This document shows, piece after piece, positions 1-47,559 of a stretch of 47,559 bases of DNA. Below the pieces are notes generated by a model. It did no database searches, had not been told where the DNA came from, and was given only the letters and a program-made list of their open reading frames with translations. Location: assembly GCA_051941275.1 (NCBI GenBank), contig JAVEBF010000026.1:1-47559 (forward strand), written 5' to 3'. Origin of the DNA: Dirinaria sp. TL-2023a. Its lineage: Eukaryota. The position numbers and the translations under genes are program-made. Positions within the stretch are counted from its first letter, which is position 1. Every line of letters starts with the position of its first letter.

Positions 1-141
1 AAAAAAATTAAAAACTTTTTGATAGAAGAGATTTTTATTTTTTTAGAAAATAAGAAAAAAAATAAAAAGATTTTTGTAAGAGATTTAAATTTTTGTACAT
101 AACTATTTGTACTACAATAAATTACTTATAGTAAAATTTAT
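1..141. repeat. Terminal overlap of a circular contig, identical to 47419-47559
   Basis: Exact 141-nt match between the two ends. Confidence 0.95.
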
Positions 142-656
142 CTCTCTTTTTAAATTTAGGAGAAATTGGATGAGGTTGTATCTCATCCATGGAGATCACA
201 CCCACTATAGAATCATTATGCTTAAGTGAGACCTATTGCACAGGCCCCCTTTCCGCCTGGCACAGTGAGTAACCGCCCTCTTTACATACCCTCCAATAAA
301 AAATAATTTAGAACGACAAAATTCTAAATAATTTCTTTAACCTTATTGTTACTTTATATCTAAATTTGTTTATAATAATATTATAACTTAAAACATTTAT
401 AAAGCAAGGTCACTATTTTTAAAAACTAAATTCTAATAAATGGTAAAATTACCATTACTAATTTTATTTTAAGGAAAATTATCCTTACTATTGTGTTTTA
501 TACATTACTAATGTGATTTATATAAGATAAATCGTGTGAGAATATACTACTTCTAGTGTTTATAGCTAGACACTTTAGCAGTGATACAAAAATCATACCT
601 ATTTCCACATCTGCTCCGATTAAAAATACTATTGGGGAAATTTTCTCTTTATTTCT

Positions 657-727
657 TACCTTATCTAGGATTCGAACCCAGATCTAAATATTAGAAGTAT
701 TCAGCTCTACCCTTGAGCTAATAAGAT
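657..727 (-). tRNA. trnR: tRNA-Arg(UCU)
   Basis: Cloverleaf; anticodon loop CTTCTAA; T-loop GTTCGAATC. Confidence 0.93.
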
Positions 728-1087
728 TTTTAATTTAAATCTAAACTAGACAATGTGTAATTAGCTTACTGTTTACTTTAAAATATATAATAGCAAAACT
801 ATTATTATTAGTGTAGCTAATAATGTAATTAGCTAAAACCAGATATTAGTTAGAGTAAAAGTATATTATTTAAAAACACACTTATTTTTGCGTTAATAAC
901 TAATCATTCCGATATATAATAACGCAAAAATTATATCTAAAAACATGATTATTGTGGATATGAACAATTTTCCCTTCTAATTAGAAATTTATTATATGTG
1001 TAATTGGTTTATTGTCTCTATTTTATAGATACTCTATTAAGTAATGAGACCATTGTTTTTTAATCGGATACTTGCTAATAGAAATTT

Positions 1088-1159
1088 AGGGATACGGAGG
1101 AATTGAACCTCATATTAATGATTTGCAGTCAAAATGTAGTACCATCTACGACGTATCCC
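1088..1159 (-). tRNA. trnC: tRNA-Cys(GCA)
   Basis: Acceptor GGATACG/CGTATCC; anticodon loop CTGCAAA. Confidence 0.88.
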
Positions 1160-1339
1160 CTTGTTACCTAAATTTAGGTAATAAAAATATTATATGTATA
1201 AAATAACTTTTATAATTTGTCCTTTAAAATAAATCTGTTTAGATTTAGAGATACAATTATATTAACATTTATAAATAATACATAAAGCAAGCATAAACTA
1301 AAAAGTAAACATTAAATCTTACGATTAGTTTATAGGTTT

Positions 1340-2472
1340 TTATTGTTCCATTAATCATGAAACAAACTTTTCTATAGAAACCGATTCTATTACTATAGGC
1401 ATAGAACTGTGAAGTATACCACATATTTCTGAACATTGCGTATATCTCAATAATTAGTTCGTATTTTTATTAAGAAAGTATTTATCCCTAAGCATAAATA
1501 TTTATATTTATACCTTTTTAACAAAGAACATTATAAAAGTTCTTCTGCATCTGCACTTTTTCAAGTGGGGTCTGACTATATTTTAAGCTTGCGCCAACCA
1601 ACGTCTAGTCGATGAACTACACACCACTTAACCATTAATAATTATAAATGGTGCTTAGCTGCGGGTCACCCATTGTACTAACTATTGAATCATCAATTTC
1701 TCTTTTACCATACCACGAGCAATTACCTGTGCCACCAAAATATTACTACTTTGACTTGGTTGAAATTGCTTTAGGGACTTCCCGCAATTTGATGGTTTCT
1801 TTTTATTAAAATTAATAAAAATTAGCAAAAGGTTTACTTTTACTTTGGCCTTAGACCAAAAAAAATACCTTGTCTATTGATAAAAACAGATACTTGATTT
1901 AATCTACCGGGGTAAGCATCACATTTAATACCTAAAGCAGGGCAGGCGAAAGAGTGTATAACGTCGGCCCCTGTAACGACAAATCTAACATGAGTTAGTT
2001 CTGGTATAATAACTTTATTATCCACTTCTAACATTCTTAGTGCACCATCTTCTAAATCTGATTCGGGTGTTAAATATGAATCAAATTCGATAAATTCATC
2101 ATCATTATTTAAAAAATCAGGGTACATGTAGCTTCAATATCATTGATGTCCTTCTGCTAATACAACCATAGATGGATCACTAACTTCGTCCATTAAATAT
2201 AGTAGTTTAAAAGAAGGAAATGCTATAAGTAATAAGATTATAGCAGGTGTAATAGTTCAAATTAATTCTATAGATATTCCATGACTTAAGTTTTTATGTG
2301 ATAGAGGTGATTCTAAATTATTATATTTTATTGCTAAAGATACTAATATTCACCCTACAGCAAATAATATTATAACTAAATAAAACAAAATGTTATCATG
2401 TAGTTCAAGTAAACCTTCCATTTGAGGCGATGCACTATCTTGAAAATAAACACCTCAAGGTCTAGGAGCATC
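1340..2472 (-). CDS. cox2: Cytochrome c oxidase subunit 2; exons 2472-1855 and 1438-1340; no own ATG, in frame with cob
   Basis: [25 protein letters not shown] and the CuA motif [17 protein letters not shown] at 1340-1342. Confidence 0.95.
1439..1854 (-). other. Group I intron in cox2, 416 nt, no ORF
   Basis: Exon ends in T (GGT), intron ends in G; core motifs TCATCGACTAGACG and AAATATAGTCAG; splicing restores FFG|QCSE. Confidence 0.9.
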
Positions 2473-2637
2473 CAATCATATAATATTTCCTTCTTTTGAT
2501 GAGGAACCATACTTACGATCTAGTATGAACCAAACTAAAAGGCATCAATGATGAATAACTTTTTTAAAGTTAATTTTACTACTGTATCTAATAAAATTAC
2601 TAGGTATAATGATTTTTTCAGGTAGCACTGTATTATC

Positions 2638-3789
2638 CTTTACCGATAATTCTATTAAAGTATTTTCTAGTAAGCTAATAAAAGGTACTATAATTAAGAA
2701 ATATGAAAAATATATAACTGTAGATATCTGTCCAAACTCTATAAATGGAGATTCAACATGTTTAGCACCTAATAGCATTAAAATTAAAAAGTTACCTATG
2801 AATATAAAAAACGCTGCTTTACTTAAAGGTCTAAACTGTATACCTCTGAATTTAGATAAATCAGTATATGGCATTGCTAATAAAATTAGAATAGCAGAAA
2901 ACATAGCAATAACACCTAATAATTTGTTAGGTATAGATCTCAAGATAGCATAGAAGGGTAATAAATATCACTCGGGTACTATAGCAGGAGGTGTTTGCAT
3001 AGGATTAGCCATCACATAATTTTCACTGTCTCCTAAAAGATTAGGCATAAAAAATACAAAAAGAGATATAACTAACATAAAAATAAAGATAGTTATTAAA
3101 TCTTTAAATATAAAATAAGGTGAGAAAGGTAATCTATCGTAATTACCTGATACACCTAAAGGATTTCCTGAACCTGCACTATCATGTAATGCTATTAAAT
3201 GCATTAAGGCTAACGCAGCTAATATAAAAGGTAAAACGAAATGTAAAGAATAGAATCTATTTAATGTGGCATTGTTAACAGAAAAACCACCTCATAAAAA
3301 TTCAACTATATCCTGTCCAACTCAAGGTATAGCACTCATAAGGTTAGTAATAACTGTTGCACCTCATAAAGACATCTGCCCGTATGGCAAAACGTACCCC
3401 AAAAACGCTGTAGCCATCATTAAAAGAAAGATTATTGTACCTATAGTTCATACCAAAGTTCTAGGCGCTTTGTATGATCCATAGTACAGTCCTCTACCTA
3501 TGTGTAAATAAACTAAAAAAAAAAAAGCAGATGCTGTGTTAGAATGTAAATAACGAACAAACCACCCATTATTTACATCACGCATAATATGTTCTACCGA
3601 ATTGAACGCTTCTAAAACGCTAGGACTGTAATGCATCGCTAAAGTTATACCAGTAACAATTTGTATTCCTAAACAAAAACCTAAAAGAGAGCCGAAATTT
3701 CATAAATAACTTATATTTGAGGGTTGAGGTGAATCTATTACGTATGAATTTGCTAACTTAAGCAAAGGATGACTTTTAAAAATTCTCAT
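2638..3789 (-). CDS. cob: Apocytochrome b; no stop codon, frame continues into cox2
   Basis: MRIFKSHP start, WNFGSLLG, PEWY motif, ends near [10 protein letters not shown]; internal TGAs are Trp. Confidence 0.96.
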
Positions 3790-3919
3790 TATCTCTATAT
3801 GTAGACATATTCTGTTAATGATTGATTATATGTGGAAAAAATACTTACACCTTATTTACTGAAATGTACACACACACACTGTTTACACTACTATTGTTAT
3901 TTAGATAATCTTATTCTAG

Positions 3920-3990
3920 TTTCTTATCTAAGATTCGAACTTAGATATTGATATTAGGAGTATCACATTCTGCCCTTGAATTAATAAGAA
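3920..3990 (-). tRNA. trnR: tRNA-Arg(CCU)
   Basis: Acceptor TTCTTAT/ATAAGAA; anticodon loop CTCCTAA; similar to tRNA-Arg(UCU) at 657-727. Confidence 0.85.
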
Positions 3991-4230
3991 TTTTTTTATA
4001 ATATAAGTAATCTTTTTATAATAGATTATTAGTGAATAATGTAGTAGTTGTAGTGTATACTGCATATTTTACAGATAAATAGACACAAATAAATGCCTAA
4101 TTATATAACACAACTTATAAGGTAATAGAAAGAGCAATTTAATAATAGATCTCCAAAATTAAGAGATTTATTTTAATTGGCATATGTTAAAGTAAAGTTA
4201 TCTTTATTAAATCTTATTAAGAGTGTGCTT

Positions 4231-4617
4231 TTATAATTTTTTAATTAAATATGAAACACTCTTTTGTCTACTATCTATGTTAAGTGCTTTTTTACCAATT
4301 TCATAACCTAAACCTATTGTTAAAGCACTAAAGAAAATTAACATAATAACTAAGCCATAAATATTATTAGTGTATGCACTAACTATAAAGGGATAAACTA
4401 AAAGAATCTCTAGATCAAAAAGAAGAAAAAGTAAGGCAAATATAAAAAAAGAGATACTAAACTGTGTTCTATTTTGCCCTAAAAAAGAGTGAAAACCACA
4501 TTCAAATGCACTTTCTTTTTCCTGGTAAGGATTATGCGCAGAAAACACTAAGTTAATTAATAACAATATTAAAGCTAATAATGGTATGAATATAAAATAA
4601 AAAATTGTGCTGGACAT
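4231..4617 (-). CDS. nad3: NADH dehydrogenase subunit 3
   Basis: EKESAFECGF and FLLFDLEI motifs; ATG abuts the nad2 stop. Confidence 0.97.
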   Translation of the reverse strand: MSSTIFYFIFIPLLALILLLINLVFSAHNPYQEKESAFECGFHSFLGQNRTQFSISFFIFALLFLLFDLEILLVYPFIVSAYTNNIYGLVIMLIFFSALTIGLGYEIGKKALNIDSRQKSVSYLIKKL

Positions 4618-6309
4618 TTAAGAACTAAACAACACCAGTGCTAAAATATTAGCCATGCTTAAGGTTTCTTGAGGAGTAAATACAAATAATAATAATAATA
4701 AAGTCAAAGCTGAAACAGTTATAGTTAAGGAGTTTGATAATACTATATTGCTTATTGTAGATGTAACTTTGTCTTTTGGTATATTTTTGTTTTTGGATGA
4801 TTCTACTAAAGTAAAAAAACTAGCTTTCTTTAAAATTGGATTTAATTCATAGTTAGTTTTTTCAAAAAAAATTTGCTTTATAACAGCTAAATAGTATACG
4901 GCGCTAATAACACTTGCTAATATCGCTATTAATGTAATAAAAGTATAACCACTGTCTAATGCAGCAGATAATACCATTTGCTTGGCGAAAAATCCTATAA
5001 GTGGCGGTACACCCACAAAAGAAAACAGTGTTATGGCTAAACATAAAGCTAAATAAGAATTTATAAAAAAATAACCTTTAATTTGACTAATAAGTTGTAT
5101 GGGCGAGTAATTTCTATCCAATAACATGTTATTTTGTTTATAAAAGTCATTTCTATCTACAAAAAAATATAATGAAAAACCAATGCTTATTAGTATGAAA
5201 AAAGCATTTAAATTTGCTACACTGTATTGCATTAAATAAAAGACAAAAGCTTGGCTAGATTCTAAAGTATTTATACTTAAAGATAATAGAATAAAACCAA
5301 GATGTGAAATAGTACTATAAGCGAAAAGTCTTTTTATTTTAAATTGTGTTAAACCTAAAACCGTACCGATTATCATTGATAATAAAGAGCTAAGTAATAA
5401 ACTAGATTTTCAATTAAAATTTAAAGGAAGATAGGAGCTACTTGTGTAATGTACTAATTCTAATAAAAATACTAATATAGATATTTTACTTATTACTGCA
5501 ACGAATGTTGTAACTATTGTGGGTATAGCATCATATACATCAGGACTTCAAAAGTGAAAAGGTGCGGCAGATATTTTAAAAAGAAATCCTGCTGACATAA
5601 TTAGAAGTGATATATTTAAATAAAAAGGTTTTAATAATAATAAAATACTTTCATCCTGTGATATAGTCGATAAACTAGTTAGAATATAGAAACCATCCAA
5701 ACTTGTTGTACCTGAATTTGCATACAATAAACCTGTACCTAATAATATAAAACAAGAGGCAAGACCACCAAGTAGAAAATATGTAAGGCCTGCCGAAGTT
5801 GATAATTCAGAATTTCTATATAAAGTACAAATTAAATACAAACCATAACTTTGTAACTCTATAGATAAAAAAAGAGAAACTAAATCACTAGTAGAGACTA
5901 AAAAAAGGGCACCTGTAACTATAAATAATATAATAAGGGGATATTCTATAATCCTAAATTGTTCTCCCGTTTTATTTATTACGTCTGTTTTCTTTAAAAT
6001 AATATTATGAAGTGGTTTTTTATATAAGTAGTTCTTTAACACTTTTCTGGGATAAAAAGCAGTTAACTGTAAAATAAGAGTAGTAATAAAAAAAATAAAA
6101 ATATGAAAAGCTTGCGTAATAGACGTTACCTGAAATAAACCTCCAAATAAGCCTATACCTTTACTTAAGAATGTTGTATAAATATTAAATGCAATTAAAA
6201 ATGAATACAACAATATTATCATTACCTCCCTTGAGTAAAGAATAGATTTATCGCGTCTAAGGTTGACGGCATTAGATAGTAATAAGAGTGTAAGGGAACA
6301 AATAATCAT
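4618..6309 (-). CDS. nad2: NADH dehydrogenase subunit 2 (563 aa)
   Basis: [26 protein letters not shown] and [11 protein letters not shown] motifs in one frame. Confidence 0.96.
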
Positions 6310-6327
6310 AAGAAATTTTTTTATAGG

Positions 6328-6400
6328 AGCCAGAGGAGAAATTTGAATTCTCGTTCTTAACGCATGAAATTAATGTTCTAACCTTTTGAACTACTCGGGC
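6328..6400 (-). tRNA. trnM: tRNA with CAU anticodon (Met, possibly modified to read Ile)
   Basis: Acceptor GCCCGAG/CTCTGGC; anticodon loop TTCATGC. Confidence 0.8.
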
Positions 6401-6492
6401 TTTAAATTTAGCATTACTAAACGTTTATAAATGAAAGAAAAATTGTTTTTTTTTGCTTTAATTTAATTTTTAGTTAAGTTTTTTAACTAAAC

Positions 6493-6565
6493 GGTGGATA
6501 CCCTGATTCGAACAGGGAACGGACTGTTCCACATACAGTTGTTCTACCTTTGAACTATAGCCACC
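6493..6565 (-). tRNA. trnH: tRNA-His(GUG)
   Basis: Anticodon loop ATGTGGA; canonical T arm. Confidence 0.92.
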
Positions 6566-6799
6566 TTGTTATTTATTTTTGCTTGCTACGATTTTACCCC
6601 TTAACTAAATGGGATATTTTAATCTTATTTTCCTGCTTATTTTCATAACATATAAAAATCCACCTTTTTAGCTTTTATTGATTAATTAACACCCGTATAT
6701 ATAAAATATTTATTTATTTTATGTATAATAGCATGATTTACACCTATTGGTTTAGCACCAAAACGTCTATATACGTATACGGTTAAGTACCAGTTTTTA

Positions 6800-7335
6800 A
6801 TTGTGTTATTTCCACCTATTTACTAGAACCTTTCATGCGAAGTGTGTACATTCTATTAAATTGAAATTATTTCAATTTCTCTTTAGCCTCAGGGTTTTTA
6901 TTTTTACCGTAAAAAAAAGGATTTTTACCATACACATTTATATCTAAATAAGATCCTTTCATTCTTTCTAATGTCTATGATATATGTTTGTGAGCTAACG
7001 TAACATGAGCAAACGTAAGTTTAAAATTGTATGAATGCTACTATTACCGTTCTGTTAAATTGGAGATTTTACAGTACTAAATGATATCTAGACTAGGCGA
7101 AATAAGCGTATTTTAACAGAGCTCTATAGATTAAACTTTAGCTACCCTCATTCTCCTTTAGCATGAAGTTTAGGCTAAATTGTTTGGTTATCCTTACCAT
7201 AATATATATATATATGAACCAAGATAGAATTTGTATGAGCTTACATGAATTCAACGATAAATGCCTATTTTTGCTTTGTTGTCATTTAAGATATAAATCT
7301 TCATAGTAGAAGCATAATTATAAATAATACGCGGG
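6800..7335 (-). pseudogene. Degenerate free-standing GIY-YIG homing endonuclease
   Basis: Reads ILNDNKAKIGIYRWIHVSSYKFYLGS then SLIYRALLKY, with stops and frameshifts; ends approximate. Confidence 0.75.
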
Positions 7336-7672
7336 ACAAATGTTATATTGTTTTCGCTGCAAGGAACAAACGCTATAATATCTTATATGCTGGAATCGAC
7401 AACGAACACAGGGTTATTGGTATTGAATGCACCGCAAAGCCAAAATTATTAGCACCTATGCTTTTACGATCCAATTTATTAGAGAAAAGTGCAAATTGTA
7501 ACTTATTTAAATAATCATTATTTATCTGTCTCGTTTTATGCTTTGCAAACAAAAAGATGGCATTATATGCTAATAGTAATATATTTAATTTGCTTAACAT
7601 TTTTATAAGAGTCAAACTTGTGGTATCTTAACAATATATACCTTGCCTTGCAAGGCAAGGGCTAGCGGTTTA

Positions 7673-7745
7673 TTATGTTGGAGTGATTCGAACACCCATG
7701 GGTAAATACCAAAAATTTATGACTTACCCGTTAGTCTACAACATA
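7673..7745 (-). tRNA. trnQ: tRNA-Gln(UUG)
   Basis: Acceptor TATGTTG/CAACATA; anticodon TTG. Confidence 0.92.
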
Positions 7746-7763
7746 TTTATGAAGTTTTCCATG

Positions 7764-7845
7764 TATAGATAACAAGACTCGAACTTGTACGGCTGAAGCC
7801 ATTCCATCCTAAGTGGAATTTGTCTACCAATTACAACATATCTAT
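7764..7845 (-). tRNA. trnL: tRNA-Leu(UAG)
   Basis: Anticodon loop CTTAGGA; long variable arm. Confidence 0.92.
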
Positions 7846-7958
7846 TTTTTATTAATTTTTACTAAAAAAAAACTAAAAAAAAAAAGAATAACTTCTAAGT
7901 TAAGTTTGTTAATTGATAACGTATAGATTTCTTTACTAAAAAAAAAAAAGAATAACTT

Positions 7959-8819
7959 CTAACTTAAATTTGTTAGTTGATCACGTATAGATTTATTGTT
8001 AGGCATGTTTCAGTAACGGACTTGGTCATAAGGTCTACCTGCAAAAACTTTATTATAGAATTCACGATTATGAGCAAGAGATCAATCATGCAACCAATCA
8101 TTTAGATACTCACAGAAATATGTCTTACTAGGATTTAATTTATTAGCACGTAAAAATAAAAGGTGATCAGCAACCATTCTACCTACAATCCTATTAGATA
8201 GCCCGTTAGTATGAAAACCACCTATAAGAAACATTCTCCACCTTGCTACCGTTCCGATGTGTACTGGTTTATTCACGTAGCTTTCATCAGGGGAAGGTAA
8301 AGGACTAGTATTTGGATACAGTCCAGGAACTTTTCCAGGTAATTGGGCGGAAGAAGCAGGTATATTATTTGTACCAGACCCGCTAGCTGTTGTAAGTGTA
8401 TTATTTCCACCTTGACCCACACCACCAGAAGTGTTTTGCATATGCATAACTGTTTTTATACCAAATAAATCTCTTATAATATTGGAATCTAGCTTCGGTA
8501 ATATCAAAGTGGTTGAAGATCAGATATATAATAAGCTAATACTTTTTAAAATATCTAAATTGTAATGTACGTATCACATATGTAAGATTGTTGTTACAAT
8601 AATAGGGAAAATTCCTACACATATAAGAATTATAGTGCTTGGTTTATTGTTTCCTTTAATAAAACAAACAGATATAACGTGTAACACTGCTACAATTCCA
8701 CATACTATACAAATATATTCAATAAGACCTAAGTAAGATAATAATTTAATCATAGGTAATTTTAGACCTAAATAGAATAGAATTGATATAGGTAAACTAA
8801 ATTTTATGAAATTTAACAT
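7959..8819 (-). CDS. Orphan membrane-anchored protein, 286 aa (orf286)
   Basis: Track ORFs 8574-8819 and 8082-8507 join through TGA=Trp and run to TAG at 7959-7961; hydrophobic N-terminus, G/S/T/N/P linker, complex C-terminal domain. Confidence 0.8.
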
Positions 8820-9119
8820 TGATTTATAAAAAAAGATAACAATGGTACAGTTAGCACCGAAATAAAATTATATAATAAAGGATTAAAAAAAAATGTATGC
8901 AAAATAAATAGGTAGATAGTTAAATATATCTTAAAAAATGCACAAAGGCAAAAACATATCTACCTACTAAATAAAGAGAATGAAATATATTATAGACTTC
9001 CCCCAAAGGGAATAAAATGCGCAATATTATGAATAATATAAGTGAATAAAAGATGCAATATATGAATAATATAAATGAATAATAATGTAATACAGTTTGT
9101 AATATAAGGTATAAACTTA

Positions 9120-9193
9120 TGCTCGAGATAAGATTTGAACTTATAGCCTAAACATCTTCAGAGTTCCGCTCTACCAAGTTGAGCTTCTCGAGC
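9120..9193 (-). tRNA. trnF: tRNA-Phe(GAA)
   Basis: Acceptor GCTCGAG/CTCGAGC; anticodon GAA. Confidence 0.92.
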
Positions 9194-9219
9194 ATAATAA
9201 AAACTAAGCGTAGTCTTTT

Positions 9220-9291
9220 TGGAGGTATCAGGACTCGACCCTGAAATAACGATATGCAAAATCGATGTTTTACCAGTTAAACTATACCCCC
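9220..9291 (-). tRNA. trnA: tRNA-Ala(UGC)
   Basis: Acceptor GGGGGTA/TACCTCC with G3:U70; anticodon TGC. Confidence 0.93.
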
Positions 9292-9365
9292 TCCCCTCTT
9301 TTCTTATTTATATTGTAAAAGCTTAGTCTTAATGTTTTAATCTCTGTTCCTAAGTTTATAAAGTT

Positions 9366-9447
9366 TATCCGAAAAACGACTTGAACGTTTACGATTTCTG
9401 TCAATAAATCTTAAGTTTATCCTGTCTACCAATTCCAGCACTCGGAC
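9366..9447 (-). tRNA. trnL: tRNA-Leu(UAA)
   Basis: Anticodon loop CTTAAGA; long variable arm. Confidence 0.92.
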
Positions 9448-9473
9448 CAGAAGATTTAAATTTAAACATAAGT

Positions 9474-9546
9474 TAAGGCTAAAATGATTTGAACATTCAT
9501 CTCAACTGTCATGAGCAGCTAGCTTTACCAGTTAAGCTATAACCTT
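9474..9546 (-). tRNA. trnM: tRNA-Met(CAU)
   Basis: Anticodon loop CTCATGA; cloverleaf. Confidence 0.9.
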
Positions 9547-9573
9547 TTATAGATATATTATTTAATTGATTTA

Positions 9574-9644
9574 GTGCGGACAAAGGATTTGCACCTTTAT
9601 ATACTGGGCATGAGCCAATTATGTTACTGTTACATCAATCCGCA
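9574..9644 (-). tRNA. trnM: tRNA-Met(CAU), probable initiator
   Basis: Acceptor TGCGGAT/GTCCGCA; anticodon loop CTCATGC. Confidence 0.88.
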
Positions 9645-9668
9645 TTTTAATTATTTAATATCTAGAGT

Positions 9669-9741
9669 TGACCCAGAGGGGATTCGAACCCCTGAAATTA
9701 ATATTGAAAGAATTATGTCTCAACCACTCGACCACTGGGCC
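9669..9741 (-). tRNA. trnE: tRNA-Glu(UUC)
   Basis: Acceptor GGCCCAG/CTGGGTC; anticodon TTC. Confidence 0.93.
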
Positions 9742-9768
9742 TTCTAATTTAGATAGAAACTATCTAAG

Positions 9769-9839
9769 AGCCCGGTGTAAGAATCGCACTTACATCATCC
9801 GATTACAAAACGGTTGCATTACTTTTATGCTAACTAGGC
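9769..9839 (-). tRNA. trnT: tRNA-Thr(UGU)
   Basis: Acceptor GCCTAGT/ACCGGGC; anticodon TGT. Confidence 0.9.
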
Positions 9840-10443
9840 TAGAAAAATTGTAAAATAAAAACTTGATTGTAATGATAAGTGTATTTTACAGTAAATTAAT
9901 AAATTAGTACTTAATGCTTATAATCAAGCTAAGCCTATTAATTAAAACTATTCTAACTAGAAAAACATAAATTTAAAAACATTTAACCAGATAGAATAGA
10001 TAAAATCGTAGTGTTATACTACGCATATTTAAGAATATCTTAAGGGGAACTTCAAGCCTATATGCATTCAGCTTTTATCTCTTGTTAACATAGCTTTCGT
10101 GTCATGCCTAAGAAAAACGTTACTATAGTGAATAGTAACCATACTATATCTACTAATGTTTAATAGCGGATATAATATAATCGTTTATATAAACTACAGG
10201 TAAACCAGAGGTTAACAGACCCAACTCCTTTCGTACGAAGGGTCTATCCTTATTTTATTCTAATTCCCTCTAGAAGATAGAAACCATACTGTCTCACGAC
10301 GTATTTAACCCAGCTCGTGTAACTTTTTAATCGACGAACAGTCGCACCCTTCATAACTCTTGCATTCATGTGGATAAGTTAAGCCGACATCGAGGTGCCA
10401 AACTGCGCACGAAATTTGAACTCTCTGGCGCTATTAGCCTGTT

Positions 10444-12527
10444 CAATTTTTGTTATCATAATGGCTCTTTATCCATTATTTCCACTTTTCACAAAATGGT
10501 TCAGACTATTTCTTCATTTATATTCTATCTAATCTATTTACAATGCGAAGATTTAAAAGCCAATTCATAATATATTAAAATTATCTATTAATTTATAAAA
10601 AAAGTAAATTACCTCTGTACAAATAAATATACTAGTTAAATTATATCGCTAAAAAAATTCAACCGTGGTGTATTATATATAAGTCTAAATAAGATAAGGC
10701 AGTATCTATTAAAGTAAGATAAATAACCTAATTAGATGTGTTTGTATTATTATAGTTAAAAAAGTGTTATAGGTAAAAAGCTTTTTACTTAGAAACCTAA
10801 AAAATTTTTTTAATACATTATTAATAATATTTAATTAGAAGCCACTCATCCTTTTAAACCAAATGACCCTGTATAAAGTTTAGACTTTATTTTTGTATAC
10901 TGTACGTTAGATCTAGCATATCCTCTTAAAAGCACAGAAGAATACCCTTTGTAAGAAGAATCTATATTTTTTAGATTACCTGTGTGATTAAAGAAATAAG
11001 CAGATTTTGCAGCACCACTACTTCTAGTTAATCTACCCTTAGCTTCTATTCTTACACCAGTAGTATATTTATTTTTAATATAATTAAATACATCGTATGT
11101 TATATATTCTTTATATTTAATACTATTATATATACGTCTTCTTTTTGCAATAGCTTCAAGTTCTGATTTTTTTTTTCTTAGTCATGTCTTCTTTATAAGA
11201 TCAACTTTTGAATTTTGTATTATTTTTTTATACGTAGGATATAGGTTACTCAATTTGTCTAGAGGTGGTAGGTAAAACAATTCTGAAGGGGCATTTAAGA
11301 TATTTTCTATGGTATCTTTATTATTTATTATTTTTGTAACTAAAGTTTCCGAGAAAATATAACTGTCTAAATACAAGCATTTTATATTTACTAAATTAAA
11401 CTCTACTTTTTTCTTGTAGACATTTTTAATTAAGTTAATTAAAGGTAAAAGAGAAGTCTTTTCAAATTTAGATTTGTTAAACGAAATAATTTGTCTTTGG
11501 TGCATTAATAACATCTCTTTTTGTAAACATTTAAAAAGTAAATTTTTAATATATTTACTTTCGTAATCTTTAAATTTATTTTTTTCATTTAGCGTTTCCA
11601 ATAGACTTTCTTTCTGCTCGTAAACTTTTCACATAACTTTTAAAGATTTTTCTTTTATCTCTTTTAACAATTGATCAGAAAATTTTGTATCGTCTATCGT
11701 ATAATCTTTTTCATTCAAATTAATTATTGCACCACATATATTAAGTAGTTTTTTAATATAATATAATCTTTGCCTGTTATACACATAAATGGTAACTATT
11801 ATTTTATCACTACTGTGCTTAAGTTCTGCTTTACTAACTAATATTCTGTTAGTTGATAGTATTCTAAAACTTTCTTCTAAAATAGGGATCCTTGCTTTTT
11901 TTTCTAATTTATAACTATATAAATCAAAATAGCTTTTAATAGATTTAAGTATTAATTTATCAGCGACAGGGAGTAATGGCAATGTATTTTTATTATAAGC
12001 ATAAATACTATTAAATCACTCTTTGTCTCCAGGTAGATAGTCCTTAATATGCATTGACTCACTAGTCTTTAGAGAGTGCTTACTTATATTAGTGCTTTTT
12101 ACTTTTAATTTAATATTGTTTAACATTTAAATTTTAATACGTACAGTGTAGAGAACCTTTATGTTCTAAGCTCAACTTTTAATCAATGAGTTAAGTCTCT
12201 TTCATTAATCTTACATAAAATTAATAATTATACAGAAATATTATACAATAATGTACCTAAACAATTAGAATAAATATATCAAGCAATTAGATTAGATAGT
12301 GTAATAACAAAATGTCGGGCGTTATTAAAAGGCTATTGTTAGTAATACTCACCTTCTAGTCGTTGAACGTTCTCACTTTATTCTTATTAAAAAAGCTTTT
12401 AATAAAAAATACTTAAGAGAGCTTCGCTTCAAATACACTTATTTTAAGAACGTTAACACAAGTTTTTTTTGAATTTTACCCGAATATTACCCAATAGTTA
12501 ATTAAAACATCGGAGGACTAACATTTA
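10444..12527 (-). other. Group I intron in rnl (L2449-type site) hosting rps3
   Basis: Junction CTAGGGAT|...G|AACAGGCT; core TCAACGACTAGAAGGTG. Confidence 0.9.
10831..12126 (-). CDS. rps3: Intron-encoded ribosomal protein S3 (431 aa)
   Basis: KEWFNSIYAYNKN, SKAELKHSSDKIIVTIYVYNRQ, GVRIEAKGRLTR and GSFGLKGWVAS motifs. Confidence 0.95.
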
Positions 12528-13248
12528 ATCCCTAGCGTAACTTTTTCTAAAATCCAAGACCTATCCTTTTTGCATCTTGTGATCATATGCCCCGCTTACG
12601 CGACTGAAAGACGTGTAAGTCAAACAGTAAAGCAAGATTAAGCCGTTAAACTTTTGCAGTATTTTTAATTATCATTTAGTTAACTAGTTGCAATCTAGTA
12701 CAAACAACAAAAAACAGTACTAGATAATTAATTTATCTAGATAATGATTTAACTACATCTATATTAGGAATAGAAACTTCTTACTAAAAAAATAAATCTA
12801 ACTCAAATAGAAATATAAACGAATAAGTTAAAAATATATATATATTCTATGCCTTTTGCATATCCTATTCTATCGCTTTCAGACATCATATTATATAACT
12901 TTTGGACATAGAATATATATAACAAATAGCAAACTAAAATGAAAAATATGCAGGCTTTGCCAATACATATTTATATGCGACTCGCAATTTCACAGAATTT
13001 GGAGAAGCCCAGGTACTATTTATGGGCTCTGTGCCCCGCATAAACTGTCTCCTAGCAAATGCTCCCCGCAAGGGGGTTACTATTACATTGGGTACATTGG
13101 ATACATTCGGTAATACAATGTAATACAATGTAATACAATATGATAAAGCAGACAACCGCCTTTCAGTTTTATCTTGGCAACTACCGTATATGCTAAAGCT
13201 GACTAGGTCATACCCAATTGCTAGTAACAGTAAAGCTGCATAGGGTCT

Positions 13249-13887
13249 GTCGAGATAGGTTATTTTATTACTAAAACTTCCCCCTCTAAGAACCGTACAA
13301 GCGACTTTCATCGCATACGGCTCGAGCACTAATTTTTTTTTATAAATTATTAGCACCAGTTATAAGTCTGCGTTCTTTCGAACAGGTTATAAACCTATTA
13401 TTGCCATTACAGCAACACATTCGCTTTTTACAACATCCTTTACCCCCTAATGTGTATATGACCTTGCGATCATACTTCCATGTACTATTTAACATACATG
13501 GGCATTATGGGGCTTACCTAGTTCATTTAATAACACCTTAATAATTACCTTAGGATTGCACTATACGTAGGTTGAAAAAGACCCATAAAATGAAAAACGA
13601 AAAATTTTCATTACATTCAACCCCCAATGTTTTATTGTTTTTTTCTAATTGCTAGTTATACGCTTCAAACATGCATTCATTTACTTATCCTTAGTAATTT
13701 AGCTCACCAGCCTTTAACACTCATTCTTATTAGGCTGGATAATTATTATTATATTGTATAAGTAATAACTACGATTTAGCGGGCTTCACACATAGAAATT
13801 ACTCTCCATACATGCCGCATGAGCTCAGATAATGGGTTATCAGAAGGGTTTTCACCTTATTGTTATTAAACGCTTATCTAGTCGCAC
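13249..13887 (-). mobile_element. ORF-less group II intron (IIB-like), 639 nt, in rnl near the L2059 site
   Basis: 5' GTGCGAC; domain V GAGCCGTATGCGATGAAAGTCGCTTGTACGGTTC; domain VI with bulged A 8 nt before the 3' AC end; exons rejoin as GACGAGA|AGACCCTA. Confidence 0.93.
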
Positions 13888-15802
13888 TCTCGTCTAACTA
13901 GAGGTAAACTGTATCTTCACAGTTATTCCAATTTCACCGAGCCAATCATAGAGACAGCTGTTGTATCGTTACCCCATTCATGCAAGACCGCATTTAACGG
14001 CCAAGTATTTCGCTACCTTAGAACTCTCACGTTAAAGCTGCCATTTAACAGCGGGTACTTCAAAACCTAACTCCTTTTAATAAATTAAGCAAATCGGATA
14101 ACCAACTATCATTGGGCAGATCTCACACCCTATACTTCGAATTATTCTTTGCAGCGTGCTTTGTTTTAATTAAACAGTCGTACAACATGATTAACATACC
14201 CCACCCTCCCTGCATACGCATATTCATGCGCATACGCATACGTATACGCATAAACTAGCCTTATATTACTAATAAGGCAAGAGGGGGGCTCCTTATCCCG
14301 AAGTTATGGAGTAAATTTGCCGAGTTCCTTAATGATTGTTAGCTCGAACGCCTTCGTATTTTCTACTTGCTTACTTGTGGTAGACTTTAGGTACGGTCTT
14401 ACGCGGTATTTTTCCAGAACATTAGTCACTTTATACATATACAAATGTTATTTTATTTTATCGCTGATATTCTCATCGTTTAGTTCTTTAGAATCAATAA
14501 CTTAGAGGCCGTTACTTTAATTTTAAATTCCATAAGCTTTAGGCGAGGTTAAACCTTATCGTTACTCATATCAGCATTCTCACTTGGGAACTATAAATTC
14601 CTAATTCTTTAAAAGAAAAAGTCTTATATTTACCCAATGTTCCGCTACCCCAGAAAGACATTTTATTAGCTTAAAAATTTGTCTTTCTGGACAAGGTTTC
14701 GGTATATTATTTAGATCCGTTAAATTTTAGGTGCTCTTATCCGCATAGACTTGTAATTAGTTTAGTAATTTTTAGTCTAGGTTAAACCAGTGCTCTTTTA
14801 CGAGATCTTTAAAAAATGGCCGCTTCTAAGCCTATTTCCTGGGTGAGTAGGATAATTACTGCCTTAGTTTCACTTAATAATAATTTTGGAACCTTATTAA
14901 CTCTTGTTCTGGGCTGTTTCCCTTTAGACATACAACCTTATCGCACTATGTCTGACTATTCAATATTCATCTAAGCCCTTCCGAGAACAAATACTCTCTG
15001 ATAGAATCATATAGATCCCCCAATATCCACAAAAACATACTAAATATAATAAAATTAATATGCATATTGTATATGAGATCACAGTTCTGTACCTGCTATA
15101 ATGTTATTGAAATTACCTACAAGTATAGGTTTCGCGGAAAACCAGCTACAACTAGTCTGTGTTGTCTTTCACTTACTTACCACAATTCTTCGGATATCTT
15201 TACAACGATAACCCGTTCGGACCTTATAGTCCTGATTGTGGTAAGATCACTAGGCTTCGGGTCTAATCTTAGATACTTTCTCATTACTTCATAATTGGTT
15301 TATCTTAGCATTACTGCTCGCATCTAATCTTAACTTGCTGACCCATTATACAAAAGGTACGCTCTTTATATTAATATTTAACTCGAGCTGCTTGTAAAAC
15401 TACTATTTCTTTGATATTTCCCTCACGGTACTCGTCTACTATCGCTTATATATTATATTTAGCCTTAGAGGAAGGTTCCCCTTTTATTTTCAAACAGGTA
15501 TTCATTCCGTTTTAATTGCAGGCTTTTCCACTTTCATTCACACTACTTGTAGAATCTCGTTTGATTTTTATTCCTAAAGTTAATAAGATATTTCAATTCA
15601 CTTAGTATATAATAATAAATTTCTTTTTTGAGTTCATGGAGTGAGTTAACAAACTTTCCAATTTATGTATTTTTACTCTCTCTAATATATAGCTATCAAT
15701 CCATAATAGTTTCTTTATATACTTTTGTGATTTTAATCACAAGTAAATACTATACATATCATTTACACTACTATTGTGTTTTAGACAATTGTAACATTTA
15801 TA

Positions 15803-15875
15803 TCGGGTTATTATGATTCGAACATAACAATTCCTCATCCCAAATGAGGCGCCTAACCAACCTGGCTCTAACCCG
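15803..15875 (-). tRNA. trnP: tRNA-Pro(UGG)
   Basis: Acceptor CGGGTTA/TAACCCG; anticodon TGG. Confidence 0.92.
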
Positions 15876-15903
15876 TTTAATATTAAGTGATTAAAAACTT
15901 TTA

Positions 15904-15989
15904 CAGAGAATATCCGATTCGAACGGATGTGGCCATTTAAACCAAATAAGTTTCAAGCTTACCACTTTAGGCCACTCAGTCAATTCCCT
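15904..15989 (-). tRNA. trnS: tRNA-Ser(UGA)
   Basis: Anticodon loop CTTGAAA; long variable arm. Confidence 0.92.
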
Positions 15990-16005
15990 TGCTTTTTTTT
16001 TATTT

Positions 16006-16818
16006 CTATAAGCCTAATTTATATAACATAAATGTATGCATATAAGGCAATACAACTCTGCGCAATTTAAGCATAGATCCCTTTAATACATATATTCTTA
16101 GGTATCGATGTTTAAAATTACGTATGATACAATTTATATCATATTTAATTATTAATACATTTATTAATAATACAATATTTATGATTGAATAACAATCGGT
16201 GCATAATAAAAGAGAAATACCATTAAAAGTACCATCTCCCATAATTCAAGGGGCTAATGCTACAGGTGTGAGATTATTATAAATCGAAAATGTTATAGTT
16301 TTAACTTTTTCTATATAAAAATGATGATATAATTCCGTTATACATGGCATATATCTAGTAAAAATTTATAGATTAAATGTTGCTTTATTAAATCTAGATC
16401 TTTTAGTAAAAACAGGATATCTGGGTCAATAGTGAGCTAATATATTGTAAACAAAATAGATATAACTTAAATGATCTATAGATTGATTTAAGCCTAATCT
16501 ACCATTTTTACTTCTACTACTAAAAACTATATATCCATCAGATAATAACAATCCTATCATAACACCTTTTATAAAACACGGCAATTTAACCTTATTCAAC
16601 TCATTTTGCGTAAATTTTATTCCAACTGTGAAGAACAAATTGGTTCCCCATATTACTAAATTATAATAAGGTTTATCATAAGGTATTAATAATAAACTGT
16701 AATTATTATTAATATAATATCTAATAGTACATTCTTTTGTGTTAACTAAGGATATCACAGGATCTAATAAAAGAAAACAAGTATGAAAATTTATATTTTT
16801 AATATTATTAAATATCAA
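16006..16818 (-). pseudogene. Free-standing LAGLIDADG (type 2) endonuclease with an internal stop
   Basis: MIGLLLSDG and LTPVALAPWIMGDG in one frame; premature TAA at 16366-16368. Confidence 0.85.
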
Positions 16819-16992
16819 GCTATTAAGATTGATAAAAGAATTTCTAGAATGTAAATTATTATTTTAATTGTTGTTATTCACATAAGAACTGTCAATATTG
16901 TCAATATTATCTAGTTTTTCATCATTAGTACAAATATTAGTATTATTACTCTTTAACGTTTCATAATACAATTCATTTTCTAAATGTTTGAA

Positions 16993-17676
16993 TTATTTAT
17001 TCTCATGAATAAAGACAGATTTACCACCATCCCTAATTTTAACATTAGACCTTCTATTTCTAGTAAGATCTATTCTAGGAAAGAGGTGATCATGATTAAC
17101 ATACCTTAAATTAATACTCTTATTCAAAGCTATCAAATTAAAATTAAATAACGCCAATATATAAGCATGGTGTTTCAGACTTAAATGTGAATAAAGATGT
17201 CTTTTACTTGCAAACTGTGCGGTAACAATAATATTATCTTTAGCTAATGAACTTACAACATAAGATCGAGTAAACTTACAGAATATAACCAGTATATTCA
17301 TTCCTAATTTATCATGTAAACTAACTTGATCCTTTAAAATTACATATGTAGAAAATATAATACGATAAATTGCAAATGACATTGTTTCTGAAGCTATCTC
17401 AACAAGTTTATCCGCATTATTATCTTCACTAAGACAATTTTCAACAATTACTCTAGATATTTTATTAATTTTATATATTAATAGACATATAAAATAGTTA
17501 TTAGGAATAAAATTAAAACCAACAGACAATGAGGTAATCTTTATATTAAGATTGTGATGTATCTCTTCAAGGCATGTTCATATATTATAAGCCGGATACT
17601 CTATATATGAAAAAGATGCAATAATATCGTAAGTATACAACTTGAACTCTATGTCGTTTTTAATAGATCTAATCAT
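16993..17676 (-). CDS. Hypothetical protein, 227 aa
   Basis: Track ORF extends through a TGA to ATG at 17676; no recognised motif. Confidence 0.55.
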
Positions 17677-17871
17677 GGTTTAAATTTAAATTATTAAGAA
17701 ATGGGCCATTATAACACACCAATAAATTAGAGGTTTAAACAATAAGAAAACTAACCCTATAAATTAGAACAATATACATCTCACAAAATTAAACAACAGG
17801 TGATTAAATCTTTACAATTTACATTTATAGTAATATAAGGTGATAAACATATACCTGTTTAAACCTATATG

Positions 17872-17943
17872 TGATTCTTCCAAGACTTGAACTTGAATAA
17901 CATTCTTATCAAAAATGCACTTTACCTATTAAGTTAAAGAACC
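17872..17943 (-). tRNA. trnI: tRNA-Ile(GAU)
   Basis: Acceptor GGTTCTT/AAGAATC; anticodon GAT. Confidence 0.92.
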
Positions 17944-18018
17944 TTTCTAAAATATAAAAATTTTTGCTCTAGTATTATTTTAAGGTATTAGGGACAAAAT
18001 ACCTTAAAAATAAATAGC

Positions 18019-18089
18019 CAAGAGTTCTCAGATTTGAACTGAGAATTTAAAGTTTGAAGCTTTTTATTTTGCCATTAAATTAAACTCTT
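18019..18089 (-). tRNA. trnW: tRNA-Trp(UCA)
   Basis: Anticodon loop CTTCAAA, consistent with TGA=Trp. Confidence 0.92.
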
Positions 18090-18204
18090 TTTTTACCATT
18101 TAAAAATTAATAAGTTCTTATTTAAAGATTTATTAATATAAAATAAAAAAAATTTTTAAAGTAATTTTAAATTTGTATAAGCAGTATTATTTTAAGTCCA
18201 TATA

Positions 18205-18286
18205 CGGAAAAGAGATGATTTGAACATCCAGATGTTTATTACATAATATTTAGCAAATATTTTACCCTACCCGTAGCAACTTTTCC
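18205..18286 (-). tRNA. trnS: tRNA-Ser(GCU)
   Basis: Acceptor GGAAAAG/CTTTTCC; anticodon GCT; long variable arm. Confidence 0.9.
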
Positions 18287-18315
18287 TTTTATGTTCTGTA
18301 TTTTAAATGTATATA

Positions 18316-18388
18316 CGAGTTAGGCCGGCCTCGATCCAGCATTTCCTTTCTCGACAAGAAAGTATTTTACCTATTAAATCACTAACTC
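18316..18388 (-). tRNA. trnD: tRNA-Asp(GUC)
   Basis: Acceptor GAGTTAG/CTAACTC; anticodon GTC. Confidence 0.9.
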
Positions 18389-18402
18389 TTTAAATTTTAT
18401 GT

Positions 18403-18473
18403 TACGGCCAGCCGAATTCGAATCGACACAAATCGTTTGGAAGACGAAAGGTCTACCATTAACCTATGGCCGT
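18403..18473 (-). tRNA. trnG: tRNA-Gly(UCC)
   Basis: Acceptor ACGGCCA/TGGCCGT; anticodon TCC. Confidence 0.92.
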
Positions 18474-18659
18474 TTTGGTTTTTTTTATTTTATTATCTTC
18501 CTTATTCAGAAAAGTGTGTTGCATAACCATGGAGTGGCTGCTTTGTGATTTATAAAAAAAAATTTTTTTCACCTAATTTAAAAACTATATATAATTTATC
18601 AATAATTTACAAATATTTTATTAATATATTTGTGTATAAGATTAATTAATTTATATATT

Positions 18660-19926
18660 CACCACAACTAAAATTAAATTCTTAATATAATCCATTCCTA
18701 TATCTGTTAACGAGAATTATTTAGCTAAACCCTTAGATGTTAATGTTACTAATGGTCCTATTAGTCATCTTTATTTAGAAATTAGTGGTAAGTTAACTAA
18801 TTTTATAGATATTATTATAGATAAAGCCAAAATTTTAAGACCTAACCATAAAGATAAAATAATTTATTTTTATAGTAATTGGTAGTTTCATTTACTTAAA
18901 GATAAGTTTTATTATATATTAGCTGTTAAAGTATTAAATGCAAATTCTATTGAAAAAATTAGATATTCTTTAAACGGTGTTATTATTAACCATATTATTG
19001 ATAAGGTAGTTGGTAATCTTATTGAGAGAAATTTAGGGGAAAAACAGCTTATCATAGATGGAGATAAAATAGTTTTTAGTAGACAAAATGTTAAATTAAA
19101 AGCTCTTTAAAAATCTAAACATGTTAAACCCCAATTTGTAGAAAATAGCAAGATAGGTGTTATTGACTTAGAAACTTATAAAATTAATGAGAGTACTTTT
19201 AAAGTTTATGCTTTAGGTTTTAAAACAAACTTAGAGGTAAAATCTAAGGTATATTACATAGATAAGGAGAAGTTAGACTCAAAGAAAAGATTCTTTTCCT
19301 TAATCGATGAATTACTTAGACCTAAATATAATTTAGTTACATTTTATTGTCATAACTTAGGCGTATTTGATATCGTATTCATTTTAAATGCTTTATACAG
19401 TTATAATGAACAAGACCAAGCTGATAAAGATAAAGTATCTTGTGTTTTAAGACATGATAAAATTATTAAGGTAAAAGCTAGTAAGGATAAAAACAGTTTT
19501 ACTATTTTAGATAGTTATGCTATGATGGCTGATAACCTTGATAAGTTAGGACTTAATTTTAAGGTATCTATTATTAAATCTAAATTTCCTTACAGATTTG
19601 CCGTACAAGATCACTTATTTTACAAAGGATCTATGCCTGGTATTGAATACTACGATAACATTACACTAGGGGAATATAATAATTTAATTGTATCATATTG
19701 AAATATGAAAGAAGAAACACTTAAATATTTAAATAATGATCTTTATACTTTACACCAAATTTTAATTAAAGCAAATAAACAAGTATTTTTAGATTATAGA
19801 ATTAATATAAGCGAATCTGTTACCATATCGGGTCTTGTTTTTAAGATATATTTAAAAGATTTTTATAATAATAATATACCTAATATAAACAACGTTAGTA
19901 TTTACAATTACATTAGAGAAGCATAG
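18660..19926 (+). pseudogene. dpo: Linear-plasmid family B DNA polymerase fragment (exonuclease region)
   Basis: ExoI GVIDLETY, ExoII FYCHNLGVFD, ILDSY, KSKFPYRF and ExoIII YLNNDL; internal stops; truncated at IREA*. Confidence 0.88.
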
Positions 19927-20309
19927 CAATATAATTGATATGCTTAAAATCATATATATCATAAACACTAAACTATATTGATATAATTTTAGTTAGTATA
20001 TCCAACTTATAATTCAAATACAACTTTTTATTGAAAGGGTTAAAAGAAGCGGTAAAAGATGAAAGTAAGTCGGATAAAGACTAATACTCTAGGAAGAGCG
20101 ATAAAGCACATAGTTACTTAAAAAAAGTAAGTCAGCCTTATATAGATAAAATTTAATACTACTAGTAGGCTCATAAATATCATTCAGCATAATGCAAATC
20201 TTCATTTTACGTGCTAATTTTTTATAAAACATAAGCTTCATATATCTGGCTTTTGCCATGTTATCATTTTTTTTTTGATATAAGAAAAACCTTTATTAAT
20301 TGCCATTAG

Positions 20310-21119
20310 TTACGATCCTCAATAATACATAGATATGAACAAAAACAATCAAACAATGTCCACAAAATGTCAATATAATATTCCTGACTCTAAACCTAAA
20401 TGATGATTATCAGTGGAGTGATAAGCTAGTACACGTCATAAACCAACAGCTATAAACGCAGTACCTATTATTACGTGAAAGCCATGAAAGCCTGTTCCAA
20501 AATAAAAACATGATCCGAATGTTCCATCAGCAATAGTGAATTCAGAAACTGAATACTCCAAAGCCTGTAAGGCAGTGAACTCAAGAGCTAACACTATAGT
20601 ATAATATAATCCGAAAATAGCTCCTGATCTATTTCCTTGAATTACAGAATGATGACCATAAGTAACAGTAACACCTGAACAAAGTAAAATTATTGTATTA
20701 AGCAAAGGTAACTCAAAAGGATTAACTGATTCTATACCACTTGGCGGTCAATGAGCTCCTAGTTCACCCGTAGGAGAAAGTGCGCTATGAAAAAAGGTTC
20801 AAAAAATGGCTAAAAAGAAAAGGGCTTCGCTTACTATAAATAAACCAATTCCCATGTTTAAACCTCTTTGCACAGCTAGAGTATGGTTACCCAGATATGT
20901 AGCTTCAGATATAACGTCTCTAAATCAAAGTGACATAGAAAAAACTAATGAAAAAAAGCCTAGGCTTAAATTGTATCCTGAAAGCATAAAGCCATGCATT
21001 CTTAAAACTAGACTAGTTGTAACAGTTAGAAGACAAACACATGTCAATATTGGTCAAGGTGAAGGAGAAACTAAATGAAACGGATGTCCTTGAAAATTAG
21101 TTCTTGTTAAATTTGTCAT
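20310..21119 (-). CDS. cox3: Cytochrome c oxidase subunit 3 (269 aa)
   Basis: [21 protein letters not shown] and YWHFVDIVW motifs. Confidence 0.97.
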
Positions 21120-21692
21120 ACTCTTTATATTATATATTATTGTGTACGAGGACTGTACATAAAAAAATAAAACTTAAACAGATACACAATAAAAGTACAC
21201 GCTACCTAATCTTTTCTTAGAGTTTTATATTGAAAATGTTAAAAAAACTCTAAGGAAATATTTTGAAAGAAAGTGTTAAAAGCTAAATAATAAATAGAAA
21301 GATAACAGATGAAACAATTATACATTGTAAATAGCCCATATAGTTATAAAGAGATTTTTATACTTTTTTACATACTATTCTTTAAAACACACTTATAAAT
21401 GTAAAGTAAAAATTCATTAGAATAACGGAAAAATTAAAAAGCTGTGATTAAATGTGTGTTTTTCTTAAGTTTGTAATCTTTTTTTATTTTTATTATAATA
21501 TTATATATATATTTAACTTATATAAGCGTAAAATATAAAGTACTGTTTAATAAAAAAAGATAATTTAATATTGGTTTTTAAACCTAGAGTGATTATTTTT
21601 AATTAATATTATTTTACGTATACCTTAATATAGCCTTTCCAGCTTCTCAATTTAAGTAAAAATCAATGTCAATAGCTATAGTCTTATAGATT

Positions 21693-21764
21693 TAAGGAAT
21701 AAGTGATTTGAACACTTAGCCCACCGTGTGTAAAACGGTAGCTCTACCTTTGAGCTAATTCCTT
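21693..21764 (-). tRNA. trnV: tRNA-Val(UAC)
   Basis: Anticodon loop TTTACAC; cloverleaf. Confidence 0.92.
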
Positions 21765-21794
21765 TTTTTTACTTATAACACTTAAATATTTACA

Positions 21795-21867
21795 TAAGAC
21801 CTATGGGATTTGAACCCATATAATGATGATCAAAAGTCACATATTTTTCCAGTTAAACTAAAGTCTC
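21795..21867 (-). tRNA. trnK: tRNA-Lys(UUU)
   Basis: Anticodon loop CTTTTGA. Confidence 0.9.
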
Positions 21868-22000
21868 TTTTTTAATTAAAAAGCGTTTACCTTGATCACA
21901 TTAACAACAAATTATCTTACAATACATGAATTGAAAATATTTTATTATAGTTTAATCTAAAGATAACTAGCTCTACTTAACTAAAAAAAGATTTTTTTTT

Positions 22001-22612
22001 TTAATTTTTTTGTTTTATGGTTATAACAATAGCACCAACCATGGCTAATAAAAGTATAATAGAAGTTATAATAAGTCATATTGAATAGCTGGTATACATA
22101 ATACTACCAAGACTTGTGATATGTGCGGTTTCCGAAAGATTACCATCTCACAGTGAACTAGTTGCAAACATTGGTAACTCGTTATACATAGGATAATCTT
22201 TCTTTGTAACAAAATTTGTTAGGTTAAAAATTGTAAAATTAGTAGGTAATAATTTATAAACTGGATTTATAAAGAAAATACTTGTTAGTATGGCTAAAGG
22301 TATGATATTGCTAGTGTCACTAGATAACTCAGATATTCTGATATTTATTAACATTAATATAAAAATAAAAAGAATAGACACCGCTCCTACATATACTAAC
22401 AAGTAAGATAAACCTATAAAACTTATACCTGAAGCTATAAGATAAGAAGCTATAGCAAAAAAAAGTGCAATTAAAAATAGAACAGATACTATAGGGTTTT
22501 TACTTATTATTGTAAGTATTCCTGAGGCTGTGGAAAAAAGGGCTATAAAATCCAAGAGCGTAATTTTAAAGCCATTAGTAATAGTTTCGTTCAAGATAAA
22601 CAGTGTATTCAT
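22001..22612 (-). CDS. nad6: NADH dehydrogenase subunit 6 (203 aa)
   Basis: KNPIVSVLFLI, VYVGAVSILF and LLLAMVGAI motifs; TAA at 22001-22003. Confidence 0.96.
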
Positions 22613-22808
22613 TTATCTACTTAATGCGTAAAACATTCTTCTTTAGGTCTTTATTAAACCTATTACTTAATATTAGAAGATTAATGGGGGTTATTATTAA
22701 AGCTAGCTAATAAAACCATGCTACTTAAATATTTAAAACTCAATTTAACAAAAAAACAGGTAAAAACAACATTTTTATTACTAAATTGAAACCATTTTAC
22801 CCTGGATT

Positions 22809-22879
22809 AGCCCTTAAAGTGAATTGAACACTTATACGAATATTAACAGTATTCTGCTCTACCATTGAGCTATAAAAGC
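22809..22879 (-). tRNA. trnN: tRNA-Asn(GUU)
   Basis: Anticodon loop CTGTTAA. Confidence 0.92.
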
Positions 22880-23121
22880 CACTTTATTTTTTTTAGTTAT
22901 AAAAGCACTTATGTATAATTACCTATACTCGCGGTAATTAGACCTCCTCTTATTTTTGTTTTTACTATTGCTGTTGTATTTGTATCAAATAGATAATTTG
23001 CTGCTTCTAGCGTTATTTTACCTTATATAGTTTATATTTAGATATCTCTCATTATATTAATAACTTTAATATGATTTACATTAAAAAAAGATGCTTACTA
23101 ATACAACATAGTTAAAAGCTA

Positions 23122-23194
23122 AAACATGTACAAGATTCGAACTTGCAATCTTTATGTCCGTAGCACAACACTATACCAATTTAGCTAACATGTT
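23122..23194 (-). tRNA. trnR: tRNA-Arg(ACG)
   Basis: Acceptor AACATGT/ACATGTT; anticodon loop CTACGGA. Confidence 0.88.
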
Positions 23195-23302
23195 ATTAAT
23201 GTGTGGCTATTTTAAAATAAGTATAAATATAATTATAAGAGAAAGATTAAAAAAGATACAATGCAGACATCTTCAAATAACTTAAGATATCTCCATAAAT
23301 AT

Positions 23303-23387
23303 TAGGAAGAAAAGGGATCGAACCTTCGACAGCTATAGCTATTGAGTTTACAGCTCAACCCGTCAAACCAACAAACGGAACCTTCCT
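23303..23387 (-). tRNA. trnY: tRNA-Tyr(GUA)
   Basis: Anticodon loop CTGTAAA; long variable arm. Confidence 0.92.
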
Positions 23388-23474
23388 TTTGCATATAACT
23401 TATTAGCTTTGTCTTTAGATAAGTATATCTAAAATAACAGTAGGTAAAAGTATCTACACAAAATTTCTTGTTAA

Positions 23475-25195
23475 AATTAATTCAACCCGTGCAGTTTCCA
23501 CTACACGAACCGTATTGCGACTTAACACCGATAGAAATCACGCATACGAAACTTGCTAATCCATAATTCTAAATCTAATGCTTTAAATTATAAATAAATT
23601 GCAAAAAAAAACTTTTTGCGCATATTCCGTTCAGCGCCTGACGAGTGGTTAGTACCTATCTGATGATTATTTCACCGTGACGTTCTTATTCACGATTACT
23701 AGTAATTCCTTTTTCACGCAGTCGAGTTACAGACATGCAGTCCATGTAAATTATATCCTATTTTAGGGGATTAGCTTAATTTCACAATTTTGCATCCCTT
23801 TGTAAAGGCATATGTGGCACGTTTATAGCCCATAATATTAAGGCCATGATGGCTTGTCCTAGTCCCTTTTATCATATCCATACGGCGTACTATTTTATAA
23901 AAAAATAAAACAAGGGTATACGTTAATTAGGTGGAACCAACCATAATCTCACGACATCAACTGAAGACAACCGTGCAGCACTTGTATAAATAAAATTTAT
24001 ATTCAAATTAATGGTAAGGTTTTTTGCGGATCATCAAATTAAACAACATACTTCACTACTTATCTCAGAAACGGTCTAATGATTTCAATTTCTATGTTGC
24101 CATTTTACTCTTAAGGTGGAATGCTTACACTTTCGTTTATAGTACAAATTTTATCTATACTATGACATTCATCGTTTTCTGCTGAGACTACTTGGGTATC
24201 TAATCCTTTTCGCTGTGCACAGCCTTCGTCCCTCAACGTCAGTTATTACATAAGAGGACGCTTTCGCTCTTACCAGTGCCATATATAGTGTTCTAGAATT
24301 TTATCTCTATACAAAATCAGTACTTTGGTGCCTCTTTACATGAAACTCTAGCTAATTAGTACTCTTTTGGAGCTTGATTAGCCGTCTAGGTACCCTTTAA
24401 ACCCATTAAAGATGAATAACACTAGTCTCTTACGTATTACCGCGACTGCTGGCACGTAATTTGGTCAAGACACATAGATAGAACAAGTCATCATCTTAAC
24501 TCTATCTAGAACTTTATTTGATCAAGTCAAAATTGCACCTACCTAATTCTATTTTAATCCCCATTAAAAAAAAAGATTAAGAAAATAGAGGAGTAAGTAC
24601 AACTAGCTTTAGCTATACATTCCTTCAAGTTGCTGGTTCAGCCGTTAGGCTATTGACCAAGATTCCTCACTGCTGTATTAATAATATTGGGATTTTTTCA
24701 GGCCCATTGTGGTCGATCAACCTCCCAGTTACGACTAGGGGATGAGAGTAGTTGATATAAAATACTATTTATAGACTACTCTCCGGAAAAATTTTTTAAT
24801 TCTTTTAATTTGTTTTCTTTTTCTTTTTATTAAAAAAAAAAAAGAATTCAAATTGTCCCCGAAGATAACTAACATCCAAGAGCGAAAACATGTTATTTTC
24901 TTTATATTTATTTCCTACGTATTTGATTATTTCCTGTGTATTTGTTTATTTCCTATGTATTTGTTTGTTTCCTATGTATATTTACTATAAGGGATTTCCT
25001 ATGTATATTTTACATAAGGGATTTCCTATATATATTTTGTATAAGGGATTTCCCCTTACTCTTGGGTAGTTAATAATCTAATACTCACCTTTACACCACT
25101 ATTAGTTAAATTAAAATAAAACTAATCGTTCGATTAGCATGTGTCAAGCATTTGAATAGCGTTCATTCAGAGCCATCATCAAACTCAAATATACT
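23475..25195 (-). rRNA. rns: Small subunit rRNA; ends approximate
   Basis: GAGTTTGATGATGGCTC, GTGCCAGCAGTCGCGGTAATAC, ATTAGATACCC and AAGTCGCAATACGG motifs. Confidence 0.95.
24909..25054. repeat. Tandem array inside rns (19-bp units, then ~27-bp units)
   Basis: Recurring TTTCCTATGTAT-like core. Confidence 0.85.
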
Positions 25196-25441
25196 GATAA
25201 TAATATTACAATCATTATCATTACTATTGTGTTTTATGCAAAATTTTTACATTTCTAATCTTTTCTACTTTTATAAAATTATTAATGATAAGCATGTTAT
25301 CATTAGCTTATTAAGACTATTTATAAAATTAAAAAATTTTAAGTATTGCAAATAAATATTTTGCGTTATTTATTTGGAAAAGAATTACATACTATTAATT
25401 AATGTATAGTAATTATATTGTATATCTATATAATATTTACG

Positions 25442-25692
25442 ATCTGGATACAAATAAGCCGGGTCCTGTTATTGTCTATGTGACTATATAAAAGCTAGGT
25501 CTAGGACTGCTAGTTCGCAACTATACAATACTAAATAAATGAAGAGTACTCTGCACGTTACCTATATAAATAGTACAATCATTAGTTTCTTTTAATTACC
25601 AAGGCTTTTACCTTTGTATTATTTTATAATTAAAATTAATTTTAAATATACATTAACCTTTTTAGCGCTGGACTTTCCTATAATATTCCAAA
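25442..25692 (-). ncRNA. rnpB: Mitochondrial RNase P RNA
   Basis: CR-I TAGGAAAGTCCAG (~25668-25680) and CR-V AACAGGACCCGGCTTA (~25455-25470) can form P4; ends pair TGGA/TCCA. Confidence 0.85.
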
Positions 25693-25759
25693 ATATCATT
25701 TGACAATATATATCACAGATATGTTGTTTGTTTTATACCACTATAATACGTTAGTAAGT

Positions 25760-26350
25760 ATGTGAAGACAAAATATTAGGAAATCATATACTTAAGTTAT
25801 ACTACAATATTATAATTAATCACAATTTAGATAATATGAAAATTGTTAACAAGTATAGCGACTTGGTATTACAACCCTTGAATATAACAACTACAACAAT
25901 AAGTGTTGCAATAATAGCCTTTTTTATAATTTTTATGCCTTTAAAGAGGAAGGTAATGAAAAATGGTGGTAATTTGTATTACTTTAAAGACAGAATAGTT
26001 AACAAAATAAAATTAGAGACTCGCTGGTTAGTAGTAATGAATTAGGTAAATTAAAACTTTAATACATTATGAAAAAGGGTATCTTTATTAATGGTGAAAT
26101 TTATTTATTACTGCACAGTAATACAAAATTACACTGCAAAACTAAGGAGATAAAATCTAGTTACTTACCGTACAGTGATTACTTAAATCTTTTAAATAGT
26201 ATAGACATAACTACTGCAATAAGGTCTAAGTAAAACATACTTAAATAAATAAAAATTTGTAATAAAAGATAAATAAAATGTTACTATATACAATTATTGT
26301 TAAATGAGTTAAAATTAATAATACTAATAATAAATGAGTAGATACTATAT
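25760..26350 (+). pseudogene. dpo: Degenerate C-terminal fragment of a plasmid DNA polymerase
   Basis: NGGNLYYFKDRIV (eroded YSDTDS motif) followed, frameshifted, by ELGKLKL*YIMKKGIFI. Confidence 0.65.
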
Positions 26351-27761
26351 TTTAAGTTGTGAACGATATCTATATATATAGATCTAGTTGTTTATTAAAT
26401 AAAATATTTAATACGTTAGGATAAGGTAAAGATAAAGACTAGAGTAACTTTTATTGTACACCAAAGTAAATATGGTGGATACAAATTATTATTAATTTTT
26501 TTTGTACTATGTGTTATAGGACTGCTATTATATGTGGCATATATATTAATGCTTGAAATAAGTGAAGTTTATGATATACCAAATAAAGATATTTATATTA
26601 ATATTGACAAGATCGTATACCAGTGGTTTAAATATTTTTTTGCGCTACGACACGCTAAAGGAGGGATACCTTATTCTTAGCTTAATTTTTATTTTACTTT
26701 TTCCCTTTTATTTTTCTACAACCATAATACATACAATGAGTATTTTGGTTATCTAATAATATTTTATTTAAATAAACAATATTTTTTGTTATTTATAAAA
26801 ATAAAAGAAAATGAATCCGAAAATTAATATGATTATTAAAATGAAAACGAAAATTAATTTTAGAAATCTTGCTTATTTTACTTTTTCGTATCATACTACA
26901 TATTTGGATATTTATACTTCTTTATATAGATGGCCTTTGCTACTATTTATCTTTATGTACCCTCTATTAAACTAATTAACTTATATTTTTTAATTTTCAT
27001 ATGAATGATTTTACTCTTTTTATAAATAAATTTGTTTGTTTCCTTTTTTATGCTAAAAAATTGAGTTTAAGAGCTATAACTACATAAAAATATACACTAT
27101 TTAAGTTATTTAGTACTCATATATCTAAATATGAATCTACTAGAACAAGACAATATATTAGTCCTCCTGTCTTAGTTAATCATGATTTGTTAGGAGGTTC
27201 AATTAAAATAATTTTTTTTAAATAATAATATCTCTTACCTTTATAAGGTAGAGAATTTAATTTTATTTATATAATAAATAAGAATGAAGAATAAAAAAAG
27301 TCATAAAGATAAAATATTAGTATTTGATCACAATTTTAAATTTTATTTATGTTAACAGTAATCCTTATTATATATTAACAATAAAGCATTTACATAATAA
27401 AACTATAGAAAGATATAAAAATTAATTATCCGCTATATTATTAATTAGAGTAATAGATTCTAATAAATATAATCATATTATAATAAAAACATTTAAAAAG
27501 ATATATACTATACAAGATAATAATATAACTAAAATCACTAAAAAATAGGCTAGAAACCATTATTTAAGTATAGTATAAGGTATAAAATTTTTATACTTAA
27601 TCCGAATATATGAGTTTTCTATACTTAAATTTTTGTATCTCATGATAATATAAATAAAATATATACCTTAGGTATATAGCTGTATTATATACAGATACTA
27701 CTATTTATTATATTAATAATAAATTAAATACTGATATAGTAATTTGAGCATTTTACTAGTT

Positions 27762-28541
27762 TTAATGTAAATCTAAACCATCTTTAATATAACTACAAGA
27801 TAACACCACAAATACTTGTGCTTGTATAAATGATATCCCAAACTCTAAGCCTGAGAATGCTATAATAAAACTTAAAGGAATCAAACCTATAAAAAATAAA
27901 GCGAAATTAGTAGTCATAATATTATAGGTGAAACCGCTTAAAATATTAAGCAGCATATGCCCGCTCAATATGTTCGCGGCTAGTCTAAGGCCTAGAGAAA
28001 CATTTCTAGCCAAGTATGAAATAAACTCTATTAATACTAGTAGGGGCAATAAAGCTAAAGGACACCCGGCTGGTACGAATAAAGAAAAAAATTTTAATCA
28101 GTGTTCTTCTAGTCCTAAGATAGTTGCAGAAAACACTACTGTAAAACTAATAGAAAATGTTAAAATAAAATGGGAGGTAGATGCAAAACTGTATGGCACC
28201 ATACCTAGTAAATTATTTACTAATATAAATAAGAAAAGTGCAAAAATAAATGGGAAATAAATTTGTCCTCTACTAATATTTATTTGATTCAAAACTATAG
28301 TATGTACAGTTGCGTATATAGACTCCTGGCCTAAAGATCAAACACCTGCGACCGTCTCTTTATGTTTGGGTACTAATTTATTTATTATTACTGTTATTAA
28401 TGCAGCACTTAATATATATATACCTATATTGGTTATAGATGCGTGAACATTTGCTAAAATGGGTGCATCAAAAATTATATAATCTCTTACTTTAAACTGT
28501 TCAAGAGGACTCGATATAAATAACTGCTTCTCAATTTCCAT
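27762..28541 (-). CDS. atp6: ATP synthase subunit 6 (259 aa)
   Basis: SPLEQF, SLGLRLAANILSGH and IQAQVF motifs. Confidence 0.97.
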
Positions 28542-28885
28542 GTATTTAACAAGAGATGTAAAAATAGTTTAACAGTTTTATAATAAAAATCTTTCTGTAA
28601 AATATAATTTTGTAAAAGATCTAGCTCTTTGTATTTAACTATTTGTGCTACAATAACTTACTTAGACTAAAATTTATCTTTCTTTTTAAATTTATAAATA
28701 ATTGGATTAGACTATGTATCATCCTTAGACATCAGACCCATAACATTATCACAAAATACAAGCAGTATTTTACTAATATCGTTACCAATACAATTAAATG
28801 GAAATTAAAAAAAACATATGTTTTTGTATAATACATTTATTTTTATTAAAAAACAAATAGTGATGGCTATAACGTATTACACTAA

Positions 28886-29032
28886 TTATAGTTGACTTAT
28901 ATAAAGGCGTATTAAATACAATAGTACAAATTTTGGTAATATGTATTTTGATAAAACGTATATAATCAGTACAAGTAGTATATAAGCAAACATAATTTCA
29001 TTAATATAATAAAAAGGTGTTAACTGTGGCAT
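28886..29032 (-). CDS. atp8: ATP synthase subunit 8 (48 aa); absent from the ORF track
   Basis: MPQLTPFYYINEIMFAYILLVLIIYVLSKYILPKFVLLYLIRLYISQL*. Confidence 0.96.
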   Translation of the reverse strand: MPQLTPFYYINEIMFAYILLVLIIYVLSKYILPKFVLLYLIRLYISQL

Positions 29033-30341
29033 ATTTTATAAAAATATCTAAAGATAACAATGGTACAGTTAGCACCAAAATAAAATTATATAATAAAAAA
29101 TTAAAAAAAATGTATGCAAAACAAGTAGGTATATAGCCAAATATATTTTTATAGCCTCCTTTAACAAAAAAACAGGTATAGGCAACATTTTATTCCTAGA
29201 GTAAGACATTTAAATAGTAAATAGTGTTGTTAAACTCTAAAATTATTATGAATTACTTGAAATGTTTTATTTCCTAAACACCAGTATTTGCAGTTAACGG
29301 CTGATTTAAAGGTATTAGATTTGCTGTAAAGTACTATTTATATTTTAAATTAACCAAAAAATTAGAGGGTATAAGCTAGATATAACTTTGATAACACTCT
29401 ATTAAAGCAAAAACGCCTTTTTCCTTTCATTTTTTTATTTTCTTTTAATCCTCTCTTTTTCTACTTCTTTCCGCAGGAATACGCTTTTTATGTATAAAAT
29501 ATATCGCTTAGTTTCTTTCTTGTTGTTACTATTTGTTGCTGTTTTGGAGATATAGTTCGCGCCACTTACGATCGCGTATTCGGTGACTTAGCGTTTTTGA
29601 ATTTATTGTTCCTTTATTCCTTGCAGTCCTTTGGTAGTGTCTGTCTTACATTTTGTATGGTGCTTAAGTAGGTAAACCTAATAGACTTTTTTTATATTTT
29701 TAACTCATGATGAATACAAAACTTAGAACTAAGAGAATACGTAGAATACATAGCAAAATTAGTATGAATTCAAAAATTAGGAATCCTGTTTTTAACTATC
29801 ATCTTTATACGTATGATCTCATTTATTATCAGTCATTTACGTCTCCTCCCTCTTCTCAGACTCGATCTTATTTTTCCTCTTCTTATCAGTATTGTGTAGC
29901 CTCGCAAAAATATTAAAATTAATATTAATATTTTTGCTCGAGAAGATAAAATTATACCAACTCTTTTAGAATTATAAGGAGAAATAAGCGGAGAAGTGCG
30001 TCTAGTAACTGAAGTGCTCACACGTGAATAACGACGACGACTTGAATAAGACCGAATGAAAGAAGACTTGTTTCTTTTAAGCGATAAAGAGATAGAATAG
30101 TTGGAATAAATATGAAAAACCAAAATGTAATTAGTAGTTTTATCAGGACTGCGTGAGCCGGTATTAGAAAGTAAAATAAATTGTTTACTATAAGTTTTAA
30201 TTAAATAATATAAAAAAGTATCGAGAAGAAAGAATCCCGAAAAAAAGGGTAGCCTAACGTAAGTGAAGGATAGAAAAAATGTAAAAAATCAAAAAAAAAA
30301 TAATAAATCTCAGGGTACCCTCCATAACAGGCACCAAAGAA

Positions 30342-30810
30342 ATGATGGATTCTTGTATTATATTTTTTGTTATAAAGGTTTATACTATTATAAATATCGG
30401 AGATAAATATTTAGCTATTGTTAAAGTTAGGTACAAATCCGATCAATTTGCTATGATTGGTACGCAAAAAGCTTTGGCATATGATAGTGTACAAAATTTA
30501 GTTGATCTAAAAGGTGTCTTTATAATGTTAAGAAAATTACTTGACAGATATGACCTTTGTGATGACGAAGTGGCTTTTGTTCAGTATATTATTACTGAAG
30601 TTAATAATAAATTTATCTCTTATTTTAGCTTTGATGCTGAAGACTCTTACTATTCTGTTTATCACTGGTTTTAGCTTTTATGCTGAAGATTTTGACTAGT
30701 ATATTTATCTGTATAATCAATAGATCTTACATCTTCTTTCGAAAAATCGGTAATTATACTAGTATTTACTTTTCTAGAGCGTCAGACTAAATTATTCCCT
30801 ATTTAGGGTA
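30342..30810 (+). pseudogene. Probable N-terminal fragment of a plasmid DNA polymerase
   Basis: KVRYKSDQFAMIGTQ...DLKGV...LLDRY resembles, from memory, fungal plasmid dpo N-termini; same strand as the other dpo pieces. Confidence 0.55.
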
Positions 30811-31080
30811 TATAATTTAATTACGAGTTATTAGATTTACTGTTTTTATACGTATAAATATGCACTAACTTAGTGGATAAAGCTCTGTTATCTAAATTGT
30901 ATAGAGGGTAACTCGCTGTTAATATAACTAACCGACCTTATGTATTATTAGCATACTTTAGTCCTATATAAAATATGTATGCATTAGGTTTAATGGCTAT
31001 AAAAGCCATATGCTTTTATTTTTGGGGGGGGGTTAAGGAAATTTTTGAGGCTCACTAAGGGCGTTTTATACTTTTATTTG

Positions 31081-31509
31081 CTAAAATATACCTATGGGTT
31101 TTATATATACTTCTATATATATGTCGCTAACATATTCTGAACCATAAGTTTGTAAATGTTGTGCTAAAAGATATGGAACAATTGCATAAAGATTTTCTAT
31201 ATTATTAGAACCTTCATAACAAAAATGAAAATCCCGAGCTTCTATATTAAATCTATAATTACTTATCATAAAGTCAGAATTATAAATACCATAAGATATA
31301 TCATAGGAAAGAAATTTACGTTTAAAAAGATAAAACCTAGAGATATCTAAAATAGAAAAATGTAATTTTATTGGTCCAGGATAAGACGGAGTACTAAGAA
31401 CTGTAGCATAAGAGCGTGCCTGCAAGGTTAAAGGCAAAGGCAAAGAAATAGCGTTAGCAAAATTTTTAATCTTTATTTTAGATTTAATAAACATATTTTT
31501 AAAAAACAT
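31081..31509 (-). CDS. Hypothetical protein, 142 aa, overlapping the nad4 stop
   Basis: Open ATG-TAG frame starting 11 nt inside nad4. Confidence 0.55.
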   Translation of the reverse strand: MFFKNMFIKSKIKIKNFANAISLPLPLTLQARSYATVLSTPSYPGPIKLHFSILDISRFYLFKRKFLSYDISYGIYNSDFMISNYRFNIEARDFHFCYEGSNNIENLYAIVPYLLAQHLQTYGSEYVSDIYIEVYIKPIGIF

Positions 31510-32971
31510 AAATATTTGAATAAGCTAATAAAGAAACAGAGTAATGTAAACCATCTAATATAGGGGCAGGGTACACACCAAAAATTATTGTGAAAATGAC
31601 TAATGTTACTAGAATAGAAAATTCACGTTTGTTTAAGTCAGGTATGTTAACATTAAAAAACTTAGAAAATGAACCTGCAAAACTTATTCTATTAAACATA
31701 TAGATAGTATACGCAGCCGAAAATATAATAGAAGAACTTGCTAAAACGCCTAAAGCAGGCAGTCTTTCAAAAACACCGTACAATGACATAAATTCACCAA
31801 GAAAATTAAGAGTAAGAGGTACAGCACAATTCCCTAAACATAATATAAAAAATACTATAGAAAACAAAGGCATTATTTGAGCAATTCCTCTGTAGTATGT
31901 TATTAGTCTAGTAGAAGATCTATCATATAACACACCTCCTGCACATATAAATAAACCAGATGAAACAAAACCATGGGCTAACCCTAAAATTATTCCACCT
32001 TCTACTCCCTGAATAGTGTTACTAAATACACCTAAAAGATATACTGCTGCATGTGATACAGATGAATAAGCAATAAGTTCTTTAACATCTGTCGTTCTTA
32101 ATGTACTTATACTAGCATAAATAATAGTTATTACACCTATAAGGTAAACTATATAAGTATAATTTAAAGAAGCTTTACTTAACATAGGTAAAATTAATCT
32201 AAGTATACCATATAAACTTAATTTTAAAACTATACCAGCTAATATTATACTACCAGCTAAAGGAGATTCAACATGAGCTTTTAAAAGTCATGTATTTAAA
32301 AAAATAGTTGGTGTTTTAACAGCGAAGGCTATAAATATACCATAGAATATAAATAATTGACTTGAATAAGTAAAGTTGCTTTTAAGTAGTACGTTATAAT
32401 CTGTGGTACCCATTATGGAACACATTGTAATAATAGATAAAAGCAAAAATAAAGATCCTAAAAGTGTATATAAAAATAAGTAAAAACTTGCTCTTACCTT
32501 ATTTTTTGAACCAAATAAACCTATTAATATAAATATAGGGGGCAAAATACTTTCAAAAAATATATAAAAGAGAAATAAATCTAAAACCATAAATACCGCT
32601 AATAAAAGCGTTTCAAGCAATAGTATTATTATTACATAAGATCTTACATTTTCGGATACAGATGTTCAATTTGAGAGTAATGAAATAGTCATTATAAATG
32701 TTGTTAATAAAACAAAATATACCGAAATACCGTCTAAACCTAAATAAAAATCATAAAAGCTTATTTTGTGACATTCCTGTACAAATTGAAATTGATTGCT
32801 AGAAAAATCAAAAAATATAAAAATAAACAACGAGATAAATAAATTTATTATACTTGTGCTTAAGGCTGTGTATTTGATTCGTTTAATGTTTAAATATGAT
32901 AAGTTATAAGAGATAAAACTAGAAATAATAATAACACCCATTATAGGTATTAATAATAAGGAAGCTAACAT
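31499..32971 (-). CDS. nad4: NADH dehydrogenase subunit 4 (490 aa)
   Basis: YIFFESILPP, WLLKAHVESPLAGS and KELIAYSSVSH motifs. Confidence 0.97.
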
Positions 32972-33179
32972 AATGTCTAGAGAAGTTTAAAAGTAATTTC
33001 CAACAATATCATTTATCTCTGATAAAAAGTAACACCATTTATGTATATATATGGTATAATGTTTAAAGATCTGATTTTTTATCTTTCCGCATATTACGCA
33101 TAAAATTTAGTATAACATCTCTAAATTTTAATTTATTTAACTGCATGTATTTAACACCTCTTAAGAGATAATAGCTTAA

Positions 33180-35222
33180 TTATAATAAATACACATTAGT
33201 TGCTATTGTGTCAAAGCTATGTAATGCGCAAGGTATTACTATTATAAATGAAATAACTAAAGGTAAAAGTATGGTTCAACAAAATGACATTAATTGATCA
33301 AAACGTATTCTAGGAAATGAAGCTCTAGCTCATATAAAAACGAAAATCAAGATACAAGTTTTTAATCCTAAAGCAAAACCATACAGTATTCCTTCTGTTA
33401 AAGGATATGAAAAGTAACCTTCTATATAAAATAAGTAATTATGTAATATTTTTATTGGTATATATTCTAAGATATTTATGTCAAAGTCATATGTAAATAA
33501 TATTAATGATTTTGCATCTCCTGTAATTATTCATTGATAAATATTATAAATAACATTAATATTAAATACTATTATTAGTTGTATAGCACAGATAATAAAA
33601 ACTATAAAATATCAAAGATAGTCTAGTAATATGTGTAAACTTACAAAGTTAATAGAATATAATTGGTATCCACCTAAAAATAATAGACTCATTAAAATAC
33701 AAATAAGAACAATACTAGCATATTCAGCCAAAAAAAAAAACACAAATATAACCGCAGCATGCTCTGTCATGAAACCACTAACTAGTTCTGATTCCTTTTT
33801 ATGTATAAAACAGATTTATATTTATCTCTAGCTTATATAGTCTAAAATGATCTTTTTTTTGTAAAAATTATTATCTTAGTTTAAATACTTAATTAACGTA
33901 ACTTCCGATATTTTTAAATAATTAGGTAATCTAGTATTGTTTCAAACTTTAACTTTAAACGATGATTTAAATAGTAAATACTTATTATATTTGGACGCAT
34001 AGTCTACAGAGCAATGTAAGCAAAAAAAAACTTTTTTATTAACTGTATTTTTAATCAAATAATATATTTAATATATAATTATTACTGATTAAGCTTAATG
34101 TAGCTTTATCACAATTTTACCGAACATACGAGAATTGTTTTATTTTTAAATGTTTGAAACACTTTAGTGTTTATATTGTTCTTATGAACAGAAAAAATTT
34201 ATAAATATTCATAATAATAAAATATTTAAATAATATTTCTTTTTAGAAAGTATTTAGATAGAAAAATTAGACTTATCTAGATTGTATATCTCAAAAATAT
34301 TTTGTAATGCCTTATTAGATTTTTTGTTGGAATATGTTTGGCTAGTCTTAAAGGTCTTTTACACCATCAATAAGCAGTATTTATACATATCTTGTTTTTA
34401 CAAACAAGGTTGGACTATATATTATATAATATTAATATAAATATTATACGATCACGTACAGTCTCTGAGGATCCTTATAAAATTTAAACAAATCTTTTGG
34501 TTTCCTGCTGATTGTCCTTTACTGTTAAAGTTAAAGGGTTTTCCAGCAAACAGTGATCTTTCACGAGGCCAAATCAGTTAGTAAATAGCCTCAGCTAAAT
34601 CAAAAGGAGCTCTGTTTGTTTCTGCTATAGAACCTATAAAAAATATAATAAATACAGGTAATAAGGGAAGTATGAACCAAACAGGTCTTTGAGCTTCTAC
34701 ATTAACTGTTAAATTCAAACTACCTGTTAATAAAATAACAAGCAAAATAACTGAACTTAGTATAAGTTCGTAACTAATTAACTGAGCTGTACTTCTCAGT
34801 GAACCTAAAAACGCATACTTAGAATTAGCAGATCAACCTGCTAATAGTATACCATATGTAGATAAGGAGGAGACTGCCAAAAGATACAAAATGCCTAAAT
34901 TAAAATCTGAGATAGCCACACCCGGACCATAAGGTATTACTGAATAACCTAGTAATGAAAAAATCAAAGTAACAAGTGGTCCAAGAAAAAAAAGCATTAT
35001 GTTTGCTTGTGTTGGTGAAATGTATTCTTTTAAAAGAAGTTTTAAAGCATCTGCAAATGCTTGTAAAAGACCGTAATAACCAACAATATTAGGTCCCAAT
35101 CTTCTTTGCATGCTCGCCATTGTTTTTCTTTCTGCTACTGTTACGAAAGCCACAGTTAGTAACACAGGTACAGTAAATATTAAAACTTCAATAACAGAAA
35201 TTATTAGGGGTGAGTACAACAT
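33180..35222 (-). CDS. nad1: NADH dehydrogenase subunit 1; exons 35222-34587 and 33794-33180
   Basis: [32 protein letters not shown] and [13 protein letters not shown] motifs. Confidence 0.96.
33795..34586 (-). other. Group I intron after nad1 nt 636 with an eroded, probably GIY-YIG, ORF
   Basis: GCT|...G|GAA junctions; core TCAGAGACTGTACGTG and [19 protein letters not shown] remnant. Confidence 0.88.
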
Positions 35223-35726
35223 TCAATATATTTTTAAATATCTTTTTTTCATAATAGATAAAATATGTGTAAACTGTGATAAATGAAAAAAGTAAAAATT
35301 TAAAAATAATGAGACTTTTAATTATATCTTATTTAGTAATTTTATTCTCATTTTTTTATAAAATAGAATAAAATAAAAAATAAACATTATCAATTATTAA
35401 TAGTTATTAACTTACACATCTCTAAATTTATTTCAAACTTTTAATTATAAGAAAATTTTTTATTATTTGTAAAGATTTTTGTTTTAAACATTAAATATAA
35501 CACTATTTTTTATTTTATTATTACAAACCCTAATACATCAGTCCAATAAGTATTAATAAAAAAACAACAACTTGTTTTTTATTAAGCCTAAGGTAAAAAC
35601 TATATAATTTTATTTAAATTATTCATATCTAAATTGTATTGGAGATTTAAGTGGAACTGATGCAAGCCTTGCAATATAACCATAGCTGCTTTAAATATTT
35701 TACTTACTTTAAATTTATTTGAAAAG

Positions 35727-35959
35727 ACTAGAACCCTTAGGCTTTAAGAGGATTTGGGAATTATTCTTCTCCTAAGGTATCTAGATTTGCCAATTTCTCA
35801 GCATTTAATCTTACTAAATACTTGCGGTAAATTCCCGTTAATTAAATCATTTACCACATTAGAGGATAAGATACCCTTTATTTTTTTATAAAAAAAAACA
35901 AAGAGTAAACTTGTTATCTTCGCCCTTCTTATACAAGGCGAAGAATATGACAAACAGGT
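35727..35959. repeat. Dispersed ~230-bp repeat, copy 1
   Basis: Colinear with 41015-41235, e.g. TATACAAGGCGAAGAATATGACAAACAGGT. Confidence 0.9.
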
Positions 35960-36362
35960 ATATAAAACCTAATAATTTCCTCTATAGTAAGCACATTAAT
36001 TTATTTTTATGCGCTAACTACGAAAAGATAACAGCAATAAAAATAAAAAACATAATTGCTAAACCTACAACCTATCATAAAAAGCAGTTCAATCTATAAA
36101 ACATACATTCTTCGTTTATTTTCTTTTATGATAATAAAAGAAAATAAACAGGAATATAAAGTTTACCTTTAAAGATTAAAGTACTTTTTCCATGTCCTTT
36201 AAATTATGACGAGTGCAAGGTTTAATATTATTTGGATATTATTGACTACTATTTTTATCTGCGTTAGCTAAAAGTTTATAAGGATTATTATATACAAGTC
36301 AAGCAGTTTTAAGCTACAGGATCTCTCTTGAATATTCTCAATATCCAAATGTTAGTATATAC

Positions 36363-39300
36363 TTACTGTTGCGTACAATCTGACGATTCATTCCTCTCAT
36401 CTATATAGTCAGATGGTGCTTGATCCGTAACAGGTTCTTGATCAGCTCTATCCTTTCACGCGGGTCTTGTTTTGTCAGTGTAACAATATTCATGTTTTTC
36501 TTCCTCGGTAATACATTCCCCATGATAAGAGCAACTACACTTGCATTCTCAGATCACAGGGCCATAAACATCCTCACCACACCTACAACATTGTTTATGG
36601 TAAGCCTTTATATTATTTTCGTAAATTTCTGAGGGTTCACCACCAGGCCCATTTATCGACGGAGCTCCTCAATCGTCTATATGTGGTTGAGCTAAAGGGT
36701 ATGGTAGCCATGCCTCGCGCCTTTGACGTCAGCCATCATGGTTAGGCCGGTCCAAACATGATTGACCCGCATCATGACTACAATTGTTTAGCTTAAATTT
36801 TTCTTCAAGCTCCGCAGGTGTCAGATTTTCTTGATTTCTCACCGGCTCCGTTGGAGAATTAGAATCTGGTAAATAACCAGACGGGTTATTAGTTTCTTCT
36901 GTGTTACTAGCTCCTTCTGTATTACTAGCTCCTTCTGTATTACTAGCTTCTTCTATACTACTAACTGTGTCAGGGTTAACCATAAATTCCGGATTTAATG
37001 CCAAATTTGAAAAATTTCATGTTAATAAATATAATATTCAAGTTATCAATTTAAATTTTAGAGGATTATTCATAATTCATAAAAAAATAAGTATTGCATA
37101 ATAATATAAATTAAGTTTTTTATTTTGTAAAGATAAACCCGCTAATAGTTTAGGACTAATTAAAGATCACTTAAAAACACTTGGCACAGTCTTATTTAAA
37201 CCTACATATAAGGCCAGCACAAAAAGTAAAAAGATAAAATAGTTAAGAAGAGAAAAATAAGGTATTAACATATAGATAAGTAAACCTATTAATATGTAAA
37301 GAGCGTAAGACGTAATAACGCCACTATCTAAATCCGCTATTTTTCTACTTAAATTAAGTAGTGCTCTTTCTAAACCGAAAGGACCAATTAATTCTACAGA
37401 ACCTTTATCTAAAGCTTTTGTAGTATGTGCACCTAATTTGAAAACAAGATTGGTAATATATTTGTTATAAAAAAGCTCAATTAAGAAACGCTGGTTAAGA
37501 AAACTAAACACATTAGAACCTATTTTAGATAGTTTAAAGTAAATAAGTAAAGAAGGTAAATATTCAGAAAATAGTAAAGATATAAGGATTAATATTACTG
37601 TTAGAGTTAAAGGTAATAATTTAAACACGTTTGTTACGGCGAATTCTGTATCTAACATAATTTCATGTACAGGGTGTATGAATATACTATTATCTGAGAA
37701 AAACCCAGAGCCTAAACCAATAAAAATATCTTTAGTTAAATAACCAAAAAATATAGAAAATACTGCTAATACAATTAAGGGCATGCTCATAAAAATATCA
37801 CCTTCATGTGCTTTCTTATAGTTAAGAAATGGCCCATTAGGATTAGTCAAGAATGTTAAGTATAATACTTTAAATGAATATAAAGTAGTAAACATAGCAC
37901 CAATGGTTGCTATAAAATACACTATAATACTAGAATAAGAAAAGTGTCCATATGCTGATTCAAGTATAAGATCTTTACTGTAGAAGCCAGTCATAAAAGG
38001 AAAGGCTACTAAACTAAGAGAAGCTATTAACATAACTGAATAAGTTAAGGGTAAAAATGCTTTTAACCCTCCATATTTTCTAAAATCTTGATTATCAGCT
38101 CAAGCATGTATAACAGCACCAGCTCCTAAAAAGAGTAATCCCTTATAAAAAGCATGATTTACCAAATGAAATAAGGCAATATTATAAGACGATAAACCTA
38201 TAGCTATAACCATCATACCTAATTGCAATTATGTGTTACAATTTAATTTTAAAACACATATATTTTGGACCATTTATTTATTAATTTTTATATTTATTTA
38301 TATCATCCATAATTGTAACTAATCTAATAAGTTTCTTTAAACCATCATTACTTGGCATTCTTTTGGGTCTACAATCATAAAATTTTTGTATTAAAACAAA
38401 TCTAGATGCTTTAGCTGTTCTTAGAGGATATTTACTAAAATATCTGTCTATTAAATTATATATTTCAACTGTTCTAAAAACTTCGTATTTAAAAGCTTCT
38501 ATTCTAGTAATTGTAGGACAAACTCTACCTCAATATAATTTTTGTAAGGGTTCTAATAAATATTTATTTTTTTGAGTAACACTTATAGAAATTTGCCCAA
38601 ATGAATCATCCAAATCTATTGAGCCACTACTGTCTATAAAACCACTAAACCAACCGTTGTCGAAAGTTAAAGCTAATGGTTCTTTAAAGTTTATGCCATA
38701 TTTAATACATAATTTATTTAACTGTAGCATACGACTTGGGTCTCTAATCAAACCATTTACTGCATTAATAAAACGAATAATACCTTTTTTACTGCGTATT
38801 TTATATTTTAATGCTTTACCACTTGATACAGAAGTTATTCTTCCTCCATACACGTACATAATTTCATATAATACTGCTTTATCTTTTACATCCATTGTGA
38901 TTTCGCAACTTGCATAGCCTTTTTTGGTTAAGTTAAAACAACCACTACCATCCATTAGACCAGCTAATCATTCATAAAATTTTCTCATCTTTGTATCTCG
39001 AGAAATAGATTCATTATTAGGCATATTTATTTTTTCGCTTACTGGTGTAATTTTTAGATTAGATGTGGCATTTAAAGGTGCACAGTTAAATATACACAGT
39101 ATGTTTGATGTAGTTATATTAGACGTATAATTATAAAGAATAGTTATAAGCATTGTATAGATAAGTGAGATAAATGATTCATATCGTAAATTAATCTTTA
39201 TTAATTTAATATCAATTAATATCAAACGTATGGCCTCTGAGATTCCTACTAGCTTGCTTATAATAATAAATTTTCACCTGTATATTTCTCTAACTCGTTT

Positions 39301-40392
39301 TCAAATCTTAGTCACAAGAATATAGAAAAGCGATGAATTAAAAAAATTATTACTAATATGACATAAAGAGTCATGAGCTTTGGTTATCTGCGAATTGTCT
39401 ATTAAAAAATTTTTAAGAGCTTCTACGCATATAGTTTGATTTACGGTTGAAAGACCTCAAGCCAATTGACTCATGGTTGAATAAGCTATAACCTTTTTAA
39501 TGTCTTGTTGAAATAATCCTACTAGAGAACTAAATACTGTGGTAAGAGCCCCCATTCACAAACAAAGTAGTAATACAACACTACTGTATTCAATCAAGGG
39601 GGATGTACGAATAAGTAAATATACACCAGCAGTTACCATAGTAGCCGCGTGTATAAGTGCAGAAACTGGTGTGGGACCTTCCATGGCCAGAGGCAATCAA
39701 ACATGTAATCCTATTTGAGAACTTTTAGCCATAGCTCCTATTAATAAACAAATTCCAATTATTGTAATACTATTTTCACTAACAAAAGGAGCTAATGAAA
39801 AAACAGTAGAGTAATCTATATTACCAAAACATCATATAAGAGCAAACATACCTATTGTTAAAAAACAATCACCTACTCTATTTGTTAATAAGGCCGAGAT
39901 GGAACTTTGATTTGCAGCTATTCTAGTAAACCAGAAATTAACTAAAAGGTATGAGCAAATTCCTACACCTTCTCAACCTACAAACATTAATAAAAAATTA
40001 TTAGCTGTAACTAGTATAATCATCATAAAAGTGAATAAACTTAAATAGCTAAAAAATCTTTGATTGTGTGGGTCATGGCTCATGTAACCTATTGAGTATA
40101 TATGTACTAAGCAGGAAACAAGAAGCACAGGTATTAACATGGAAACTGTTAATGAATCAAAATGAAAGGCTCAAAACACATTTAGTCATTCAGAGTCTAT
40201 TCATCTAAAGAGCTCTATAGAAACAGGTACATTGTTTAGACCTACTTCGTAAAATGCGAATAAAGATAATATAGTTGTAACAAATATGGATATGCTTGTA
40301 ATTAATTGTGCTCCGCTAACTCCTACTTTTCTACCAAAAAAACCAGAAATTATAGATCCTAAAAGGGGTAAAACTATTAAGGCTAAATACAT
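36363..40392 (-). CDS. nad5: NADH dehydrogenase subunit 5 with ~270-aa C-terminal extension; exons 40392-39469 and 38225-36363; 928 aa
   Basis: [26 protein letters not shown] and TGFYSKD motifs; the track stop at 37167 is TGA and the first true stop is TAA at 36363-36365. Confidence 0.92.
38226..39468 (-). other. Group I intron after nad5 nt 924
   Basis: AGT|...G|CAA junctions restore MS|QLGMM; core TCAGAGGCCATACG. Confidence 0.9.
38281..39468 (-). CDS. Intronic double-motif LAGLIDADG protein, 395 aa, in frame with nad5 exon 1
   Basis: [10 protein letters not shown] and [10 protein letters not shown]; frame open to TAA at 38281-38283. Confidence 0.9.
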
Positions 40393-40661
40393 TATTTATA
40401 TTCAATTGCTATGCTTCCTCTTAATCTATAGAAGGCTACTAATACACCTAAACCTATGGCTGATTCTGCACCAGCTATTGTTATTATATAGATAGCATAA
40501 GTCTGGCCTAATATATCATCAAAACTAAGTGAACTTACTAAAATTAAAAATGTTATACTTAATAGCATTATTTCGATCGAAATAAGCATCAATATTATAT
40601 TTTTTCTATTTAAAACAAAACCAAGGATACCTATTAAAAATAGTATTAGTGATAAATTCAT
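40392..40661 (-). CDS. nad4L: NADH dehydrogenase subunit 4L
   Basis: [17 protein letters not shown] and AGAESAIGL motifs; TAATG overlap with nad5. Confidence 0.97.
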
Positions 40662-41014
40662 TGTTGTTTTATTATTTAATTAATACTTATTAATTACTTT
40701 ATCATTATTTTTGATTAGTAACGATTATTAGTCTAGTTGTACTTTCTTTTTTAATCAAAAAAAAAGTATTAAAAAAAATAGGCTATTTTTTAGTTTAAAT
40801 TTATAATATATGTAAATAATGGGTGATTGGTTCATTCTTTACATTCTAACACAGCATCTGCTTTTTTTTTAGTTTATTTACACATAGATCAGTACAAAGC
40901 GCCTAGAACTTTGGTATGATCTATAGGTACAGTAACCTATCATTTGATGATGAAAAGCGTTAAAAGAAATAAATAATTTTTATTTCTCCTTTTTATTTAA
41001 ACTTATTTTAGGGT

Positions 41015-41235
41015 ACTAGAAAACAATAGGCTTTAAAAGGATTTGAAGATCCTTCTTCTTCTAAGGTATCTAGAACTATTTGCCATTTTCTCTATATTTA
41101 ATCTTATTAAATACTTGGGATAAATTCCCATTAATTTAATTATTAACCACACTAGAGGATAAGATACCATGTTATTACATAGTAAACTTGTTATCTTAGC
41201 CTTATTATACAAGGCGAAGAATATGACAAACAGGT
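41015..41235. repeat. Dispersed ~230-bp repeat, copy 2
   Basis: Colinear with 35727-35959. Confidence 0.9.
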
Positions 41236-41307
41236 TTATAAAAATGTGCTAACTTATACAACTTAAAATTATAATTTTTATAAGAAAATTTTCCATATAA
41301 TTAGAAT

Positions 41308-41729
41308 TTATCCGTCTGGGTCCATGAAGTCCATTGGTTCAGTATCGGCAGTTATATCTGAAGTGTCTTGCCTTGGATTTTTAATTTCTGTGTCACCAGT
41401 TATATCTGAAGATTTGATGCTGCCTTCTTGTAGATATTTATTTAGTTCAGCCTGGTGATTTTTTAAATCTGCCTCGTTTTCAGCTCTTTTATTAATAAGC
41501 TCTTGTAAATTTTCTTTTGTATAAAGTGAGCGAGTACCAGCTCACTCTTGATCTACATAGTCTTTTTTAGCTAATCATAGAGAATAAAATCTATGTTTTT
41601 CTCCTTCTCTTAATCTAGCTATTATACCTGGTCTCTATCTGTAAGACCAAGGAGATCATGTTTTAGATTAATTTCCCTCCTTAATAATTTGCTTCTTATT
41701 AATTTGTATCTAGGGTCGGTAACGCTCAT
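41308..41729 (-). pseudogene. Disrupted orphan ORF with a 108-codon open 3' part and acidic tail
   Basis: 41634-41308 is open and ends SSDITGDTEIKNPRQDTSDITADTEPMDFMDPDG*; upstream TAG at 41635-41637; nearest ATG (41729) is out of frame. Confidence 0.55.
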
Positions 41730-41872
41730 GTATTCTTGTTAATAAATTTTATTTTTTATTTGTGTGTGTGTGAAGTAATTATGGTGTAATAATAACAACT
41801 TATATTATAATATATTTTTTTGTGTGTGTTAGTGTGTATACACTACCAATGTTATTTAGAAATTTTCTTATA

Positions 41873-41925
41873 GTTTCTTATCTAAGATTTGAGCTTAGAT
41901 ATTCATATTAGAAATATCACATCCT
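41873..41925 (-). pseudogene. 5'-truncated tRNA-Arg pseudogene
   Basis: Matches the anticodon arm, T arm and 3' acceptor strand of the tRNA at 3920-3990, with a damaged T-loop and no D arm. Confidence 0.75.
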
Positions 41926-42542
41926 AGCACGATATCCTCTAAAGTGGTAGAATCCCCTTATTGAGAAAATCTTCCTTTTTGTATTTATTTATATCTTTAA
42001 AAAGATAATATAAACCATCCGACCTAGGAAGACCTTTCCTAATAGCATGATCCAAATTTGGGAAATTTTGGGTATTTAAATTTTTAGTGATAGATAATAT
42101 TATTATAATAGATTGTTTAATAATATGCATAAAATATAATTTTGTAACATGTAAAACCACTTGTGCTACAAAAACTTACTTATAAAGAATGAAATTTATC
42201 TGTTTTTTTTAACCTATCAGATATTTTATAATAATTTTAAGCATACCTAGAAATTGTTTTATTGTATAATGGGGGCCCCGACCTAAATAATATTACTTTA
42301 AAAAGTAATATTAAGTTCATTTACGCCCCTTATCGTGAGTAACAACCACCTTTCTTTTACCCTCCGGCTGTAAGTATTTTACACTCTATACAAGTTATAT
42401 TATTAAATTAATATGTTGTAACTGTTCCAAGATTATATAGAGATGGGGTAGTTTTTAACAAAAAATATAATAAATAAAAGTGATTTACTTTAATAAGCTA
42501 TAAACACATATTATATAATATGAATATTATATAAAACATATT

Positions 42543-46696
<4,154 letters not shown>

Positions 46697-46845
46697 TTAA
46701 ACAAATTAAAACTGAGTGTTTTAAAAGACCGGAAGGTAAAAACATATAATATATTAAGCAGGGTTAATAAACCCTGCTTAATTGATAAGGAAAGTAAAAC
46801 AAAATTAAGAAACAGCCAATATTAGACTAGTTAGTAGCAAACTAA

Positions 46846-47073
46846 TTAACAAGGTTGACCACACCTTGGACAGTTTCTACCTGGTAACACTCAAGTTACT
46901 TCTCCCAGGTGTAAACAGTTAGGACACCTAACACCTCGTACAGCTGGATAGAATATAGGTATCATTATAAATATTAAAGAACAAACAATAATTAATGATA
47001 ATGTGTCTACTGAGTATAATGTAGAAGCTATAGTATAGTAAACTGATAATAACATGTTAAAGAATGGTGTCAT
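46846..47073 (-). CDS. 75-aa hydrophobic protein with zinc-ribbon-like tail (paralog A)
   Basis: Ends GVRCPNCLHLGEVTWVLPGRNCPRCGQPC* under code 4. Confidence 0.85.
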
Positions 47074-47109
47074 ATATTTAAAATAAACTAATGGAAAATG
47101 GTAAGGTAA

Positions 47110-47337
47110 TTAGCAAGGGTGAAAACACTTTGGACAGTATTTACCCGGTAAGACTCATTGTTCTATTCCACGTTCTCAACATTTAGGACACCTAACACCA
47201 GGCATAGGATCCGACATTATTGGAAGAAGTATTAATATTAAAAAGCAAACAAGAATTGAACTTAGTGTATCTATAGAAGCTAACTCTCTAGCTAATATAG
47301 AGTTAAGTGCTAGTAACATATCAAAAAGTGTTGTCAT
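47110..47337 (-). CDS. 75-aa hydrophobic protein with zinc-ribbon-like tail (paralog B); absent from the ORF track
   Basis: MTTLFDMLL...GVRCPKCWERGIEQWVLPGKYCPKCFHPC*. Confidence 0.85.
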
Positions 47338-47559
47338 TTATAACAAGAAATGTAAAAATAGTTTAACAGTTTTATAATAAAAAATTTTGTTTTTTTCTTA
47401 TTTTTTTAAAAAATAAGAAAAAAAATTAAAAACTTTTTGATAGAAGAGATTTTTATTTTTTTAGAAAATAAGAAAAAAAATAAAAAGATTTTTGTAAGAG
47501 ATTTAAATTTTTGTACATAACTATTTGTACTACAATAAATTACTTATAGTAAAATTTAT

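Follow-up and report, generated by a model that had tools for sequence, protein, structure and literature searches.

A fused cob-cox2 frame in the mitogenome of a Dirinaria lichen fungus, its spread among relatives and a candidate route to separate subunits

A fusion of cob and cox2 has been published for the lichen fungi Umbilicaria pustulata and Usnea ceratina, in a report whose accessible text leaves open both its date of origin and the way in which the products are separated (PMC7186782). Like that fusion, the locus described here places cox2 head to tail behind cob, within a single unbroken Lecanoromycete frame. Unlike it, the locus belongs to a fungus near Heterodermia that has no mitochondrial atp9 and carries an outlier linker. 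A further study finds cob and cox2 adjacent in 8/8 lichen mitogenomes compared, and in its accessible part does not term this a fusion (PMC13705890). Two cytochrome b entries in NCBI nr, from Peltigera elisabethae and P. polydactylon (652 and 683 aa), run from Cob into Cox2 with the same helix and Cys-Asp site as described below. The available text of a Peltigera paper handles cytb and cox2 as two genes, gives cox2 an ATT, ATA or GTG start and mentions no fusion (PMC10607270).

More distant parallels are the cox1/2 ORFs of Pleosporales, Acanthamoeba and Dictyostelium, where Cox2 also lies behind another membrane subunit with no intervening stop; for Acanthamoeba two products are reported in the part of the source available (PMC5626475). 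Those ORFs join two complex IV partners, whereas cob-cox2 joins two different complexes. The yeast Cox2 precursor, handled by Imp1 and Som1 (accessible text of PMC8835746 and PMC8847149), is cut by IMP before an acidic first residue, as we infer for the lichen protein. The yeast leader is short and free, with Asn before the cut, whereas in the lichens Cob plus a helix would serve as leader and Cys or Leu precedes Asp. Yeast Arg5,6 likewise yields two proteins from one precursor (PMC8835746, in the part available), but it is nuclear-encoded and soluble, and its cleavage in the matrix uses Arg motifs, which the lichen linkers do not conserve. The accessible parts of two other papers hold nothing on a cob-cox2 fusion (PMC11881002, PMC6467859), and a literature search thin on subscription papers, some sources being available only in part, met no class-wide survey of the fusion or analysis of its linkers. 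The fusion is known in kind; what is added here is its breadth, the design of its linker and the unusual condition in which it occurs in this fungus.

The cob-cox2 frame and its mitogenome

The window, by which we mean the whole 47,559-nt stretch analysed (contig JAVEBF010000026.1 of assembly GCA_051941275.1, Dirinaria sp. TL-2023a), is a complete circular fungal mitogenome with a 141-base overlap between its ends. It holds both rRNAs, 25 tRNAs (ARAGORN) and the usual respiratory genes, and is read with NCBI code 4. The top named Cox2 matches are lichen fungi, headed by Heterodermia casarettiana (86%), and indicate a Lecanoromycete host near Heterodermia; in a quick Cox2-domain tree (206 columns) the window and Heterodermia share an 18-row clade with an SH-aLRT of 96. 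The best-matching runs are lichen and phyllosphere metagenomes, with run shares below 0.2 excluded from this habitat reading. No atp9 ORF was seen in the mitogenome, a loss known among lichen fungi (PMC6467859, in its accessible text); contig C461 (G000:C461) bears a nuclear Atp9-like gene that is extended at its N-terminus.

The initial annotation had described cob and cox2 as one 677-codon frame, and this is borne out. Starting with the cob ATG (3789), the frame extends for 645 codons as far as 1855, is interrupted by a 416-nt intron and continues through exon 2 to 1340, giving 677 residues; after splicing, and under code 4, it has a single terminal TAA and zero internal TAA or TAG (Table 1). 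Free-standing Cob proteins of related loci stop 3-23 residues past the point equal to codon 381. The linker of about 55 residues noted in that annotation corresponds to the last 55 of the 58 linker codons, which contain no ATG; possible non-ATG starts within them are GTG, ATT and ATA, plus a TTG immediately 5' of the Asp codon. An open run of 58 codons arises in 1.3% of shuffles of the linker bases and in 3.6% (450/12,526) of overlapping non-coding window frames, before allowing for the required frame (1 in 3). No nuclear copy of cob or cox2 was found. The tRNA genes on either side of the unit are likely to mark its 5' (tRNA-Arg) and 3' (tRNA-Cys) processing.

Table 1. Features of the cob-cox2 unit in the window (all on the minus strand).
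Feature	Coordinates	Strand	Remarks
tRNA-Arg(CCT)	3919..3990	-	upstream of the unit
Cytochrome b domain	2647..3789	-	codons 1-381; ATG start, no stop
Linker	2473..2646	-	58 open codons, no ATG, fast-evolving; between Cob L381 and Cox2 D440
IRYSS	2578..2592	-	MPP site proposed in the initial annotation; not conserved
Hydrophobic block	2521..2559	-	residues 411-423; presumed additional pass through the membrane, among the weakest in the family
Leu-Asp junction, TTG GAT	2470..2475	-	presumed IMP-type cut; TTG also a possible internal start
Mature Cox2, exon 1	1855..2472	-	206 codons; 86% to Heterodermia casarettiana Cox2
Group I intron	1439..1854	-	416 nt, no long ORF; Rfam RF00028, 74.5 bits
Cox2, exon 2	1340..1438	-	32 codons + TAA; completes the CuA motif
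tRNA-Cys	1087..1160	-	downstream of the unit

Two assembled contigs bridge the linker. One, from RNA run X1 of a close relative, spans 2353-2727 with 375 letters over 375 places, including 25 other letters and 14 gap letters and with no net length change; the other, from run X2, also of a close relative, spans 2437-2767 (331/331) with no net length change. These contigs come from two studies, and they show the length of the linker in relatives rather than its codons or stops. The cox2 intron has a U-ending exon, a G-ending intron and a group I core, and its splice junction finds support in a relative (X6) that lacks the intron, where 1438 and 1856 are separated by a single letter. A separate RNA-run X1 contig at 1439-1846 covers nearly the whole intron and begins at its 3' end, like a released intron. 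A hidden frameshift in the window linker was considered against five close relatives, and the 0-4 points gained by frameshift-aware alignment were unconvincing.

Several other features of the mitogenome were recorded in passing. A decayed inverted copy of cob (codons ~71-127, 80% identical) lies at 40810-40952 on the plus strand, between cox1 and nad4L. On the minus strand, nad5 has an in-frame run-on of ~270 residues (36363-37200) with two hydrophobic stretches, a short repeat and a Cys-rich hydrophilic domain; it has no Pfam match, and many related loci carry comparable extensions behind nad3 or nad5. The Cox1 C-terminus carries a short hydrophobic run-on (42543-42650, minus strand). A plasmid-type DNA polymerase B fragment lies on the opposite strand (19111-19926, plus; PF03175, E 1.7e-31), and group II intron domains adjoin the large rRNA match (13249-13844, minus). 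Two tandem related small ORFs (46846-47337, minus) each combine a hydrophobic stretch with two CxxC pairs; the one scanned has no Pfam match. A 286-codon ORF within a tRNA cluster (7959-8819, minus), also with no Pfam match, has a hydrophobic N-half and a Gly/Ser-rich hinge.

Distribution of the fusion among lichen fungi

A search for the junction gave 2523 matches from 2960 candidates, and among the matches listed 120/120 are Cob then Cox2 in one chain. Together with the window these gave 121 linkers, two of them, from proteins with internal duplications, parsed by hand, which reduce to 80 distinct sequences at a 40% identity cut-off over the last 45 residues. Whether relatives keep the linker open had been put forward as a check on the fusion: they do, in all of at least 80 distinct linkers, with lengths of 43-330 residues (median 61). 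Six of the proteins (P0002, P0005, P0055, P0088, P0100 and P0116) have internal duplications or a common 200-300-residue linker insert with the frame kept, and the linker of P0005 includes a piece resembling the Cox1 tail.

The ranking of the junction search favours fused forms, and DNA was therefore also chosen by Cox2 alone. Among 80 metagenome loci selected in this way, cob lies directly upstream in 8 and is fused in 7 of them, of which three are closely related; in the eighth, cob ends in a stop and cox2 has its own Met leader. Twelve further loci include one with cob upstream, again separate and with a Met leader on cox2. A cob stop combined with an ATG-less cox2 was found in 0/9 of these cob-adjacent loci. 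Fungal mitochondrial cox2 regions also appear in 11 loci of prokaryote assemblies (L092-L102), probably as contamination.

Named records point the same way. Nine of ten stand-alone lichen Cox2 records, from Lecanora (two), Imshaugia, Parmotrema, Gomphillus, Phaeoplaca, Leptogium, Peltigera and Heterodermia, match at 95-100% identity a domain inside Cob-Cox2 fusions from other assemblies, the records and their matching fusions coming from different isolates; for the tenth, from Bacidia, the best identity to a fusion is 86%. The annotated first Met of several of these records is Ser, Ile, Val or Leu within the matching fusion, while in Gomphillus and Leptogium it is a true Met there too. Within the clade of the window, 17/17 metagenomic rows are fused. 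These data suggest that the cob-cox2 fusion is widespread and common across the main orders of lichen fungi, as judged from sequence; since 63/105 inner branches of the quick tree are open, the number of its origins cannot be counted.

This spread also bears on the idea that the open linker reflects faulty assembly, or that this one isolate lost its cob stop recently and neutrally. The window linker does differ strongly from those of close relatives, but fusions with at least 80 distinct linkers, in 17/17 clade rows and near nine named lichen taxa, make this explanation extremely improbable.

Linker design and candidate cleavage sites

The N-terminus of mature Cox2 lies in the intermembrane space. 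The C-terminus of Cob lies on the matrix side, according to the accessible text of a published source (10.1101/2022.11.25.517933), and a single chain therefore needs exactly one extra membrane crossing. The 80 linkers share a layout that would provide it, with a polar matrix stretch, one hydrophobic helix predicted 13-26 residues before Cox2 and then, in 65/80, a Cys-Asp site. Counted back from the Asp, positions -26 to -13 have a mean hydropathy of 1.66, compared with 0.14 +/- 0.08 in shuffled linkers (reached in 0/1000 shuffles), and 63/80 linkers contain a 17-residue window of at least 1.6. Taken linker by linker the signal is weaker, with 30/79 at p<0.05 in a first parse. The segment preceding the helix carries more net charge than the one following it in 54/80 and less in 7/80. 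The residue before the Asp is C in 65, L in 8, S in 3, M in 2, N in 1 and T in 1. All these counts are drawn from related rows, so that the 80 linkers are not independent events.

Free-standing cox2 genes have Cys before the Asp in 70/70, where it ends a short Met-started leader, and an ATG within 20 codons of the site in 59/70. In the fusions a nearby Met is at chance level (27/80 against 26.2), and 22/80 linkers have none at all. The sequence between Cob and Cox2 is otherwise barely conserved; in three pairs the changes are mostly non-synonymous, with no purifying selection, and repeats in the linker are short and at chance level only. Four fungal cox1-cox2 fusions (L006, L018, L047 and L103) have the same helix and Cys-Asp site. 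Locus L044 was rejected as a cox1-adjacent locus and dropped from the count, being a cox1 tail fragment on nad5. The shared layout, ending in the site that closes the leader of free Cox2 and recurring in the cox1-cox2 fusions, speaks for a polyprotein that an IMP-type peptidase cuts ahead of the Asp.

The window is an outlier within this design. The initial annotation had taken its WCLLVWFIL block to be a membrane-crossing segment, and its position is the right one, but it is among the weakest of the family: the best 17-residue hydropathy is 1.06, the third lowest of 80 and below all ten scored helices of its own Cob and Cox2 (1.22-3.07), which counts against the route favoured below. A low-confidence AlphaFold2 model of the exon-1 protein (41 rows; mean pLDDT 48.7, pTM 0.27) has a helix at 408-431 and was useless for domain contacts. 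The closest relative among the matches listed, P0003, is identical to the window at 180/181 Cob and 196/206 Cox2 positions, and its 65-residue linker aligns with that of the window over the first part only. Five close relatives retain a longer hydrophobic block and Cys-Asp.

The cleavage site proper is Leu-Asp in the window. Imp1 reportedly also accepts Ala, Ser, Cys, Leu and Met before the cut (Chen et al., 1999), a tolerance that fits the residues seen before the Asp. In the accessible text of PMC8835746 the yeast Imp1 consensus is [I/V][H/D/F/M]N↓[D/E], from which the window site (I-W-L↓D) departs: the acidic residue after the cut and the hydrophobic residue at -3 agree with the rule for Imp1 substrates, and the Asn is replaced by Leu here and by Cys in most relatives.

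An additional cut by MPP on the matrix side, at IRY↓SS, had been proposed in the initial annotation and is not supported. Five MPP patterns were tested on the matrix side of the 80 linkers. The R-x↓S/A pattern occurs in 17/80 against 17.0 in shuffled sequences, R-x-x-S/A in 22/80 against 16.8 (reached by 25/500 shuffles) and the R-3 pattern in 5/80 against 3.6, again at chance level; 27/80 linkers have no Arg. The exact motif proposed is found in 2/80 including the window, against 0.3 expected, and is too rare to be the mechanism. By this Arg-motif test, the suggestion that the fusion is a polyprotein split by MPP finds no support. A hydrophobic-Q/K-S motif, chosen by eye, is present in 24/66 short linkers against 9.4 expected, lies 0-42 residues from the helix and resembles the natural end of Cox1; it is absent from the window and is only a lead.

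Taken together, we favour a single-chain route for this organism, at a probability of about 0.6, and consider it more probable still for the family as a whole. Translation of one mRNA would begin at the cob ATG and yield a Cob-linker-Cox2 precursor. With the Cob end on the matrix side, the linker helix would act as an internal signal sequence leading into the intermembrane space, and because the helix carries the chain across, Cox2 would keep its normal topology. An IMP-family peptidase would then cut ahead of Asp440, at the site inherited from the Cox2 leader. The Cob tail may be kept as a ninth helix or trimmed by another protease, MPP at an Arg motif not being indicated. Both subunits would be made in equal numbers, and their final levels could differ. 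The 1:1 coupling of a complex III and a complex IV subunit put forward in the initial annotation holds for synthesis, if the frame is translated whole, and does not follow for the assembled complexes. Points against the single-chain route are the weak helix of the window, the departure of its site from the yeast consensus, the defects of its Imp1-like gene (see below), the probable usability of non-ATG starts and the lack of purifying selection on linkers in the three pairs.

An unlikely alternative is that translation also begins internally at a non-ATG codon, the TTG before Asp440, to give a leaderless Cox2, while the read-through tail from cob is trimmed or degraded. The TTG sits directly before the Asp codon, and cox1 of the same mitogenome has neither ATG nor TTG nor GTG ahead of the conserved region where it starts (46600-46696, minus strand), so that non-ATG initiation is probably usable here. 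Non-ATG cox2 starts are annotated for lichens in GenBank, Met occupies the position in 2/80 linkers and the Imp1-like gene appears broken (see below). However, the annotated start codons vary between taxa, the position is held by Cys, which has no start codon, in 65/80, and two other Leu-Asp cases are coded CTG and CTT. An internal start also leaves the open frame unexplained, a cob stop with an ATG-less cox2 being absent from all nine cob-adjacent loci.

Separation at the RNA level, by cutting or editing of the transcript within the linker so that cox2 gains its own mRNA, seems decidedly improbable. The question has been raised for cox1/2 in Stemphylium (PMC5626475), and Lecanoromycete genes with no clear stop are known (PMC7186782), both in the accessible portions of these sources; the latter, however, describes an Umbilicaria transcript that is uninterrupted across the fusion. 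The RNA-run contig of a close relative spans the linker, with the reservation that a contig is no single molecule and may be DNA. RNA of the linker folds no better than shuffles (z -1.17), and the conserved protein-level helix and Cys-Asp site would be left unexplained.

Processing genes and meaning of the fusion

The single-chain route calls on an IMP-family peptidase, probably Imp1 in most lichens. Three S26 peptidase genes were found in the assembly (C118, C1158 and C1278), which by their motifs we take to be Imp2-like, Sec11-like and Imp1-like, respectively; Som1 and Cox20 genes are also present. In the Imp2-like gene the catalytic Ser and Lys are intact. The Imp1-like gene (C1278; L083 1348-2121, plus strand) encodes Leu where three site-covering relatives have the catalytic Ser, and has a TAA in frame ahead of its 63-base intron, which could be avoided only by splicing out a 27-base intron of unusual shortness. 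Family and protein searches and a motif scan of the 3105-contig assembly for a second Imp1 returned the same three S26 genes only; the motif scan gave 3 matches, of which C1278 is the sole peptidase and the other hits are unrelated. These searches are insensitive, the family search having missed the Imp2-like gene. When named relatives of this Imp1-like family were sought, the query alone came back, so that its orthology rests on motifs and an Atlas lead (scores 0.86-0.88); the case is also that of a single organism.

The proposal that IMP releases Cox2 is supported for the family and clouded in this organism by the broken-looking Imp1-like gene. Here Imp2 may do the cutting, or else an Imp1 copy that the assembly lacks; in mammals, a substrate is known to have passed from Imp1 to IMP2 (accessible text of PMC8847149).

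The same gene lends some weight to an uncut fusion, in which Cob and Cox2 would remain one covalent chain linking complexes III and IV. An outlier linker combined with a sole Imp1-like gene found, which has lost the catalytic Ser and carries an in-frame stop, speaks for such a tether. In yeast, however, unprocessed Cox2 is not known to assemble, and in this assembly the Imp2-like gene is intact and Som1 is present. The weak helix would still have to cross the membrane, family linkers of 43-330 residues are incompatible with a fixed geometry, and the apparent lack of Imp1 comes from insensitive searches of an assembly in 3105 contigs. We regard a tether as quite unlikely. A mixed history, to which we give the same low weight as the internal start, is that the polyprotein was inherited and is normally split by Imp1, that this lineage lost active Imp1 and its linker decayed, and that Cox2 is now either tethered or made leaderless from the TTG.

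For lichen fungi at large, many deposited cox2 records with odd starts probably correspond to the second half of a fused gene. The question of separation raised for Umbilicaria in 2020 gains a testable answer in the single-chain route, in which an internal signal-like helix and the old Cox2 leader site would suffice and MPP would be unneeded. As cox1-cox2 fusions share the helix and the Cys-Asp site, this design may be a general way of chaining mitochondrial genes. If Imp1 is truly dead in this Dirinaria fungus, the organism would be a natural test case for other ways of freeing Cox2; if the tether were true, it would possess a gene-encoded link between complexes III and IV.

Follow-up and report, generated by a model that had tools for sequence, protein, structure and literature searches.

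Upstream of cox1 in the mitochondrial DNA (mtDNA) of Dirinaria sp. TL-2023a stand two short open reading frames (ORFs) of equal length that share a cysteine-rich tail. What do they encode, and where did they come from? The window analysed here, 47,559 nt long, is a whole circular fungal mtDNA whose ends overlap by 141 bp; it was read with translation table 4, and the minus strand carries its core genes as well as all of its 25 tRNAs. The features on which the argument draws are the following.

47110..47337, minus strand: ORF A (P0002), 75 aa, with a helical N-terminus, a transmembrane segment at about residues 24-42 and a C-terminal 31-aa Cys4(+1) knuckle
46846..47073, minus strand: ORF B (P0001), 75-aa paralog of A with the same architecture; scaffold retained, variable tail positions altered
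47074..47109, minus strand: spacer between the ORFs and leader of ORF B, 36 nt
47341..47383, minus strand: atp6 5' leader, proximal copy; immediately precedes ORF A and matches 28547-28589 at 42/43 positions
47482..47559, minus strand, continuing across the circular junction to about 204: atp6 leader, distal copy of 141 nt that matches 28600-28740 at 79% identity
28547..28740, minus strand: native atp6 5' leader, within the spacer between atp8 and atp6 (atp6 ATG at 28541); template of ORF A's leader
46753..46782, minus strand: hairpin of 13 pairs, 64 nt below the ORF B stop
46680..46713, no strand assigned: second palindrome, 34 nt, overlapping the opening point of the cox1 frame
45884..46696, minus strand: first reading frame of cox1, exon 1 running into an intron; downstream neighbour of the pair

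A tandem pair of ORFs beside cox1

The original prediction had described two 75-aa ORFs, 36 nt apart, as membrane-anchored zinc-ribbon proteins unlike any canonical mtDNA gene. The ORFs are confirmed, and a membrane-anchored Cys4 knuckle outside the canonical gene set is supported. Both frames start with ATG and end with TAA on either side of the spacer at 47074-47109; the proteins align without gaps at 38/75 identical residues (51%), and the DNA is 69% identical over 238 nt. All of the shared motifs that had been listed are present in this alignment, including five tail cysteines at residues 50, 53, 68, 71 and 75 of both proteins, which give the 31-aa tail the spacing C-x2-C-x14-C-x2-C-x3-C with a Trp between the CxxC pairs (TGA is read as Trp twice in A and once in B). 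A hydrophobic segment at about residues 24-45 of each product (best 19-residue hydropathy 2.5-2.6), together with an AlphaFold model that places a helix at residues 2-41 and predicts the knuckle with pLDDT 92-94 and a short helix between its two CxxC pairs, bears out the membrane-anchored Cys4 design as a prediction; no Pfam family was found for either protein. Lys and Arg number 0-1 before the hydrophobic segment and 4-5 after it, a charge distribution that would fit a matrix-facing tail and an orientation like that of Atp8. The same 75-aa design recurs in P0163 and P0155, and the exact length of 75 aa is found in four proteins; P0054 is a cut family member of 59 aa. P0163, from another source, is identical to B at 49/75 positions and to A at 42/75, and this greater closeness to B hints that the duplication predates one speciation.

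ORF A begins directly behind borrowed sequence. An AT-rich palindromic insert lies between the proximal and distal copies of the atp6 leader, of which the proximal is better conserved (p=0.004). The spacer ahead of ORF B resembles the atp6 leader no better than shuffled sequences do (p 0.86-0.88), and its reading as a remnant of that leader was rejected for this reason; the origin of the MT-x-FD N-terminus was not identified among the genes of the mtDNA. An unrelated 286-aa ORF (7959-8819, minus strand), which has a hydrophobic N-terminus and is without a Pfam match, lies behind a copy of the atp8 leader (8820-8917, about 90% identical), so that leader borrowing occurred twice in this genome.

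The pair may be co-transcribed with cox1, as the original prediction proposed; two palindromes stand between ORF B and cox1, and the hairpin at 46753-46782 is possibly a 3' end or processing site. The cox1 frame is without an ATG: it opens at 46696, about 150-185 nt below the ORF B stop, and since no ATG follows the stop at 46697-46699, the start of cox1 would have to be non-canonical. For a stretch that is half cox1, the RNA runs from a single lichen sample contained a share of 0.23 of its words, a count in which cox1 and the ORFs are inseparable; no set of sequencing runs contained half of the stretch's words. A bacterial promoter scan, a type of scan not apt for mtDNA, gave results at chance level.

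Several other features of the window were recorded. Just after cox1 lie a third, weaker copy of part of an atp6-type leader (42155-42225) and a degenerate trnR-like copy (41859-41917). The second nad5 frame (36363-38216, minus strand) runs about 290 aa beyond its NADH5_C match; this extension, for which Pfam gave no hit, passes through further hydrophobic segments and a short tandem repeat and includes a tail rich in Cys and His. The cob gene and the first part of cox2 form a single open frame of 649 aa (1840-3789, minus strand) with no stop between them; atp9 was not found in the mtDNA, and matches to ATP-synthase subunit c occur on three nuclear contigs (C461, C814 and C1389). A fragment of an organellar plasmid-type DNA polymerase B lies on the opposite strand (19522-19926, plus strand; Pfam E 1.5e-20).

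An unannotated family with a nuclear counterpart

Searches with the tail led to no described family. In Pfam, A and B gave best E values of 0.17-0.49, below the cut-off, and 28 relatives gave sub-cut-off ribbon hits only; RpoP-type hits were seen for 5/28 members at E of about 0.001, below the curated cut-off. NCBIfam and PDB sequence searches made no assignment for the tail. Four fold searches with the knuckle yielded nothing within the thresholds of E<=0.001 for Foldseek and Z>=5 for VIA, the domain being too small for these results to exclude kin, and a VIA search with the whole model was filled by the long helix. With a nuclear homolog as query, the ESM Atlas yielded one cluster of 150 hypothetical Ascomycota proteins and no family.

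Three identities were considered and rejected. RanBP2/NZF fingers follow the consensus W-x-C-x2-C-x3-N-x6-C-x2-C; the tail has a different spacing, its Trp lies between the pairs, it has no conserved Asn, and the RanBP2/NZF family is absent from the Pfam scan listings. Intermembrane-space proteins of the Cox17/Cox19 type are helical hairpins with twin CX9C or CX3C motifs, and the tail carries two CX2C pairs in a knuckle fold. A fragment of a homing endonuclease, plasmid or virus, and with it the known mobile-element protein that might have overturned the original prediction, is contradicted by the lack of LAGLIDADG, GIY-YIG or polymerase Pfam hits in A and B and by 0 matches to one pattern in viral contigs. 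Nor did one query of prokaryote genomes bring up a relative.

The original prediction had suspected similar tails among unannotated ascomycete mitochondrial ORFs, and profile and DNA-pattern searches did retrieve such relatives. A profile of A and B gave 213 representatives at E<=0.001 (member details from the best 150), a deeper profile 170 proteins (details from the best 120), and a DNA pattern search 59 metagenome loci; a few of the listed profile hits are spurious (for example, P0011 and P0123). Among the matches listed, N-terminal hydropathy is bimodal, dividing soluble from hydrophobic members, and the soluble ones, annotated only as hypothetical proteins, occur in Usnea, Discula, Cytospora, Thermomyces, Penicillium, Aspergillus, Ophiocordyceps, Coniochaeta, Amorphotheca, Hymenoscyphus and others. 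By its sequence, the tail belongs to an unannotated Pezizomycotina family missing from Pfam; a search of largely open-access literature found no description of the family or its motif. A derived subtype without G-V-R and Trp includes soluble proteins (P0203, P0216, P0224 and P0108) and mitochondrial-type (mt-type) ones (P0034, P0036, P0040, P0070 and others), and its occurrence in both soluble and membrane-anchored forms suggests a second nuclear paralog with mitochondrial copies of its own. A divergent knuckle was also noted at the N-terminus of a 574-aa BAG-domain protein (P0125), a link that, if real, would hint at a chaperone-linked binding role.

The genome of the same fungus contains one nuclear match (contig C1003, 9022-9114), where the gene is predicted to begin with a soluble exon of 45 codons whose last residue is Pro; a GT-AG intron of 111 nt that contains a branch motif follows, and then an exon of 31 codons that encodes the whole knuckle. 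Nuclear origin was assigned to 55/59 metagenome loci, and in 52/55 an AG directly precedes the tail. Among 39 distinct nuclear loci, a candidate exon 1 ending in Pro was found at 28, candidates without Pro at 5 and none at 6, the exon 1 donors being predicted and the Pro-ending one counted where several were possible. The annotated Usnea protein P0157 and its unspliced read-through cluster mate P0158 diverge exactly after the junction Pro, which appears to confirm the predicted position of the intron; in 13/31 annotated nuclear proteins the junction residue is Lys, not Pro. A PI-PLC gene lies about 3 kb upstream of the nuclear homolog in this genome, and a phospholipase C is the upstream neighbour at 8/29 other nuclear loci compared (3-kb flanks), spanning three tail subtypes. 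The locus is therefore old and vertically inherited, and the A/B module has in the nucleus a syntenic counterpart with a predicted intron. This intron-containing counterpart and the borrowed atp6 leader go beyond anything in the original prediction.

The nuclear gene also bears on selection. Between A and B, dN/dS over the whole length is 0.62, with 0.51 for the N-terminus and 0.87-1.02 for the tail (overall bootstrap pN/pS 0.48-1.08), a weak signal because mitochondrial codon bias, and probably conversion too, hold pS low. The earlier claim of purifying selection thus fails to gain support from the paralogs, whose tail value nominally reaches the dN/dS near 1 that was to refute it, and stands instead on the nuclear comparison and on the position of the changes. 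A neutral simulation with the observed 72 substitutions (5,000 runs per ancestor) kept an open frame and all five cysteines in 0.06-0.08% of cases, and the A-B tail differences fall at 2/15 columns conserved in the nuclear family versus 12/16 variable columns (Fisher p=0.001). The tail of A differs from its own nuclear gene with pN 0.12 and saturated pS, sharing the codon at 5/25 common residues; a second pair, mitochondrial L015 and nuclear L016, has pN 0.06 and pS 0.83. That A stays so near the nuclear copy in protein while synonymous sites are saturated points to strong purifying selection, under which A and B appear to be real genes. No residual nuclear codon usage was found in either, and a GC3 of 0.15-0.18 (core genes, 0.13-0.21), along with TGA read as Trp, is what a functional mitochondrial gene would present.

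Mitochondrial copies and their origin

Four metagenome loci (L015, L018, L030 and L049) were classed as mitochondrial from DNA, and with A and B they make up the only six mitochondrial tails so classed; most others were assigned by a rule of hydrophobicity and composition, which left 46/224 parsed rows unclassed, and 13 proteins did not parse. The ORFs of L018 and L030 lie upstream of the true cox3 and open with a duplicate of its start, that of L015 ends just before atp6, and three mt-type members probably share contigs with cox3. Among the matches listed, at least 11 N-termini are atp9-like, at least seven atp8-like and at least three cox3-like, at least two extend cox1, at least four are of the A/B type and at least 61 are other, in classes that are pattern-based and supported by Pfam in six cases (one weakly) plus one weak cox3 hit. 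In L030 the leader and start of cox3 are duplicated a third time (1640-2377, plus strand), running into an unrelated acidic repeat-containing ORF. In L049 (887-979, plus strand), a tail near-identical to that of L018 is fused to a longer cox3 start and has an internal stop, which suggests that some copies decay; the locus would be either a decaying copy or a nuclear insert.

The junction with the tail is informative about the template. Among the matches listed, the junction residue is Pro in 43/67 mt-type proteins, Lys in 5/67, and Gln or Glu in 0/67; since the end of an intron would give Lys, Gln, Glu or a stop, the mt-type proteins are colinear with the spliced mRNA. The tails also resemble those of particular nuclei. 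Among the matches listed, the A tail is identical to its own nuclear gene at 26/31 positions, the best score of 116 nuclear tails (next 25, median 18), and reaches 24/31 with the best of 84 other mitochondrial tails and 17/31 with its paralog B. The B tail matches the nuclear gene at 18/31, which is not its closest, as 17/116 nuclear tails score as high. The nuclear homolog of this genome has a Usnea-like tail, which together with the lichen origin of the RNA sample makes a lichen-forming host probable. It is also the best nuclear match of the mt-type protein P0013, which probably shares its contig with a cox3 89% identical to that of the window. A Usnea-like tail is also found in L018, whose Lecanorales-like cox3 is 94% identical to a Cladonia/Pseudevernia cluster, and a Leotiomycete/Sordariomycete-like tail in L030, whose cox3 is 87% identical to a cluster with Spathularia (a loose match). 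Each of six nuclear anchor subtypes, 13-25/31 apart, has mt-type tails nearest to it, and two mt-type/nuclear-type pairs, one without the fifth Cys, share all 31 residues (classification of both pairs by protein features alone).

Mitochondrial and nuclear labels are interleaved in a tree of 201 rows, with 30 changes. A strict set of 28 mitochondrial and 55 nuclear rows has 12 label changes and rejects a single mitochondrial clade (p-AU 0.011), in unrooted trees of 31 columns with most branches unsupported and under an AU test that cannot separate transfer from convergence; 13 unparsed proteins, most of the 46 unclassed rows and duplicates were left out. Mean identity is 18.4 among mitochondrial tails and 17.7 between mitochondrial and nuclear ones.

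We hypothesize that a spliced nuclear module was captured repeatedly into mtDNA and kept as a membrane-tethered zinc knuckle, a reading to which we assign a probability of roughly 55%. It is built on the ORFs, their homology, the context of the nuclear gene, selection, the duplicated leader and the non-monophyly of the mitochondrial copies; from these we infer the intron boundaries, the direction of transfer, the RNA route, translation, topology, zinc binding and a shared partner, as follows. Pezizomycotina carry an old nuclear gene with a variable soluble exon 1 mostly ending in Pro, a predicted phase-0 intron, and an exon for the 31-aa Cys4 knuckle. A spliced copy of its 3' part, presumably by mRNA import and reverse transcription, would have entered the mtDNA and come to lie behind duplicated 5' sequence of a core gene, either its leader or its start; in this genome that sequence is the atp6 leader. 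The copy would then have gained an AT-rich transmembrane N-terminus, been recoded to mitochondrial usage, and later been duplicated into A and B. The products would be single-pass inner-membrane proteins, most likely N-out/C-in like Atp8, presenting to the matrix a tail that may bind zinc or have a redox role, in our scheme as a zinc-bound protein-binding module. Because A retains the surface of the nuclear protein, it would probably bind the same partner, as a tethered version or a mimic, and B, with the scaffold kept and the surface changed, would have a changed partner. Had the moves gone repeatedly from mitochondrion to nucleus, every one of them would have had to acquire an identical intron position and neighbour, so that repeated capture from the nucleus is the simplest account of the interleaving. 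Whether there were many independent retro-captures of one spliced exon in Pezizomycotina mtDNA, fused to OXPHOS leaders and anchors and selected to match the host's nuclear version, possibly in mito-nuclear mimicry or conflict, is a more tentative proposal, for which the odds fall a little short of even.

The main rival is a single ancient transfer, in either direction and with one nuclear intron gain, which could also have given this distribution if vertical inheritance was accompanied by co-evolution or convergence, because the proteins bind each other or a shared partner specific to the lineage. Convergence is feasible in a domain of 31 aa with some 15 fixed columns, the lack of an intron in mitochondrial copies is also expected with mtDNA as the donor, the labels are clustered on the tree, and the mean identity among mitochondrial tails is slightly the higher; synonymous sites are saturated in both measured mitochondrial-nuclear pairs, so no recent transfer has been caught. 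We nonetheless consider this the less likely history, given the rejection of mitochondrial monophyly (p 0.011), the two pairs with 31/31 identity (again, classed from protein features only), the mt-type tails nearest to each of the six nuclear subtypes, the N-termini from unrelated donors, and the failure of one query of prokaryote genomes to find a bacterial relative.

Two further explanations concern why the ORFs persist. Selfish CMS-like chimeras would be anchored mimics that skew the transmission of mtDNA or impair male function in spermatia or conidia, and the nuclear gene would be what they target or what suppresses them; such a role would be compatible with the capture route and would differ in the reason for retention. 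Borrowed core-gene sequence as in plant CMS ORFs is found here (the atp6 leader before A; atp8, atp9, cox3 and cox1 coding pieces in relatives), as is a transmembrane segment in A and B by hydropathy and model helix; several paralogs probably share one mitochondrial contig, and the turnover of N-termini, the decayed L049 and the surface-changed B would fit as well. A stable role is better suited by the close match to the nuclear sequence and by a length of exactly 75 aa in each of four proteins, and a literature search for CMS-like ORFs in filamentous fungi (titles and the starts of abstracts) found none on such ORFs; we rate a selfish function as rather improbable but a genuine alternative. 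Least credible by far is that the pair is neutral debris, a duplicated, untranslated chimeric ORF open by chance. An A-B tail dN/dS of about 1 and the broken L049 are what it would predict; the rarity of intact frames in the simulation (0.06-0.08%), the low pN against saturated pS, the avoidance of conserved columns (p=0.001), the better conservation of the proximal leader and the full-length 75-aa relatives elsewhere have already largely refuted it.

Relation to known systems

Capture of a nuclear module would set the pair apart from the chimeric ORFs it most resembles. Plant CMS ORFs likewise combine borrowed atp or cox sequence and a membrane anchor beside a core gene, and their passengers are mostly lineage-specific orphans. 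The A/B module, by contrast, turns up in several fungal classes and shares its conserved sequence with a nuclear gene. Among Helotiales mtDNAs, Phialocephala ORF_01 has a duplicated atp9 start followed by unrelated sequence and was judged probably non-coding by its authors (partial text of PMC3434094), and Sclerotinia borealis ORFs 0044 and 0116 have duplicated atp9 or atp6 starts followed by unrelated sequence (partial text of PMC4162613). Like A, these carry a duplicated leader or start of an ATP-synthase gene ahead of an ORF without an assigned function; compared by description only, they differ in that the excerpts of the two reports (PMC3434094, PMC4162613) name no zinc term, conserved passenger domain or nuclear counterpart, whereas the passenger of A and B is a selected domain with a nuclear homolog that contains a predicted intron.

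The tail itself shares two CxxC knuckles and a conserved Trp with RanBP2/NZF fingers and C4 ribbons (ZRANB2, Rpo12/RpoP and NOB1), a likeness that is weak (Foldseek E 3.9, RpoP E 0.13, all below cut-offs), and it differs from them in the 14 residues and short helix between the knuckles, the Trp between the pairs and the terminal fifth Cys. As to the mitochondrial setting, N-acetyltransferases and aminotransferases are encoded in some ascomycete mtDNAs and have nuclear relatives (partial texts of PMC3434094 and PMC7902536). They are, like A and B, non-core Pezizomycotina mtDNA genes with nuclear relatives in the databases; they are sporadic enzymes, and the same excerpts (PMC3434094, PMC7902536) report no recurrent lineage-matched capture or spliced junction. 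In filamentous fungi atp9 is found in both nuclear and mitochondrial genomes (partial text of PMC7902536), so that here too one family is encoded in both. However, atp9 came from the endosymbiont and was transferred to the nucleus, whereas one query of prokaryote genomes found no relative of the knuckle module, and its mitochondrial copies are chimeric.

Functional gene flow normally runs from mitochondrion to nucleus, and the reverse is considered very rare in fungi. If this is true, mRNA import and retro-integration could be tested repeatedly on a module that is found in the mtDNA of different fungal classes, with a spliced junction and a sequence that follows its host's nuclear version. Such a module would also raise the question of why a mitochondrion keeps its own tethered copy of a nuclear protein. 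Even with a single transfer, what has come to light is an unannotated family, missing from Pfam, that is encoded in both genomes under strong selection. The 'junk' chimeric ORFs behind duplicated atp and cox starts in fungal mtDNA may therefore deserve a second look.
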